Shown here in pieces: positions 1 to 64,000 of a stretch of 64,000 bases of DNA (within the stretch, counting starts at the first letter, position 1; each line of letters starts with the position of its first letter). The stretch is taken from positions 14,377-78,376 of the forward strand of contig SKXQ01000054.1 in assembly GCA_007128315.1 (NCBI GenBank), written 5' to 3'. The translations under genes were made by a program, and so were the position numbers. The notes below the pieces were generated by a model. It ran no database searches. It was not told the DNA's origin and saw nothing but the letters and a program-made list of their open reading frames with translations. The DNA is from Spirochaetaceae bacterium. Its GTDB lineage: Bacteria; Spirochaetota; Spirochaetia; DSM-27196; SKKC01.

Positions 1-472
1 GTATCCATACATACGCGAGAATCAGAAGAAAGGCGACCGTAGTGAGCCAGAACGCCTGCTGGGCGAGCGTCGCGGAGAACTGCGGTCCGACCAGGGCCGA
101 TTCTTCTTCAATAATCGCGTTCGATCCGAATCGTTCCCGAAGCACGTCGAGAAGATCGTTCTGTATCGTCGCGGTGAAGTCCTCGTCAGTACCATCGTCG
201 ATCACACGGATACTGAAGCGTTGCTCGCCGTCAGTTCCGACCGACTGCACGGCGACCCCGTCGATTCCGCTCAGTGCCGATCGCACATCCTGGAGTGTGG
301 CCGAGGAAACGGTTGGATCAATCGCGACCTGCTGCCGGAGCCCTGCCTGAAAATCCACGCCGAGATTAAAACCGCCCTGAGCGACCGTGCCGGCGATACC
401 GGCGACAATCACGAGCGACGACACGATCAGAAAGATGAACCGTGCCTTCAGAAAATCGATTGTTCGAGTCAT
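1..472 (-). CDS. secF: Protein translocase subunit SecF (5' part; runs off the window start)
   Basis: My translation from ATG at 472, which overlaps the secD stop (ATGA): MTRTIDFLKARFIFLIVSSLVIVAGIAGTVAQGGFNLGVDFQAGL. This shows the SecF N-terminal TM and LGxDFxG-like motif; it lies directly after secD. Confidence 0.93.
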   Translation of the reverse strand, partial: MTRTIDFLKARFIFLIVSSLVIVAGIAGTVAQGGFNLGVDFQAGLRQQVAIDPTVSSATLQDVRSALSGIDGVAVQSVGTDGEQRFSIRVIDDGTDEDFTATIQNDLLDVLRERFGSNAIIEEESALVGPQFSATLAQQAFWLTTVAFLLILAYVWI

Positions 473-2202
473 TTGATACCCCATCCGATGCTCAGCTTTG
501 ACCGACCGAGAACATCCGTTGCAAAATCATACGCAAGCCTCGAAACGAACAGTGCCGTGAACATTGAGCTGACAATACCGACGGCCAGTGTGACGGCAAA
601 ACCCTGTATGGGTCCCGTGCCAAGCTGACTCAGGAAAATTGCCGCGATAAAGGTCGTCACGTTCGCGTCGAGAACGGAAGACAGGGCTTTTCCGAAACCC
701 GCTGCCACGCTCGCCTTGGCGCTCTTACCGAGCCGGTATTCCTCTTTAATCCGTTCAAACACGATAACGTTGGCGTCGACCGCCATACCGACCGTCAGGA
801 TGATACCTGCAATGCTGGTCAGCGTAAGCGTCAGGTTGAAGACCGACAGTATTGCAGTGATGAAAAACAGATTCAGGAGCAGAATCAGATCCGCGAGAAG
901 TCCTGCACCCTTGTAATACAGGGCCATGAAAAGCACAACCAGGCTGAATCCGAGAATGATAGCCTGCAATCCTGACTGAATAGCGTCCTCGCCGAGGGAC
1001 GCCCCGACGACCTGCTGATTCTGAACACGCAGGTCTATGGGAAGCGCTGCGGTACGGAGTACCCGGGCCAGATCGTTCGCCTCGTCAAAATTGAATCCGC
1101 CGTCAATGCGGACCTGTCCGGTCGGTATTTCTTCGCGGATATTTGCGTAGGCTCTCACGTTCCGGTCCATGACAATGGCCATGGAGTTACCGACGTTGTC
1201 GCGTGTCAGCCGGCGAAAGAGGTTTGCGCCCTGACCGTCAAGGACGAAATTTACAACGGGTTGCTGCGTGATCTGATCACGACCAACCTGCGCCTCGGAA
1301 ATGTAGGCACCATCAAGTCCGAATTCTTCCAGATCCTCGTAGATCGCGATGTATCGCACGAACTGGTCAAGCCCGTACTGATCGCGCTGGACGTACGGGC
1401 GCACGACCGTTCCGGCGGGAATAAAGTCCGGAAGCGCGTCCCGCTCCGGATTCCAGCCCGGATTCTGACGCTGCCAGGCTATGAGTTCGTCGGTGGCATC
1501 GTCGTTGACAATGTGAAAGTTGAGGGAGCCCCGCCCCTGCAGGAAGGACTCTACCCTTCCGCGGTCATCATCGCCGGGGATCTCGATATTAATGAGGTTT
1601 CCTTCCTGGCGCCGGATCTGCGGTTCGGTAACACCGAACTGGTCGATGCGGTTCCGGAGTATCTCGATTGCAAGGTCGACCGCATCGTCAAGCTCGTCGT
1701 CGGTCGGCGTACGCCCGAGTCGCTCTGCGAGACTATCAGAATCGGCACTCAGCGTCACGCTGACGCCACCCGAAAGATCAAGACCGAGCTCGATGATCCT
1801 GTTTCGCATCGATCTGAGACGCTGTACGTAGTCCCGATGGTACGATTCGATCGCCTCGAACGCACGCGCCTCGGAGGTGAAGCTCGCAAGAGCTTCCCGT
1901 GCGGTCCAGCGATCTGGCTGGTCCACCCCCAGAGCGCGCCTGTTCGCCCGGGCAAGCTCGATGACATACTCGTACTGCGGGGGAACATCGGCGTCCGCGT
2001 CCGACCGGACCGCTTCCGCGAGACCCTGCAGTGCCGCACGGGCATTACCCTGTGCATACTGCTGTATCTCTATGCGACTGCTTGCAGCGAGCGTCTGCTC
2101 TTCATCGGACAGAACAAAGTACCACCGGATGGTCGGAGACAAAAAAACTCCGCCAACAACGACGAAGAAGAGAACAATCAAAAATCTAAATCGCTTACTC
2201 AT
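469..2202 (-). CDS. secD: Protein translocase subunit SecD
   Basis: LGLDLSGG, RIDQFGVTEP, VGASLG, GMAVDANVIVFERIKEE and GPIQGFAVTL motifs; yajC-secD-secF order. Confidence 0.97.
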   Translation of the reverse strand: MSKRFRFLIVLFFVVVGGVFLSPTIRWYFVLSDEEQTLAASSRIEIQQYAQGNARAALQGLAEAVRSDADADVPPQYEYVIELARANRRALGVDQPDRWTAREALASFTSEARAFEAIESYHRDYVQRLRSMRNRIIELGLDLSGGVSVTLSADSDSLAERLGRTPTDDELDDAVDLAIEILRNRIDQFGVTEPQIRRQEGNLINIEIPGDDDRGRVESFLQGRGSLNFHIVNDDATDELIAWQRQNPGWNPERDALPDFIPAGTVVRPYVQRDQYGLDQFVRYIAIYEDLEEFGLDGAYISEAQVGRDQITQQPVVNFVLDGQGANLFRRLTRDNVGNSMAIVMDRNVRAYANIREEIPTGQVRIDGGFNFDEANDLARVLRTAALPIDLRVQNQQVVGASLGEDAIQSGLQAIILGFSLVVLFMALYYKGAGLLADLILLLNLFFITAILSVFNLTLTLTSIAGIILTVGMAVDANVIVFERIKEEYRLGKSAKASVAAGFGKALSSVLDANVTTFIAAIFLSQLGTGPIQGFAVTLAVGIVSSMFTALFVSRLAYDFATDVLGRSKLSIGWGIK

Positions 2203-2297
2203 ACCTAGGTCACTCCAGACGAGCGTGAGGAATCAAACAGTTACCGACGGCACCGTGCGGGGCTTTGTCAGAAAACCTGGGGGGAACGGGTTCCCGA

Positions 2298-2687
2298 TCA
2301 GGCCTCTGAATCGTCTTCCTGAGGATCCGTTTCTGCGTCTTTTTCTTTCGACGCTTTAATCTTGGGCTTCTTCTCTAGCAGGGAACTGACCGCCGAGCGG
2401 GAAAGCTCGAGCTTGGTCGTGTCATCTACTTTCACGACAACAGTATCATCCTTGATGCTGAGTATCGTACCGCGAATACCACCAATGGTAGTAATTCGAT
2501 CTCCCTTCTTCAGCGCGTCGAGCATTTTCTGCTGCTCTTTCTGCCGCTTGTTCTGCGGACGAATGATCAGCAGATACATGATCAGAAAAACGAGTCCGAA
2601 GGTTACAAGGGTGAACATGAGCTGCCCACCACCGGCTCCTGCAGGGGCTGCCTGCAACACCGGTAAACGTTGCCACATTAATTCCAT
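2298..2687 (-). CDS. yajC: Preprotein translocase subunit YajC
   Basis: MYLLIIRPQNKRQKE...LKKGDRITTIGGIRG signature; upstream of secD. Confidence 0.96.
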   Translation of the reverse strand: MELMWQRLPVLQAAPAGAGGGQLMFTLVTFGLVFLIMYLLIIRPQNKRQKEQQKMLDALKKGDRITTIGGIRGTILSIKDDTVVVKVDDTTKLELSRSAVSSLLEKKPKIKASKEKDAETDPQEDDSEA

Positions 2688-2721
2688 AGGTGATTATCCT
2701 TGATTGGCCAAGATTTTAGAC

Positions 2722-2751
2722 ACGCTACCATAACGCCTTTTCAGGCGTCAA
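2722..2751 (-). promoter_or_regulatory. Putative sigma70 promoter of yajC-secDF
   Basis: Minus strand TTGACG-N18-TAGCGT upstream of the yajC RBS (AAGGA). Confidence 0.45.
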
Positions 2752-2762
2752 GTTACGAGACA

Positions 2763-3056
2763 TCAGACGAGCATGACCCTGTTTACATTATCGGGAACCG
2801 TTGTGACACCAAAAAGCCGTTTCAGCCGGTCGACGCTGACCGGACCGAGGCCCGACACAGCTCCGAAACGTTCGCTGAACACCTGCAGTTCCGCTTCGTC
2901 TCCGCTGTATAAAGCAGAACAGAAAGCTGCTCGATGTAAACCTTCCCTGAACAGCTCATCGGTACCGAGACTGCCGTACTGCTTTCGGGCGGTACGATCA
3001 ACCATGGCGGTGCTGCCCTGATACCCGATGGTGAACACAAAATCTTCTCGCTTCAT
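2763..3056 (-). CDS. Small hypothetical protein (97 aa)
   Basis: Fills the gap between the groEL terminator and yajC in the same orientation. ATG start with an AGGTG SD-like element; protein-like composition; no motif recognised. Confidence 0.7.
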   Translation of the reverse strand: MKREDFVFTIGYQGSTAMVDRTARKQYGSLGTDELFREGLHRAAFCSALYSGDEAELQVFSERFGAVSGLGPVSVDRLKRLFGVTTVPDNVNRVMLV

Positions 3057-3107
3057 ATCGCACCTGTATAATCGCAGGATACGAGCTCAGTGTCGACCTG
3101 CGATCCG

Positions 3108-3145
3108 AAAAAAACGACGCCCGGCGTGTTGCCGGGCGCGTCGCA
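3108..3145 (-). terminator. Intrinsic terminator of groEL
   Basis: Minus strand GACGCGCCCGGC-AACAC-GCCGGGCGTCG followed by T7. A second hairpin (CCCGTCGTC-ACAC-GGCGACGGG, about 3149-3170) precedes it. Confidence 0.85.
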
Positions 3146-3200
3146 TGCCCCGTCGCCGTGTGACGACGGGTTTATACATCTATCGGTACACGGACGTTTC

Positions 3201-4938
<1,738 letters not shown>

Positions 4939-4942
4939 GTGT

Positions 4943-4971
4943 AAAATACACGGAAACGCGTTGAGAATCAA
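4943..4971 (-). promoter_or_regulatory. Putative sigma70 promoter of groEL
   Basis: Minus strand TTGATT-N17-TATTTT, immediately upstream of the hairpin. Confidence 0.6.
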
Positions 4972-4993
4972 CACGAATTTACAAAGGTGATGA

Positions 4994-6106
4994 TCAAAGT
5001 AGTTCGGACGATTCAGCGGGGAGATACACGGTAAAGGTCGTACCTGTACCGGGAACGGTTTCGACGTTTATGGTACCCGCGTTCCGCTCGACGTATTCGG
5101 CCACAAGCACAAGCCCGAGCCCGGTACCGATCTCCCCCCCCGTGCCCTTGCGCTGAACCTTGCGATCGGACCGAAAGAGGTAGGGCAGGTCCTCGTCAGA
5201 TACCCCGACTCCGGTATCCTCGACCGCGACGCACACGCCGTCGCCTTCACGGTGGGAGGACACCGACACGGCACCACCCGGCGGCGTGAACTTTACCGCG
5301 TTGTTGATCAGATTACGAAACGCGCTCGAGATCATGTTCGCGTCCGCATGAGCAACGTGTGAGGGATGGACATTACAGGTGAGCGCCACGCCTTTCTCCC
5401 CGGCAGCGGAGCTGAACAGATCGATGGCCATTTCAACCACGCTGCGCAGATGCACCGGGGCGGGACGAGGCATCAGAAGCTGTTGCTGCAGCATGGCCCA
5501 CTGCAGGAGGTTTTCGAGAAGGGCGACGCCGCGACCGGCGCTGCGATGCAGTTCGGAAGCAATTTTCCTGAGTGTTTCGATTTCGAGGTCTTCGGCGTTT
5601 TCTTCGAGCAGGCGCGAGGCGCCGAGAAAGCCGGTGAACGGCCCACGAAGATCGTGTGCGATTATGGAGAAAAACCGGTCCTTCGTCGCGTTCAGCTCTG
5701 CAAGCATTTCGCGCTGTTTCTTGATCGTGAGGTGTGCTTCGACCCGCGCGAGAACCTCATCCTGCTGGAAGGGCTTGGTAATATAGTCAACGCCTCCGGC
5801 TCTGAACCCCTCGATCTTGTCCCCGGTGGACGCAAGTGCGCTGATGAAAATCACCGGCACATCCCGGGTTACCGGGTTTTCCTTGAGTCGGCGGCAGATT
5901 TCAAACCCGCTTATGTCGGGAAGCATCACGTCGAGAAGGATAAGATCGGGCGGCTCGTCTTCGACCAGAGGAATAACGGCGTTTCCGTCCTGCGCAACGA
6001 GAACACGATAGCCCTTCCGATCGAGGTGATTGTAGAGCACCCCGAGATTCGCCGAATTATCGTCGACGATTAGCAGCCGCGACGATGCGCGATCTTCACG
6101 ATTCAT
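4994..6106 (-). CDS. Hybrid response regulator / sensor histidine kinase (REC-HisKA-HATPase)
   Basis: LIVDD...LLDVMLP...YITKPF receiver; IIAHDLRGP H-box; NLINNAVKFT, DTGVG and GTGLGL boxes. GGAGG before ATG 6106. Confidence 0.93.
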   Translation of the reverse strand: MNREDRASSRLLIVDDNSANLGVLYNHLDRKGYRVLVAQDGNAVIPLVEDEPPDLILLDVMLPDISGFEICRRLKENPVTRDVPVIFISALASTGDKIEGFRAGGVDYITKPFQQDEVLARVEAHLTIKKQREMLAELNATKDRFFSIIAHDLRGPFTGFLGASRLLEENAEDLEIETLRKIASELHRSAGRGVALLENLLQWAMLQQQLLMPRPAPVHLRSVVEMAIDLFSSAAGEKGVALTCNVHPSHVAHADANMISSAFRNLINNAVKFTPPGGAVSVSSHREGDGVCVAVEDTGVGVSDEDLPYLFRSDRKVQRKGTGGEIGTGLGLVLVAEYVERNAGTINVETVPGTGTTFTVYLPAESSELL

Positions 6107-9100
6107 CTGATTCCTCCGGCAGCCGCTCATCGATTTCCTTCAGCTTGAATCCGCGGGCGAGGCTCGTCAATGTCGCGCAATACGGCGCATACATCGGTTT
6201 CGACGCGGCAAGCGCTTCGCATGCGCCGATTACCTCGCGAATATCGCCGCGCCGAAGCGCTCGTGCAATGTCGGAGACCTCGTCCGGGCGTGGTACCGGG
6301 TCAGGTCCGGATCGATCAGGTTCACTCAAATCATGTTCCGTGTCGTAGACGTATACAATGCCGAGTGTTTCGGCGATCAGTCGCAGAACACTGCCCTTAT
6401 CGAGGGGATGATCGAAAAAACCGGAGAAACCAACGCGACGACACTCATAGCGCAGCTGTGAAGAAACGCTGCCGGAGCTGGCGATGACCGGAATGTCTTT
6501 CAGCAGGTCATTCTCCTGCAGCGACAGGTACGCTTCAAACCCGTCGCCTCCCGGCATGACAACATCAATAATAATGAGGTCGGGACGACGGTCCTGCGCA
6601 CACGCCGCGAGGTCGCCGCTGTCCGTTGCCTCGTCAACCGTGAAACCGAGGGGAACGAGAAGATCCGTCAACAGTCTCCGGTTCGCCTCGAGGTGATCCA
6701 CGACGAGAATGTGCTTCGCATCTCCGATGTAGCCGGTAACATGATCAAACGACAGCCCGCGTTCGTCTCCGATGCTTTTTCCGGACTGTGGTTCCGTCTG
6801 CTCCTCATGCGCTCCCGGGAACGCCCGAAGCGGAAAGGTAACGTAAAACGTTGTTCCGCTGCCAACCGTGCTCCGGACCGACACGGTCCCGCCGAGAAAA
6901 TCCACCAGGCGTTTCACGATGGCCAGCCCCAGTCCTGTGCCTTCGCCGTCAATCCGTGGTTTTTCGCCTTGAATGAACGGTGAAAAAACCTCCTCGAGTT
7001 CGTGCTCAGGAATACCAACGCCGGTATCCGTCACCGAGAACGCGATTCTCTGCCCGTCAGCGGATTTCTGGGCCGCAACCCGGACCATGCCGGAAGGGGT
7101 AAATTTTACCGCGTTGGAGACGAGATTCGTGAGAATCTGCTGCAGTTTCTTTTCATCGATAACGATGAGTTGTGGAAGATCAGGGTCGAGAACCTGCTCG
7201 AGCCGCAGCCCCTTCTGTTGCGCCTGCACCCTGACCATGGCCGTGAGCTCGGAAAGCAGACTGTCAACATCGACCGCCGTGTCGTGAAGCTCGATACGAT
7301 CAGCCTCTATGCGACTGAGATCGAGTACATCATTGAGCAGACCGAGCAGCCGATTGCCGCTTGTCTCTATGACACGGACCGCGTCCCGGTATTCAGGGGC
7401 AAGGTCCTCATCTCTCACCAGAAGTTGCGCGTATCCGAGTATCCCGTTGAGCGGTGTTCGCAGATCATGGCTCATGTTTGCAAGAAAGCGGCTTTTCGCC
7501 TGGTTCGCAGAGTCGGCATGAAATCGTGCCGTGACCAGATCCTCGTTGATAGATCTCAGCTCGTTGACACTTGCGGCTATGTGTTCTGAAGCGTCACGAA
7601 AATTATTAATGAGCACCTGCACTTCACGTATCCCCGTCCTCGGCCAGGAGACCGGATGTTCCGATTCGAGTATGCGAGCCGGCAGACCGCTGGTTGTCCT
7701 GCTGAGTAGCCCGAGGGATTTCACCATTGCCGTACCAAACACGCGCGAGAGCACGATCGTACCGAAGATCAGCGCAAACACCAGCGTAAGCGACTGTATG
7801 GAGAGCTCATTCAGAGACGTCTGGTATGGCGCAAGCGGCGCGGAAAGGACGAGGGTCCAGCCGGCGGCTTCGGAAAGGTTCCGCACCAGGAGGTAACTCG
7901 AACTGTGCCACCGCTGCACCGCGGCAACGTCACGGGCGTAGTCGGGTACGTGTACGAACATCGACTCGCCAATGTCCGTCATGGTCCCGTAGCGCATGTA
8001 ACCGAGTGGATCATTCGCTTCGGCATCGCGGTTCGTACTCACAATCACGAGGTCACCCGGACCGACGATTGCAGCATCCAGCCCCCAGGGTTCAACGATT
8101 CCCTCAAGCTGGCGCCTGATATTGTCAAGACGCAGGGTTCCGAAGACAGCGCCTTCGCGGGGCGAATCGCCTCCCCAGGGAACCGCTACGGAAAGACTCG
8201 GAATATCGTGGTACGCGTAGACGAGACTGGAGATGCCCAGACCCGTGGCATCGAAGGAGGCTGTTACGGCGTCCAGATCGTGTGCAGACAGCGCGCGGCC
8301 GTTTGAGTCGTCCACACCGGGATACATGGCCTGTATCCGGTGGCTGCTGTCGGCTATCCGCAAGCCGGTCACATCACTGAGCGCATCGCTTCCGAAGCGA
8401 ACAACCTGTGCAAGCGACTCCTGGCTGTGGGGGTGCTCGCTCCACGACCGGGCAACAGCCCCCAACGCACGCGATATCCCTTCGACACGATGATCGACCA
8501 TGAGCTCAACCGCGTTTCCTATGGACACAAGGCGGTCCTGCACCTCCTGTTCGGTGACCTGCAATGCCACTCGCGACTGAAGGGCAAATACCAGCAGAGA
8601 AGGTACAACGACAAAGCCCGTGATCGTATACAGGATCGCGTCCCTGATCGAAACCGAGGCCCGCTGCCTGCCCTGCATCGCGATATCGGAGGCTGATGGA
8701 AGCACCGCGATCACGACACCGGCAATCAGCGCATTGACGACGCCGTTGACGCCCTGCTTCAGCACGACGACCCACATGTTGGCCGGCGAAAGACGGAGAA
8801 GGACCCCGTATACGAGCAGGTTGGCGAGGAATCCGAGCGTGAGCCAGTACAGGGTATCGATCATGAGCACGTTGTCCCCGCGCCTGCGGAGCAGGAGGCC
8901 GACGAAAGCCACTTCAAGCGTAAAAACAAGGACCGCGTAGGGCTGGTTCCAGAGACCGCAGGTAGGGAGAGCGATGACTGCTGCCGCAATCGTGCCTGGA
9001 AGAAGGCCGAACAGATACACGATGATCAGCGCGGCTATGCTGCCGAAAATCAGGTCGACGTTGAAGAACAGTTCAACCGTCAGCAGATTCCCGAGAAGGC

Positions 9101-9188
9101 CGGCTCCGACGAGCAGGATATAGGTGAGAACTGACTGAATACGGCTGTTCCACGGGTATCGCTGGCCGGCAGCGGGCTGTGAGCTCAC
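6096..9188 (-). CDS. Membrane-bound hybrid sensor histidine kinase (multi-TM N-terminus, Cache-like sensor, HisKA-HATPase, C-terminal REC)
   Basis: About 6 N-terminal hydrophobic helices and an extracytoplasmic region; FLANMSHDLRTPLNG, NLVSNAVKFT, GTGLGL; then a receiver-like domain (IIIDVVMP). Confidence 0.92.
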   Translation of the reverse strand: MSSQPAAGQRYPWNSRIQSVLTYILLVGAGLLGNLLTVELFFNVDLIFGSIAALIIVYLFGLLPGTIAAAVIALPTCGLWNQPYAVLVFTLEVAFVGLLLRRRGDNVLMIDTLYWLTLGFLANLLVYGVLLRLSPANMWVVVLKQGVNGVVNALIAGVVIAVLPSASDIAMQGRQRASVSIRDAILYTITGFVVVPSLLVFALQSRVALQVTEQEVQDRLVSIGNAVELMVDHRVEGISRALGAVARSWSEHPHSQESLAQVVRFGSDALSDVTGLRIADSSHRIQAMYPGVDDSNGRALSAHDLDAVTASFDATGLGISSLVYAYHDIPSLSVAVPWGGDSPREGAVFGTLRLDNIRRQLEGIVEPWGLDAAIVGPGDLVIVSTNRDAEANDPLGYMRYGTMTDIGESMFVHVPDYARDVAAVQRWHSSSYLLVRNLSEAAGWTLVLSAPLAPYQTSLNELSIQSLTLVFALIFGTIVLSRVFGTAMVKSLGLLSRTTSGLPARILESEHPVSWPRTGIREVQVLINNFRDASEHIAASVNELRSINEDLVTARFHADSANQAKSRFLANMSHDLRTPLNGILGYAQLLVRDEDLAPEYRDAVRVIETSGNRLLGLLNDVLDLSRIEADRIELHDTAVDVDSLLSELTAMVRVQAQQKGLRLEQVLDPDLPQLIVIDEKKLQQILTNLVSNAVKFTPSGMVRVAAQKSADGQRIAFSVTDTGVGIPEHELEEVFSPFIQGEKPRIDGEGTGLGLAIVKRLVDFLGGTVSVRSTVGSGTTFYVTFPLRAFPGAHEEQTEPQSGKSIGDERGLSFDHVTGYIGDAKHILVVDHLEANRRLLTDLLVPLGFTVDEATDSGDLAACAQDRRPDLIIIDVVMPGGDGFEAYLSLQENDLLKDIPVIASSGSVSSQLRYECRRVGFSGFFDHPLDKGSVLRLIAETLGIVYVYDTEHDLSEPDRSGPDPVPRPDEVSDIARALRRGDIREVIGACEALAASKPMYAPYCATLTSLARGFKLKEIDERLPEESDES

Positions 9189-9246
9189 GTACGGGAATAT
9201 AACGCCCGAACGCGCACACAGGAAACCCGGAACAGTGGCTTTTTAC

Positions 9247-10017
9247 TCAGAACGGGACCCCTTCGAGGCGCCCTGCGTACACGCTCCCCCTGCCCGATTC
9301 CGTCTCCACGATGAGCCCTCCAACGGCGTCGACGCCACAGACCCGCACTTCCACGGGCAGGGCATCCGGCATCCGGAACATGAAGCGCTTCCCCGCTCCG
9401 TAAAGGCATGAGTTCAGCTCCTCGTGAACCCGCGCGGTCTCCTGATCGACGTAGCGCGCTATCTGCTCAAGCAGCAGTTTCAGTTCCGACTCATAGCTGC
9501 CGATCTCCACCGCGCGGGCTTCACGGAGGCTGACGGAGGCATAACCGGACGGCGATCCGTACACGTTAACACCGACTCCGGCGTGCATAAGTCCCCCGCG
9601 CCATTCGCACAGAACTCCGGCGAGTTTGCGGGTATCCACCATTACATCGTTCGGCCATTTTATGGTTGCCGGAACACCGCGGGACGCCGCATACGCGCGA
9701 ACGGCCAGTCCGAACCTGATCGATGCGAAAGGCCAGTCAGCGGGACGGTCGATGACAACGGTCATGAGAACGGCTGCGTCCTCATCGCTCTCCCACTGTC
9801 GTCCATGGGTGCCCCGTCCCGCGTGCTGTCTTCCAGCAGCTGCCACCAGACCGTGCACCGAAGCGGTGGCACCAGACCGAAGAAAACGGCGGAGAAAGAC
9901 CGGATCGCTGGCCATATCCATGGTCGACGATACACGCGGTTGGTAGACGACCGGCGCGTCGGACAGGGGATTCCGTATCGAAAGAACTCTGGCTGCCTCG
10001 TAGGTATCGTCATTCAT
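9247..10017 (-). CDS. birA: Biotin-[acetyl-CoA-carboxylase] ligase (no N-terminal HTH)
   Basis: SSTMD, QHAGRGTHGRQW, IKWPNDVMV-RKLAGVL, GVGVNV. Exact start uncertain (10017 or 10044). Confidence 0.9.
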   Translation of the reverse strand: MNDDTYEAARVLSIRNPLSDAPVVYQPRVSSTMDMASDPVFLRRFLRSGATASVHGLVAAAGRQHAGRGTHGRQWESDEDAAVLMTVVIDRPADWPFASIRFGLAVRAYAASRGVPATIKWPNDVMVDTRKLAGVLCEWRGGLMHAGVGVNVYGSPSGYASVSLREARAVEIGSYESELKLLLEQIARYVDQETARVHEELNSCLYGAGKRFMFRMPDALPVEVRVCGVDAVGGLIVETESGRGSVYAGRLEGVPF

Positions 10018-10053
10018 GGTGGATGCATCACCCTTCGATGCCATAATCGGCAC

Positions 10054-10125
10054 TTGCAAAAAAACCGATTTCCTTGTAATTTTATACGATTATCTAAGCA
10101 TTTATGCGTGTTTCATGCAATGCAT
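10054..10125 (+). promoter_or_regulatory. arg operon promoter with overlapping ARG-box-like sites
   Basis: TTGCAA(10054)-N17-TAATTT(10077). Imperfect TGnATwwwwATnCA-type sites TGTAATTTTATACG (10075-10088) and TAAGCATTTATGCG (10095-10108), 20 bp apart, directly upstream of argR. Confidence 0.55.
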
Positions 10126-10147
10126 CCGACAGGCAGGCAGGTAGTCA

Positions 10148-10618
10148 GTGAGAGAGCGTACACTTCGACTCAAGGCAATTCGACGACTGATCAAGTCTCA
10201 TCGTATCGACAGCCAGGAACGGCTTCTGCAGCACCTCGGACACGACGGCTTCGTCGTCACTCAGGCTACCCTCTCGCGTGATCTGAAGCTTCTGAAGGTA
10301 AGCAAGGTATCGGAAGGCGCTGACGGCTACTACTACACGCTGCCAAGCGAGGAACAGGAGCGGGAAGCCCAGCAGAACTACATTCAGGACTTCGTTCGAG
10401 GTTATGTAAGCATGGATTTCAGTGCAAACCTGTGCGTAATTCGAACGCTCACCGGTCACGCGGACAGTCTTGCCCTGGCGCTTGACTCTCTCGGGATCGA
10501 GGAAATTCTCGGCACAGTAGCAGGGGATGATACGGTCCTGGTGGTGTTGCGCGAGACCGTCGGCGCTACGGGGCTGATCGACGCGCTGCGCCAGCACATC
10601 CCCGATTTCGAGGAGTAG
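10148..10618 (+). CDS. argR: Arginine repressor
   Basis: SQERLL...VTQATLSRDLK wHTH; ILGTVAGDDT arginine-binding motif. Confidence 0.97.
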   Translation: MRERTLRLKAIRRLIKSHRIDSQERLLQHLGHDGFVVTQATLSRDLKLLKVSKVSEGADGYYYTLPSEEQEREAQQNYIQDFVRGYVSMDFSANLCVIRTLTGHADSLALALDSLGIEEILGTVAGDDTVLVVLRETVGATGLIDALRQHIPDFEE

Positions 10619-10657
10619 CGAACACGCTTCGAACTCCCTTCACAAGGGTTATCAATC

Positions 10658-11701
10658 ATGAAAGCAGCAATTCTCGGTTCCAGTGGTTACGTCGGTCTCA
10701 TTCTCATGAGGCTGCTCGCGAAACATAGCGAGATCGAACAGATCATCCCGGTTTCCTCATCGAAGGCAGGGGTATCCGTAGACGATCACGACCCGGGTCT
10801 CGGGCGTGACGCCTTGCGCAAGACCGATATTACCGGCGGAAAACTTGCAACGCTCGAACGTGCGGCAGAACTCGAGCCGGACGTGGTCTTCGCGGCCCTG
10901 CCTCACCTGAAAAGTGCAGACCTCTGCGCACCCTTTTTCGGGCGGGCGGTGGTAATCGATCTGAGTGCCGATTTCAGGATCAGGGATGAAGTCGAGTTCG
11001 AAAAAGCCTACGGTGTCGCTCCCCCGAGACCGGATCTTCTCGCGAAAGCCTGCTTCGGGTTGACGGAGTGGAACCGGACAGCCCTTCGAACGGCGGAACT
11101 GATCGCGACCCCGGGCTGCTATCCGACGTGCACGAGCCTCCCGCTCATACCTCTGCTCGAGGCCGGCATAATCGAACCCGATATCTGGACGAATGCGATC
11201 AGCGGCCTCTCCGGAGCCGGCCGGTCGGCGAAGCAGAACATGCTCTACGTGGAACGCACAGAGAACATGAATGCCTACAGCCCGGGAACACAACACCGCC
11301 ACGTAAGCGAAATGAAGCAGATCTTCGCGGAGTTCGGTAAGACCGCGGGTACCGGAGTTTTTTTTATCCCTCATATTGTTCCGGTCCGACAAGGCATGTT
11401 CTGCGCGAGCAGGGTCATCCTCAAGGAGGGTCGAACTGCGGCTGACCTGCGTGACTGCCTGCATGAGCGCTATGGGGCGGAACGCTTCGTAAAGCTGCTC
11501 GATACGCGAATACCGGAAACGCGTCACGTCCGCGGGACAAACCGTTGCGACATCGGGTTTCACGCGGAGGACCGTTCAGTTGCTCTGTTCTCAAGCATCG
11601 ACAACCTGTTCAAAGGCGCTGCAGGGCAGGCAGTGCAGAACATGAACGTCCGATTCGGATTCGATGAAGCCTGTGGTCTGAGCGACGAGGGAGAATTCTG
11701 A
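10658..11701 (+). CDS. argC: N-acetyl-gamma-glutamyl-phosphate reductase
   Basis: GSSGYVG, FAALPH, IDLSADFR, ATPGCYPT, SGLSGAGR, IDNLFKGAAGQAVQNMN. Confidence 0.97.
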   Translation: MKAAILGSSGYVGLILMRLLAKHSEIEQIIPVSSSKAGVSVDDHDPGLGRDALRKTDITGGKLATLERAAELEPDVVFAALPHLKSADLCAPFFGRAVVIDLSADFRIRDEVEFEKAYGVAPPRPDLLAKACFGLTEWNRTALRTAELIATPGCYPTCTSLPLIPLLEAGIIEPDIWTNAISGLSGAGRSAKQNMLYVERTENMNAYSPGTQHRHVSEMKQIFAEFGKTAGTGVFFIPHIVPVRQGMFCASRVILKEGRTAADLRDCLHERYGAERFVKLLDTRIPETRHVRGTNRCDIGFHAEDRSVALFSSIDNLFKGAAGQAVQNMNVRFGFDEACGLSDEGEF

Positions 11702-11702
11702 G

Positions 11703-12497
11703 ATGAAGGGCATTACGGTAGTCAAACTCGGAGGCGTCGCTGCATCCGACAGCGGGACACTCGGACAGCTTGCCGAAGAACTCGCATCGAGCCTGAACCT
11801 GCCTCCGGTGATCGTACACGGCGGCGGTGCGATCGTATCGGACTGGTCCCGAAGACTCGGTGTGGAACCGCGCTTCGAGGATGGCGTTCGCATGACATCT
11901 GCGGAAGAAATGAGCATCGTCGAGATGGTACTCGCGGGATCGGTGAACACCGGGGTCGTCAGGTTGCTTTGCGCCCATCAGCACAAGGCGGTCGGTCTGA
12001 GCCTGAGCGACTGCAGTCTCGTCAGCGGTGTCGCCCTGGCGGCAGGACCGGAAAACAGGACAGCCCGCCCCGGTGAGGTTCGAACCGATCTGATCCGGCA
12101 TCTCCTCGACGGTGGGTATACACCGGTAATCAGTTCGGTCGGAACAATGAATGACGGAGGCCCCTGCAACATCAATGCCGATGAAGCCGCGCTGGCCCTC
12201 GCACGTGCGCTCGGGGCGTCTCAACTGGTCTTTCTCTCCGACGTGCCGGGAGTTCGGGTCGACGGCGAAGTCCGCTACTCCATGAATGAGACCGATGTCG
12301 CCGCAGCAATAGCCGAAGGGCATATCTCCGGCGGCATGATACCAAAAGTGAGGAGCGCGCTCGATGCAACAGCTCACGGGGTCGGACGTGTAATTATCGG
12401 ACAGTACGGGGGGACGGGAGATTTTACCGCCCTCATCAACGGAACAGCAGGCAGCCGCCTGCAGGGAAAGCCAGCCGAGGCCGGAGAACGCGTATGA
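11703..12497 (+). CDS. argB: Acetylglutamate kinase
   Basis: VVKLGG, IVHGGG, NINADEAA, LSDVPGV, GGMIPKV. Confidence 0.96.
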   Translation: MKGITVVKLGGVAASDSGTLGQLAEELASSLNLPPVIVHGGGAIVSDWSRRLGVEPRFEDGVRMTSAEEMSIVEMVLAGSVNTGVVRLLCAHQHKAVGLSLSDCSLVSGVALAAGPENRTARPGEVRTDLIRHLLDGGYTPVISSVGTMNDGGPCNINADEAALALARALGASQLVFLSDVPGVRVDGEVRYSMNETDVAAAIAEGHISGGMIPKVRSALDATAHGVGRVIIGQYGGTGDFTALINGTAGSRLQGKPAEAGERV

Positions 12498-13753
12498 AAG
12501 AGAAAATCCATCACGGTACCTACGACGGTGCCTACGTTTCGGATACGAGCATCGCTCACTGTTATGCGAACCGCACAATGGTCCTGACCGACGGACGCGG
12601 AGCGACGGTGCGTGACCGCAGTGGACGCCGCTACATTGATTTCACCGCAGGCATTGCAGTGAACATTCTCGGACACGGACGCCGTGATCTTGCACGCATT
12701 GCCGCACGGGAAATGCGACGTCGCGTGCACGTCTCCAATCTCTTTGCGAGTGTTCCGACGCTCGAACTCGCATCGCACCTCGTAGCATCGGGACCTTTTA
12801 CCGCCTGCTTTTTCGGCAACAGTGGATCCGAGGCGAATGAGGCAGCTCTCAAGTTCGCACGCCTGTACGCGCACCGCACACGCGGAGCAGGACATCACGG
12901 CATCGTCTCGTTCTCGAACGGGTTTCACGGTAGAACTATGGGTTCGCTCTCTGCGACCTACAAGGCGGCGTACAGGGAACCCTTTGAGCCGCTCATCGGA
13001 GGGGTGCATTACCTGCCCTACAACGACGTGGACGCGCTTCAGCAACTCGATGAACGCACCGCGGCGGTGATCGTCGAACCCATGCAGGGCGAAGGTGGAC
13101 TGACGGTCATGAACGACGATTTCGCGGCGGCTCTGAATGAGATCTGCCGCGAACACGACATCATTCTTATCGCGGATGAGGTACAGAGCGGTCTCGGACG
13201 CACCGGCCGACTGTACGGTTCACACGCGGTCGGACTTGCACCGGACATCGTCACGTTGTCAAAACCGCTCGCGGCGGGGTTGCCCCTGTCGGCGACCCTC
13301 ATCCCCGAGCGCATTAACGCCCTGCTTTCACCCGGCGATCACGGGTCCACCTTCGGCGGAGGACCTGTCGTCACCGCCGTGGGTCTGAAAGTCTGGCAGG
13401 AAGTCACCCGACGGGGTTTTGTCGACCGCGTAAGGGAGGCCGGAGAGATGATTGCGGCGAAGCTCTCGGATATGTCCGCGAATTCGGACATACTGGGCCA
13501 GCCCCGGGGGCTGGGACTTCTGCGCGGCGTGCCGGTTGAAACCGGAGGCTCCGATGACGGCAGTGTTCTCGGACGCATCATGGAGGCGGCTCGGAGCGAA
13601 GGCCTGCTGATTCTCAGAAGTGGAAGCAACGTAATCCGTCTGGCCCCGCCCCTGAATATACGCGACAGGGAACTGACAGAAGGACTCGCCCGTCTGGAAC
13701 GGGCGGTGCAGCAGATCGAACACGAACATCACAAGGAGAAACACACGGTATGA
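12494..13753 (+). CDS. argD: Acetylornithine aminotransferase
   Basis: DFTAGIAVNILGH, NSGSEANEAALK, FHGRTMG, ADEVQSGLGRTG, HGSTFGG; position in the arg operon. Confidence 0.95.
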   Translation: MKEKIHHGTYDGAYVSDTSIAHCYANRTMVLTDGRGATVRDRSGRRYIDFTAGIAVNILGHGRRDLARIAAREMRRRVHVSNLFASVPTLELASHLVASGPFTACFFGNSGSEANEAALKFARLYAHRTRGAGHHGIVSFSNGFHGRTMGSLSATYKAAYREPFEPLIGGVHYLPYNDVDALQQLDERTAAVIVEPMQGEGGLTVMNDDFAAALNEICREHDIILIADEVQSGLGRTGRLYGSHAVGLAPDIVTLSKPLAAGLPLSATLIPERINALLSPGDHGSTFGGGPVVTAVGLKVWQEVTRRGFVDRVREAGEMIAAKLSDMSANSDILGQPRGLGLLRGVPVETGGSDDGSVLGRIMEAARSEGLLILRSGSNVIRLAPPLNIRDRELTEGLARLERAVQQIEHEHHKEKHTV

Positions 13754-15054
13754 GTGAAACGAACACACCGAAAACCGGCAAGAACGGGCGCGAAATTCGC
13801 AAAATAGTTCTGGCGTACTCGGGGGGCCTTGATACCAGTATCATAATCCCCTGGTTGAAAGAGCAATATCCGGGAGCAGAGGTCGTCTGCGTCTGCACGA
13901 ATGTCGGGCAGGCAGAAGACTGGGAAGGCATGGAGAAGAAAGCTCTTGCCAGCGGAGCGAGCAAGTTGTATACGCTCGATGTACAGGAAGAGTTCGTGCG
14001 GGACTACCTCTGGCCCATGCTGCGGGCCGGTGCCATTTACGAGGGGAAGTACCTGCTTGGAACCAGCATTGCGCGTCCGCTTCAGGCGAAGAAGCAGGTG
14101 GAGATAGCCCTTCAGGAGAACGCCGACGCCCTCGCACACGGGTGCACGGGGAAGGGAAACGACCAGGTCAGGTTCGAGCTGACCTATAAGGCGCTTGCAC
14201 CTCACCTTGAGGTCATTGCACCGTGGCGCATGTGGCACATCCGCAGTCGGGAACAGGCGATCGACTACGCGAAGGAACACGGTGTGCCTATCGGTGACAT
14301 CAGCAAGAAGAACATCTACAGCCGGGACTGGAACGTCTGGCACATGAGTCACGAGGGCGGCGAACTCGAGGATACCTGGGTCAGACCCTCCGCGGAGATG
14401 TTCCAGCTCACCACCGATCCGCGAAACGCCCCGGACGAGGAACAGGAAGTTGTCATTGACTTCGAGCACGGTACGCCGGTCTCGGTTGACGGTATCAGCA
14501 TGAAACCTCTTGAGATGCTCAACCACCTCAACGCGATCGGTGCGAAACACGGAGTCGGGCGGGCCGATCTCGTGGAGACGCGGCTGGTCGGCATGAAAAG
14601 CAGGGGCGTCTACGAAACACCCGGGGGCACAATTCTCTACACGGCGCTCCGGGAACTCGAAATGATTACGCTTGACTTCGACACCCTGGCCATGAAGAAC
14701 GAGCTCGCCCTGAAGTACGCGGACCTCGTGTACGCGGGGAAGTGGTTTACCCATTTCAGAAACAGTATCGACGCGTACATGCACGCGGCAGCCGAATACA
14801 TCAGCGGCAGCGTCCGACTGGTCCTGTACAAGGGCAACGTCATGATCGCCGGTCGCACGAGCCCGTACAGTCTGTACCTCGAGGATCTTGCCAGCTTCGG
14901 AGAAAGCGCGTACGACCACTCCGACGCGACCGGCTTCATCAACCTCTACGGACTCTCAACCGGCGTCGCCGCGATCGTTCACGACAAGAAGCTCAAGGCC
15001 GATGCAGGACCCGCCGTCGAAATGCGGGCCATGGCCGGATTCAGCGAAAAATAA
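13750..15054 (+). CDS. argG: Argininosuccinate synthase
   Basis: VLAYSGGLDTS, HGCTGKGNDQVRFE, GMKSRGVYETPGGT. Confidence 0.98.
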   Translation: MSETNTPKTGKNGREIRKIVLAYSGGLDTSIIIPWLKEQYPGAEVVCVCTNVGQAEDWEGMEKKALASGASKLYTLDVQEEFVRDYLWPMLRAGAIYEGKYLLGTSIARPLQAKKQVEIALQENADALAHGCTGKGNDQVRFELTYKALAPHLEVIAPWRMWHIRSREQAIDYAKEHGVPIGDISKKNIYSRDWNVWHMSHEGGELEDTWVRPSAEMFQLTTDPRNAPDEEQEVVIDFEHGTPVSVDGISMKPLEMLNHLNAIGAKHGVGRADLVETRLVGMKSRGVYETPGGTILYTALRELEMITLDFDTLAMKNELALKYADLVYAGKWFTHFRNSIDAYMHAAAEYISGSVRLVLYKGNVMIAGRTSPYSLYLEDLASFGESAYDHSDATGFINLYGLSTGVAAIVHDKKLKADAGPAVEMRAMAGFSEK

Positions 15055-15061
15055 GCTAAAA

Positions 15062-15095
15062 AGTCCATAGTCTCGTGCGAATGGGGCTATGGGCT
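15062..15095 (+). terminator. Hairpin after argG (weak terminator or stability element)
   Basis: AGTCCATAGTCTC-N8-GGGGCTATGGGCT, fully paired with G.U on the + strand; no long U-tract. Confidence 0.5.
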
Positions 15096-15156
15096 TGACC
15101 TGCAGCGTATCGGCCTTGCACTGTACTATCCGTAATCTCATAAACGGAGCGACATT

Positions 15157-16749
15157 GTGACCGATCCCAGAACCGGAAAAAACCTGACAGAATGCGATTC
15201 TTTCACGAAGCTTTCATCCCATGCCCTCGTACAACCCTCACGCGAACTGACTGCGGAGCGGGTCAACTCCTGCGACGTTGACGCGGGGGGCGGCCTCCGC
15301 TTCAACTACGCGGCGTCCTGCGTCAACGACGCCATGCTGGCGGACCTCGAGGCGCTGTGCGACGAACAGAAACTGCACGACCAGTATCAGACACTCTACG
15401 AAGGCGGCATCATGAACGTCGGCGAGGACAGGCTCGTTCTGCATCATCTGCTGCGTGGCCGTCTTGGTTCATCCGTCTCGGTGGACGGCACCGACATAGG
15501 CGCCTTCTACCGGGAACAGACCGAACGAGTTGCGGCCTTTGCGCGCGCCGTCCACGCAGGTGAGATCGTCGGCTCCACCGGCAAACAGTTCAGAACCGTC
15601 GTACAGATCGGCATAGGCGGTTCCGACCTCGGTCCCCGCGCCCTCGCCATCGCGCTGCAGGGCTACGCTCATACACGCCACGGGCACCCCCGCATGCAGG
15701 CGGATTTCATAAGCAACGTGGACCCCGACGACGCTGCCCGGGTCCTTGCAAACTTCGACCCCGAAACAACGCTCTTCGTTCTCGTATCAAAGAGCGGCAC
15801 GACACAGGAGACCCTTACCAACGAACTGTTTGCCATAGAACTGATGGAACGCTACGAGATTTCGGGTCTTGCCCCCCGCAAACACATGGTTGCGGTCACG
15901 AGCAGAACAAGTCCGCTCGCGAAGTCGTCCGAATATCTCGACGCCTTCTTTATCGACGATTACATTGGCGGTCGCTACTCGGGAACGAGTCCGGTCGGCG
16001 GCGTAGTCCTGAGCCTTGCCTTCGGACCTGAGATATTCGAGGAGCTGCTTTCCGGCGCGCACGAGGCGGATTCTTCCGCGACACGTCCGTTCGTGGAGAA
16101 CGCGGCCATGATCGACGCTGCAATCGGTGTCTACAACAGGAACGTCCTCGGTCTTCCAACGACTGCCGTCCTTCCCTACTCGAACGCGCTCACGCGCTTT
16201 CCGGCACATCTGCAGCAGCTCGACATGGAAAGCAACGGCAAGCGGGTGAATCGCCGCGGAGAGGCCGTCAGCTACCCGACCGGACCGGTGGTCTTCGGCG
16301 AACCCGGCACCAACGGACAGCACAGTTTTTACCAGCTCCTGCACCAGGGCACCGACATTATTCCCCTGCAGTTCATAGGTTTCCGCGAAAGCCAGCGCGG
16401 AGACGATATCTCGGTCGACGGCTCCACGAGCCAGACCAAGCTCAATGCGAACCTCGCCGCTCAGATCGGCGCATTCGCATTCGGTCAGGACCACGAAAAC
16501 CGGAACCGGGCCTTCCCCGGAAACCGGCCATCAACACTGATCTACGGAAAGCAGCTTACGCCGCGGGCGCTCGGTGCACTGCTTGCGCATTTTGAGAACA
16601 AGGTCATGTTTCAGGGCTTTTTGTGGAACATCAACAGCTTCGACCAGGAAGGCGTACAGCTGGGAAAAGTGCTGACGAAAAACATCCTTTCCGGCGGCGA
16701 AGTCAACCCCGCGATGGAAGCCTACACGAAGCTGCTCGGCCTGCGGTAA
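15157..16749 (+). CDS. pgi: Glucose-6-phosphate isomerase
   Basis: IGIGGSDLGP, SKSGTTQET, IGGRYS, QQLDMESNGK, GEPGTNGQHSFYQLLHQG, NSFDQEGVQLGK. Confidence 0.98.
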   Translation: MTDPRTGKNLTECDSFTKLSSHALVQPSRELTAERVNSCDVDAGGGLRFNYAASCVNDAMLADLEALCDEQKLHDQYQTLYEGGIMNVGEDRLVLHHLLRGRLGSSVSVDGTDIGAFYREQTERVAAFARAVHAGEIVGSTGKQFRTVVQIGIGGSDLGPRALAIALQGYAHTRHGHPRMQADFISNVDPDDAARVLANFDPETTLFVLVSKSGTTQETLTNELFAIELMERYEISGLAPRKHMVAVTSRTSPLAKSSEYLDAFFIDDYIGGRYSGTSPVGGVVLSLAFGPEIFEELLSGAHEADSSATRPFVENAAMIDAAIGVYNRNVLGLPTTAVLPYSNALTRFPAHLQQLDMESNGKRVNRRGEAVSYPTGPVVFGEPGTNGQHSFYQLLHQGTDIIPLQFIGFRESQRGDDISVDGSTSQTKLNANLAAQIGAFAFGQDHENRNRAFPGNRPSTLIYGKQLTPRALGALLAHFENKVMFQGFLWNINSFDQEGVQLGKVLTKNILSGGEVNPAMEAYTKLLGLR

Positions 16750-16750
16750 G

Positions 16751-16800
16751 CCGGACACCGGTACGGTGGGGCGGGTACGCCCGGACACCGTACCGTCCGG
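16751..16800. terminator. Structured spacer between the convergent pgi and ATPase genes
   Basis: Nested stems CCGGAC/GTCCGG, CGGTACGGTG/CACCGTACCG and GGGCG/CGCCC; direct repeat CCGGACACCG at 16751 and 16781. Confidence 0.5.
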
Positions 16801-16806
16801 GCAACA

Positions 16807-18579
16807 TCACGCGTCCGCAGGAGCGCCGGAATGCTCCTCGGCGGGTCCGACCGCTATGCCCTGTATCCGCGCAAGTTCGTCTGCACCCGCAGCGAAGGCA
16901 CGCGACGCTTCACGGTAGCGAAAGCCGGTAATCACTCCAAGCCCGCTGAACAGGGCATCGTGAAGGGCGTTACTGAACAGGCTGAGATAGGCCCTGCGTT
17001 CAACCGCGCCCGAGGAGTTGCGGATCAGCAAAGGTGAAGCGTCAAGCGCTTTCGCAAGCGTGGCTACCTGACGCGTCAGCACAGGGTAGAGCGTTCGCAG
17101 CAGATCAACGTAGACCCCGCGATACTCATTATCACCCGCCGTCAGATACGCGATCTGTGTGAAGCGGTCGCGCTCGTTCACCGTCTTCCGGGAAGACTTC
17201 CGTTTTCCCGTACTCCGGGAGCGCAGCGGAATCGCGTCTCTGACCCGTGCAGCGACGGTGTCATTTGCAAGCATCTTGTACATGGAAAGATAGAAAAGCA
17301 TGACCTGGGCATTACGGCGGTCGGGAAGCCTGCTTTCTTTCACACAGCCGGTAAGCAGGTCCCGGGCAGCGCCTTCCGCCTGGTTCAGGGTACGCGCAAG
17401 ACTGTCGCCCCCTGTTGTCGCGAAACCCCGCACGGACGCACTCTGTGCTTCAACAGCCGAGGATATCCTCGCGACCGCTGTACGGGCGGTGTTCCACAGC
17501 GTGTAGCTCCTTACCGACGCGATCGCAGCGCGTACCTTCGCGCGCTTCTCGAGTCCCAGAAGCGAAAACTCGGGATATTCACGGACGATGCGCGAAAGCC
17601 CCGCAACCCGCGCACCGACGTGTGACCCGAGCGTATCCACGGCGAGCAGCTCTACCTCGGTTACCAGCTCATCCAGATCCTCGTCGGCAGCGTGCGAACG
17701 CCCGAGCACCGCACGGGTAAAACGCCGGAGAGCCTGGCTCATTTCCGATGAGGTCAGAATACGTCCGGCAATGTCATCCGATATCTGTACGGCGAGCGAC
17801 AGAAGACTGCGCAGCATAATGGCGCGCGCGTCGGGCAGGCCGGTCTGCAGCATGTTCAGGGCCGGATCTTCGGGTACAAAGGCGAGATCAACGACGCGGC
17901 CGCGTTCGTCTTCGCTTATTCGCGCGTCGTCCGACGTGTTGTGGTTGTAGTTTGCGACCAGGTCGCGGGGGTTGAATCCGTCGGGCCCCTGCAACTTGAA
18001 ACGGTTATGCCAGACGTGAACGATCCGCGAAGGGTCGCGTCTGAATACCTCGCGTATGTAGCCTCCTCCGGAGGTGTGCGCGGTTGGCTCAGGATTGGTA
18101 ACGAGCAGAACGATGTCTGCGAGATCGAGAAAACGGACATTCGTTCCTTCCTCGACACCGGCAGGAAGATCGAGAATGATGACCCCGTAGCGACTGCGGA
18201 GAGTCTGCCCCTGCTCGCCGGACAACAACGAAAAGAGCGCATCAGAATCCTCAACACCGCGTTTCGCCTGATGAAAAAGAATATCGAGCCCGTGGAAGGG
18301 TTGTATGCTGTAGTCTGAAAGCTCCGTGTCAGCACGGACTTCCGTGGTCTCAAGGCTGTGCTCGGGACGCGTCAGATCCAGAAACGAAGTAACATCAGAC
18401 AGGGGATCGAGATCAACCAGAACGGTCGGGACGCCATGACGCGCGTAGTACAGGGCAAGATTCACCGCCGTCGTCGTCTTACCGACACCGCCTTTCCCGG
18501 AGGTAATCGCGATGCAGCGCCCTGATCCACTCTCACTGCGGCCATCGTTCAAGGTTTCCACAGTCGCCGAGCATAGCAT
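16807..18579 (-). CDS. MinD/ParA/FlhG-family ATPase with a long helical C-terminal extension
   Basis: Deviant Walker A IAITSGKGGVGKTT, VDLD, ILDLPAG, VTNPEPT; about 330 further residues with no recognised motif. Start uncertain. Confidence 0.85.
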   Translation of the reverse strand: MLCSATVETLNDGRSESGSGRCIAITSGKGGVGKTTTAVNLALYYARHGVPTVLVDLDPLSDVTSFLDLTRPEHSLETTEVRADTELSDYSIQPFHGLDILFHQAKRGVEDSDALFSLLSGEQGQTLRSRYGVIILDLPAGVEEGTNVRFLDLADIVLLVTNPEPTAHTSGGGYIREVFRRDPSRIVHVWHNRFKLQGPDGFNPRDLVANYNHNTSDDARISEDERGRVVDLAFVPEDPALNMLQTGLPDARAIMLRSLLSLAVQISDDIAGRILTSSEMSQALRRFTRAVLGRSHAADEDLDELVTEVELLAVDTLGSHVGARVAGLSRIVREYPEFSLLGLEKRAKVRAAIASVRSYTLWNTARTAVARISSAVEAQSASVRGFATTGGDSLARTLNQAEGAARDLLTGCVKESRLPDRRNAQVMLFYLSMYKMLANDTVAARVRDAIPLRSRSTGKRKSSRKTVNERDRFTQIAYLTAGDNEYRGVYVDLLRTLYPVLTRQVATLAKALDASPLLIRNSSGAVERRAYLSLFSNALHDALFSGLGVITGFRYREASRAFAAGADELARIQGIAVGPAEEHSGAPADA

Positions 18580-18610
18580 GCACACTTCGACTCTGCTATA
18601 GTAGATACCG

Positions 18611-19324
18611 ATGAATGCAAAATCCATCGTCTGTCTGCACGGCTATGGAGTTCGCAGCTTCTTCTGGGAACCGTTGAACACCAGGCTGCGGCAGATGTTT
18701 CCGGACGTCATTACCCCTGATCTGCAGATGAAAAACATCGATACGCTGCTGGAATCCACCTGTGAAGCCATTCGTGCGAAGGCCCGACTCGACGGGGTAC
18801 CACTGGTCATCATGGGACACAGCCTCGGAGGGATCATTGCGGCCCTCTGTGCCGAGAAGCTCGGCAGGTCGGCGGTCGGGCACGTGATCATTATTGCATC
18901 GCCCTACGGTGCCCGCGACTCGGTGCCCGGTCCCGTCACGCGTTTTCTGCTCAGAATGCGACTCATTCCGGACGCACTCACCCGCCCCCGCTTCTTCTCC
19001 CGTTCCACACCGATTGAAGACCAGAAGTACCTTTTCGCACGAGCAGTGCCGGAGTCCCCGGAGCTTCAGGCCGAAATCTTCAAGCCTGTGTGGTTTCACA
19101 CCGACCGGTTCAGCGAGCCGCTTCCGCAGCGCGCGCTTGTCATCGCCAGCAGCCGCGACCGAATCGTACCGAGCAGCGAGAGCAGGCAGTTCGCAGAGGT
19201 TATCGGCGCAGAGTTCATCGAGTTCAACGGCACACAGAACGTCGGTCATAACGACTTCGTCTGGGCGCCCGATACGGCCGCAAAAGTCATGTCGCACATT
19301 CAGAGTTTCCTGGGACGCAGATAA
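18611..19324 (+). CDS. Alpha/beta fold hydrolase
   Basis: LHGYG, nucleophile elbow GHSLGG, DRIVP, GHND. Confidence 0.9.
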   Translation: MNAKSIVCLHGYGVRSFFWEPLNTRLRQMFPDVITPDLQMKNIDTLLESTCEAIRAKARLDGVPLVIMGHSLGGIIAALCAEKLGRSAVGHVIIIASPYGARDSVPGPVTRFLLRMRLIPDALTRPRFFSRSTPIEDQKYLFARAVPESPELQAEIFKPVWFHTDRFSEPLPQRALVIASSRDRIVPSSESRQFAEVIGAEFIEFNGTQNVGHNDFVWAPDTAAKVMSHIQSFLGRR

Positions 19325-19327
19325 GGC

Positions 19328-19723
19328 ATGAGGATTTCCCGGCACATACAGCTCGCGCAACTCACCGTACCAAAGGCCCTGAAGGTTCAGCTTGGCGTCG
19401 CCGCTTCGCTTGAACTCGTCGCCGCGACGGTACTGGTCGTGCTCCCGGTATCCCTTGTCGGGCTCCGCTTCTTCGCGGTCCTTCTCGGAGCGCTCGCCCT
19501 GCACAGCCTTGTATCACTGCAGCAGGCGCCCTACAGCATGCGAAGCACCCTTCTGCTCCGGGTCATGGCGGCGGGGGGGATATGCCTTGCCGGAGCTATC
19601 GATCTGGGCGTGAACTGGCCGGCCGCGCCCGGGCTGCCTGTGCTCGGTATCACCGCCGTCGCAGCAGTTTCGATTCCCTTGTGGACTTACTGGCTTGTCC
19701 GGGTCGGCCGATTGCCCCAGTGA
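19328..19723 (+). CDS. Small membrane protein (about 4 TM), unknown function
   Basis: Hydrophobic 131-aa ORF starting 3 nt after the hydrolase stop; overlaps the end of the convergent gene. Confidence 0.6.
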   Translation: MRISRHIQLAQLTVPKALKVQLGVAASLELVAATVLVVLPVSLVGLRFFAVLLGALALHSLVSLQQAPYSMRSTLLLRVMAAGGICLAGAIDLGVNWPAAPGLPVLGITAVAAVSIPLWTYWLVRVGRLPQ

Positions 19724-20652
19724 CCTTGTGATCCGAGCCACGCCGCAACGGTTCGAAACACTTCGGTGCGATCGAGTTCTTTCACCAGCTCATGACGGTC
19801 ACCGGGAAATATGCGCACCGTAATGTCGCAGGGCGTGTACTCGCGGAGCAGTCTGGCCACCTTCTCCACGCCGGCACCCGTGTCGCCAACCGGATCGCTG
19901 CCACCCGATATGAGTAACACCGGTACGGCATCCTGCACGGCCCGTAGTCGCGACCGCGTATTGACCTCAATCAGTCCGCCGGACATATCGCGAAAAAAGG
20001 CCCGGCAGGGTACGAAACCGCAGGCCGGATCGTCGATGTACGCGTCGACTTCCGCTTCATCGCGAGTCAACCAGTCGTATCTGGTCCGCGTCGGGACGAA
20101 CTGCCGATTGAAACCGGCAGAGGCCATTGAGGACAGGAAGGGACTGCGCGTACGTCCACCGCGTCCTGCAGACAGCACGCGCGCGAGGAAGCGCCCGACA
20201 TAGCCGGACAGACCGGGGTGTGAGGCCGTACCGCAGAGAATGTAGCCGGCGTAGGCACCGGCGTCGCGCAGCATACAGCTTCGCGCAACGAAACTCCCCA
20301 TGCTGTGGCCAAAGAGGTATACCGGCAGCTGCGGGTACATGACGGTTATCCACGCGCGAACCTGAAACACGTCATCCACCACCGCGTTCCAGCCTCCCTG
20401 CGGGGCAAAGAAGCCGGTTCGGGATTCCTCGGGTTCACTTACTCCGTGTCCGCGGTGATCGTGGGCGACCACCACGTATCCTGCCGAAGCGAGAAAAGAA
20501 GCAAACTCGAGATAGCGGTTCTTGTGCTCGGCCATACCGTGAAGAATCTGCACAACACCTCGTGCTTCGGCTCCTGCGGGCTCGAGAGCAAAGGCCTCGC
20601 GTACCGTACCATTATCCGAAGAAGTTACCGTAAACGTGTTGAGACCTTTCAT
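19687..20652 (-). CDS. Alpha/beta hydrolase, lysophospholipase/monoglyceride-lipase type
   Basis: QILHGMAEH-RY, HDHRGHG, FGHSMGSF, DPVG, RHE. GAGGGG before ATG 20652. Confidence 0.92.
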   Translation of the reverse strand: MKGLNTFTVTSSDNGTVREAFALEPAGAEARGVVQILHGMAEHKNRYLEFASFLASAGYVVVAHDHRGHGVSEPEESRTGFFAPQGGWNAVVDDVFQVRAWITVMYPQLPVYLFGHSMGSFVARSCMLRDAGAYAGYILCGTASHPGLSGYVGRFLARVLSAGRGGRTRSPFLSSMASAGFNRQFVPTRTRYDWLTRDEAEVDAYIDDPACGFVPCRAFFRDMSGGLIEVNTRSRLRAVQDAVPVLLISGGSDPVGDTGAGVEKVARLLREYTPCDITVRIFPGDRHELVKELDRTEVFRTVAAWLGSQGHWGNRPTRTSQ

Positions 20653-20698
20653 TCGCCCCTCGCAATTTGCTGCATATTGCTGCATTATACTCTGCATG

Positions 20699-21781
20699 AT
20701 GCGTGCACACAATTTCTCTGCCGGTCCGGCGACACTGCCGGAAGTTGTTCTGCAACAGGCTGCGGCCGAACTTCCCGAGTACCGGGGCACCGGTATGTCC
20801 CTGATCGAATCGAGCCATCGGAGCAAAGCATACGACGAGGTTCACAACGCGACCATAGAGCGGATCAGGCGACTGCTCAACATTGGAGATTCGCACGAAG
20901 TGTTGCTGCTCGGTGGCGGGGCGACCATGCAGTTCGGTATGGTACCTCTGAATCTGCTGACCGGGGACTCGTTCTGTGCCTTTACCCGCAGCGGTGCCTG
21001 GGCAGAAAAAGCTTTCGAGGACGCATCGAAGGTCGGTACGGTCACCACTGTGTTCGATGGAGCATCCACGAACTATACAACTCTCCCGAACCCCTACGAG
21101 CTTCAATGCGACCCGGAGGCGGTCTATCTGCACCTGACGAGCAACGAAACGATAGGCGGTCTGCAGTGGCATGACTTCCCTGATACCGGTTCGGTGCCTA
21201 TAGTCGCCGACATGTCGAGCGATATCATGAGCCGCCCGCTGCCGATCGATAAGTTCGGCATTATCTACGCGGGTGCCCAGAAGAATCTGGGTCCTGCCGG
21301 TGTTACCGTGGTCGTGATCAGGAAGGATCTGCTTCCGAAATGCAACCCGGCGATTCCCGCCTACCTGAGCTATCCGGTACACGCCTCTAAACAGAGCCTT
21401 TATAACACTCCTCCGGTTTTCCCCATTTATCTCATGAACCTTGTGCTCCAGTGGGTCGAAGAACAGGGTGGCGTTACCGCCATGCAGGAAGCCAGCCGTA
21501 CCAGGTCGGAACTGATTTACAGTATCATCGAGCAGTCGGAGGGCTTCTATCACTGCCCGGTCGAGCAGGCGAGTCGCAGCCGCATGAACATCGTGTTCAC
21601 GCTGAAAAACAAGGACCTCGAAGCGGCCTTTGTCAAAAAGGCGGCCGAGCTCGGAATGGTCGGCCTGAAAGGACATCGAAGCGTCGGCGGTGTGCGGGCA
21701 AGCCTGTACAATGCGCTGCCCATGGCCGCGGTCCACGACCTTGCCGGCTTCATGCGGGGATTTGCGTCCGAAAACGGTTGA
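20699..21781 (+). CDS. serC: Phosphoserine aminotransferase
   Basis: NFSAGPATLP, SHRS, GGATMQF, NETIGG, DMSS, YAGAQKNLGPAG, NTPP, GHRSVGGVRASLYNA. Confidence 0.98.
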   Translation: MRAHNFSAGPATLPEVVLQQAAAELPEYRGTGMSLIESSHRSKAYDEVHNATIERIRRLLNIGDSHEVLLLGGGATMQFGMVPLNLLTGDSFCAFTRSGAWAEKAFEDASKVGTVTTVFDGASTNYTTLPNPYELQCDPEAVYLHLTSNETIGGLQWHDFPDTGSVPIVADMSSDIMSRPLPIDKFGIIYAGAQKNLGPAGVTVVVIRKDLLPKCNPAIPAYLSYPVHASKQSLYNTPPVFPIYLMNLVLQWVEEQGGVTAMQEASRTRSELIYSIIEQSEGFYHCPVEQASRSRMNIVFTLKNKDLEAAFVKKAAELGMVGLKGHRSVGGVRASLYNALPMAAVHDLAGFMRGFASENG

Positions 21782-21785
21782 GCGG

Positions 21786-22583
21786 GTGCTGTCGGTACGC
21801 GATCTGGACGTCAGATTCCCGGCCGCACGTCGCGGACAGGAAGTCCGGGCGGTTCGCGGCGTCTCCTTTGACATTCCCGAGGCGGGGCGCTTCGGCCTCG
21901 TCGGCGAGAGCGGCAGCGGAAAAACCGTCACCTGCATGGCGCTGACCAGACTCCTTGCCGGTTTCCCGCCACCGATTATTCGTGGTCAGGTACGCTTTGG
22001 CGACGAGGTAGAGGATCTCCTTTGCGTATCGGACCGGCGTCTCAACCATATTCGCCGGCACGGAATAGCCTGCATCTTTCAGGACCCGGTCGCCTCTCTG
22101 AACCCCTACATGACCGTGCGCACGCAGTTCCGGGAACTGCTTCGGCTCCTTGGCGCTCCCGGCGATGACCCTTGCAGACTGCTGGAACTCGTGCGCCTTC
22201 CGGACCCGCTACAGGTTCTTGACTCGTATCCGTCAGAGCTGTCCGGTGGTATGTGCCAGAGAGTCTCCATTGCGCTTGCTTTAGCGGGCAAACCGCGTCT
22301 GCTCATCGCCGATGAGCCGACCACCGATCTCGACGTCCTGACCCGGAATGCGATCCTTGACCTTCTCCGGGACATGTCGGAACGGTCGAGTATGGCATTG
22401 CTCCTGGTTACGCACGATCTGGGCATCGTCGGTCATCTCTGTGACCGTGTTGCGGTCATGGAACAGGGCATCATCGTCGAGCAGGGCGACACTGAGCATA
22501 TCTTCTCGAGTCCCCGACAGCCCTACACCCGGAATCTGCTGTCTGCAGTGCCCCGACTCGGGAGCGGGTCTGATGCAGACTGA
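21786..22583 (+). CDS. Peptide/nickel ABC transporter ATP-binding subunit (OppD/DppD-like)
   Basis: GESGSGKT, IFQDP, LSGGMCQR, LIADEPT, THDL. GTG start inferred just after serC. Confidence 0.9.
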   Translation: MLSVRDLDVRFPAARRGQEVRAVRGVSFDIPEAGRFGLVGESGSGKTVTCMALTRLLAGFPPPIIRGQVRFGDEVEDLLCVSDRRLNHIRRHGIACIFQDPVASLNPYMTVRTQFRELLRLLGAPGDDPCRLLELVRLPDPLQVLDSYPSELSGGMCQRVSIALALAGKPRLLIADEPTTDLDVLTRNAILDLLRDMSERSSMALLLVTHDLGIVGHLCDRVAVMEQGIIVEQGDTEHIFSSPRQPYTRNLLSAVPRLGSGSDAD

Positions 22584-23391
22584 TAACGGCTACACGGCAT
22601 TGCTTCGTGCCGACCATCTGACGGTACGCTACCCTGCTCGAAAGGCACGTCCAGGGCGGCCATCCCGGCCATCTGTCGATGCGGTGCGGGACGTTTCCCT
22701 CGCAGTCGACGCAGGTGAGATTCTCGGCGTCGTCGGCGAATCAGGCAGTGGTAAGTCGAGCCTGCTTCGATGCCTCATGCTCCTGGAACGACCGACGGCA
22801 GGCTCGATACGCTACCACGGACAGGAACTTACCGAACTCACACCCGTCGAGCTGTCCGAAACCCGTCAGGGTATGCAGATCGTCTTTCAGAACCCGTCCG
22901 CCTCGCTGAACCCGGATATGAGCGTGTTGCAGATTGTCTCGGAACCACTGCAGCAGCTCCGGGTCGGGTCTCCACGCGAACGCAGCGGGCTTGCACTTGA
23001 GGCACTCGAGAAGGTCGGTATTTCCGCGTCGGAGGCACACGACCGACCCGGGCATTTCTCCGGCGGGCAGAAACAGCGCATCGCTATCGCCAGGGCCATC
23101 GTCGTTAAGCCGGATATTCTCTTCGCCGACGAGGCGGTCAGCGCACTCGATGTCACCGTTGCCGCCCGCGTTATGGACCTGCTGCGCGCACTGCGCGACC
23201 GTATGGGATTTTCCATGGTTTTCGTCGCACACGACCTCGCCGTGGTTGCCGCGCTTTGCGACCGTATCGCGGTCATGAAAGACGGAGGCCTTCAGGAAAC
23301 AGGAAAGACTGCTGATATTCTTTGCCGGCCGCAGGCGGAGTACACCAGAAGACTGCTTGAAGCGGCACGACACACGGAGTTGCGCCGTTGA
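22573..23391 (+). CDS. Peptide/nickel ABC transporter ATP-binding subunit (OppF/DppF-like)
   Basis: GESGSGKS, VFQNP, FSGGQKQR, FADEAVSALD, AHDL. Confidence 0.92.
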   Translation: MQTDNGYTALLRADHLTVRYPARKARPGRPSRPSVDAVRDVSLAVDAGEILGVVGESGSGKSSLLRCLMLLERPTAGSIRYHGQELTELTPVELSETRQGMQIVFQNPSASLNPDMSVLQIVSEPLQQLRVGSPRERSGLALEALEKVGISASEAHDRPGHFSGGQKQRIAIARAIVVKPDILFADEAVSALDVTVAARVMDLLRALRDRMGFSMVFVAHDLAVVAALCDRIAVMKDGGLQETGKTADILCRPQAEYTRRLLEAARHTELRR

Positions 23392-25418
23392 ACAAACCTC
23401 ATCCGTCTGCCGCAACCCTGAGGCGTATACGCGCCGGATTTCACTTTCTGCTTTCAGGCAGTTCACGTCTTCTGATATTCCTCTCGGTTACCTTCCTCGT
23501 CGGGGAAATCGTGCTTCGCACAGAACCCCTTCGCTACCATGTTCTCTACGAATATCTGCTTTATCTCGGCCGACTCCTCCGTTTCGACCTCGGCGCGAAC
23601 CGGGATGGCGTACAGATCCTGTTTTACCTGCAGCCGGCCCTCCGGAATTCCCTCAGGCTCTTTCTTGTACCTATGGTCGTGTCGCTCGGACTCGCCTACT
23701 ACATAGGCAGCAGGACGTACATCCGGCGATCGGGAGTCATCGCGGGCGCTGTTCGTCGCGTTGCCAACTTCGCCTCAGCTGTGCCCGTGTACTGGCTGGC
23801 ACTGCTTTTTTTCGTCGTTGCCGTTGAGACCGGCTGGTTCCCGGTCGGAAATGTGAGCGCCCCCGGGGCCGACCGCCTGCCTCGTGTGGCCCGGTCGCTG
23901 AATTATCTGCATCACCTCGCGCTCCCATGGGCGAGTCTGATGCTTTATCCTGTCATGGTACTCTCGGATCGCATACAGACCCGACTGCGCTCGGTGAGCT
24001 CACAAAACTTCGTCAAGGCGCTCGAAAGCCGCGGATACCGGCGGTCGACCATCGTGCACCGACACCTCTACCCTGTGGTCCTGTCGGATCTGCTGCACGG
24101 TTTCGCCGCGCTCGTTCCCATGCTGATCACCTACCTGGTTCTGGTGGAACGGGTTTTCAACTATCCGGGACTGGGACTCATGACCATAGGCCAGTTTCAG
24201 GGCATCGCACCGGTTCCCGATACAAGCGTCTCGCAGGCGGGACTGACGTATCTCGGTATTCTGGCCATACTCTTGCAGACCCTTGCGCGCGGCCTCGCAG
24301 CCATGATACTGCCGCAAACGACGCATGATACCGGCGACGGCCGGACGAAGGTCTGGCGGCGAATCGTCCTTCCTGCAATCGGGGTAAGCGCGCTCCTCGC
24401 GCCGGCTCTTGCAGCAGCGATCCCATGGCCGACCATGCAGGCGCAGGGCGCCGGTATGATACCTGTCCGCCTCCTGCTGCTTCTGCTGTCCGGTACCACA
24501 TTCGTTTCTGCGTTGCAGCGGGTCCGGGCGGCATCTTCGGCCCCACGCCTGTTTCGTGGATCCCCGCAGCAGCGGAACCGTCTGTGGATACCCGTGCCTG
24601 ATCCCGCCTGGATCGGACGCGTTATCCGCACCCATGGCCGGCAGATTCTCGGCATCGCGCTCCTCGTCGCAGCATTTGCCCTGCTTCTCGGCGCCGGCTT
24701 CATGATCGAGACCCCTCCAAGAAGCTTCGCGAACCCGATCATGGCCGAACGCGCCACGGGGATACCCTGGCCAGTCGCCTATACGCAGCGGGCCATTGTG
24801 GCGTCGCGATTCATGCTCATACCACTCGCGGCTGCACTGGCTGCCGTCGTCGCAGGAACCCTCGCGGGCAGCATCGCTGGTTACCACGGGCTTCAAAGCG
24901 CCGATGGAATCGCCGATATCATCGAAACCTTTCCCTCGGTTACCGTCCTCGTCATGATGAGCGCCGCTACCGACCGCTCGATCATGGGACTCCTTGTCAC
25001 CCTGGCGCTCATCGGAGGCGCGCGGATGTACCGGAGAATCCGATTCGAAGTCGAACAGATCCGGGAACGCGATTACATACGGTACAGCACGCTCCTGGGA
25101 AGCCCTGCCGCGACGGTCATGTTCCGACACGTTCTCCGGAATACGGCTCCACTGATCGCTCAGGCAGGCGTGCTGGTTGCCGTGGACCTGCTGATCCTCG
25201 AAGCGAATATGAGCTTCCTCGGCAATTTCTACAGTCTTCCCTTCGAATGGGAGTCGTTCATTCCCGTACGCGGATGGGGTCTTATGCTCAACGAGACGCG
25301 CTCGCTCATGATTCGAGGTGACATGGCCCCTGCCTTGATACCGGCCGCGTTCCTTTCGGTCGCAGTTATCATCGGACGGGCCCTCGCGGGCGCTGTACGA
25401 GGGAGACCACAGTCATGA
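23388..25418 (+). CDS. Fused double ABC permease (OppB-like + OppC-like)
   Basis: Two EAA-loop-like segments (QNFVKALESRG...VHRH and RDYIRYSTLLG...MFRHVLRN); OppB-type VERVFNYPGLG; OppC-type EANMSFLG...WGLML. Confidence 0.85.
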   Translation: MNKPHPSAATLRRIRAGFHFLLSGSSRLLIFLSVTFLVGEIVLRTEPLRYHVLYEYLLYLGRLLRFDLGANRDGVQILFYLQPALRNSLRLFLVPMVVSLGLAYYIGSRTYIRRSGVIAGAVRRVANFASAVPVYWLALLFFVVAVETGWFPVGNVSAPGADRLPRVARSLNYLHHLALPWASLMLYPVMVLSDRIQTRLRSVSSQNFVKALESRGYRRSTIVHRHLYPVVLSDLLHGFAALVPMLITYLVLVERVFNYPGLGLMTIGQFQGIAPVPDTSVSQAGLTYLGILAILLQTLARGLAAMILPQTTHDTGDGRTKVWRRIVLPAIGVSALLAPALAAAIPWPTMQAQGAGMIPVRLLLLLLSGTTFVSALQRVRAASSAPRLFRGSPQQRNRLWIPVPDPAWIGRVIRTHGRQILGIALLVAAFALLLGAGFMIETPPRSFANPIMAERATGIPWPVAYTQRAIVASRFMLIPLAAALAAVVAGTLAGSIAGYHGLQSADGIADIIETFPSVTVLVMMSAATDRSIMGLLVTLALIGGARMYRRIRFEVEQIRERDYIRYSTLLGSPAATVMFRHVLRNTAPLIAQAGVLVAVDLLILEANMSFLGNFYSLPFEWESFIPVRGWGLMLNETRSLMIRGDMAPALIPAAFLSVAVIIGRALAGAVRGRPQS

Positions 25419-27157
25419 AGCACAGACGTGGAGTCGGGCGCCTTCTCCTGCTGACCTTCGTTCTGTTCGCGAGTTCGCGACTGACGGCAGAGGTGTTTGA
25501 CTACGCTTCGACTGCGGGCAGATGGATGAGGATCCCTGAGACCGGTGCCGTCGTGCGTCTGGGAACGTACCGGGACGGGGACCGCACCGTACTCAGACAG
25601 GTGGTATTCGAGAATGAAACGCTGCACAGCGTTGACCTCGCGGACCTGTACATCGGCACCGCGCGAATCCGTCGGGCGATAGAAACCGGTGACATCGTGC
25701 TCCTGTACATCACCGACGGAGGAAATCGACTCCCGAACGGTCTATACGCGGTTCCCCGGACGGAACTCCCTGAGAGGACCGGAGAGTCGGACGCAGACGC
25801 TTTGTGGCTCAGGGATCACCTGCTCACCGAAGCCGGACGGGTAGCCTCACACAGAGACTTTGACGCACTCCCGGGCGACCGGACCGGTTCGGAAGACCGG
25901 TATGTCGTGGCTCATCGCACACCGGGCGGATCGCAACTCGTCGTATACACTGCAGACGGACATGCGCGAAACGTCAAAGGAGTAGACGAAAACCGCCTTG
26001 CGGGCGATCTGCGCCTCGCCCGGGACGAGCGCACTGATCGCCTCCTGATATCATTCAGGAGCCGCGGACAGACCGAGGAGGCAGGGCTTCACGTCGGACT
26101 TCTGCGATCAGATAACGGCACCTACGTGTACGAGGAACTGACACAGCTCCCCGGTCGCTTTTTTTCGGTGTTTGGCTCGACCGCTGAGGGTCCTCGCGGT
26201 CCACTCGGCTACGGAACCACCTACCGGGATGCGGGGCATGACCTTATCGTTCTGAACGACGGCAGTATCGCCATTGCCTACCAGTACATTACGCAGATTC
26301 TCAGCCCTCTGACGCGGCCGGCCGCCGGTCTGGTCGTATATCATCTGTCCTCTGATTCAGGCGAAGCGACCCGCATTACCGTCACCGAACCGCAGACCAG
26401 TCGCTTCGTGTTTTCGCCGCGTCTGTATCAAGCCGATGAACAAACGCTGTCTGTATACTGGATTGCCGAACAGCATCCCGAATTTATAAGTGATGTATTC
26501 AGGGCCGACATCGATCTCGCGACCATGCGTACGGATCGCCCCGAAAACATCAGTGCGAACGCCCGTGTCGTCAGCGACCCTGCGGCTGCTGACCCCGGAG
26601 GCACTTCTGTGCTGTATCTTCAGCACGAACCCCGGGCCGAAACCTCCCGGGTAATCGTCCGGAAGCCCGCCGTCCGCACGCCGGGAGACTGGTTCCGCGT
26701 TCCGGGAGACGGTGTTCCAGCAGAGAATCTTGCCGCCGCACTGCTCACCGTGCCGCTTGCCGCTCTGTATGGTATTGCATTGATGTTCACCCGCTCACTT
26801 CCGGCGCTCCTGCTCGTGTACGCTCTAACCGGTGCACTGTATCGCTTCAGCCCCGAGATCGTACGGCATGCAGGAGCCCGCATGATTCCTGTTCTAAGCT
26901 GCCTCTATTTTGCCGTTCACGGAATTCCGCCGTTCAGTTTCACACCGTTCACGCACGGTGCTTCCCTGTTCGCTCTTGCAGCGGGTGCAGCGCTGTGCAG
27001 TGGCTATCTCGCACAGACCCGGACATTCCCACCCCGGGGATCGACGAGAAACGACATGATGCTGCCGATCGCGATTGGTGCGCTTGTGTTCAATACGGTT
27101 CTTGCCTACCCGCTTGTCGCCGAAATGCTTGCGGGTCTTAACAGCTTCGTGTACTAG
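25415..27157 (+). CDS. Exported/membrane protein: signal peptide, large beta-rich domain, about 5 C-terminal TM helices
   Basis: Start overlaps the permease stop (ATGA). N-terminus MKHRRGVGRLLLLTFVLFASSRLTA; hydrophobic C-terminal ~140 aa. Confidence 0.75.
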   Translation: MKHRRGVGRLLLLTFVLFASSRLTAEVFDYASTAGRWMRIPETGAVVRLGTYRDGDRTVLRQVVFENETLHSVDLADLYIGTARIRRAIETGDIVLLYITDGGNRLPNGLYAVPRTELPERTGESDADALWLRDHLLTEAGRVASHRDFDALPGDRTGSEDRYVVAHRTPGGSQLVVYTADGHARNVKGVDENRLAGDLRLARDERTDRLLISFRSRGQTEEAGLHVGLLRSDNGTYVYEELTQLPGRFFSVFGSTAEGPRGPLGYGTTYRDAGHDLIVLNDGSIAIAYQYITQILSPLTRPAAGLVVYHLSSDSGEATRITVTEPQTSRFVFSPRLYQADEQTLSVYWIAEQHPEFISDVFRADIDLATMRTDRPENISANARVVSDPAAADPGGTSVLYLQHEPRAETSRVIVRKPAVRTPGDWFRVPGDGVPAENLAAALLTVPLAALYGIALMFTRSLPALLLVYALTGALYRFSPEIVRHAGARMIPVLSCLYFAVHGIPPFSFTPFTHGASLFALAAGAALCSGYLAQTRTFPPRGSTRNDMMLPIAIGALVFNTVLAYPLVAEMLAGLNSFVY

Positions 27158-27558
27158 AACTGGAAGGGGTGCGGCAGAAGATCGGCCATCGTGTAATAGT
27201 CTTTCACCTCAGAAAGATCGGCTATGAGAATCCGCGTATCCGGCAACGTAAACTCCGAGAGCACCTGCAGGCAGACGGCACAGGGAACCGCGAGCGGATC
27301 GGCGTCGGTCACGACCAGCACGAACTCAAGCTTCGTGTATCCGATATCTGCCAACATGGACATAACCGCACCGCGTTCGGCGCAGATCGTCGCTCCGTAG
27401 CTGGCGTTTTCAACATTGCAGCCGCCGTAGATCTTATCGCTGTCTACGGGCTTGATCGCCGCGCCAACCAGAAACCCCGAGTACGGGGCGTAGGCGTTCT
27501 CACGAGCCTGCCGAGCGATCTGCAGTGCCTTCTCCATGATCATCGTATCCTTACTCAT
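27154..27558 (-). CDS. cdd: Cytidine deaminase (homotetrameric type)
   Basis: AYAPYSGFLVGAA, GCNVENASYG, CAER, PCAVC zinc motif. Confidence 0.96.
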   Translation of the reverse strand: MSKDTMIMEKALQIARQARENAYAPYSGFLVGAAIKPVDSDKIYGGCNVENASYGATICAERGAVMSMLADIGYTKLEFVLVVTDADPLAVPCAVCLQVLSEFTLPDTRILIADLSEVKDYYTMADLLPHPFQF

Positions 27559-27652
27559 CGGCTGCGTCCCCCCGCTGATACGGTAGTACGAAGCGTCACC
27601 ACGTGCAAGATCGAAGATCTTCGCCTATACTGAAAAAAACACGCGGAGGCAC

Positions 27653-28981
27653 ATGAACACCAAGACGTTTTTCTCGGCTGACAGGGTGGTCTTCCTCAGA
27701 TCACAAAACAAGAGGGACGCGATCGAGACCCTGGTGCGTACGGCCTGCGATTCGGCCGACATACGGAACCCGAAACTTGTCGCTGATCTGGTGCTGGCGC
27801 GTGAAGAAGAAATTTCGACGAAGGTGTCCGAAGGTGTAGCAATTCCACACGCGAAGTTACCCGACTCCGACCGGACGGTCGGCTGCATCGGCATTTCCGC
27901 TGAAGGCGTTCCCTACGATGGCGGATCGGTTCACGTCATTGTGCTGATGCTCTGGGCACACACCACAAACCTCCTGGTCCTGAGCGATCTGGGCCGCCTG
28001 CTCCGACGATCCGATCTCTACGAAGCGCTGAAACGGTCCCGTACTGCCGAACAGGTTCTGAAAGTTCTGTCGAATCCTCCAACACGTGTAGAAAAGGAAC
28101 CCGAGCGAAACAGGACGGCATCTACGACCTTCCTGCACGCGCTCAGACTCGCGGAGTCCATAGGCCTTGAGTCCGTCCTGCTTTTTCCCGACGCGATGGG
28201 GTCGGTCTATTTCTTCAAGTCTGAACCCGGCCTGCAGGATGCCCGCTCGTCGTTTCGCGGCCGGGTACTCCTTCTGACAAACGACCCTGAGGCATACACG
28301 TCCGATGGAATTGTTGACGAAATCATCGACATGCCCGTGAAATCAGTCAGTGAGCACAACCTCACTACTACATCGCTCCTGTTTCTTCTCAGTCGGGGCA
28401 TTCTGGAAAAGACCGAGCGCGTCCTTACGGTGTTCGGCGAGCCTTCAAGCGGAGCGCTGGATACCATACGACTTACGAACCTGAAACGCGAGTTCGGCCC
28501 CCTGTTCCGGCTTCCCAGCGGCGGCGTCGGCGGTGACATTGACGATCTGGTGTTCGCACGGGTCCTGCAACTGGCAACGGAACTCGCCCAGGAAGGCAGG
28601 GAGGGGAAGCCCGCGGGTACGATTTTTGTCCTTGGTGATTACGAGAACGTCAAGGGCTACTGTCACCAGCTGCTGGTAAATCCCTTTCGCGGTCTTGAAG
28701 AATCAGACCGGAACGTTCTCGACCCGAGCCTTGAGGAAACGGTGAAGGAGTTCTCGCGCATCGACGGGGCGTTTCTGATCGGCGGAGACGGTGTGATACA
28801 GAGCGCGGGCACCTATCTGCGCGCTGATGTGGAAGTCCAGGATCTGCCGCAGGGGCTCGGTGCCCGGCACACCGCAGCAGCAGCCATTACTGCCGTCAGC
28901 GCGTCTGTTTCCATAGCGATAAGCGAGTCGACGAAGCGGATCTCCGTCTTTCGCCAGGGACGGCGCGTTATGAGCGCCTGA
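27653..28981 (+). CDS. PTS EIIA(Fru/Ntr-type) domain fused to a DisA_N/DacZ-type diadenylate cyclase
   Basis: N-terminal REEEIST...GVAIPHAK with the phosphorylatable His kept; C-terminal EGREGKPAGTIFVLGD, RIDGAF (DGA), GLGARHTAAAAIT, ISES. Confidence 0.9.
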   Translation: MNTKTFFSADRVVFLRSQNKRDAIETLVRTACDSADIRNPKLVADLVLAREEEISTKVSEGVAIPHAKLPDSDRTVGCIGISAEGVPYDGGSVHVIVLMLWAHTTNLLVLSDLGRLLRRSDLYEALKRSRTAEQVLKVLSNPPTRVEKEPERNRTASTTFLHALRLAESIGLESVLLFPDAMGSVYFFKSEPGLQDARSSFRGRVLLLTNDPEAYTSDGIVDEIIDMPVKSVSEHNLTTTSLLFLLSRGILEKTERVLTVFGEPSSGALDTIRLTNLKREFGPLFRLPSGGVGGDIDDLVFARVLQLATELAQEGREGKPAGTIFVLGDYENVKGYCHQLLVNPFRGLEESDRNVLDPSLEETVKEFSRIDGAFLIGGDGVIQSAGTYLRADVEVQDLPQGLGARHTAAAAITAVSASVSIAISESTKRISVFRQGRRVMSA

Positions 28982-28990
28982 TTCCGTCGA

Positions 28991-31261
28991 CTACGGCCCC
29001 GCGGCAGGAGGAGCCGCATAGAGCGCGATAGCCTCGGCACGCGCCGAAGCGCGCGCGCTTCGCAGGTCGTCGGCGCTGCCGCGAAGTGAAGATACACCGT
29101 CAGGTTCCGACAAGGGCTGTGTTCCGTCATTCACGCGCATGACTGCGCCGGGATTGCGGTCGAGAAAACCCTTGACGTCATCAAAGGCTATGGAAAAAAC
29201 CGAAACTTTCGTTTCACTCGTTACCCTGACCGTGCTCGGCTGTTGACGGTGCAGCTCGCCCATGTTCCCGGCAAGCATACCGCGCTGCAGCGTGTTCGTT
29301 TTTCCGCCTTCTTCTGCGACCAGGAGACGTCCGTCCCGCACCAGAAAGACTTCCTGCACGGCTGCCCCGTATTCAACGAGGACCTCTGAAGCACCGTATT
29401 CGCGCGGCTGCAGCACCGACTCGAGCCACATCCGCTGGTAGTCGGTCAGGTGAACGAAGGGCAGCCCCTCGGCCAGCAGGTTCCAGGTCTCTTCGCTGCG
29501 GTTGCGAATCAGACGTCTCAGCACTGTTTCGAACTCGGTTCCGGCGATGAAGTTCAGGAATCGCGAACGTTCTATGGACAGAATTTCGACTTCAGACTCG
29601 GCAATAACGTCGGCTGTGCGGTCGCTGTCGGTCATGAGAGCAACCTCGCCGAAGTAGTCATACGCACCAAGCGCTTTGCCACGCACGAGGTTGTCTACGA
29701 GGACCGCCGCGTTGCCGTTCATGATGATATAAAAGTAGTTCCCCCGGGTTCCCTTGCGGATAATGTGCTCCCCGGCACGAAAGGTCTGCCGTTCGACAAT
29801 GCCAAAGAACTGCTGCACTTTAGGTACGCTCATATCCCTGGCAAAATCGAGCTGCTTCAAGACGTCGAGAACCCGGTAGGCTTCTTCGTACGGCGGCGGA
29901 GCCGTGTCGAGATACCTGGTGTTCTCTATGCCGAAAGAAGCCCGACTCAACAGCGAATCGCCCGGAAAGTCCTTCTCTGCGATGTGAAAGCAGGTGATCC
30001 TGCGCTGTACGTCTTCAGGGAGATTCGCCAGATAGGTAACCGGAGTGTGCAGCGGCGCTATACCCGCTTCGTGGTAGATCACATCTGCATCCCAGGGAAA
30101 GCTTTTCAGCTGCTCGTATCGCCGCTGATCAATCGTCCCGCCGGCAAGCATCGATTCATGGATGTCGGGGTCATTCTGGTGGTCGCTCGAGTATACGAAG
30201 CTCTTGTCCTGAAACGTGAGCCGAAAAGCCATGGTCGGAATCGAATGGACCGAGTAATAGACCGCGAACTCTCCCCCATGCACGTAGAAGCTCTGGTCTA
30301 TATACACAGGGTGAAAATCAAAGAGGGACCTCAGAAAATCCGGGTGTTCGCCCGAGAAGGATGCATACTTTCGCAGAAAGCTCTGCATGATTGTTGGCGT
30401 TGTATACACGGTCACACGACCTTCCTGAAGAATTTTCTGAAAGGTTCCCGCGTCGTGGTCTGCATGGCAGTGCGTCAGGATGATGGAGTCTATGAACTTG
30501 GGGTTTACGTTCGACTGAAGCAGCCACTCGGTGCAGTTGACGGGGGGATCGACCATGATGCCGCTGTGGTTGAGCCAGATAATGAAACCGGACGTGTTAT
30601 CATGCGGGTCAAAGCCGTGACTCGGTCCGAGGCATGTTACCCCGAAGCGCGGGGGCACAAAGGGAGTCGACAGTCGCTCACCGATATCATACTGCGGTGT
30701 GTAGGAGACCGCTGCCGGTACAGAGACCGCCTCGAGCCCGTCCCAACTGAACTGGAAGCTGTCGGGCGTACTGCGAATATGCACGCCGTCGATCTCGACT
30801 ACATCATCCTTGAAGCAGACAATATCAAACAGATCCTCCAGGGCCAGCGCCCCCCGGAAAAACGAGAGCTCACGGCTGATATCAGGAACCCAGGAATCGG
30901 GGTCATCCGAGAAGAGGTCCTGTCGCAGATCGAGCTTCCCGGGTCCGAATACCGACTCCCGAATCGCAACCGAAAGCCGCGCACCCTGTTCTTCGGTGCA
31001 GCATATCGTAACCTTCTGTTTGCGTATAAAAAAATTAAAGTAGATCGGAAACTCCATGTCACCGACGTTGATGCCCTTCTGCCAGTGAAACAGATCATGC
31101 GGGAGCACGAAGATTCTCGGGACCGACTCCGGCGTCACCAGAGTATCCTTGATCGTCTCCGGCGGAGCTCCCACCTGTATACCCCCGATTGGCGTCCGGA
31201 CGATACGACCGCCACGCGGCAGTTCTACGACGGTCCCGACCTGTATTTCTGATTCCTTCAT
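28991..31261 (-). CDS. Metallo-beta-lactamase-fold hydrolase with two cyclic-nucleotide-binding domains (putative cyclic-nucleotide phosphodiesterase)
   Basis: THCHADHD (HxHxDH), VHSIP, YSSDH, HEAG. cNMP domain FYIIMNG...YFGEVAL...RTADV, followed by a second, degenerate cNMP domain. Confidence 0.88.
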   Translation of the reverse strand: MKESEIQVGTVVELPRGGRIVRTPIGGIQVGAPPETIKDTLVTPESVPRIFVLPHDLFHWQKGINVGDMEFPIYFNFFIRKQKVTICCTEEQGARLSVAIRESVFGPGKLDLRQDLFSDDPDSWVPDISRELSFFRGALALEDLFDIVCFKDDVVEIDGVHIRSTPDSFQFSWDGLEAVSVPAAVSYTPQYDIGERLSTPFVPPRFGVTCLGPSHGFDPHDNTSGFIIWLNHSGIMVDPPVNCTEWLLQSNVNPKFIDSIILTHCHADHDAGTFQKILQEGRVTVYTTPTIMQSFLRKYASFSGEHPDFLRSLFDFHPVYIDQSFYVHGGEFAVYYSVHSIPTMAFRLTFQDKSFVYSSDHQNDPDIHESMLAGGTIDQRRYEQLKSFPWDADVIYHEAGIAPLHTPVTYLANLPEDVQRRITCFHIAEKDFPGDSLLSRASFGIENTRYLDTAPPPYEEAYRVLDVLKQLDFARDMSVPKVQQFFGIVERQTFRAGEHIIRKGTRGNYFYIIMNGNAAVLVDNLVRGKALGAYDYFGEVALMTDSDRTADVIAESEVEILSIERSRFLNFIAGTEFETVLRRLIRNRSEETWNLLAEGLPFVHLTDYQRMWLESVLQPREYGASEVLVEYGAAVQEVFLVRDGRLLVAEEGGKTNTLQRGMLAGNMGELHRQQPSTVRVTSETKVSVFSIAFDDVKGFLDRNPGAVMRVNDGTQPLSEPDGVSSLRGSADDLRSARASARAEAIALYAAPPAAGP

Positions 31262-31360
31262 TTCTCCCCCGCACCACTCCGAATGGTTTTTGCAGTGTAC
31301 TCGCGCTCCGGGTACGCTGCAATCTATTCTATGTACTACACATCCGACGTGATTTCACGG

Positions 31361-31389
31361 TTGACGGCTCACGGGAGCGGGTATAGCAT
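31361..31389 (+). promoter_or_regulatory. Sigma70-type promoter of an intergenic transcript
   Basis: TTGACG-N17-TAGCAT; the same hexamers and spacing occur before hom. Confidence 0.75.
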
Positions 31390-31395
31390 CATGGT

Positions 31396-31658
31396 AGATG
31401 GGGTGTTAATCCTCCATGACAAACGGAGGCGTGAACTATGAAGAGTGAATGCGTTCCGCCGGACAGGGAAGGCCGGTCATAATCCCGGCACCAGACAGAG
31501 ATCGCAATCGTGCGATTCACTATCCCACCCGTGGCGCCGATCGGCGCACACGAACAGGCGGTCGAGGCGACTGAAGCAGCAAACAGTCGTAGCGGGTATA
31601 CCCCGAAAAATAATGGAAAGACCGCGTCAGCCGGCTCACAAGGAGCCGGCTTTTTTTT
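31396..31658 (+). ncRNA. Candidate structured small RNA (about 260 nt), family not recognised
   Basis: Bounded by the promoter and a U8 terminator. Possible closing helix GGGGUGU(31400)/AUACCCC(31598) and at least 5 local hairpins. Only very short ORFs with a plausible start. Confidence 0.55.
31629..31658 (+). terminator. Intrinsic terminator
   Basis: AGCCGGCTC-ACAAG-GAGCCGGCT followed by a T-run. The U-tract is on the + strand although the adjacent protein gene is on the - strand. Confidence 0.88.
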
Positions 31659-31691
31659 GCCGTCGCCTGCGGTATATGCCCTGTCCGATGA

Positions 31692-32576
31692 TCAGTACGT
31701 CTGGCTGAGAGGGAGCGAGAGTTTCCGCGTCCTGAGGCCTGTGGTCGTAAACAGAAGTTCGCGCGCCTCGTTGTTCACCCATTCGAAGACCGCCCGTGCG
31801 CCGAACCCCTGACTGACGAAGGATGCCGCAGTGTCGATACAGAGGTAGCGGCCCTCGTATCGCTTCAGAAACACCCCCGAGGTCTGGGGCGTATGCCCGC
31901 AAACATATATGTTGGCGCGATTGTTATGGAGAAAGGTATGCAGAACCGTCGTATAGTCGGGTTGCGCGTGCTGCCCTGCAGCGTCGGAACACAGAATGCT
32001 CGTCTCCGGCGAAAACAGCGACAGAGGCAGGTCAGCGTCGCCACGACGAAACGAACGGGCGTGCTGATCGAGCTCCTGTTTTACCGCCCGATTGATGTCG
32101 GCGAGCTGAAGGTCGCGAAAGACCGGAGGCAGGTCGGCTGGAGCGAATATGAAGGGGTCAATCCGGACGACCACCGGCAGCGTGACGAGCCAGCGGGCAA
32201 GCCACCCTCCCGGGGCAAACGCGTGTTCGAATCCGGTCGCTTCGGGATCACTGTCCTCCTGATAGAGGGCACGTTCCGATTTCGAGGAGTCCAGGTGTAT
32301 TCCAAACAGGTTCATGAGTTCGTGCTTACCCAGAAGCGTGTAGACCCTGCTCCCCCGTTTCGGCGCCTGCGCCTGCAGCTGTATCAGCGATCGGTAGATT
32401 GATGCGCTGTCCGGGCCCCGATCGCACACGTTACCGAGAACAACAAATGCAGTCTCTGACGCGGCAAAGCGGCCGTCCGAATCGGTAAGCTCGCAGGCCC
32501 GAAGTATGTCCCGATAGAAGTCTGCTTCTGCGTGAAGATCGCCGACAGCGATGATGCGCTTGAACGCTCGGGCCAT
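31692..32576 (-). CDS. Calcineurin-like metallophosphoesterase (Shewanella-like phosphatase type) with degenerate metal ligands
   Basis: GDLHA, LGNVCDRGPDS, LGKHELMN, FAPAD, CGHTPQ and CIDT occur in the canonical order. Confidence 0.85.
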   Translation of the reverse strand: MARAFKRIIAVGDLHAEADFYRDILRACELTDSDGRFAASETAFVVLGNVCDRGPDSASIYRSLIQLQAQAPKRGSRVYTLLGKHELMNLFGIHLDSSKSERALYQEDSDPEATGFEHAFAPGGWLARWLVTLPVVVRIDPFIFAPADLPPVFRDLQLADINRAVKQELDQHARSFRRGDADLPLSLFSPETSILCSDAAGQHAQPDYTTVLHTFLHNNRANIYVCGHTPQTSGVFLKRYEGRYLCIDTAASFVSQGFGARAVFEWVNNEARELLFTTTGLRTRKLSLPLSQTY

Positions 32577-32605
32577 ACTGGAACCCCCCGAGCCTCAGAT
32601 TTGCA

Positions 32606-33370
32606 TCAGTACATCATGAAAGTCAATACAAGAAACAAGCCCATGCCGAGCAGCCCGACGACCCCGCTTCCTTTAAGGTTCCAGAATGCCAGCTGACCGA
32701 CTGACTCGAGAAACCAGGTCAGAAGATACACAATGAGCAGGGGTACGACCGGGAGCCCGAAGGTTCCGAGGACAAGCCTGACGGCAAAGGTAATCAGACT
32801 TGCACCCAGAAACCAGCCGAAGAGATTCTGAAAGGGAATCCCGAAATACCAGCCATCCTGCTCCCATTCCCAGAACCCCCAGCCGACCATCTGCGGGTCG
32901 AGGAACAGATCCCAGGCTGCAAAAGCCGCACCAGCGACCAGGGAGAAGGCGAAAATATTCCCGCCAGGGACAAGGACGGTCGCGACCGCCCACGCCGGAG
33001 GCATCATCATGATCCAGGCGATGGGGATGAGGACCGGTACCTCTCCGATCTGCGGTTGTAATACCTTTGTGTAGTGATAGCGTCCAAACGGATGGCCGGT
33101 GTGACTACCGACGAACTCGAGCAGCCATCCGAGGACCGCTACGAGGACCGCGGCGATGCCAGTCGCCTGTAATCCCGCCCCGAGAGCCATAAGCGCCAGG
33201 ACGGTTGCTGCCTGCAGCAGCACACCGACGGACACACCCAGGGGGACCGCAGAGTCAGATATTACCCATCGGATGATCGGCAACCCGATCATCGAGAGCA
33301 GCCACACGGTACCGAGCAGCAGGACAGCTACCGGCATCTCAGAGAGCGAAACAATCATGTGTTCAAACAT
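32606..33370 (-). CDS. cruF: Carotenoid biosynthesis membrane protein, CruF-like (carotenoid 1,2-hydratase family)
   Basis: EFVGSHTGHPFGRYHY, VPVLIPIAW, AWDLFLDP, YFGIPFQNLFGW; directly downstream of a lycopene cyclase. Confidence 0.85.
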   Translation of the reverse strand: MFEHMIVSLSEMPVAVLLLGTVWLLSMIGLPIIRWVISDSAVPLGVSVGVLLQAATVLALMALGAGLQATGIAAVLVAVLGWLLEFVGSHTGHPFGRYHYTKVLQPQIGEVPVLIPIAWIMMMPPAWAVATVLVPGGNIFAFSLVAGAAFAAWDLFLDPQMVGWGFWEWEQDGWYFGIPFQNLFGWFLGASLITFAVRLVLGTFGLPVVPLLIVYLLTWFLESVGQLAFWNLKGSGVVGLLGMGLFLVLTFMMY

Positions 33371-33372
33371 AC

Positions 33373-34542
33373 TCAGGACCTTATTACACGCCAGCCCGCT
33401 TTCAGAAAGGTCGGAATGGGTACGGTAGACATAAGTTTCAGATTTTCCCGTATACCACCCTCCTCGTCGAGAAAGCGGAACATACGGGTAACAGGATTCC
33501 GGTCGAAGAACCGAACAAAGACATGTTCGGCAAGATCTCCACGATCGAGCAATACCTGCAGGAGTATGGAGTCAAAACGGAAGTATCGGGGCGGTGTACG
33601 CGGAAGATCAAAGGGATGCCCGGTTCGCTTGAGCGACGCGACGATGGCTTCCGAGTCCCACTGCATGCGCATGAAGGCGTAGCCGGTTGACGCTTTCACC
33701 CGTCCGCCTCTCGTGCCGGTTCGCAGGATGTGACGGCCGCCACGACGCTCAAACGGCTGGTCGGTCATGGGGATAATGCAGGACTCTTCTGCTGTTATCT
33801 CGTAGTCGGTAATTCCGAGAACGCGGTGAATATAATCGTGAATCCGTCGATCGTACTCGTCCGGAGGCAGCGTATCAGGGCTGAACAGCGTGTACTCCAC
33901 GAGGGCCTCACGAGGACTCCAGGGCAGAACGTAGAAGAAACGCATGACATCGTGCTGTGGCGTCCGAAAGTCGAACATGCGCGCGACATCCACGTTAAAA
34001 AAGTCCCGGGCCAGGCGTATCTCGACGCCTTTGAAATGCTGCTTCAGGTTCCGGTACTTCGACTCGTCGACGACAAAGTCCTGGTATTTCCAGAGACTGT
34101 CGAAGACCCACCGGCCACGGTAAGCCCGGCCTCCGGCAACGATTTCCGCGCCGTCGTCGGTGTCGCGGACCTGGTCGACCGAAGCGGTAAGAATCTCCAC
34201 ATGCGGACACGTCGCCAGGCGCTCCTTCACGAAGCGATAGAAGTCCTCGGAGCGAAGCATCTGATACCGGTACGGCGCAAGCGGCAGAACAAGGTCCTTC
34301 CCGTCACCGGTGATCTGCAGGGTATCCCAGCTCCTGCGGGCTATGCCGTCAAATGGTGTATCACCCCTGACCCAGTAACACCAGGTACGGTCGTTCAGGC
34401 GTTTTTCTTCCTCGTCGACGATGAGTATTCGGGAGTTCTCGAAACCGCCTTCGACGAGATGCCAGGCAAGACTCAGGCCTGCTCCTCCGCCACCGGCGAG
34501 AATGAAATCGTAGTCGACGGCGACCGCCTCTGTTTGCGCCAT
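33373..34542 (-). CDS. Lycopene beta-cyclase family FAD protein (CrtY/CrtL type)
   Basis: DFILAGGGGAGLSLA, NDRTWCYW, QHFKG, MFDFR, FFYVLP, LVEYTLFS, IPMTD, GGRVKASTGYAF. Confidence 0.9.
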   Translation of the reverse strand: MAQTEAVAVDYDFILAGGGGAGLSLAWHLVEGGFENSRILIVDEEEKRLNDRTWCYWVRGDTPFDGIARRSWDTLQITGDGKDLVLPLAPYRYQMLRSEDFYRFVKERLATCPHVEILTASVDQVRDTDDGAEIVAGGRAYRGRWVFDSLWKYQDFVVDESKYRNLKQHFKGVEIRLARDFFNVDVARMFDFRTPQHDVMRFFYVLPWSPREALVEYTLFSPDTLPPDEYDRRIHDYIHRVLGITDYEITAEESCIIPMTDQPFERRGGRHILRTGTRGGRVKASTGYAFMRMQWDSEAIVASLKRTGHPFDLPRTPPRYFRFDSILLQVLLDRGDLAEHVFVRFFDRNPVTRMFRFLDEEGGIRENLKLMSTVPIPTFLKAGWRVIRS

Positions 34543-34548
34543 GCCACC

Positions 34549-34600
34549 AATGTACCGCTCGCACATTCGCTTGACAACGAGAAAGCACCGTGCCCACACT
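34549..34600. promoter_or_regulatory. Back-to-back promoters with overlapping -35 boxes (lycopene cyclase / galE)
   Basis: + strand TTGACA(34571)-N18-CACACT-N8-ATG; - strand TTGTCA(34577)-N17-TACATT-N6-ATG. Confidence 0.6.
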
Positions 34601-34608
34601 GCATTCAT

Positions 34609-35586
34609 ATGCGAATACTTGTTGCCGGCGGCGCCGGGTACATCGGCAGTCACGTTACTCGGGCCCTGCTCGATACGGGCTATGAAGTCTGTGTCTTTGA
34701 CGACTTCTCATCGGGTCAGGAAGAGAATCTCTTCCCTGAAGCAGAGCTCGTTCGCGGAAGCATTAAGGACAGCGCCCTGATCGGAGAGACCCTGAGCAGA
34801 GGCTTTGACGCAGTCGTACATCTCGCAGCCTTCAAGGCAGCGGGCGAAAGCATGACCGAACCCGGAAAGTACGCGGACAACAACATCGCCGGTACGATCT
34901 CGCTTCTCAACGCCATGGTCGAGCACGGAATCGGGAACATCGTGTTCTCGAGTTCAGCCGCCGTATACGGGGAGCCACAATACATTCCGGTCGACGAAGC
35001 CCATCCTGCCAACCCGACGAACTTCTACGGCTTTACCAAGCTCGAGATCGAACGGATCATGGGATGGTACGACAGACTCACCGGGCTAAAGAGCGCGTGC
35101 CTGCGCTATTTCAACGCAGCCGGCTACGATACCGACGGGAGGATCGGAGGGCTCGAACGCAACCCTGCGAACTTGCTGCCTGTTATCATGGAAGTTGCCT
35201 CGGGCGCACGAAACGAGCTTTCGATATTCGGGAACGACTACGATACACCGGACGGGACCTGTATTCGCGATTACGTGCACGTGACAGATCTGGCGAACGC
35301 CCACGTCGCTGCGGTGCACTATCTTTTCGAAACGCACGACAGCATCGCAGTGAACCTTGGAAGTGAACAGGGCTACAGCGTGCAGGAAATGCTCGACGTG
35401 GCACGCCGTGTGACCGGAAAGGAGATCCCGTCGAGGATCGTGGCGCGAAGAGCCGGCGATCCTGCGAGACTCGTTGCATCGAGCAGTATGGCGTCACACC
35501 ATTTCAGCTGGGATACGCTGTTTTCAGACCCGGAAACCCTCGTTGCAACAACCTGGGAAGCCTATCAGAAGCACATGAAGGCATAG
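34609..35586 (+). CDS. galE: UDP-glucose 4-epimerase
   Basis: GGAGYIGSH, HLAAFKAAGES, FSSSAAVYG, YGFTK, LRYFNAAG, DGTCIRDYVHV. True start ATG 34609. Confidence 0.97.
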   Translation: MRILVAGGAGYIGSHVTRALLDTGYEVCVFDDFSSGQEENLFPEAELVRGSIKDSALIGETLSRGFDAVVHLAAFKAAGESMTEPGKYADNNIAGTISLLNAMVEHGIGNIVFSSSAAVYGEPQYIPVDEAHPANPTNFYGFTKLEIERIMGWYDRLTGLKSACLRYFNAAGYDTDGRIGGLERNPANLLPVIMEVASGARNELSIFGNDYDTPDGTCIRDYVHVTDLANAHVAAVHYLFETHDSIAVNLGSEQGYSVQEMLDVARRVTGKEIPSRIVARRAGDPARLVASSSMASHHFSWDTLFSDPETLVATTWEAYQKHMKA

Positions 35587-35597
35587 CCTCGGATCGA

Positions 35598-36518
35598 TCA
35601 GTTCTCTACCCACGTCGACACATACTCAACACCGCGCGGCATCCAGGATGGTTTCCGTTCCGTCCAGGCGCCTCCGAAACCGAGCTCATCGGCGACGGCG
35701 GAGAAGTGAGCCATGGCAACGCCGGCGTCGATGCGCTGCATATCCACGTCCTTGATGGCCTTGTCGAACCCGGTCGTTCGAGCCACAAACAGATGCAGCA
35801 GATCGGGGCCGCTGTCGGCGCTGTAGCGGTACACCCGCCACGGCTGCTGATTGGAGGTCGACGGGGCAAGCCGAACTGCTTCCAGCATGGCCTCGAAATC
35901 TGCGGCGGAAGCCGGGGTCAGCGGAAACGGTGAGGACTGTGGCTTGTCATCATCATCCCAGAACTCCACCTCGAAAAAGAGCTCCGACCAGCGTTTCCGT
36001 TTGCGCGCACCGACGGCGAAGCGGATCGACCCGTCACTGACAGTCCGGCGGCGGGCAGGATACCCGATAGGCACCACAGCGGGAATGAGCACATCCCGGT
36101 CGAGACCGAGTGCCTTCGCGAATCCACCGCGGTTGAAGGTTCCACCAAGCCAGCACGTAGAGACAAAACTCGCCTCGACGTGGAGCACCGCCTGCTCGAG
36201 TACGAAGCCGAAATCCTCCATGCTGTGACGCCCCTTCTGCACGTAGCCGACAATGAACTGAGCGGGATTATGCACGACACCGTAAGGTGCCCGCTCGGAG
36301 ATATCGGCAATCATGGCGTCATCAGCGGGAACAAGCGCGAGCCCTACCGGTGATCCGAAAGGAGGATCGTTTACCTTTTCCAACAGGTCGCGAACCTGTG
36401 CTTCATCCTCAGCCGACAAGGGCTGCCCGTCGAATGCTCGACAGCTGAGCCGCGAGGCTATAACTTCTCTGGCGTTTTTCACGATACTACTCTTCCTGCC
36501 GGTCTTTTTCTCGCACAA
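35598..36518 (-). CDS. Nitroreductase-family protein
   Basis: RLSCRAF, TCWLGGTFNR, AVRLAPSTSNQQPWR, IDAGVAMAHF. Start may be GTG near 36482. Confidence 0.88.
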   Translation of the reverse strand: MCEKKTGRKSSIVKNAREVIASRLSCRAFDGQPLSAEDEAQVRDLLEKVNDPPFGSPVGLALVPADDAMIADISERAPYGVVHNPAQFIVGYVQKGRHSMEDFGFVLEQAVLHVEASFVSTCWLGGTFNRGGFAKALGLDRDVLIPAVVPIGYPARRRTVSDGSIRFAVGARKRKRWSELFFEVEFWDDDDKPQSSPFPLTPASAADFEAMLEAVRLAPSTSNQQPWRVYRYSADSGPDLLHLFVARTTGFDKAIKDVDMQRIDAGVAMAHFSAVADELGFGGAWTERKPSWMPRGVEYVSTWVEN

Positions 36519-36607
36519 TGCACCTGCAGAGTATACAGGATTATGCGCACGACGGCGACCGTACCTTTTGCCCGATGCGCCTCATTCCGGGTAGAATGTC
36601 ATCCGAC

Positions 36608-37885
36608 ATGATAGAACATATTAGCACTCCACCCGGGGTGATCCTGGTCGGTGTCCGACACAGGGAAATGACGGTTTCCGAAGCACAGCAGCACGTAGCG
36701 GAGCTTGCCCGCCTGGTTGATACGCTCGGCTACGCCGTCCTCGACACGAAGGTGCTTCGCGGAAGCACACCGAATCCCGGGCTGTTTATCGGAAGCGGAC
36801 AGGCGGAAGAACTGGCCCGTCTCGCTGACGACCTGGAAGCGGAAGCACTCATTTTTGATGACGAGCTTTCGCCATCCCAGCAGCGTAATCTCGAACGGCG
36901 CACCCGGGTTGCCGTCTCCGATCGCCACGAGATCATTCTCGAGATCTTCCACGAGCACGCGGTCACCCGGGAGGCCCGACTGCAGGTCGAGAAAGCCGAA
37001 CTCGCCTACCAGCTGCCGCGTCTGCGGCGCGCATGGACGCACCTGTCGCGCCAGCGTGGTGGGGCGAAGGGTACGCGGGGCGAAGGTGAAACGCAGCTGG
37101 AAATCGACCGGCGGCGAATAACGGCACGGCAGCAGCAACTGGAAAGGGAACTGACTGAGGTACGTCGTCACCGTTCGACCATGCGGCAGAAACGCGAGGC
37201 CGTACCTGTTCCTACCCTCGCCCTTGTCGGATATACGAACGCCGGCAAATCGAGCCTCATGACCGCGCTCACGGGAAAGAAGGTGCTCAGACAGGACAAG
37301 CTTTTCGCAACGCTGGATCCGAAGTCATCGCGGATGGTGCTGCCCGGCGGAGTCGAGGTGATTGTCACTGACACAGTCGGGTTTATCAGAAAGCTGCCTC
37401 ACGATCTCGTCGAGGCGTTTCGGAGCACCCTTGAGGAAACGATCCGCGCCGACATTCTTCTCCACGTCGTCGACGCCTCGAGTCCACAGGCGGGGGATGA
37501 AGCCGCGACGACACGCGCAGTACTTTCGGAGATTGGAGCAGATACGGCGTCCATTGTCGTCGTGCTGAACAAGATGGATCTGCTCGGCTACGACAGGGAG
37601 TCGATCGCCCGGGCGTCCGTACACGTCGCGGGAGTCGACAGCGGTATACCGGTGAGCAGTCTGACCGGAGCCGGTATAGACGACCTGCGCGCACGCGTGG
37701 CCGAACTTGTCACGAGCAGCAGAGTCGAAGCGGACCTGGTCATTCCACCGGACCGATGGGATCTTGTGGCCATGCTTCACCGGGAAGGCCGAGTAATCAC
37801 CGAAGTCATGGAACAGGAAAACGTTCATGTTCGAGCTGAACTGGGCGGCAGGCTCAGGCAGGTTCTCGCGGAATTCGTCGTGTAA
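36608..37885 (+). CDS. hflX: GTPase HflX
   Basis: LSPSQQRNLE, ARLQVE, GEGETQLEIDRR, GYTNAGKS, LFATLDP, DTVGFI, NKMD. Confidence 0.97.
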   Translation: MIEHISTPPGVILVGVRHREMTVSEAQQHVAELARLVDTLGYAVLDTKVLRGSTPNPGLFIGSGQAEELARLADDLEAEALIFDDELSPSQQRNLERRTRVAVSDRHEIILEIFHEHAVTREARLQVEKAELAYQLPRLRRAWTHLSRQRGGAKGTRGEGETQLEIDRRRITARQQQLERELTEVRRHRSTMRQKREAVPVPTLALVGYTNAGKSSLMTALTGKKVLRQDKLFATLDPKSSRMVLPGGVEVIVTDTVGFIRKLPHDLVEAFRSTLEETIRADILLHVVDASSPQAGDEAATTRAVLSEIGADTASIVVVLNKMDLLGYDRESIARASVHVAGVDSGIPVSSLTGAGIDDLRARVAELVTSSRVEADLVIPPDRWDLVAMLHREGRVITEVMEQENVHVRAELGGRLRQVLAEFVV

Positions 37886-37992
37886 ACCATCTACCGTATT
37901 CCGACAACGGTTTTCAAGGTTTTTTTTCTGTTTGTGTATACAGATTGTCGATTGAACAGATATTCTGTCTACTGAAATCCGGGAGACCGACC

Positions 37993-38553
37993 ATGTCGAG
38001 ACAGAAAGAAGTCGTGTACTGCCACACCTATCATTCACCCCTGGGCGACCTTTACCTTGCCGTCGATCGGCGCGGACACGTTCTCAGGGTAAGTTTTGTC
38101 GAGTTTCTGCCCTGGGCGCCACATCTTGATTTCGAGACGAACAAGTATGCCTGCGGAGAGCTCGAGCTCCAGCTCGACGAGTATTTTCAGGGTCTACGGA
38201 CCGCGTTTTCGCTGGAAACACGGGTCGACGGCACCGAGTTCCAACAGTCTGTCTGGAAGAAGCTCAGCAAACTGCCCTACGGTTCAACGACGACCTACAG
38301 CGAGCTTGCCGCGCGTATCGGTCGCAACCGCGCCGCACGGGCTGTCGGAAACGCCATGGCGGAGAATCCGGTCTGTATTCTTATTCCCTGCCACCGCGTT
38401 CTGCCGACCAGCGGTGGAATAGGGAAATACGGTGCCCGACACCTGCCACTCGAAATCGGACGCGACCGGAAGCGGTATCTGCTTTCGCTGGAGCGACAGA
38501 CGAACAGCGATTCGCTTGATCTGTTCGCGGCTGCCTCGGTGGCCATCGCCTGA
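37993..38553 (+). CDS. ogt: Methylated-DNA--protein-cysteine methyltransferase
   Basis: SPLGDL, QLDEYFQG, GTEFQQSVW, PYGSTTTY, RAVGNA, active site IPCHRV. Confidence 0.94.
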   Translation: MSRQKEVVYCHTYHSPLGDLYLAVDRRGHVLRVSFVEFLPWAPHLDFETNKYACGELELQLDEYFQGLRTAFSLETRVDGTEFQQSVWKKLSKLPYGSTTTYSELAARIGRNRAARAVGNAMAENPVCILIPCHRVLPTSGGIGKYGARHLPLEIGRDRKRYLLSLERQTNSDSLDLFAAASVAIA

Positions 38554-38563
38554 AACTGCTTCG

Positions 38564-40138
38564 CTATGGTTTCATGCTCAGCTGCAGCAGCTGCATAAAG
38601 AAATAGACCGTGCGGTAGACCGAGGTCAGGCGTTCGTCTATGGACGCTTCCGAGTAGGTTTCCACCTCTTTCCAGTTCATCAGAAGCTCCGGTTTCTTCT
38701 TTTTGCGGTCATCGATAGCCAGCTTCAGGATTTTACCGATGGAAATCAGATGCTGCCCGGACTCGTTGATCAGGCGCTTCGCGTGTGCGTTGATCTCGTC
38801 AACAATGGTGGCAACGACTTTCTGTGATGCCTTGTCGCGCTCCGATGACCGCCCGATCGCTTTTTTAAGCTTCATACCGAGCTCGCCCTCGTCCGACAGG
38901 CTGTCGTCGAACTGCACAAGTTTCGTGGATAACTCCATGAGGCTGTGGAAACAGTCGCTAAGCTGCTGACTTGCAAGCGGTTCGGTCCACTTTCCGCGGA
39001 TGACAAGCAGATCCTGCAACTCCCGGACGTCTTTCTTGAAATAGTCGATCAGAAAAGCCTTGAGATAGTTGAACGCGTCCAGATAGACGAAACCGGTTCC
39101 GACGCGGGGTCCGAGCGTTACGTTTGCCTTGTCCGTATAGAACTTCGCGCGGCTGACCGCGGTTTTGCCGAAGACCTCCTGACAGAGGCGCTCGATTTTC
39201 CTGTTTCGTTTTTCCAGCGAGACCTGCCGTAAGTGTGCTTCTGCCTGTATCTTCAGTTTTTCCAGATACGGCTCAAGAATCCGATGCCTGCCGGTGGTAA
39301 TGGTGGGTTCATAGTACGGGTCCCCGTCGGCCATTCGCACGACCTGTGCCAGAACGTCCGATTTACGCACATTCACGAGCATGACCACGAGCTTCTTCCA
39401 CGCTTTCCGGTCTATGACGTCAACAGCACGATACTGCTGAAGTACATCGAAGACATCATCCCAGGCGGTATCGAGCTCAAGGGAAAGGAAAATCTCAAGG
39501 AAATCCTTGATATCATCGCTGACATACGAGGCATTTATCGGTTCGAACTTCGGTTGCAGATCAAAACTGTCCTCACCGATCGACGCATCGAACTTGCGCA
39601 GAACGAAATAGTAGTCGAACAGGACAAAGTCAAGGAACTGTCGCAGCAGTGTATACGTCCTGTTTGTACGCTCCACCGACTGTGAGTCAAAGGATGTGTA
39701 GAACTGCTGCATAGCCGATTTGATCCTGGCCACCGCCTGTTTCGGCTCTTCTTTCTCCGCCAGTTCCCTGATCGTTGCCTCGGTAAAGGCGTCACGAAAG
39801 CGTTGCTGTTCCGTAGTGAAATAATGCTCGACAACCAGGTCCCGAAGGCCCTGACTGTCACGGGCGTTCTGAAGCAGACTTCGCGCCGGGCCGATGACGG
39901 CATAGATATCAAAAAAAAACCTGGCGAGACCGGGCATCGCGAGATCGCCCCTGGCACGATAGAACTTGTATTTACTCCGACCGAGGTCTTTCCCGATCTG
40001 CTTGAGCTGACGCTTCCGCTGCCGCTCGGGGTTGTTACCTCCGAACACAATCGACAGAAGTCTCTCCAGAATATTATCGTGTGCGTCGGCCACCGAATCA
40101 GGTTCTGATTCGGTGGCCTTCCGGGTGCTCTCGGCCAT
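38564..40138 (-). CDS. Conserved helical hypothetical protein (resembles the spirochaete DUF5312-type family)
   Basis: 524-aa charged helical ORF (FDYYFVLRKFD..., LKAFLIDYFKKD) with its own promoter. Family name is from recall only. Confidence 0.7.
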   Translation of the reverse strand: MAESTRKATESEPDSVADAHDNILERLLSIVFGGNNPERQRKRQLKQIGKDLGRSKYKFYRARGDLAMPGLARFFFDIYAVIGPARSLLQNARDSQGLRDLVVEHYFTTEQQRFRDAFTEATIRELAEKEEPKQAVARIKSAMQQFYTSFDSQSVERTNRTYTLLRQFLDFVLFDYYFVLRKFDASIGEDSFDLQPKFEPINASYVSDDIKDFLEIFLSLELDTAWDDVFDVLQQYRAVDVIDRKAWKKLVVMLVNVRKSDVLAQVVRMADGDPYYEPTITTGRHRILEPYLEKLKIQAEAHLRQVSLEKRNRKIERLCQEVFGKTAVSRAKFYTDKANVTLGPRVGTGFVYLDAFNYLKAFLIDYFKKDVRELQDLLVIRGKWTEPLASQQLSDCFHSLMELSTKLVQFDDSLSDEGELGMKLKKAIGRSSERDKASQKVVATIVDEINAHAKRLINESGQHLISIGKILKLAIDDRKKKKPELLMNWKEVETYSEASIDERLTSVYRTVYFFMQLLQLSMKP

Positions 40139-40255
40139 ACCGGCATAGAGTACGCGTGGATACCGCCGACGTCAAGTTCTTAGAGGTATTGGACAATTAA
40201 AAACACTGCGCTCGTATTGCCGCAGCTCGTATGTACACGATATGGTTATGCGACT

Positions 40256-41554
40256 ATGAATCAACTGGCACGAGAACTGAACGCACTGCTTGAAGGTACG
40301 ATTATCGGCCGCGTATTGAGCGAGTACGGCCTGCGCTCATACTTCCCGAAAGGCATCGTCGCACAGGCTTCAGAGGCCGGGGTCAAGGCAACACGCTTCA
40401 ACGCTACCGTGGGTATGGCCTACGCCGGTGGCAAACCCATCCTCACCGACACTGCCGCGAAACAGATACCCGGATTCTCTGCAAAGGAATCCGTTGCCTA
40501 CTCTCCGACGGCGGGCATCGTGGATCTGAGGACACAATGGGAGTCCGAAATCCGTCGCAAAAACCCCTCGCTCTCGGATACCCCGATGCTCAAGCCGGTA
40601 CTCACCTCAGGCCTGACCAACGGTATTTTCCAGCTTGGAGAACTGTTCGTTGACCCCGATGATCGCATCATAATGCCGGACCTGTTCTGGGGCAACTACC
40701 GCCTCATGCTCGAAACGCGCCGGGCGGCACGCATCGTAACCTTTCCGTTTTTCGATGAATCAAACGCGTTCAATACCGAAGGGTTCCGTGCTGCGTGCGA
40801 GAAAAACCGGAGCGCCGGAAAGCTTATGGTTCTGCTGAACTTCCCGAACAATCCGGCCGGATACGCCCCGACACAGAAAGAGACGGACAGCCTCGTCAAC
40901 GTGCTCTACGATCTTGCCGAAGCAGGCATGGACATGATCGTCGTAACCGACGATGCATACTTCGGCCTGTACTATCAGACGGACGTGTATCGGGAATCAC
41001 TCTTCGCACGCTGCGCAAATCTGCACGAGCGGGTCCTCGCGTGCAAGATCGACGGCGCCACGAAGGAGGAGTACCTCTGGGGCCTGAGGCTCGGGTTTAT
41101 CACCATTGCCGCACAGGGACTCACCGCTGCTCACTATGACGCATTCGAGAAGAAACTCACCGGAAGCATCAGGGCTTCCGTTTCCAACGGCAACACGCTC
41201 GGGCAGAATATTCTGCTGCGCATGCTCATTGATCCGGAATGGCAGGAAGAAAAACGTAGAATCTACGACGACATGCACGCACGCTTTGATACGGTGCAGT
41301 CGATCCTCGCGAAGTACACGGGTCCTCTGCAGGCGCTCCCCTGCAACGCGGGCTATTTTATGAGCTTCGACTGTGGCGACCTTGATGCCGAACAGATACG
41401 GATCGCCCTTCTTGAGCGCGGTATAGGGACGATTTCGATACAGAACCGCTATCTGAGAGTTGCCTTCGCAAGTGTTGACAACCACGATCTTCCCACGCTG
41501 TACGGTGAAATATTCGATGTTGTTGAAGCGATTTCGCAAGAACAGACGCACTGA
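40256..41554 (+). CDS. PLP-dependent aminotransferase class I/II
   Basis: NATVG, LNFPNNPAGY, TDDAYFGL, KIDGATKE..WGLRLG, NAGYF. Confidence 0.92.
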   Translation: MNQLARELNALLEGTIIGRVLSEYGLRSYFPKGIVAQASEAGVKATRFNATVGMAYAGGKPILTDTAAKQIPGFSAKESVAYSPTAGIVDLRTQWESEIRRKNPSLSDTPMLKPVLTSGLTNGIFQLGELFVDPDDRIIMPDLFWGNYRLMLETRRAARIVTFPFFDESNAFNTEGFRAACEKNRSAGKLMVLLNFPNNPAGYAPTQKETDSLVNVLYDLAEAGMDMIVVTDDAYFGLYYQTDVYRESLFARCANLHERVLACKIDGATKEEYLWGLRLGFITIAAQGLTAAHYDAFEKKLTGSIRASVSNGNTLGQNILLRMLIDPEWQEEKRRIYDDMHARFDTVQSILAKYTGPLQALPCNAGYFMSFDCGDLDAEQIRIALLERGIGTISIQNRYLRVAFASVDNHDLPTLYGEIFDVVEAISQEQTH

Positions 41555-42803
41555 CCGCTTCCGGCCCTTCGTTCTCGCTGTCCTGTTTACAACGATTCTT
41601 GGCGGCTGCGCGGACGATCCGATCTCCAGTGTGCGCATCTGGACGGATATGCCCGGGATTCTCGACTACGCAATCCTGTTCAACCAGCAGCAGGATACCT
41701 ATACCGTCGAGGTCGAGTCGCGCAGACATCTTCTCAGCGCCCTGCAGGACAGCGATGCCACACCGGATCTTGTCATCGGGAGACATCTGAATCAGGCCGC
41801 AGCCGAGGATCTTTTCGGCGAGATCGGATCAGTCGTCGCCGCTTCCGGGGGACCACAGCAGTTCTATCCCGGTTTTCTCGCCATGGGACGATTTGGCAAC
41901 GTACAACGCCTGCTCCCGGTGTCGTTTGATCTGCCTGCGGTCGTGTTTACCGACGCCATCGCACCTGACCCCGGGTTCCGACTGTATCTGGAGCTGGATG
42001 AAATTCGGGACGCGGCTGCTGCCTTTAACGAACCGGGCGCTGCCGGAACAGGACGCATGGGATACTCGCCACTGTGGGACGATGCGTTCACCCAGGTGCT
42101 TTCAGATGCCTACCGGGTCGCGTTTCGTCAGGGCCCCGGCGGTGGAATACTCTGGAGCAGTGAACCCCTCCGGAATGCACTTTCGTTCGCCGGTGAATGG
42201 GTCTTCGAACTGAACGAAGGAACCGAACGTTCGGATGACTTTCGCAGACGTTACCTGACACGACCGCGCGTTGATCTTGTGAACGACGGTCGCATAGGCT
42301 TCGCGTTTACCACCGGACAGGACTTTTTCGGAAGCAGCAACGCCGAACGTCCGAACCTGAGTCTGAGATGGGTTGCGCGTGACGGCGTCATCGCCGTCCC
42401 CGACTCCCTTGTCATGGCGGGAGTTCCCGAACGTGCGCGTAACAGTGCCGGCGCCCGGGCGTTTATGCGCTGGCTGCTGAACGGCGAAACACAGCGCGAA
42501 CTGCTCGAGTCGGCCGCCGTGTCGGATTACGGTTCACCTGGTATTGCAGGCGGATTCAGCTCCATCGTCAGAATCAACGAACGCGACCTGCTCGAACTGC
42601 ATCCCGGCCTGCTCGGTCGCATACCGCCGGCATCCATGCTCCGATGGCCTGCCAGATTTCCGCAAATGTGGCCGAGAATGCGCGATGAGGCGGTTATCCC
42701 ATGGATGCAGGAGCAGATCCGCCTCGGTGAATACACCGGATCGCCGGAAAACCGCATACAGACCTGGCTCAGACAGCAGGAACGACCATCCCGGCGCAAT
42801 TAG
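41517..42803 (+). CDS. ABC-type sugar-binding lipoprotein (putative)
   Basis: Lipobox-like ILGGC, PDLVIG, LPVSFDLPAVVF, GARAFMRWLL; upstream of a sugar ABC ATPase. Confidence 0.75.
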   Translation: MLLKRFRKNRRTDRFRPFVLAVLFTTILGGCADDPISSVRIWTDMPGILDYAILFNQQQDTYTVEVESRRHLLSALQDSDATPDLVIGRHLNQAAAEDLFGEIGSVVAASGGPQQFYPGFLAMGRFGNVQRLLPVSFDLPAVVFTDAIAPDPGFRLYLELDEIRDAAAAFNEPGAAGTGRMGYSPLWDDAFTQVLSDAYRVAFRQGPGGGILWSSEPLRNALSFAGEWVFELNEGTERSDDFRRRYLTRPRVDLVNDGRIGFAFTTGQDFFGSSNAERPNLSLRWVARDGVIAVPDSLVMAGVPERARNSAGARAFMRWLLNGETQRELLESAAVSDYGSPGIAGGFSSIVRINERDLLELHPGLLGRIPPASMLRWPARFPQMWPRMRDEAVIPWMQEQIRLGEYTGSPENRIQTWLRQQERPSRRN

Positions 42804-42824
42804 CCTCTATCGGGCTAAATTTCG

Positions 42825-42853
42825 TTGACATCGAGATATATAGCATTTACCAT
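42825..42853 (+). promoter_or_regulatory. Sigma70 promoter of the sugar ABC ATPase
   Basis: TTGACA-N17-TACCAT. Confidence 0.7.
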
Positions 42854-42889
42854 CGGAAATACTAATATAAAGCCGAATGGGGGTATTCC

Positions 42890-44011
42890 ATGGCAAACGT
42901 TGAGTTGAAGAACATCAACAAAATTTATGAAGGTAATGTTCAGGCGGTTAAAGACGCGAATATTACCGTTAAGGACAAGGAATTTGTCGTTCTCGTCGGT
43001 CCGTCAGGTTGCGGCAAGACGACTACGCTTCGAATGGTTGCGGGTCTCGAAGACATAACTTCGGGCGAGCTCATCATCGACGGCAAACTCGTGAACGACG
43101 TTCCGCCGAAAGACCGCGACATCGCAATGGTCTTTCAGAACTACGCACTGTATCCGCACATGAGCGTATACGACAACATGGCTTTCGGTCTGAAGATCCG
43201 CAAGTTCTCCAAGGACGAGATCAAAAAGCGTGTTGACGAAGCTGCCCGCATTCTTGACATCGAGCAGCTTCTTGAGCGCAAGCCCAAGGCACTCAGTGGT
43301 GGTCAGCGCCAGCGCGTTGCGGTCGGACGAGCCATAGTCCGAAAGCCGAAAGTCTTCCTTTTCGACGAGCCGCTGTCAAACCTCGACGCAAAGCTTCGTG
43401 TACAGATGCGAGCCGAGATCTCGAGCCTTCATAACCGTCTGCAGGCGACCATGCTCTATGTCACGCACGACCAGGTCGAAGCCATGACCATGGGTGACAA
43501 GATTGTCGTCATGAAGGACGGCCTTATTCAGCAGATCGGCGACCCGCTGACGCTGTACAACAATCCGGTCAACCGCTTCGTGGCAGGATTTATCGGATCA
43601 CCTCCGATGAACTTCATGAGCGTGAAGATCACCGAAGAAGGCGGCAAGACCTGGATCGACGAAGGTAACTTCAAGATGATGATTCAGGGCGACCTCGCAA
43701 GCATTGCCAAGGACTACATTGGCAAGGACCTCATCTTCGGTATCCGACCTGAGGATGTGAAGTACGACGAGAAAGCCAAGGACGGCACGTACATCCCGGC
43801 CACGGTCGAAGTCGTTGAGCCGCTTGGTGCAGAGACGCATCTCTTCCTGAATACCGGCAATCACAACTTCGTAGGCCGCGTCGAGCCTGCGATCATTCTG
43901 TCCGTCGGCGACCAGGGTAAGTTCGTCCCGGATTTCTCCAAGGTGACCTTCTTCGATCCGGAAACCGAACAGAGCCTCCGTGCAGTCGCAGAGATTCCGG
44001 TAACGATCTGA
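42890..44011 (+). CDS. Multiple-sugar ABC transporter ATP-binding protein (MsmX/MalK/UgpC family)
   Basis: [51 protein letters not shown]-like tail. Confidence 0.97.
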
Positions 44012-44041
44012 TTCAGATCGCTCCGCATCGATATTCGAGAC

Positions 44042-44074
44042 AGGCCGACCCCTTCCAGGGGGTCGGCTTTTTTT
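44042..44074 (+). terminator. Intrinsic terminator
   Basis: AGGCCGACCCC-TTCCA-GGGGTCGGCTT followed by a T-run. Confidence 0.9.
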
Positions 44075-44139
44075 GTGTCAGCTTGGAGTGATTGGACAGA
44101 TTGCGAAGACTACCCGATCACCGTATACTCTAGCCCTCT

Positions 44140-45936
44140 ATGGCATCCTTCAGTTTCGATTTCCGGGAACAGATACAGGCGGCGCTTCAGGAACTTATTG
44201 TGCAGTCCGAAAGCTCGTATCTCAAAATCGGGCACGATTTTCCGCGACTTCTGAAGGAAATGGATCTCGGGCTCGCGGGCAGCAGCGAGATTACGACTGC
44301 GCTGAAAGGCGAAAACGGTTGTGGTGAAACAACGGCTCGTGAATGCCTGAAGCGTGCGATCACGGACGTGAGAGAACTTATACAGGACGCCTCCACCGGT
44401 TTCGGTGAAATGAGAACAAAAGACCAGGAGAGCTTCGCACAGCTGCACGACGCCCTGGAACGTCTGAAGAGTCTCGACAGCAACATACACGAAATCAAGG
44501 AAGACTCGATCGAGATGGAGATCATCTCCATCAACGCGATGACTGCGAGCATCAAGGCCGGAACCGCAGGGAAGGCGTTCTCGTTCATTACAGAGGAGCT
44601 CAAGCGCCTCGCAGAACGAACGATCGCACTGAGCGAGGAAATTAACGAACGCGGGCGGCACCTCCGCAGCGTTTTCGAGGCTTATCGCAGCAACATGGAG
44701 CAATCCGCCCTGAAGCAGGAAGCTGTCTTCAGCACCGCCGGTGACCGGCTCGAGGAGAGCTTTTCATCGCTGCAGACCGGGATCGGACAGGTGGTTACGC
44801 AACTCGGGGACATCAGTGCCGGTTCCACCGCGGTCAGGAAACCGCTGCAACGCATCATGGAAGAAGTACAGTTGCACGACATAATCAAGCAGTCCATCGA
44901 TCACGTACTGATCTCCCTGCGGGAACTTACCGACATTACCACCCTCACCAGCGACGAGGCTGCGTTAGACGAGCTCACGTTCTTCATGCAGCTTCCTGAC
45001 CTGTGCAACGACATTCTGACCGACGTCCGCGCGAAGCTGCTTGAAAGCGTCTCGGTGTTCCGACAGGAGTCTCACCGCGCGACGCAGATCATCGAGAACA
45101 CCGAGAAGGAACGCAGCGCGTACGTGCACAGATTTCTCGACCAGAACTCACGTGACGAGGGCTCGGTACAGCACCTCTACGACCTGGCGCTCCGGAGGCT
45201 GCAACATCTGGTAGAAGACCTCGAAGCCAGTCTCAGCGAGAAGCGGCGGGTCGCTGAGCGTTCAAAAGTCCTGACCAAAGACGTTCTGCGACTGTCGGAG
45301 GGCTTTCGCACCTTCCGCGTACTACTGAACCGGTTTCGCAGCGTGGACATTCACAGCCGCATCGAAGTCGCGAAACAGAGCGTTCTTCAGAACATGAGTT
45401 CCACCGTGGACGAAATGACTACGCTGATCTCGAGGATAGAGGCCGACGTGCAGAACGGCGTAGACACGACCTCCTCGTTCATGGGGGTCGCGGAAAAGGT
45501 TCTCGGTGATTTCGGCGAAATTCTGACCGAAGAATCACACATGGTCCATGTGTTCGCAAGCCGGATCCGGGTCTGCTACGAGCGCTTTCAGGACGCGCGC
45601 AGACTTCTCATGCAGAGCGTGAGCGACTACGAAGTGTTCACCAATGATTTTCTCTCGCTCTTCGAAGAGTCAAAACGGGACTACACGAAACTGGAATCTC
45701 TCGCAGAGGAGATTGAACGCGTGCGCAGTTCGCTGTTGAGCATCCGCGATCAGGCCGCCTCCGAACGAAAACGCATCCTGCAGCGAAATGGCCTCGTGGA
45801 ATGGCACATTGAGAGCGAACGCCTGCAGTCGATCATCGAACGATTTACTATATTTACCCATAAGGAAACCGCCGGGAAACTCGCGGGGCTTGAAATTGAA
45901 GAAGGAATCGGTTCGGGAGATATTACGTTTTTCTAG
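44140..45936 (+). CDS. Soluble chemoreceptor-like coiled-coil protein
   Basis: MCP hairpin-tip-like IISINAMTASIKAGTAGKAFSFITEELKRL; QLHDIIKQSIDHV; no TM segment; C-terminus GDITFF; upstream of cheD. Confidence 0.75.
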   Translation: MASFSFDFREQIQAALQELIVQSESSYLKIGHDFPRLLKEMDLGLAGSSEITTALKGENGCGETTARECLKRAITDVRELIQDASTGFGEMRTKDQESFAQLHDALERLKSLDSNIHEIKEDSIEMEIISINAMTASIKAGTAGKAFSFITEELKRLAERTIALSEEINERGRHLRSVFEAYRSNMEQSALKQEAVFSTAGDRLEESFSSLQTGIGQVVTQLGDISAGSTAVRKPLQRIMEEVQLHDIIKQSIDHVLISLRELTDITTLTSDEAALDELTFFMQLPDLCNDILTDVRAKLLESVSVFRQESHRATQIIENTEKERSAYVHRFLDQNSRDEGSVQHLYDLALRRLQHLVEDLEASLSEKRRVAERSKVLTKDVLRLSEGFRTFRVLLNRFRSVDIHSRIEVAKQSVLQNMSSTVDEMTTLISRIEADVQNGVDTTSSFMGVAEKVLGDFGEILTEESHMVHVFASRIRVCYERFQDARRLLMQSVSDYEVFTNDFLSLFEESKRDYTKLESLAEEIERVRSSLLSIRDQAASERKRILQRNGLVEWHIESERLQSIIERFTIFTHKETAGKLAGLEIEEGIGSGDITFF

Positions 45937-45959
45937 ATCCGTGACAGGTACAACTGCCC

Positions 45960-46550
45960 GTGTTCACACACCTCCACTCGAAGTTCGGCAAACGCATGAT
46001 CACGATACATCCGGGGGAGTTCCATGTATCGGGTGATGACGAAATCATAGCCACGGTTCTCGGCAGCTGCATTGCGGTCGCTATGTACGATCGCATCGCG
46101 GGGTACGGCGGACTGAACCACTTCATGCTGCCGGGTAATCTCGACCGCCCGGACAACTATCTCAGCGGCAGCGGCAAGTACGGCATGTTTGCGATGGAAC
46201 TTCTGATCAACGGGCTTCTGAAAGCCGGGTGTGACAGGAAACGCCTTCGGGCAAAGGTCTTCGGCGGAGGTTCGGTCCTTCGTTCAAAACCGGCAACCAA
46301 CGGCCTCACGATCCCTCAAAGCAACATCGACTTCGCCCTCGGCTTCCTGAAAGCCGAGGGTATACAGATCGAATCGCAGGATGTCGGTGGCACGACCGCA
46401 CGAAAGGTCCTTTTCTTTCCGAAAACGACGAAGATCCTTTTGAAGCGTTTCGCAGGCTCGGTGAAAACCGAAGTCGAACACGAGGAAGAACAGTACCTCG
46501 CCAAACTGCAGACGATACGCCCGAAGCAGGAAGATGTAACGCTGTTCTAG
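45960..46550 (+). CDS. cheD: Chemoreceptor glutamine deamidase CheD
   Basis: IHPGE, TVLGSCIAV, GGLNHFMLP, YGMFAMELLIN, AKVFGG, DVGG. Confidence 0.96.
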   Translation: MFTHLHSKFGKRMITIHPGEFHVSGDDEIIATVLGSCIAVAMYDRIAGYGGLNHFMLPGNLDRPDNYLSGSGKYGMFAMELLINGLLKAGCDRKRLRAKVFGGGSVLRSKPATNGLTIPQSNIDFALGFLKAEGIQIESQDVGGTTARKVLFFPKTTKILLKRFAGSVKTEVEHEEEQYLAKLQTIRPKQEDVTLF

Positions 46551-47548
46551 TCGGACACGTCGTAATCAGCCTCAGCGGACAGGCCGGAAATTCGCGCCTG
46601 CCAGGCGAGCTCGGAGAAACGTTCGACGAACACCCCGAGACTGTCGGCTATCGATTTCTCGCGCGCATTTCCACCTGCACGCGACGGACGGGCCGGGACT
46701 CGCCGCATGAGGGCATTTCGAAGCGATCCGGCTCCCTCGAGGGCATAGTACAGCGGAATCAGTCTGTACGCCGCTTTGAGAGCCGGTCTGAGCTCTTCGG
46801 CACCGAAGCCGGTGAGTTCGTCGACAGGCAGGCCGCCACGGTCGCGTTCAAACGCGTCGTCAAAGCTATCCCTGTTCCGCCGTGCCGTGTAATACAAGGT
46901 CGTGAACGTTTCAAGATCGCGCCGAAGCTGTTCCTGCAGCGCTGCCCTGTCCGGAACGCCCGGGTCGAAGCCCGGTCCCCGAAAGTGTTCATCCACGGGT
47001 ATCGAGACAAAGAGAGCGTGTTCGACATCGTACTGAAGCGCCCGCCTGGGGGTGGCAAACTGCGCGGGCGCCGCCCCGTCGGCGCGGGATTCACGCACCG
47101 CGAAGGCTATTCCCTCGGAGACGGTTACGTGCACCCCATGGGCGTGGCTCAGCCGTATCTCTCCGGACGTCGCTGTAACATCGACCGTCAGGTCAGCCGC
47201 CCTGATCGAGAAGTCCGGCTCCGTCCCGGTTGAACGTGCGTCGAACGCGACCGAGCCGGAGAGAAGCCGCAGCGCGAGAACATCATCATCTACCTGTTCG
47301 ATTAGAAGCAGTGAGTCGGGCGACAGGTGTATGAAGGTCCTCCCGTGGCGAAGCTGCAGGGTGCTACCGCTTCCAATGAGGTCGTAGGGCAGAAGCTCCA
47401 TGCCGTCGGAGCGGTCCTGCAGCCAGGGCCGAGCCTCCCGGAGCAGCACCAGATCCCGGTCGGCATCGTACAGGTCGAGCGCCGGAATTGAGACTGCCAG
47501 CAGAGTCAACAGGAGTATGGCGGTTCGGAGCGAACGGGAACGGTACAC
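46547..47548 (-). CDS. Exported protein with a FecR-like beta domain
   Basis: Signal-like RTAILLLTLLAVSIPA; IHLSPDSLL...LRLLSGSV...VTVSEG pattern. Start (GTG 47548) inferred because the longer ORF overlaps hom. Confidence 0.6.
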   Translation of the reverse strand: MYRSRSLRTAILLLTLLAVSIPALDLYDADRDLVLLREARPWLQDRSDGMELLPYDLIGSGSTLQLRHGRTFIHLSPDSLLLIEQVDDDVLALRLLSGSVAFDARSTGTEPDFSIRAADLTVDVTATSGEIRLSHAHGVHVTVSEGIAFAVRESRADGAAPAQFATPRRALQYDVEHALFVSIPVDEHFRGPGFDPGVPDRAALQEQLRRDLETFTTLYYTARRNRDSFDDAFERDRGGLPVDELTGFGAEELRPALKAAYRLIPLYYALEGAGSLRNALMRRVPARPSRAGGNAREKSIADSLGVFVERFSELAWQARISGLSAEADYDVSD

Positions 47549-47609
47549 ATAAACAGAATCGGAGCGAACAGGCGTCTGCTTGAGTCGGCTTGAGTCTGCT
47601 CGAGTTTGG

Positions 47610-47638
47610 TTGACGCGGCGCCAACGCCCCAGTAGCAT
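47610..47638 (+). promoter_or_regulatory. Promoter of hom (near-leaderless)
   Basis: TTGACG-N17-TAGCAT-N9-ATG with no SD. Confidence 0.7.
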
Positions 47639-47647
47639 TCGAAGCCT

Positions 47648-48964
47648 ATGAAGAAGCTCGAGGCAGGCGTCCTTGTAGTGGGGTGTGGAACGGTTGGCGG
47701 CGCAACCGTGGAGGCCCTGCTCGGACAAACCGACATAATACAGGCACGAAGCGGTGTATCGCTTCGCCTTACCGGTATCGTAAGCCGCACCTTCGCATCG
47801 GCGCGGCGGCATGGATTCCCCGAAACGCTGTTCCGCGAAAGCCTTGAATCCGCTCTCGAAGACCCCGACACGGACATCGTTGTCGAGACCGTCGGCGGTG
47901 TCGAAACCGGTGAAGCGATTATCCGCGCCGCGATTGCCGCCGGAAAGCACGTTGTCACCGCGAACAAGGCGCTGATAGCCGAGCGGGGAACGCAGCTATT
48001 CGAAACAGCACGGAAGGCCGGTGTGACGATAGCATTCGAAGCCTCCTGCGCCGGTGGCATTCCCATCGTCAGAAGTCTGTACGACGGACTTACGGCAAAC
48101 CGCATTGATGCCCTGTTCGGTATCGTCAACGGCACGAGCAACTACATACTCAGCCGCATGGTTCAGGAAGGATCGAGTTACCGGGAGGCGCTCGCCGAGG
48201 CACAGCGGGAGGGCTACGCGGAAGCAGACCCGACCCTCGACGTGGACGGAACCGACAGCGTCCACAAGCTCGCCATTCTATCGCGGCTCGCATTCGGTGT
48301 GGCCTGCCACCCGGACGACATTCCGACGGTGGGTATAGACAGCCTGAACAGCGAAGATATCGCACACGCAGCGCGCCTCGGGTACGTGGTGAAACTTCTC
48401 GCGGTCGCACAACGCCACGACAACGGTGTGAGCCTCTTTGTCCGGCCTGCGTTCATCTCACGCGAACATCCCCTTGCCTGGGTCTCAGGTCCGTTCAACG
48501 CGGTCAGTGTCTACGGAACGGTCACCGGCCACACCATGTACTACGGCCGTGGAGCTGGCGGCGCCCCGACGGCGGGGAGCATAATCGCGGATCTTGTGTC
48601 CATTGCCCGCGGAAGCTACGCCCCCGTTTTCGAACACTCCTGCGCCTGGGACCAGCACGATGCCGTGGCGGTCGTTCCGGCCAGCCGGCTCGCGCACCGC
48701 TACTATCTCAGAATGCTCGTGGACGATACGCCAGGGACACTCGCGCGCATCACGAGGATACTCTCTGACCACGAGATATCCATAGCGAGTGTCATGCAGG
48801 CAGAGTCGGATGAGAGTACACCTCCGAAGCCGGTGCAGGTTGTCATAACGCTGCACCGCACCGAGGAATCCAAACTGAGTGCTCCCCTGGAAAAAATTAC
48901 GGCACTTGACGCGGTCAAACAGGGACCGGCTCCGATCACGATTATTGACGAACACCCTGAATAA
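47648..48964 (+). CDS. hom: Homoserine dehydrogenase with C-terminal ACT domain
   Basis: GCGTVG, VVTANKA, FEASCAGGIP, NGTSNYIL, GYAEADPTLDVDG, YGRGAG; ACT-like DTPGTLARIT. Confidence 0.97.
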   Translation: MKKLEAGVLVVGCGTVGGATVEALLGQTDIIQARSGVSLRLTGIVSRTFASARRHGFPETLFRESLESALEDPDTDIVVETVGGVETGEAIIRAAIAAGKHVVTANKALIAERGTQLFETARKAGVTIAFEASCAGGIPIVRSLYDGLTANRIDALFGIVNGTSNYILSRMVQEGSSYREALAEAQREGYAEADPTLDVDGTDSVHKLAILSRLAFGVACHPDDIPTVGIDSLNSEDIAHAARLGYVVKLLAVAQRHDNGVSLFVRPAFISREHPLAWVSGPFNAVSVYGTVTGHTMYYGRGAGGAPTAGSIIADLVSIARGSYAPVFEHSCAWDQHDAVAVVPASRLAHRYYLRMLVDDTPGTLARITRILSDHEISIASVMQAESDESTPPKPVQVVITLHRTEESKLSAPLEKITALDAVKQGPAPITIIDEHPE

Positions 48965-49050
48965 GCCACATACCGGAACAAGTACACCGGTTCGGGTGCA
49001 CAGATACGTATCTGGTCTGATACACTGGGCTTGAGGTATAGTACTGCAGT

Positions 49051-49524
49051 ATGAACACACGGAACGCACGACGGACTGCCCTTGCGTGGGTAATGGTATT
49101 TTTCATCTTTGGATGTGCAACCGTTCCAACGGATATTCCCGAGGATCTCACCGCACCTGAGCTTTTTCAGAGAGCCCAGGAGGCGGTCGATCAGAGCAAC
49201 TTCCGCGCGGCCGACGTATACTACCAGACAGCACTGGACCGGTTCGGAGACAGTCCCGAGGTTGCGGTCGTCGCCGAGTACGAGCTCGGATTCCTGCGCT
49301 ATCGACAGGGAGACCTCGAAGGTGCGCGACCATTCTTTGAAGCGGTCCTGCGACGCTACGAGGAGTCCGGCCAGGCTCGGGCGCAGCTTCCGCCCTGGCC
49401 TCCCGTATTGTCGCAGCGCTTTCTTGATCGCATCGAGGCAGGCGAAGGCCCTGACTTTGATCCGCCACCGGGGGGCTCCGAGCCGCCTTCGGCCGCTCCG
49501 GGCGCCTCGCCGAATCTTCCATGA
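49051..49524 (+). CDS. TPR-containing lipoprotein (BamD/YbgF-like)
   Basis: Lipobox IFGC; ELFQRAQEA...YY, AEYELGFLRYRQGD; Pro-rich tail. Confidence 0.8.
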   Translation: MNTRNARRTALAWVMVFFIFGCATVPTDIPEDLTAPELFQRAQEAVDQSNFRAADVYYQTALDRFGDSPEVAVVAEYELGFLRYRQGDLEGARPFFEAVLRRYEESGQARAQLPPWPPVLSQRFLDRIEAGEGPDFDPPPGGSEPPSAAPGASPNLP

Positions 49525-49535
49525 CCTGAAAGTCC

Positions 49536-50762
49536 TTATCGCTGGCGGTCCGGTGGTAACAGAATGGTATGTATTCTCACCTCGTGCTCGACTGCGGCAA
49601 TTGCCACGCTCTCGAAGGTGATATTGCCCCGGGGACGCGGGTGTGGCGGAGCATCCCCGATAAGCACGATATGGCGTTCATCCGTGACCCAGTCGTACCC
49701 GTGAATCGCCGCGTACAGCGCCTCGTGCACTGCCTCGGGTATATCACCGCCTCCACCTACAGAAACGTTCTCGAGTATTGTCCTTATTGATTCGGCATCG
49801 TGCTCAAAGGGAAGAACCCGGTTCAGATACACCGAAAAGTAATCCCTGAACAGCGTTATTCCGACCGCGAGATCGGGGATACGTTCGTAGAGCGCGTCCA
49901 CTGCAGACGGCAGCTGATCCCGCACGGTATCGACCCATATTCCCATGCTGCCGGTGGTATCGATTACGAGTACGACTTCGGCAGCCGGGCCGGCATTTTC
50001 GATGGGATCGAGAACCGCCGCAATGAGGTCATCGGCTTCGAGTACATAGCGCTCGTCCCCGTCGGTCGCACGCGCGAGACGACGGAACTCACGGAGCGCG
50101 TCGTCATCGAGACGGTCGTCGTCAGGGCGGGCCTCGACGACGCGCTCACGCACCTCGGGCTCGGGTACGTGTTCGGGCTCTGGTTCGGGCTCTGGTTCGG
50201 GCTCTGGTTCGACAACCGGCTCGGGCTCCGGTTCCGGCGGGCGTTCAAGAAACGATACACGCATGCGAAAAGGGTTGTCCCGGAACGCTCCAGTGTAGTC
50301 GCCGTAGGGAAGCTCGAACGTGCGCACGCTGAGCCAGGTTCCGTCCCCGACGCTGATGCTGCCCTCTCGCGACCAGGGATAGCCGTAGACGACCGTTTCC
50401 GGTATGAACAGCTCGAAAACCTCTCCGAGGCGTTCGTGCGGGCGTATCGAGGACGAGATAATCGACTTCGCGGTGTTTATCTCGTTCAGCACCTCGCCGT
50501 TGAGCAGTCGCTGTTCACCGGCGAGCAGCGGATGCTCGACCGGGCTTCGAAGCGCAAAAGATGCAGCCACGCGTGCCGGGTCTTCGGTCGACTCGGTCAG
50601 CAGCACCGAGCCTATGTCCGGCAACGCGCGAACCGAGAGAATGTAGCCGCCTTCGGTCATGCGGATAGCAAGGTCGGCACCGGTAAGCTCGAGATCTGCT
50701 GCCGAAACTGCATACGTTGACAGGAGCGCAATAAGCGCCACAAGACCTGGTCTGATACGCAT
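49536..50762 (-). CDS. Exported von Willebrand factor A domain protein with Pro-Glu linker
   Basis: Signal peptide; MIDAS-like VIDTTGSM, FRDY, GGGDIPEAV, IGDAPPH. Confidence 0.88.
   Translation of the reverse strand: MRIRPGLVALIALLSTYAVSAADLELTGADLAIRMTEGGYILSVRALPDIGSVLLTESTEDPARVAASFALRSPVEHPLLAGEQRLLNGEVLNEINTAKSIISSSIRPHERLGEVFELFIPETVVYGYPWSREGSISVGDGTWLSVRTFELPYGDYTGAFRDNPFRMRVSFLERPPEPEPEPVVEPEPEPEPEPEPEHVPEPEVRERVVEARPDDDRLDDDALREFRRLARATDGDERYVLEADDLIAAVLDPIENAGPAAEVVLVIDTTGSMGIWVDTVRDQLPSAVDALYERIPDLAVGITLFRDYFSVYLNRVLPFEHDAESIRTILENVSVGGGGDIPEAVHEALYAAIHGYDWVTDERHIVLIGDAPPHPRPRGNITFESVAIAAVEHEVRIHTILLPPDRQR
50175..50210. repeat. 3 x 12-bp perfect tandem repeat (EPEP linker)
   Basis: GGGCTCTGGTTC x3, within a longer degenerate PE tract. 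Confidence 0.9.
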
Positions 50763-50819
50763 GTATAGATTTTCGGCAGATATGCGTCGCGCCTTACTGT
50801 CCGCGACCGTGGTGATGGA

Positions 50820-51260
50820 TTACTCTATGGTCGCCGGAAGCCACGATCCGCGGTCTCCGGGCAGTGCATCGCGGAAAAAGTCAAAGTCATCGAGAAACGA
50901 TGGCAGAAAGCGGCACAGATCCACCGCATCATCGGTGTCCCAGGCGAAAATGAGCGTTTCTCCGTCGTGCTCAAGCACACGCACCTGCAGATCCGGATCT
51001 GCAAGCACCCGCAGGATCCGCGTCCCGCACTGCACGGTCGACGCGTCCTCCGGCAGAGGCAACCCGGCTTCGGTGTAGTAGACAAACAGATCGACACCTG
51101 CACGCTCATAGCGTGCGCGGTGGTAAGGCACGACCAGGGTCGGAAAAAGCTCAATCCCGACGATACGCCGTGGAGCCTCCACGAGCACACCGGTTTCAGC
51201 AGAGGCGGGAAATACCGCGAGTACGGACAGCAGAATCGCTATCCGGACCGGACTACTCAA
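50820..51260 (-). CDS. Small exported hypothetical protein
   Basis: TTG start overlapping the glmS stop; signal peptide SSPVRIAILLSVLAVFPASA. Confidence 0.6.
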   Translation of the reverse strand: MSSPVRIAILLSVLAVFPASAETGVLVEAPRRIVGIELFPTLVVPYHRARYERAGVDLFVYYTEAGLPLPEDASTVQCGTRILRVLADPDLQVRVLEHDGETLIFAWDTDDAVDLCRFLPSFLDDFDFFRDALPGDRGSWLPATIE

Positions 51261-53079
51261 CGGTGACGCTTTTAGCAAGATTCCTGGGCTGGTCAACATC
51301 ACGGCCAAGTTCGAGGGCGGTATAGTAGGCGAAGAGCTGAAGCGGGACAACCGTCAGGTACGGGTACAGCAGCTCGTGTGTCCTGGGAACGAACATCACG
51401 TCGTCGACAATATCGGCGAGCTCGTTGTCGCCGTCGACTCCGAGGGCGATCACCTTCCCGTTTCTCGCCTTCACTTCCTTCATGTTTGAGATGACCTTGT
51501 CCCGAAGGCCGTCGTTGGGGACAATAAACAGACTCGGGGTTTCCTCGTTGATCAAGGCAATGGGCCCGTGCTTGATCTCCGCGGCGCTGTAGCCTTCCGC
51601 GTGTATGTAACTGATCTCCTTGAGCTTCAGCGCCCCCTCGAGGGCAACGGGATAGTTAATACCGCGACCAAGAAAGAGGAAGTTTTTCGCCTGTGCGTAC
51701 TTCTTCGCGAGTTCCTGTATGTGCTCCGTTCGCGTCAGGACTTCCTGAACCAGATCAGGAATCTGCTCAAGATCGTGCATGAAGCGAAGACCCGCCTCGT
51801 AGCTCATATGCCGCATGCGGGCGAGCAGCAGGGTAAACAGGTACAGGGCACTGAGCTGGCTCGTAAAGGCCTTGGTGGAAGCTACGGCTATCTCGGGACC
51901 CGAGTGTATGTAGACGCCTCCGTCGCTCTCCCGCGGAATGGTCGAGCCAACCACGTTACAGATTCCGAGCACCCGCGCACCCTTGCGCTGGAGCTCACGC
52001 ATGGCGTAAAGCGTATCCGCGGTCTCTCCGCTCTGGCTGACGGCAAAATACACGTTGTTCCGTTCGACAATCGGGTTTCGGTAGCGAAGCTCGCTCGCAA
52101 GCTCGCTGCCGGCAGGAACCCGCGCGAGGCTCTCAAGCGCGTACGCGGCGACAAGACCGGCGTGGTAACTTGTTCCGGCCGCGATGATCTTGACCCGCTC
52201 GATGTCGAGCAGCTCGCGGCTGGTCATGTTCAGGCCGCCGAGGTGGGCCGTCGCATTCTCCGGCTCAAGCCTGCCCTGAATGGCCCTCAGAATACTTTCG
52301 GGCTGCTCAAAGATCTCTTTCTGCATGTAATGGTCGTAGCCGTTCTTCTCTATTTCCTCGATCTGCCAGCCTATAACCTGAAGCTCGCGGTCTATGGGCT
52401 TGTCGCGCAGATCGGTGGTGCGATAGCCGTCTGTGGTAATCCGCACCACTTCGCCGTCCTCAATGTAGAGAACCTGCTTTGTATGCTCGACCAGTGCGGT
52501 GACGTCGCTTGCGATAAGCATCTCACCGTCTCCGACTCCGACCACAAGCGGAGATCCGTTGCGCGCACCGACGATCACGCCGGGCTCATTGACGTGCATC
52601 GCGAGCATCCCGTAGGTACCCTTAAGCAGAGCCACAGCCTGTTTTACCGAACGTTCGAGGTCTCCGTCGTACAGGTCGGACAGGAGGTGAGCTATGACCT
52701 CGCTGTCGGTCTCCGAGACAAAGACGTAGCCTTTCCCCTGGAGGCGCTGCTTGAGCGCGGTGTAGTTCTCGATGATACCGTTATGCACTATGGAAACGGA
52801 AGCTGCCGCATCGGTATGCGGATGCGCGTTCCGGTCGGAAACCTCGCCGTGTGTTGCCCAGCGGGTATGCCCGATACCGGTACCGCCGGGCAGTTCGGAC
52901 GGAACTGCCTTGCGCAGGTCCAGGATCTTGCCCTTTTTCTTGACAACCCGGTGTCGCCCGTCGGGACCGAGCACGCTTATTCCGGCGGAATCGTACCCCC
53001 GGTATTCAAGCCGTTTCAGCCCCTCGATGAGAATAGGGGAAGCAACCTTGGGTCCACAGTAACCGATAATTCCACACAT
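51253..53079 (-). CDS. glmS: Glutamine--fructose-6-phosphate transaminase (isomerizing)
   Basis: MCGIIG, LEYRGYDSAG, GHTRWATHG, SQSGETADT, VASTKAF, PRNLAKSVTVE. Confidence 0.99.
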   Translation of the reverse strand: MCGIIGYCGPKVASPILIEGLKRLEYRGYDSAGISVLGPDGRHRVVKKKGKILDLRKAVPSELPGGTGIGHTRWATHGEVSDRNAHPHTDAAASVSIVHNGIIENYTALKQRLQGKGYVFVSETDSEVIAHLLSDLYDGDLERSVKQAVALLKGTYGMLAMHVNEPGVIVGARNGSPLVVGVGDGEMLIASDVTALVEHTKQVLYIEDGEVVRITTDGYRTTDLRDKPIDRELQVIGWQIEEIEKNGYDHYMQKEIFEQPESILRAIQGRLEPENATAHLGGLNMTSRELLDIERVKIIAAGTSYHAGLVAAYALESLARVPAGSELASELRYRNPIVERNNVYFAVSQSGETADTLYAMRELQRKGARVLGICNVVGSTIPRESDGGVYIHSGPEIAVASTKAFTSQLSALYLFTLLLARMRHMSYEAGLRFMHDLEQIPDLVQEVLTRTEHIQELAKKYAQAKNFLFLGRGINYPVALEGALKLKEISYIHAEGYSAAEIKHGPIALINEETPSLFIVPNDGLRDKVISNMKEVKARNGKVIALGVDGDNELADIVDDVMFVPRTHELLYPYLTVVPLQLFAYYTALELGRDVDQPRNLAKSVTVE

Positions 53080-53103
53080 ATCCGACTCCCGAATTGATCT
53101 GTA

Positions 53104-53721
53104 TCAGCTGCCGAGGCCCGCTTCGTGACGAAGCCCTGTCTGACTTTCAAGGCGGATGGTCTTTTCATCCTCGCTGAAGATCAGGGCGGCAACGAACTGT
53201 TTAAGTACATTCTCGACTATATCACGGTCGATCCCAAGGTTCCCGGCCACATCCTGTATCGTTTGCGCACGATCCATTGCAGGCTCGTGCGGATTCTCGA
53301 GAGACCGCACGTAGAGGGTCAGCGCGATCATGCGCCTGAAATTGGCATTCACCATGGTGTCGATACGATCGTTGGCTCCCTGCAGGCGCCTGCAGAGTTT
53401 GTCTATGACATTCATGGCAATTTTGCTGTTCTTGGAGATCAGCCCCAGAAACCCCTGCCGGTCAAAGGCGAGTAACTGAACCTCGTCGACAGCCTTTGCG
53501 CTTGCTGTTCGCTTTACCCAGCTGACAATGGCCATTTCACCGAAAAACTCTCCGCGCCCGAGCTGTGCAAGCTCCACCTGTCGACCGCTGATACGCTTGG
53601 TAATACTGACCGTCCCCGACTGGACAATGAACATGAGCGTGCCGTCTTCACCCTCGTCGAAAATGGTCTCTCCCGGGGTAAAAGACTGTCCGTACTGCTC
53701 AAATAATGATGACCCGGCCAT
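53104..53721 (-). CDS. Crp/Fnr-family cyclic-nucleotide-binding protein
   Basis: IFDEGEDG-MFIVQSG, FFGEMAI...RTASAKA; weak C-terminal HTH-like region. Confidence 0.88.
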   Translation of the reverse strand: MAGSSLFEQYGQSFTPGETIFDEGEDGTLMFIVQSGTVSITKRISGRQVELAQLGRGEFFGEMAIVSWVKRTASAKAVDEVQLLAFDRQGFLGLISKNSKIAMNVIDKLCRRLQGANDRIDTMVNANFRRMIALTLYVRSLENPHEPAMDRAQTIQDVAGNLGIDRDIVENVLKQFVAALIFSEDEKTIRLESQTGLRHEAGLGS

Positions 53722-53803
53722 GTGCGGTCACTCCCGTGATGCATTTATTCCAATCAGAACGGCGCGTGCGCGCGTACTACTCTGTACAAGGAGAACTTTG
53801 CGT

Positions 53804-54883
53804 ATGATGCCACGGATCAACAGATTCCGACAACGCTCCGTGCTGGCACCTGCCCTTTGTGCCCTGCTCGCTGTCGCCTGCTCGCCGCCGCGGGACCTGC
53901 GTCCCGACCTGAACCGCGATGTCTGGCCTCCGCGACTCTTTTCGGTCGCCATGGCGACCCCGCAGGAACTCACCCTGGAGTTCGACAAGCCGGTGACCGT
54001 CGTCGTCGACTCGCTCGCAGTCGAGCTGTTCGATGAAACCTCGGACGAACAGGATGATGATTCACCCGGTATTCGCGTGGCACGCGATGGTGAGTCTGAG
54101 GTGCGCCTTGCCTTTGACCAGCCGACCCGCCCCGGAGTCCGCTACTCGGTCGGAGCTGCGGTAGAGGACTCGCGCGGTAACAGCCTGCAGCTTGTCGCCT
54201 TCGCCTACGGGTACAACGATCGCGTACCGCGGCTTCAGATAAACGAGTTCATAACGCGACGCAGTGCGAACCACCCGGAAATGGCCGAAGTCCTCGTTCT
54301 GTCCGACGGAAATCTCGGCGGAATCACCGTGACAAACGGTACAAAGAGCGATTATACAGACCGTTTCATCTTCCCGTCGGTCGAAGTGCGTGCAGGAGAG
54401 TTCATGCTTCTGCATTTTCGTCCCGAAGGGGCGGAACACGAGATATCCGAGTTCGGGACTGAGCTCGACCTCTCAGGAGGGCTGAACGCACAGGATCACG
54501 CGAGGGATATCTGGATACCCGGAGCAGCCGGGCTTCCCGGGAATAACGGGGTTCTCGCGATCTGGGAACACCCGGCAGGCCACCCGATCGACGCGGTGGC
54601 GTGGACAAACCGCACGTCGGCGAGCGATGAACGCTACCGTGGCTTCGGCAGTTCACGCATGGAACGCTGGGTCGACGAACTGGTCGATGCTGGTGCGTGG
54701 GTTATAGAGGGGCTGAGCCCGAGACCCGAAGATCTGATATGGATCGATTACTCAACGGCTACGCGGAGTATGAACCGGAGCCCGGGGGCAGCAAACACCC
54801 GTTCCGCGTCGGACTGGCATACCGCGCCAACGCGGGGCTCGAGCTGGGGGGAAGAGAATACGACTGAGGTACACACGCCCTGA
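53804..54883 (+). CDS. Lipoprotein with Ig-like and lamin-tail-like domains (putative)
   Basis: Lipobox LAVAC; LTLEFDKPV, LQINEF...EMAEV, FIFPSVEVRAGEFMLLH, SWGEEN. Confidence 0.65.
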   Translation: MMPRINRFRQRSVLAPALCALLAVACSPPRDLRPDLNRDVWPPRLFSVAMATPQELTLEFDKPVTVVVDSLAVELFDETSDEQDDDSPGIRVARDGESEVRLAFDQPTRPGVRYSVGAAVEDSRGNSLQLVAFAYGYNDRVPRLQINEFITRRSANHPEMAEVLVLSDGNLGGITVTNGTKSDYTDRFIFPSVEVRAGEFMLLHFRPEGAEHEISEFGTELDLSGGLNAQDHARDIWIPGAAGLPGNNGVLAIWEHPAGHPIDAVAWTNRTSASDERYRGFGSSRMERWVDELVDAGAWVIEGLSPRPEDLIWIDYSTATRSMNRSPGAANTRSASDWHTAPTRGSSWGEENTTEVHTP

Positions 54884-54884
54884 C

Positions 54885-55202
54885 CTACAGGGCGGACTTG
54901 AGCATTTCCTCGATCTGTGGCTTGGGAACGGCACCGACCTGCTGCTTGACGACTTCGCCGTCTTTCATAAGCAGAAGCGTGGGAATGCTGACGATGTTGT
55001 ACTTGCTCGCAAGCTCCTGCTGCGAATCCACATCAACCTTCCCTATCTTGATCTTACCTTCGTATTCCCCGGCGAGTTCTTCGAGAACCGGGGCGACCAT
55101 CTTGCAGGGCATGCACCAGTCGGCCCAGAAATCGAGCAGAACAGGTACGTCCGAGTTCGCGACTTCGTCTTCAAAATTATCCTTGGTTACTGTTACTTCC
55201 AT
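54885..55202 (-). CDS. trxA: Thioredoxin
   Basis: VLLDFWADWCMPCKMVAP, SIPTL; own promoter TTGATG-N17-TACAAT. Confidence 0.96.
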   Translation of the reverse strand: MEVTVTKDNFEDEVANSDVPVLLDFWADWCMPCKMVAPVLEELAGEYEGKIKIGKVDVDSQQELASKYNIVSIPTLLLMKDGEVVKQQVGAVPKPQIEEMLKSAL

Positions 55203-55252
55203 GATCTCTCCATTGTACTGCTTTGCCGCCCGACCATCAATCGAACGCGCAC

Positions 55253-56002
55253 TCATTTTGCGTCAAGAAGCGACTCCGCTCGTGCTTTCACCGCCTCGTA
55301 AACGCCCGAACCCGACGCCGCGGCGATCGTCCGTACGAAGGCACTGCCGACAACCGCTGCCTCGCAGTGCGGTGCGAGGGCCTGCACCTGTCCTGCGTCC
55401 TGTATGCCGAAACCCGCGAAAATCTTCGTACCCGAGGCACCGATCTTCTCGAGAAAGCCCATATTCAGCGCTCCGAGCTCGGTACGACTTCCGGTCGTCC
55501 CGGTTCGCAGCGCCACGTAGACGTACTCGGGCTTCGTAGACAACGCGAGGTCCACGCGTGCGTCTGCCGAGGTTGCCACAAGCACCGGGACGCAGGCTAT
55601 GCCCGCGTCGCGGCAGGCATCGTAGAGACCTTCGTCGTAATCCGGAGGCAGATCGGGAACAATGAGTCCTGCGACCCCGTGTTCCCGCGCGCGCGCGACG
55701 AAAGCCTGTACCCCCGGGCGGTATATCAGGCTCGCGTAGCTCATGAGAAAGACAGGAGTGTCGGTGATGGTTCTGATCTCGTCGAGGAAGGCAAAGCCGT
55801 CGGCCACGGTAAAACCGGCTTCAAGCGCGTCGCTGCACGCAGCCTGTATGGCAGGCCCGTCAGCGGTCGGATCGGAAAAGGGAAACTGTACCTCGAGGTA
55901 GGAAACTCCGGCGTCGACGAGTCCCCGAACAGCGTCCATGCTCTGCGCACGGTCGGGATACCAGGGAATGACGTGCGCCATGATCCGTGTCGTGTTACTC
56001 AT
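55253..56002 (-). CDS. trpA: Tryptophan synthase alpha chain
   Basis: EVQFPFSDPTADGPAIQ, LIVPDLP, GTTG, AGFGI, VVGSAFV. Confidence 0.96.
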   Translation of the reverse strand: MSNTTRIMAHVIPWYPDRAQSMDAVRGLVDAGVSYLEVQFPFSDPTADGPAIQAACSDALEAGFTVADGFAFLDEIRTITDTPVFLMSYASLIYRPGVQAFVARAREHGVAGLIVPDLPPDYDEGLYDACRDAGIACVPVLVATSADARVDLALSTKPEYVYVALRTGTTGSRTELGALNMGFLEKIGASGTKIFAGFGIQDAGQVQALAPHCEAAVVGSAFVRTIAAASGSGVYEAVKARAESLLDAK

Positions 56003-57222
56003 AGACTCGCCGCCTCCCGTGTCAGAAATTCCTTCCAGCGCTCAGCATCCAGTTCGCGTGCGGTAATAAAGAGATCCTTGTCCCCGCGTCCGCTCATGTT
56101 GATGACAACTGCCTCGTCGGGCGTAAGCTCTTTCGCGCGCCTGATCGCCACCATGCCAGCGTGCGCGCTTTCCAGCGCGAATATCACACCTTCCTTCCGC
56201 GCGAAGTACTGCAGCCCCTCAAGCGCCTCGGAGTCGGTCGCCCGCTCGAAACGCACGCGCCCGGTCTGCCCGAGATGCGCAAGCTGAGGCCCGACCCCGG
56301 GATAATCGAGGCCTGCGCTCACCGAATGCGTCGGCATGACCTGCCCGTCATCGTCCAGGAGAAAGAGACTGCGGTAGCCCTGAACGATGCCCGGTGTGCC
56401 GAGACCATTCATGCGTGCGGCGTGGTCGCCCTGTGCAGGCCCCCGCCCCCCGGCTTCCACGCCAATGAGTTCGGGTTCGGTTTCATGGATGTAGGGGGAG
56501 AAGAAGCCCATGGCGTTGGATCCCCCTCCTACACAGGTCACCAGCGTTGTCGGCCGTACGCCGAGGGCTGACAGCTGCGACACAACCTCGGTTCCGATCA
56601 CGCTCTGAAACTCCCTGACCATGTCGGGAAAGGGACTCGGGCCCAGGGCGCTTCCGAGAAGGTAGTGTGTGTCGGCGAAGTTAGCCGACCAGTCGCGCAT
56701 GGCCTCGTTGACCGCGTCCTTGAGCGTGCGGGCACCGGATGTCACCGGAACAACTTCCGCCCCGTACATCTCCATCCAGAACACGTTGGGCTTCTGACGT
56801 CGCATGTCGACCTCGCCCATGTAGACCCGACACTGCAGGCCGAGCTTCGCACACACCGCCGCGGTCGCAACCCCATGCTGCCCGGCCCCGGTCTCGGCGA
56901 TGATGCGGGGTTTGCCCATGCGCCTGGCGAGAAGAGCCTGCCCGAGCGCGTTGTTGATCTTGTGGGCACCGGTTGCCGCAAGACCTTCGAGCTTTATGTA
57001 GATCTGCGCGCCTCCCACGTCCCGTGTCACGTTCTCCGCGTGCAGAAGCGGCGTCGGTCGGCCGACGTAGCTCGCGAGCAGACGATGGAACTCTCTCATG
57101 AAGGCCTCGTCCGACAGCGCGTCGACGAAGGCAGATTCGAGCTCGTCGAGCGGGGAACGGAGCACCTCTGCAACGTAGCGGCCCCCGAACTCGCCGAAAA
57201 AGTCATTGTAAAGCTGCTTCAT
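55999..57222 (-). CDS. trpB: Tryptophan synthase beta chain
   Basis: FGEFGGRYV, GAHKINN, AETGAGQHGVATA, VGGGSNAMG, SAGLDYPGVGP, SGRGDKD. Confidence 0.98.
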   Translation of the reverse strand: MKQLYNDFFGEFGGRYVAEVLRSPLDELESAFVDALSDEAFMREFHRLLASYVGRPTPLLHAENVTRDVGGAQIYIKLEGLAATGAHKINNALGQALLARRMGKPRIIAETGAGQHGVATAAVCAKLGLQCRVYMGEVDMRRQKPNVFWMEMYGAEVVPVTSGARTLKDAVNEAMRDWSANFADTHYLLGSALGPSPFPDMVREFQSVIGTEVVSQLSALGVRPTTLVTCVGGGSNAMGFFSPYIHETEPELIGVEAGGRGPAQGDHAARMNGLGTPGIVQGYRSLFLLDDDGQVMPTHSVSAGLDYPGVGPQLAHLGQTGRVRFERATDSEALEGLQYFARKEGVIFALESAHAGMVAIRRAKELTPDEAVVINMSGRGDKDLFITARELDAERWKEFLTREAASL

Positions 57223-58808
57223 ACCGATGCCTCCTGAGCGACTGCCGCGTCGATCTCCGCGAACAGCGTTCGTATCTTCTGTGCGTCCTTGTATCCCGTT
57301 TCGTCCTCGAGCCCGCTCGAAACGTCGACAAGCTCCGGGTTGAACTGCCGCACAAGCTCCCCGACATTATCGGGCCTGATGCCACCGGCAACCCAGAGCG
57401 GCCCCTGCGCGCAGACTGCTTCGAGGATTTCGGGGTCGAGTCTTCGCCCCGTCCCTCCCCGTGCGTTCCGACTGTACGCGTCAACGAGACAGCGCGGACA
57501 GTAAAAGTCGCCGAGCCCCTTCGCATCTTCAGGCGTGCGAAGCTGCATTGCCTTGTAGTAGGGGAAGGCAAGAGGTGCGCACTCATCCGGCTTTTCGTCG
57601 CCGTGCAGCTGCACCGCATCCAGATAGCCTTCGGCGAGAAGCTCCTGAACCTCAAGCGGCAGCACCGCCTCGGCATCCTTCCCGTCACGAGCAACGACAA
57701 CCGCAACCTTCAGCGCATCGAGGCCCGCGCACTCCCTGACGCACGCCGCACTGCTGCGCCGCGGGCTTTCGGCAAAGACGAAGCCCAGAAGATCAGCCCC
57801 TGCATCAACCGCCACGGCAGCGTCGGCAGCTCGCATTATACCGCAGACCTTGACCCAGGGGCGCCGGTGCCGTTTCGCGGTCAGGCGATACCAGAAGCCG
57901 CCGGGGTGCAATGAGCTCGCGGGGGCGTTATCCGGCCCGGTGGCGGCTGGTGTCCCGGTCGCGCTGCCCGTCCAGGCCGCCGGCCGCCCCGCAGCCGTCG
58001 GGTTTACTGCGCCCCTGCTGCCCGTCGCAGCCGCTTGCCGGGCGCCAAGCGCGAGACCGCGTCTGATCGCGGGAATTCGGGTATGGTCGCGCACCACCGA
58101 CTCACCTACGAGCACACCGCTGAAGCCCGACTGCGAGGCGAGTGCCGCCTGCTCCTCTTCGAAGATCCCCGACTCGTAGACTACCCTGCAGGGCCAGTCT
58201 ATCGCGTGGCGGACCCGCACGGGTCCAAGCGGATCTATGCGGAAGGTCTTGAGGTCGCGGGCATTCACTCCGACCAGCCCGGGTTCGATAGGCGCAACGC
58301 GGCGAGCCTCGCTCTCATCGTGCACCTCAACGAGCGCCTCCATTCCGAGTTCTCCCGCCCGGGCGTACATGGCCGACAGTTCGCCGTCCGACAGGAGGGA
58401 GGCTATAAGCAGTATGCAGTCGGCACCGGCGCGGTAGGAATACTCGACGTCGGTCACGTCCAGAAGAAAATCCTTACGAAGGACCGGCAGATCGGGAAAG
58501 GTTTTCTTGACGACCATGAGGTCGGTGAGGCTGCCACCGAAGTGATCCTCTTCGGTGAGGACCGAGATCGCGTCCGCACCAAGCTCACGGTAGGTGCCTG
58601 CCAGCCGCACCGGCTGTATGCTCCCGTCAATGGTCCCCCGCGAGGGGCTTTTCCGCTTGATTTCACAGATCACGAAGTTTGAACGCGGAAACGGAACTAC
58701 CGGGTGCATTCGCTCAGGCGGCAGGAAGGAGCCCAGGCTGTAACCCTCGGTCGATACGCGCTCCCGGCGTTTCGCCGCGATTCGGGTCAGTATATCGACG
58801 TCACTCAT
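57219..58808 (-). CDS. trpCF: Bifunctional indole-3-glycerol-phosphate synthase / phosphoribosylanthranilate isomerase
   Basis: TrpC motifs EIKRKSPSRG, SVLTE, LRKDF, GVNARDL; TrpF motifs VKVCGI, VQLHGDE, GGTG, VDVSSGLE; long Ala/Gly/Pro/Thr linker between them. Confidence 0.95.
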   Translation of the reverse strand: MSDVDILTRIAAKRRERVSTEGYSLGSFLPPERMHPVVPFPRSNFVICEIKRKSPSRGTIDGSIQPVRLAGTYRELGADAISVLTEEDHFGGSLTDLMVVKKTFPDLPVLRKDFLLDVTDVEYSYRAGADCILLIASLLSDGELSAMYARAGELGMEALVEVHDESEARRVAPIEPGLVGVNARDLKTFRIDPLGPVRVRHAIDWPCRVVYESGIFEEEQAALASQSGFSGVLVGESVVRDHTRIPAIRRGLALGARQAAATGSRGAVNPTAAGRPAAWTGSATGTPAATGPDNAPASSLHPGGFWYRLTAKRHRRPWVKVCGIMRAADAAVAVDAGADLLGFVFAESPRRSSAACVRECAGLDALKVAVVVARDGKDAEAVLPLEVQELLAEGYLDAVQLHGDEKPDECAPLAFPYYKAMQLRTPEDAKGLGDFYCPRCLVDAYSRNARGGTGRRLDPEILEAVCAQGPLWVAGGIRPDNVGELVRQFNPELVDVSSGLEDETGYKDAQKIRTLFAEIDAAVAQEASV

Positions 58809-60421
58809 GCCGCGCCCTCGTCTGGTGCCGTCCCGTACGACCGCTCGAGGATCGCGTTAATACGTTCGGACACCGAGCCGTTCGCAAGAGCGGTTCTGAC
58901 CCGCACGACACCGTCGGCGAGGTCTTCTGCGATTCCGGCAACCCAGAGCGCTGCTCCCGCGTTCAGAAGTACCGCGTCGCGCACCGCCGTCGGTCCACCG
59001 CCGGCAAGGAGCTCACGCGCCATTGCGGCATTTTCTTCGGCCGTGCCACCGGCGAGATCTGAGGTCTGGTGGCCGGTGATTCCGTAGTCGGCCGGGTCGA
59101 TCTCGAACTCGCGGATGCTGCCGTCAGGTTCAAGCAGGGCCGCGCTGGTCAGCGACGCCGGACTAATCTCGTCGAGGCCGTCGTGACCGTGGACGACCAG
59201 CGCCCGCTTGAGCCCGAGCTCGCGGCCCGCCTCTGCTACGACGCGGCAGAAGCGGGGGTCAAAGACCCCGATCAGCTGAAAGGCGGCCCCCGCGGGGTTC
59301 GAAAGCGGGCCAATGAGGTTGAACACGGTCTTGATCCTGAGCTCCCGCCGCGGAACAGCGGCGTGCTTCATGGCGCTGTGGTACAAGGGCGCAAAAAGAA
59401 AGGCAAAGCCCTCGGCTTCGAGAAAGCGCTCTGCCTCACCCGGGGTCAGATCAAGGTTCAGGCCGAGGGAACGATAGAAGTCCGCGCTTCCGCTGATGCT
59501 CGAAACCGCGCGGTTTCCATGCTTGGCGACTTTCGCGCCGCAGGCTGCGGCAACGAGCGCGCAGAAACTCGAGATGTTGAAAGTGCCGAGGCCGTCGCCT
59601 CCGGTGCCGCAGGTATCAAGAGTCTCCCCGCTCACAGTTACCGGTACGCGTCTGCGCTGCAGCACCGAGGCGCATCCGGCGACCTCTGACGCGGCTATAC
59701 CTTTCGCGTTCAGGCCTACAAGGACCCCGGCGATCTGGGCCGGGGTCAGGCTCCCGTCAGTGACCTCTTCCATGAAGCGCTGCGCTTCGGCAAAACTCAG
59801 GTCCTGTCGGTCGATTATGTGATTCAGGGTACCGGTATAATCAAAAGGATCGCGTCTGTAGCTCAGGAAGGCTCTGAGAACCTCCATACCGGCAGCGCTG
59901 CCTATGGACTCGGGATGAAACTGCACGCCTTCCACGAGATGTTCCCGGTGGCGCACGCCCATAATCTCGTCGTCTTCACTTCTGGCGGTGACCTCAAGCT
60001 CAGCCGGGAGACTCGCAGGGTCAATGACAAGGGAGTGGTAGCGCATGAAGGTCCCGGCTATGCCTATGGTCCGGAAGACACCCTGCCCGTCAAGCCGCAT
60101 TGGCTCGGCTTTGCCGTGCACGATGCGCTGCGCGCCGACAATGCGCCCGCCGAAGGCTTCGCCTATGGCTTGATGCCCCAGACAGACCCCGAGTATGGGA
60201 ATCTCACCGGCAAAGGCTTTTATCAGGTCTATGCTGATGCCGGCATCTGCAGGTCGACCCGGCCCGGGAGAGATTATGATGCGCGACGGCGAAAGTGAAC
60301 GCACCTCGTCGACCGTGATCCGGTCGTTTCTCACCACCTTGACCGCTTCGTCAGTGAGTTCGCTCAGATACTGATACAGGTTGTGGGTAAATGAGTCGTA
60401 GTTATCAAGCAGCAGAATCAT
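58805..60421 (-). CDS. trpGD: Bifunctional anthranilate synthase component II / anthranilate phosphoribosyltransferase
   Basis: TrpG motifs DNYDSFT, SPGPG, GVCLGHQ, RYHSL, QFHPES; TrpD motifs DTCGTGGDG, NIS, KHGNR, GLDE. Confidence 0.97.
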   Translation of the reverse strand: MILLLDNYDSFTHNLYQYLSELTDEAVKVVRNDRITVDEVRSLSPSRIIISPGPGRPADAGISIDLIKAFAGEIPILGVCLGHQAIGEAFGGRIVGAQRIVHGKAEPMRLDGQGVFRTIGIAGTFMRYHSLVIDPASLPAELEVTARSEDDEIMGVRHREHLVEGVQFHPESIGSAAGMEVLRAFLSYRRDPFDYTGTLNHIIDRQDLSFAEAQRFMEEVTDGSLTPAQIAGVLVGLNAKGIAASEVAGCASVLQRRRVPVTVSGETLDTCGTGGDGLGTFNISSFCALVAAACGAKVAKHGNRAVSSISGSADFYRSLGLNLDLTPGEAERFLEAEGFAFLFAPLYHSAMKHAAVPRRELRIKTVFNLIGPLSNPAGAAFQLIGVFDPRFCRVVAEAGRELGLKRALVVHGHDGLDEISPASLTSAALLEPDGSIREFEIDPADYGITGHQTSDLAGGTAEENAAMARELLAGGGPTAVRDAVLLNAGAALWVAGIAEDLADGVVRVRTALANGSVSERINAILERSYGTAPDEGAA

Positions 60422-60424
60422 CGC

Positions 60425-61822
60425 CTATACCTCCAGACCGATGGCCCGTGCGAGGGCCGAAAGTTTTTCCTGTGTTTCTTCGTACTCGCGCTCGGGGGTC
60501 GAGTCATAAACTACTCCCGCACCCGCCTGCAGGACCATTGTTTTTCCCTTTTTCATGGCACATCGGATGGCAATACAGGTATCGAGGTTACCCCCCGGCT
60601 CGACGTAGCCGACCACCCCCGCGTAAAAGCCGCGGCGATGTGGTTCTATCGCATCGAGCGTCTCTATCGCGCGGATCTTCGGCGCACCGGAAACCGTCCC
60701 CGCAGGAAAGGTCGCGCGCAGCGCGTGTATGCCGTCGGCTCCCGGTTTCAGCGTACCACGAGCCTCGCTGACAATGTGCATGACCCGGCTGTAGCGCTCG
60801 ATGGTCAGAAGCTCGGTCAACCTGACCGAGGAACACACCCGGCCGATGTCGTTTCGTGCAAGGTCAACGAGCATGCGGTGCTCGGCGAGCTCCTTCTCGT
60901 CTGACAGAAGCTCCTCCTCAAGTGCCTTATCCTCAGCGTCGGTCGCCCCGCGCCTGCGGGTCCCGGCGATCGGTCTGATCTGTACCTCACCGCCCCTGAC
61001 CTTCACGTGCACCTCGGGAGAGGCCCCAAACAGTTGTGTCTCCCCGTAGTCGAGAAAGAACAGGTACGGTGCGGGATTTGCCGTCCTGAGCCTGCGGTAG
61101 GCCTCAAGCGCCGGGAGCCCGGTCACCGCTTCGACCCTGCGACTCAGGACCGCCTGCAGCAGATTCCCCGCCACGATCTCGTCCTTGAGCGTTGCCACCC
61201 CGTCGATAAAACGCGCCTTCTCTCTGGGATCGGTCCCGACTTTAGCCTCGTAGTGACCGTCATCGAGGGTCAGGTGCCCGTAATCACCGTCGAGAATGCG
61301 TTCGGCAACCCGGTCGACCGCCTCGCTCAGATCGACCTCGTGTTCGGCGTAGTTGACCCCGATCAGGTGAAGCTCGTCGGTATAATGATCGAAGATAATG
61401 AACACGTGACCAAACATGAAAGAGGCAAGCGGATTCCCCAGGGGATCGAGCCGGTCGGCGAGACGGATTGTATCGCACTTCGCCGAGAACTCGTAGGAGA
61501 GATAGCCGATCCCACCCGCCGGAAAGGGAACTCCACCCTGCATGGGCTCGTGCTGGTCTGCGATGTAGCGCAGGACGTCGAGAATATCGCGTGCCCGGCT
61601 TTTCACCCGCCACCTGCGAGTTTCATCTTCAAGAAAAATACCCCGATCGGTCTCGAAGACCCTGAATGCCTCATCGACCATGATCAGCGAGTAGCGCTCC
61701 CGACCATTGCGAAAGGTCGCCGACTCGAGCAGGACCCGGGCGTTGAGCTTGCGGGCAAGGGCAAAGGGGGTAAAACGTTCGCCCGAGAGCGTTCGTGTTA
61801 TGGTGTCACTGCGGGTGTCCAT
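60425..61822 (-). CDS. trpE: Anthranilate synthase component I
   Basis: LLES, NPAPY, GASPE, PIAGTRRRG, EHRMLVDLARND, FPAGTVSGAPK, QAGAGVV. Confidence 0.98.
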   Translation of the reverse strand: MDTRSDTITRTLSGERFTPFALARKLNARVLLESATFRNGRERYSLIMVDEAFRVFETDRGIFLEDETRRWRVKSRARDILDVLRYIADQHEPMQGGVPFPAGGIGYLSYEFSAKCDTIRLADRLDPLGNPLASFMFGHVFIIFDHYTDELHLIGVNYAEHEVDLSEAVDRVAERILDGDYGHLTLDDGHYEAKVGTDPREKARFIDGVATLKDEIVAGNLLQAVLSRRVEAVTGLPALEAYRRLRTANPAPYLFFLDYGETQLFGASPEVHVKVRGGEVQIRPIAGTRRRGATDAEDKALEEELLSDEKELAEHRMLVDLARNDIGRVCSSVRLTELLTIERYSRVMHIVSEARGTLKPGADGIHALRATFPAGTVSGAPKIRAIETLDAIEPHRRGFYAGVVGYVEPGGNLDTCIAIRCAMKKGKTMVLQAGAGVVYDSTPEREYEETQEKLSALARAIGLEV

Positions 61823-61880
61823 GGCGGTCCATCCTTACTGTTCACCACCCTGGTGGTCGCTTTTGTCGCGCCGGCGGCAC

Positions 61881-61928
61881 AAAAAAAGGCCGCAACCGGT
61901 ACGCTGTATCGCGTCCACCGGGCGGCCT
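61881..61928 (-). terminator. trp attenuator terminator
   Basis: Minus strand AGGCCGC-CCGGT...ACCGG-TT-GCGGCC followed by T7, between the leader peptide and trpE. Confidence 0.85.
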
Positions 61929-61967
61929 TCTTCGTCACACAGTTTACATGCGTGAAGAGCCCCGGTA

Positions 61968-62021
61968 TTACCGGAGCCACCAACCAGAATTGTGTGTAAT
62001 GTCTCGCAATTGAGAAATCAT
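61968..62021 (-). CDS. trpL: trp operon leader peptide MISQLRDITHNSGWWLR
   Basis: 17-aa ORF with tandem TGG TGG near its end, located between the promoter and the terminator hairpin. Confidence 0.88.
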   Translation of the reverse strand: MISQLRDITHNSGWWLR

Positions 62022-62031
62022 CGTGATTCTG

Positions 62032-62061
62032 AAATTACCCGCGAGATCACTTCTGTGTCAA
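62032..62061 (-). promoter_or_regulatory. trp operon promoter
   Basis: TTGACA-N18-TAATTT, 10 nt upstream of the leader ATG. Confidence 0.75.
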
Positions 62062-62142
62062 GATGTGGGGCCACTTCTCGCGCTACGACACGGTTTCGCT
62101 AATTCGAGTGATCTGAACATAGCAATGCAGCACGTTCCTGTT

Positions 62143-62416
62143 TCAGCGCCGCCTGGAAGCCAGCCTATACGCTAAAAAGTCATCTCGTTTGTGTACAGCA
62201 AGAACAAGGAGCGTCTGGTTCGAGTCGCTGACTTCATAGATCAAGCGATATCCACTTTGGCGCAGTTTAATCTTGTAGCAATTGTTCAAGTCCCTATGAA
62301 GCTCCGATCCGGGCAATCCGGGAGAAACGAGTCGTTTCTGTAGAATTTTCTTGAATTGTGATTTGACCGAACCGTCAAGCTTCCGGAGCAAACTGAAGCC
62401 GATACGAAGCGGGTCT
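62143..62416 (-). pseudogene. RelE/StbE-family toxin, N-terminally disrupted
   Basis: Body RKLDGSVKSQFKK...CYKIKLRQSGYRLIYEV...VLAVHKRD is RelE-like. The expected N-terminus (YRLQFAPEA) is in a different frame and has no start codon. Confidence 0.75.
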
Positions 62417-62668
62417 CTACAGATCGTTGATATCTGCGTCGACCGCTTGTGAGGCTACGGCCTTCCGTTCCTGAATATGAGAAACGACGAGAGAATCGCA
62501 GGTTTTTTCGATCATTGATTCATACACTTCAGGGGCAACGATATAGAAAGCTGGCTTGTTGTGATTAAGTACGGCAACTGACCTACCCCGAGCTTCCCTG
62601 ACGATTGCCGCCGGGTTCCGCTTTAGTTCCGAAATGCTAATCGTGTAATCAGTCAAAATATGTTCCAT
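62417..62668 (-). CDS. Phd/YefM-family antitoxin (StbD/YafN-like), 83 aa
   Basis: ILTDYTISISELKRNP...VAVLNHNKPAFYIV...DINDL; directly upstream of the RelE-like sequence. Confidence 0.9.
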   Translation of the reverse strand: MEHILTDYTISISELKRNPAAIVREARGRSVAVLNHNKPAFYIVAPEVYESMIEKTCDSLVVSHIQERKAVASQAVDADINDL

Positions 62669-62796
62669 ATCTGTCGCTATATTTGTCATTATATTAATCA
62701 CAATAATTCCACCCGTCCAGATAGTAGTATGACTCAAAGCCACGCAGCACCTTAAGGGGCGCCGCGTGGCAGAGGAGGCATGTCGTCTGCATGGAG

Positions 62797-63276
62797 TCAG
62801 AACGGCATTGGCAATGGTTCTTCCTGCTTCTGTGCACCTCCTTTCTTTTTCGTGTTGACCGCGGTGTCGACCGTTATTGCGGCTGCGACAAACTCGCTTC
62901 CCGCGACCTCACCGGTCACGACCTTCTCCCCGGCCTGCACTTCGCTCTTCGGCCTCGGGCCGAGCTCCACATGATCGGCGACAATCTTGATGCGGCTTCG
63001 CCCCTGTCCTTCGTCGTCGGTCCAGCGGTCCTGCTTGAGCCGGCCGACAACACGAACGTTGCGACCTTTGCCGAGTTCGCGGCTGCAGCGTTCAGCACTC
63101 TGCGCCCACGTCTCCACGTCAAAGTAGCTCACCTCTTTCTGCATCTCATCGCCCTGGCGGTAGAAGCGATTCGCTGCAAGCCGGAAGTTGCACACCGGTG
63201 TCCCCTTCGTCGTTTCCTTCAGTTCGGGGTCCGCGGTCAGATTGCCATCGATCAGTATTGAGTTCAGATTATTCAT
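62797..63276 (-). CDS. ssb: Single-stranded DNA-binding protein
   Basis: LNSILIDGNLTADPEL, YFDVETW, KGRNVRVVGRLKQDRW; C-terminal PF. Confidence 0.95.
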   Translation of the reverse strand: MNNLNSILIDGNLTADPELKETTKGTPVCNFRLAANRFYRQGDEMQKEVSYFDVETWAQSAERCSRELGKGRNVRVVGRLKQDRWTDDEGQGRSRIKIVADHVELGPRPKSEVQAGEKVVTGEVAGSEFVAAAITVDTAVNTKKKGGAQKQEEPLPMPF

Positions 63277-63405
63277 TCATTCGTTCTCCCTGCCCTGTAT
63301 ATTCTGTCTATCGTTTTGCCCCGGCGCACGACGTGCACCAGGACTGCCGGCACATATATATACCCGGGAGAGTGTGAGATTGATTGATGAAATCAGAAAA
63401 AAACC

Positions 63406-63452
63406 AAAAAAACGACTGGCGGTCGAGCACAGGGCACTCGCCACCAGCAGTC
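63406..63452 (-). terminator. Intrinsic terminator of the beta-barrel gene
   Basis: Minus strand CTGGTGG-CGAGTGC-CCT-GTGCTCG-A-CCGCCAG followed by T7. Confidence 0.8.
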
Positions 63453-63464
63453 AGGCAGGACCCG

Positions 63465-63983
63465 TCAGTAGAGGTACAGAACGACGCCGAGGCCGGTGGT
63501 GAAGGTGTTCATTTCGGTTCCGTCGGTGAAAATGTCGATCTGCAGTCCACCGTGAGCGTACAGACCTATGAGGTTCGTGAACATGACCTGTGCTCCGACG
63601 CGCGGCGCGAGGTAGGTAAGGAAGCGCGTATCGGCGGTGTCAGGTTCTTCGCCGGGATAGGTCCGCTCAAGAAGCCCGACGTCGATACCGAAGTACGGTG
63701 ACGCCTGGGCCTCGGGTGTCAGGTAGTAGTCGACCGCTGTTCCAAGCAGAAAGAACGATGATTCAGTCTCGCCTTCGGATCTGTTCACCGACAGCGCTAT
63801 TCGAGGTTTTACTGCGATTTCGTCTGTAACGTGAAAGAACCCGAGTATAGACGGGGACAGGCCGAATATACTCGGTTCTACCGCGAGGCCTACCCGGTTT
63901 CCCTGCATGGCAAATATCGGGCTACAAAGCCCGACCATCCCTGCACCTATCAACACTATCAGTATAATTCGTCTGATGTTCAT
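63465..63983 (-). CDS. Small outer-membrane beta-barrel protein (putative)
   Basis: Signal peptide; alternating amphipathic strands (SPYFGIDVG, RVGAQVMF, GLYAHGG); terminal aromatic strand GLGVVLYLY; AAGGAG RBS. Confidence 0.75.
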   Translation of the reverse strand: MNIRRIILIVLIGAGMVGLCSPIFAMQGNRVGLAVEPSIFGLSPSILGFFHVTDEIAVKPRIALSVNRSEGETESSFFLLGTAVDYYLTPEAQASPYFGIDVGLLERTYPGEEPDTADTRFLTYLAPRVGAQVMFTNLIGLYAHGGLQIDIFTDGTEMNTFTTGLGVVLYLY

Positions 63984-64000
63984 AATCACTCGCTCCTTAT

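Follow-up and report, generated by a model that had tools for sequence, protein, structure and literature searches.

What occupies the 430-nt gap between two minus-strand ORFs in this Spirochaetaceae genome, given that neither neighbour is transcribed in the direction of the signals that the gap contains? The gap houses the putative sRNA unit and lies within a 64-kb stretch of DNA (the window), which represents contig C36 of a 3.3-Mb assembly that is 90.6% complete (G000). An earlier note, made from the letters alone, had read the gap as a lineage-specific, stand-alone RNA gene on the plus strand. Both of its boundary signals were recovered: a pattern scan returned the near-consensus promoter TTGACG-N17-TAGCAT, the U8 terminator was confirmed as a stem-loop followed by T8, and the flanking ORFs are both encoded on the minus strand, as had been stated (Table 1). 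The unit has its own promoter and its own intrinsic terminator and is separate from the neighbouring mRNAs, which lie on the opposite strand. Transcription would start at approximately 31396-31397. The promoter is the sole sigma-70-like site in 30500-32500, where 0.7 are expected from shuffled sequence; the match alone is not significant, and promoter and terminator signals by themselves prove little.

Table 1. Features of the sRNA locus and RNA-library contigs that fall on it (window coordinates).
Feature	Position	Strand	Description
MBL/cNMP gene	28991-31261	-	756 aa; metallo-beta-lactamase fold (weakly RNase Z-like) and two cNMP-binding domains
Candidate promoter of divergent MBL/cNMP gene	31290-31322	-	TTGCAG-N17-TACACT; outside the RNA
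sRNA promoter	31361-31389	+	-35 TTGACG 31361-31366, 17-nt spacer, -10 TAGCAT 31384-31389; pattern scan
Predicted sRNA transcript	31396-31659	+	~262 nt; from promoter to terminator, MFE and RNA-library contigs
5' accessory domain	31396-31529	+	present in G000, G001 and G003; absent in G002
CCUCC/GGAGG hairpin	CCUCC 31411-31415, GGAGG 31425-31429	+	5' domain; putatively SD-sequestering (read from the sequence)
14-codon ORF	31438-31482	+	MKSECVPPDREGRS; GGAGG 8 nt upstream
GCCGG/CCGGC hairpin	31472-31489	+	5' domain; extra pairs in G001 and G003
GAUCGCA/UGCGAUU hairpin	31500-31517	+	5' domain; loop varies, stem constant
P0 hairpin	31530-31552	+	3' core; consensus fold
Three-way junction (P1, P2, P3)	31558-31625	+	3' core; predicted
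P1	GCGGUC 31558-31563 / GACCGC 31620-31625	+	encloses P2 and P3
P2	31567-31590	+	stem CGACUG/CAGUCG, 10-nt apical loop AAGCAGCAAA at 31574-31583
Invariant 30-mer	31567-31596	+	identical in 4/4 genomes; includes the P2 loop
P3	31593-31605	+	CGGG-loop-CCCG; fifth pair C-G to A-U between species
A-rich linker	31606-31619	+	14 nt, before the terminator
Intrinsic terminator	31629-31659	+	stem-loop 31629-31651 (9-bp stem, 5-nt loop), then T8/U8 31652-31659; kept in 4/4 genomes
Metallophos protein gene	31692-32576	-	294 aa; convergent with the sRNA gene
RNA contig X3	31418-31625		208 nt, no differences
RNA contig X6	31406-31609		219 nt, including 15 extra letters matching the G001 variant
RNA contig X9	31439-31648
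RNA contig X10	31429-31649

Upstream of the unit, a hairpin that the pattern scan had returned as terminator-like (31290-31322) was re-read as a candidate promoter of the divergent gene encoding the metallo-beta-lactamase and cNMP-binding domains (MBL/cNMP). The candidate matches 7 of 12 consensus positions and is weak; as read from the alignment, G003 (with TTGCGG) and G002 retain both hexamers and the 17-nt spacing. It lies 38 bp from the -35 element of the sRNA, so that the two promoters would form a divergent pair with a conserved TAC(C/T)ACA element in the interval, and the MBL/cNMP gene seems to have a conserved minus-strand promoter of its own.

Conservation was assessed in four species-level genomes of one Spirochaetaceae genus, G000 and its relatives G001, G002 and G003. 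The unit is kept in all four, and each has the same genes on either side of it. It aligns over its full length in G001 (95% identity to G000) and G003 (80%), and in G002 over query positions 179-297 (84%) plus the promoter at query positions 1-29. The promoter elements GTTGACG and GCGGGTATAGCAT are kept in all three relatives, and the four-genome alignment shows poorly conserved spacer DNA on both sides of the unit. The 3' half of the RNA (the 3' module, below) shares 95.5, 79.7 and 87.9% nucleotide identity with G001, G002 and G003, compared to 88.7, 68.0 and 67.0% for the convergent Metallophos coding sequence and 93.9, 64.6 and 61.5% for the spacer upstream of the sRNA promoter. The 3' module is better conserved than the sequence around it.

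Public sequence runs provide evidence for an RNA product. Parts of the stretch are contained in 11 runs, five of them RNA libraries; the DNA runs X4, X5, X7 and X8 contain small shares of it (0.18-0.29), possibly with additional variants, and do not count towards the evidence. Four metatranscriptome runs from three studies were compared with positions 30700-32400. Each contains exactly one contig on the unit, 208-220 nt in length and wholly inside 31406-31649, and those of X6, X9 and X10 carry G001-type differences. No contig in these four runs crosses the promoter or the U-tract, and the flanking genes are almost uncovered. Word depth on the unit contig versus a neighbouring-gene contig was 13.9 versus 2.9 in X3 and 475 versus 5.6 in X6, contig depth being a poor measure. 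The pattern is as from an abundant discrete sRNA. Neither the strand nor the exact ends nor the true level of a transcript can be read from such contigs, and carried-over DNA may contribute; hence we treat them as supporting evidence and not as proof.

These observations bear on the objection that the region is conserved intergenic regulatory DNA with promoter- and terminator-like signals arising by chance and no functional RNA. Such a reading is in keeping with the chance-level promoter match and with a covariation test that is not significant (below), but it does not account for short RNA-library contigs from three studies that are confined to the unit, for conservation above that of the flanking coding sequences, or for the retention in G002 of the promoter before a shortened body. 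We consider it hardly credible. The gene exists, is conserved and occurs in RNA libraries, and it is very probably a real stand-alone sRNA gene.

Homologues were sought at increasing phylogenetic distance. A DNA search of 40 relatives gave matches confined to the three other species of the genus; all remaining matches were 15-43 nt long with E of at least 0.004, which is chance level. A covariance model of the 3' module (R1) was run on genomes of the family (10) and of the order (99); the four from the genus reached 130-164 bits, and no other exceeded 30 bits. In the 11 weaker alignments inspected, which leave out two order-level hits (L052 and L053, ~25.5 bits) and several weaker family-level rows, the scores of these hits (17-30 bits) rest on the terminator, in some cases together with a P0-like hairpin; one weak hit is a tRNA plus terminator. 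A core model of the 3' module without the terminator (R2), run over 151 class genomes, matched G000 and none of the other 150. With filters off, R2 was also applied to five sister-genus genomes, in the sequence upstream of their MBL/cNMP orthologue, and found nothing above 10.3 bits. An exact 20-mer recovered three already known genus genomes (titled Spirochaetaceae or Spirochaetales MAGs) and no further homologue among genome contigs, and neither this 20-mer nor a degenerate 25-mer matched metagenome contigs (0 and 0 matches). Searches of the order (95 other genomes) and of the class (150) recovered no homologue of the sRNA. Among the genomes searched, the sRNA is thus found in this genus alone.

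No known RNA family accounts for the unit. Rfam 15 gave no hit at gathering score in the whole 64-kb window, a permissive scan of 31200-31800 (E up to 10) returned noise (best hit 21 bits versus a 60-bit threshold, the rest mostly terminator look-alikes), and ARAGORN found nothing in the window. The genes for tmRNA (C155, 145 bits), SRP RNA (C54, 71 bits) and RNase P RNA (C155, 218 bits) all lie off this contig. The prior judgement that the unit is not tmRNA, RNase P RNA, SRP RNA or a common riboswitch is borne out, and so is its central claim of a lineage-specific, stand-alone plus-strand RNA gene, as promoter, body and terminator are kept in 4/4 genus genomes, Rfam is empty and the RNA contigs are confined to the unit. 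We conclude that this is a new sRNA family, without Rfam relatives, of a familiar kind.

The two identities suggested earlier, a divergent 6S-like RNA and a CsrA sponge, found no support. The unit resembles 6S RNA (RF00013) in being an abundant, stand-alone, structured RNA of the 180-260 nt class. However, the single-sequence and consensus folds have neither a closing end stem nor a central bubble: the consensus is a hairpin chain with a three-way junction instead of a rod, the partners of the proposed end pairing GGGGUGU/AUACCCC cannot pair in G003, and AUACCCC belongs to P3. In addition, one species has a 137-nt form that consists of the 3' half alone, and the RNA is genus-restricted. RF00013 itself matched nothing in the window, nor in the genome at E up to 10. 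It also found nothing in 41/41 genomes searched in the order and may be blind to the lineage; a missing 6S RNA is hence uninformative, and its use as indirect support was abandoned.

CsrA is encoded in the genome (PF02599, 89.6 bits, contig C39), and one A(N)GGA lies at the terminator loop in all four homologues, as would suit a sponge of the CsrB/RsmY/RsmZ type. Unlike those RNAs, the homologues contain only 5, 5, 4 and 3 GGA, versus shuffle means of 6.2, 6.3, 5.4 and 3.0, so that GGA is at or below expectation. Nearly all are paired (0-1 mostly unpaired per homologue) and most are not conserved. The four ANGGA motifs seen in G000 are found in that number in G001, with one each in G003 and G002.

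A riboswitch or attenuator leader was likewise rejected. The next gene is convergent, and there is no Rfam aptamer match. When the 3' arm of the terminator was left out of the folds, no competing antiterminator pairing appeared and the 5' arm was unpaired in all four homologues. In view of the missing plus-strand downstream gene and the missing antiterminator alternative, a riboswitch or attenuator is unlikely. Orphan leaders released as sRNAs offer a partial parallel, an example being rnTrpL, described as an attenuation-derived sRNA (PMC6614838). The unit shares with these a short ORF, structures and a terminator, here with a three-way junction directly before it, and differs in having no same-strand downstream gene, no antiterminator and no aptamer match.

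Folding analysis indicates a structured RNA of modular build. The 263-nt RNA has a minimum free energy (MFE) of -103.2 kcal/mol (z = -4.17), and 0/200 shuffled sequences fold as well; plus-strand z-scores of the homologues range from -4.5 to -6.1. Judged from the alignment, the RNA is made of two modules, a ~130-nt 3' core found in 4/4 genomes and a ~130-nt 5' extension found in 3/4. G002 has the conserved promoter directly before the 3' half, with ~130 nt (~31400-31529) missing, and its predicted RNA is ~137 nt. Since G002 dispenses with the 5' domain and still has the promoter and 3' half, the 3' module is the constant part.

Within the 3' core, the RNAalifold consensus and the separate folds of the four homologues agree on the same architecture, a hairpin (P0) followed by the three-way junction and the terminator. 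In the consensus, 97.9% of cells form standard pairs, versus 31-39% after shifting the partners by 1-3 columns. Covariation, named earlier as a means of verification, is present in part. In three pairs both partners differ between species, namely in two of P0 (C-G to U-A in G003, G-C to C-G in G002) and in the fifth of P3, but 34/500 column shuffles reach the observed values, which is not significant. With four sequences, two of them ~95% alike, covariation is necessarily weak. P1 and P2 never vary among the four homologues, leaving thermodynamics as the support for these two stems. The predicted structure of the 3' core is plausible, not proven.

The folds also refine the pairings that had been proposed by eye. 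The hairpins CCUCC/GGAGG, GCCGG/CCGGC, AUCGCA/UGCGAU, GCGCC/GGCGC and CGACUG/CAGUCG all occur in the sequence, and the last four are part of the predicted structures; the CCUCC segment, on the other hand, is paired differently in the MFE and consensus folds. The alternative CGGUCG/CGACUG gives way to CGACUG/CAGUCG (P2) in the consensus, and two of the four RACAG repeats are lost in G003. As for orientation, six pair columns contain G-U pairs (one of them in all four genomes), which read as A-C mismatches on the opposite strand. Alifold energies are -54.6 (plus) and -49.2 (minus), and the z-scores of G002 are -4.5 and -1.6, respectively. Together with the direction of the promoter and U-tract, the G-U pairs and fold energies favour the plus strand.

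The 5' module contains the 14-codon ORF that had been noticed earlier. ORFs of the same length are found in G001 (MKSECVPPDREGRV, ending in GRV) and G003 (MTSECVPPIHSGRR), and frame, length, ATG start, TAA stop and Shine-Dalgarno sequence (SD) are kept in 3/4 genomes. A three-codon mini-ORF (ATGGGGTGTTAA) also proposed near the start of the transcript has no ATG in G003. Conservation at the codon level is mixed. The 14-codon ORF is kept in three genomes with three changes in codons 1-8, two synonymous and one non-synonymous, but G002 lacks it, both here and in the rest of its genome (a back-translated pattern recovered this locus alone, in 3/4 genomes). We regard translation of the ORF as doubtful.

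The transcript could be mainly a tiny mRNA or a dual-function RNA, with a 14-residue peptide, M(K/T)SECVPP…, as the main product in G000, G001 and G003 and with translation gated by the CCUCC/GGAGG hairpin, in which the SD can pair with the invariant upstream CCUCC. The spacing of GGAGG from the ATG would suit this, as would a length, start and stop that are identical in three genomes although G000 and G003 differ at 14 of 45 nt, and a ratio of two synonymous changes to one non-synonymous in codons 1-8. These counts come from effectively two independent sequences, however, and conservation is slight in codons 9-14. In the hairpin as read from the sequence the SD is base-paired, and the region folds as RNA too. 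Moreover, G002 is without the ORF and the whole 5' domain, with no copy elsewhere, and has promoter, 3' module and terminator. A mainly coding transcript is therefore quite unlikely. Dual-function sRNAs are known in SgrS/SgrT, RNAIII/hld and SR1/SR1P; the present RNA is similarly modular, joining a part that bears a small ORF and SD to a non-coding module that is conserved. It is unlike them in that its ORF is putative, only 14 codons long and absent from 1/4 species, and it has no homology to those RNAs.

The convergent arrangement with the Metallophos gene, found in 4/4 genomes, raises the possibility that the element acts in cis or as an antisense RNA. In the first case, convergent transcription together with the terminator would act as an insulator that separates the Metallophos gene from MBL/cNMP; in the second, the RNA would pair with fully complementary read-through transcripts of the Metallophos gene. 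On the minus strand the terminator hairpin has no U-tract, which makes minus-strand read-through across the sRNA gene plausible. Against this, the terminator appears constitutive, with no antiterminator, leaving no regulated antisense read-through into the Metallophos gene, and no RNA contig crosses it. The MBL gene appears to own a conserved promoter downstream of the sRNA gene. Furthermore, mere interference would require neither a conserved, structured body containing G-U pairs nor an invariant loop. We consider a cis or antisense role improbable.

What remains to be explained is the 3' module, and here the P2 loop is central. The loop (AAGCAGCAAA) is invariant in 4/4 genomes and has a mean unpaired probability of at least 0.9. 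A segment that is both invariant and predicted to be unpaired is the usual signature of a seed, which favours trans-acting base-pairing. The best overall explanation is an independent sRNA gene acting as an Hfq-independent, trans-acting riboregulator through the P2 loop, to which we assign a probability of approximately 45%. Under this explanation, transcription from the sigma-70-type promoter (TSS ~31396) to a constitutive intrinsic terminator (31659) would yield an abundant structured RNA of ~262 nt. Its conserved working part would be the ~130-nt 3' module with P0, the P1-P3 junction, the A-rich single strand and the terminator, and the 10-nt unpaired loop would be presented to complementary RNA in trans and independently of Hfq. 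The 5' module would be a lineage-variable accessory, whose SD-sequestering hairpin and 14-codon ORF may add a second, coding function in 3/4 species. We infer the transcription start site, the trans-acting base-pairing mechanism and the role of the loop as seed from these features; taken singly, the proposal that the RNA works by base-pairing through the P2 loop is tentative, at somewhat less than even odds.

A comparison that suits this explanation is with RsaE/RoxS of Firmicutes, trans-acting sRNAs that do without Hfq and carry their seed in a hairpin loop. The likeness consists in an own promoter, a hairpin chain and an intrinsic terminator, with conservation strongest in a short, invariant loop that is unpaired, and with no Hfq detected in the genome. 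The differences are that there is no sequence or Rfam relationship, that the loop is A/G-rich and not a C-rich anti-SD, that no conserved target was found for this RNA and that it is restricted to one genus. The Hfq model PF17209 was not found in G000, a result from one Pfam model on a genome that is 90.6% complete, so that a divergent Hfq is possible. In Borrelia, a gene once annotated as hfq is described as flgV in a 2024 paper (PMC11607428).

Searches for targets gave no support to a particular set of partners. Genome-wide, 10-mer complements of the core number 77, versus ~80 expected by chance according to our own estimate. A duplex scan of 2821 crudely defined translation-initiation regions in one genome performed no better with the real seed than with shuffled seeds, of which 34/60 reached the real minimum and 41/60 the real top-25 mean. 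Exact complements of the loop were not enriched over a reversed control in any of the four genomes, among which a single orthologous pair of sites was found. A 13-nt perfect complement is present inside the adjacent MBL gene (30512-30524); it is broken by three synonymous changes in G002, where the sRNA core is unchanged.

The failure to find a complementary target set is one point in favour of a different function for the 3' module, as a protein- or ligand-binding structured RNA. In that role, P2, the junction and the A-rich strand would together present a surface recognised by an RNA-binding protein or, possibly, by one of the flanking cyclic-nucleotide/phosphoesterase-type enzymes. The 30 invariant nucleotides of P2 and its flanks include the stem and exceed what a seed needs, and P2 stem invariance fits a protein- or ligand-recognition surface equally well as a seed. 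Further features of this kind are the three-way junction and its long, A-rich connecting strand, and strict synteny within the genus with the Metallophos protein and the MBL protein with its two cNMP-binding domains. Against this, orthologues of the MBL/cNMP protein occur in 10/10 family genomes and the RNA in the four genus genomes alone, indicating that the protein is independent of the RNA, and syntenic or upstream regions from five sister-genus genomes contain no homologue. Furthermore, no known aptamer or protein-binding family matches, and the invariance may reflect the small divergence of the four genomes. Protein or ligand binding is on balance unlikely. A bolder version would make the 3' junction module an orphan sensor or partner RNA of the flanking cyclic-nucleotide genes. 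It could serve the cNMP-gated hydrolase as substrate, guide or regulator, or else bind a nucleotide second messenger as an aptamer, while the 5' module would contribute a translated micropeptide. This is a long shot; if true, a single genus would have given rise to a modular RNA that combines two unrelated functions.

A literature search found no description of this sRNA; the spirochaete matches concern mostly Borrelia and Leptospira, plus one Rfam-based metatranscriptome survey. In its passages on ncRNAs, a soda-lake metatranscriptome paper reports Rfam-known ncRNAs only (PMC6704655). The sRNA gene has no bearing on long-standing open questions. Very little is known of regulatory RNAs in uncultured, free-living spirochaetes, and the locus is a candidate for a new family in Rfam. 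It illustrates cleanly what a young sRNA gene looks like: confined to one genus, fixed in genomic position and represented in RNA libraries of three studies. With a whole 130-nt domain present or absent between sister species, it provides a useful example of sRNA birth and remodelling.

Genome G002, one of the three other species-level genomes of the genus, carries a short form of the sRNA that is without the entire 5' domain of approximately 130 nt. The promoter there abuts an extended P0 hairpin, which differs in sequence but retains its pairing (AGCUCC/GGGGCU). Either G002 has lost the domain, or it was inserted in the other lineage. As for 6S RNA, none of the 41 genomes searched within the order (G000–G040) contained a match to the Rfam model RF00013, and the same model found matches in 5–7 of 14 control genomes. 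The order's 6S RNA is either too diverged to be detected by RF00013 or absent.

Features at and around the sRNA locus (window positions unless a locus is named).
Feature	Position	Strand	Remarks
Short sRNA locus, G002	L004 ~1450-1620		Without 5' domain
MBL/cNMP gene	28991-31261	-	756 aa; MBL domain and two cNMP-binding domains
Perfect complement to sRNA, GCTGCTTCAGTCG	30512-30524	-	13 nt; within MBL/cNMP CDS
Candidate promoter of divergent MBL/cNMP gene, TTGCAG-N17-TACACT	31290-31322	-	Sequence reading; conservation in G003 and G002
Palindrome CGTGATTTCACG	31348-31359		1 nt upstream of sRNA -35; G000 and G001
PF04240/PF05834 carotenoid pair	32606-34653	-	Immediately past Metallophos gene

Between the sRNA and the MBL/cNMP gene, a pattern scan listed a + strand "terminator-like" hairpin. 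The interval reads better as a candidate - strand promoter for the divergent MBL/cNMP gene, with both hexamers and their spacing conserved in G003 and G002. A TAC(C/T)ACA motif located between the two divergent promoters is conserved in all four genomes of the genus. The palindrome near the sRNA -35 is present in the source genome (G000) and G001; by alignment, G003 and G002 are without it.

Within the MBL/cNMP coding sequence, the 13-nt segment perfectly matches, as a complement, the 5' arm and half of the loop of hairpin P2 in the adjacent sRNA. Although G001 keeps the match, three synonymous sites disrupt it in G002, and the complementarity is therefore probably due to chance.

Beyond the Metallophos gene, this spirochaete genome encodes a carotenoid biosynthesis protein (PF04240) adjoining a lycopene cyclase (PF05834).

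Orthologues of the MBL/cNMP protein were found in all ten family genomes, at 60–70% identity. Its MBL domain gave weak matches, far under the cut-offs, to RNase Z and cyclic-nucleotide phosphodiesterase models. Because its neighbor on the other side of the sRNA is a Metallophos phosphoesterase, the region may represent a cyclic-nucleotide locus.
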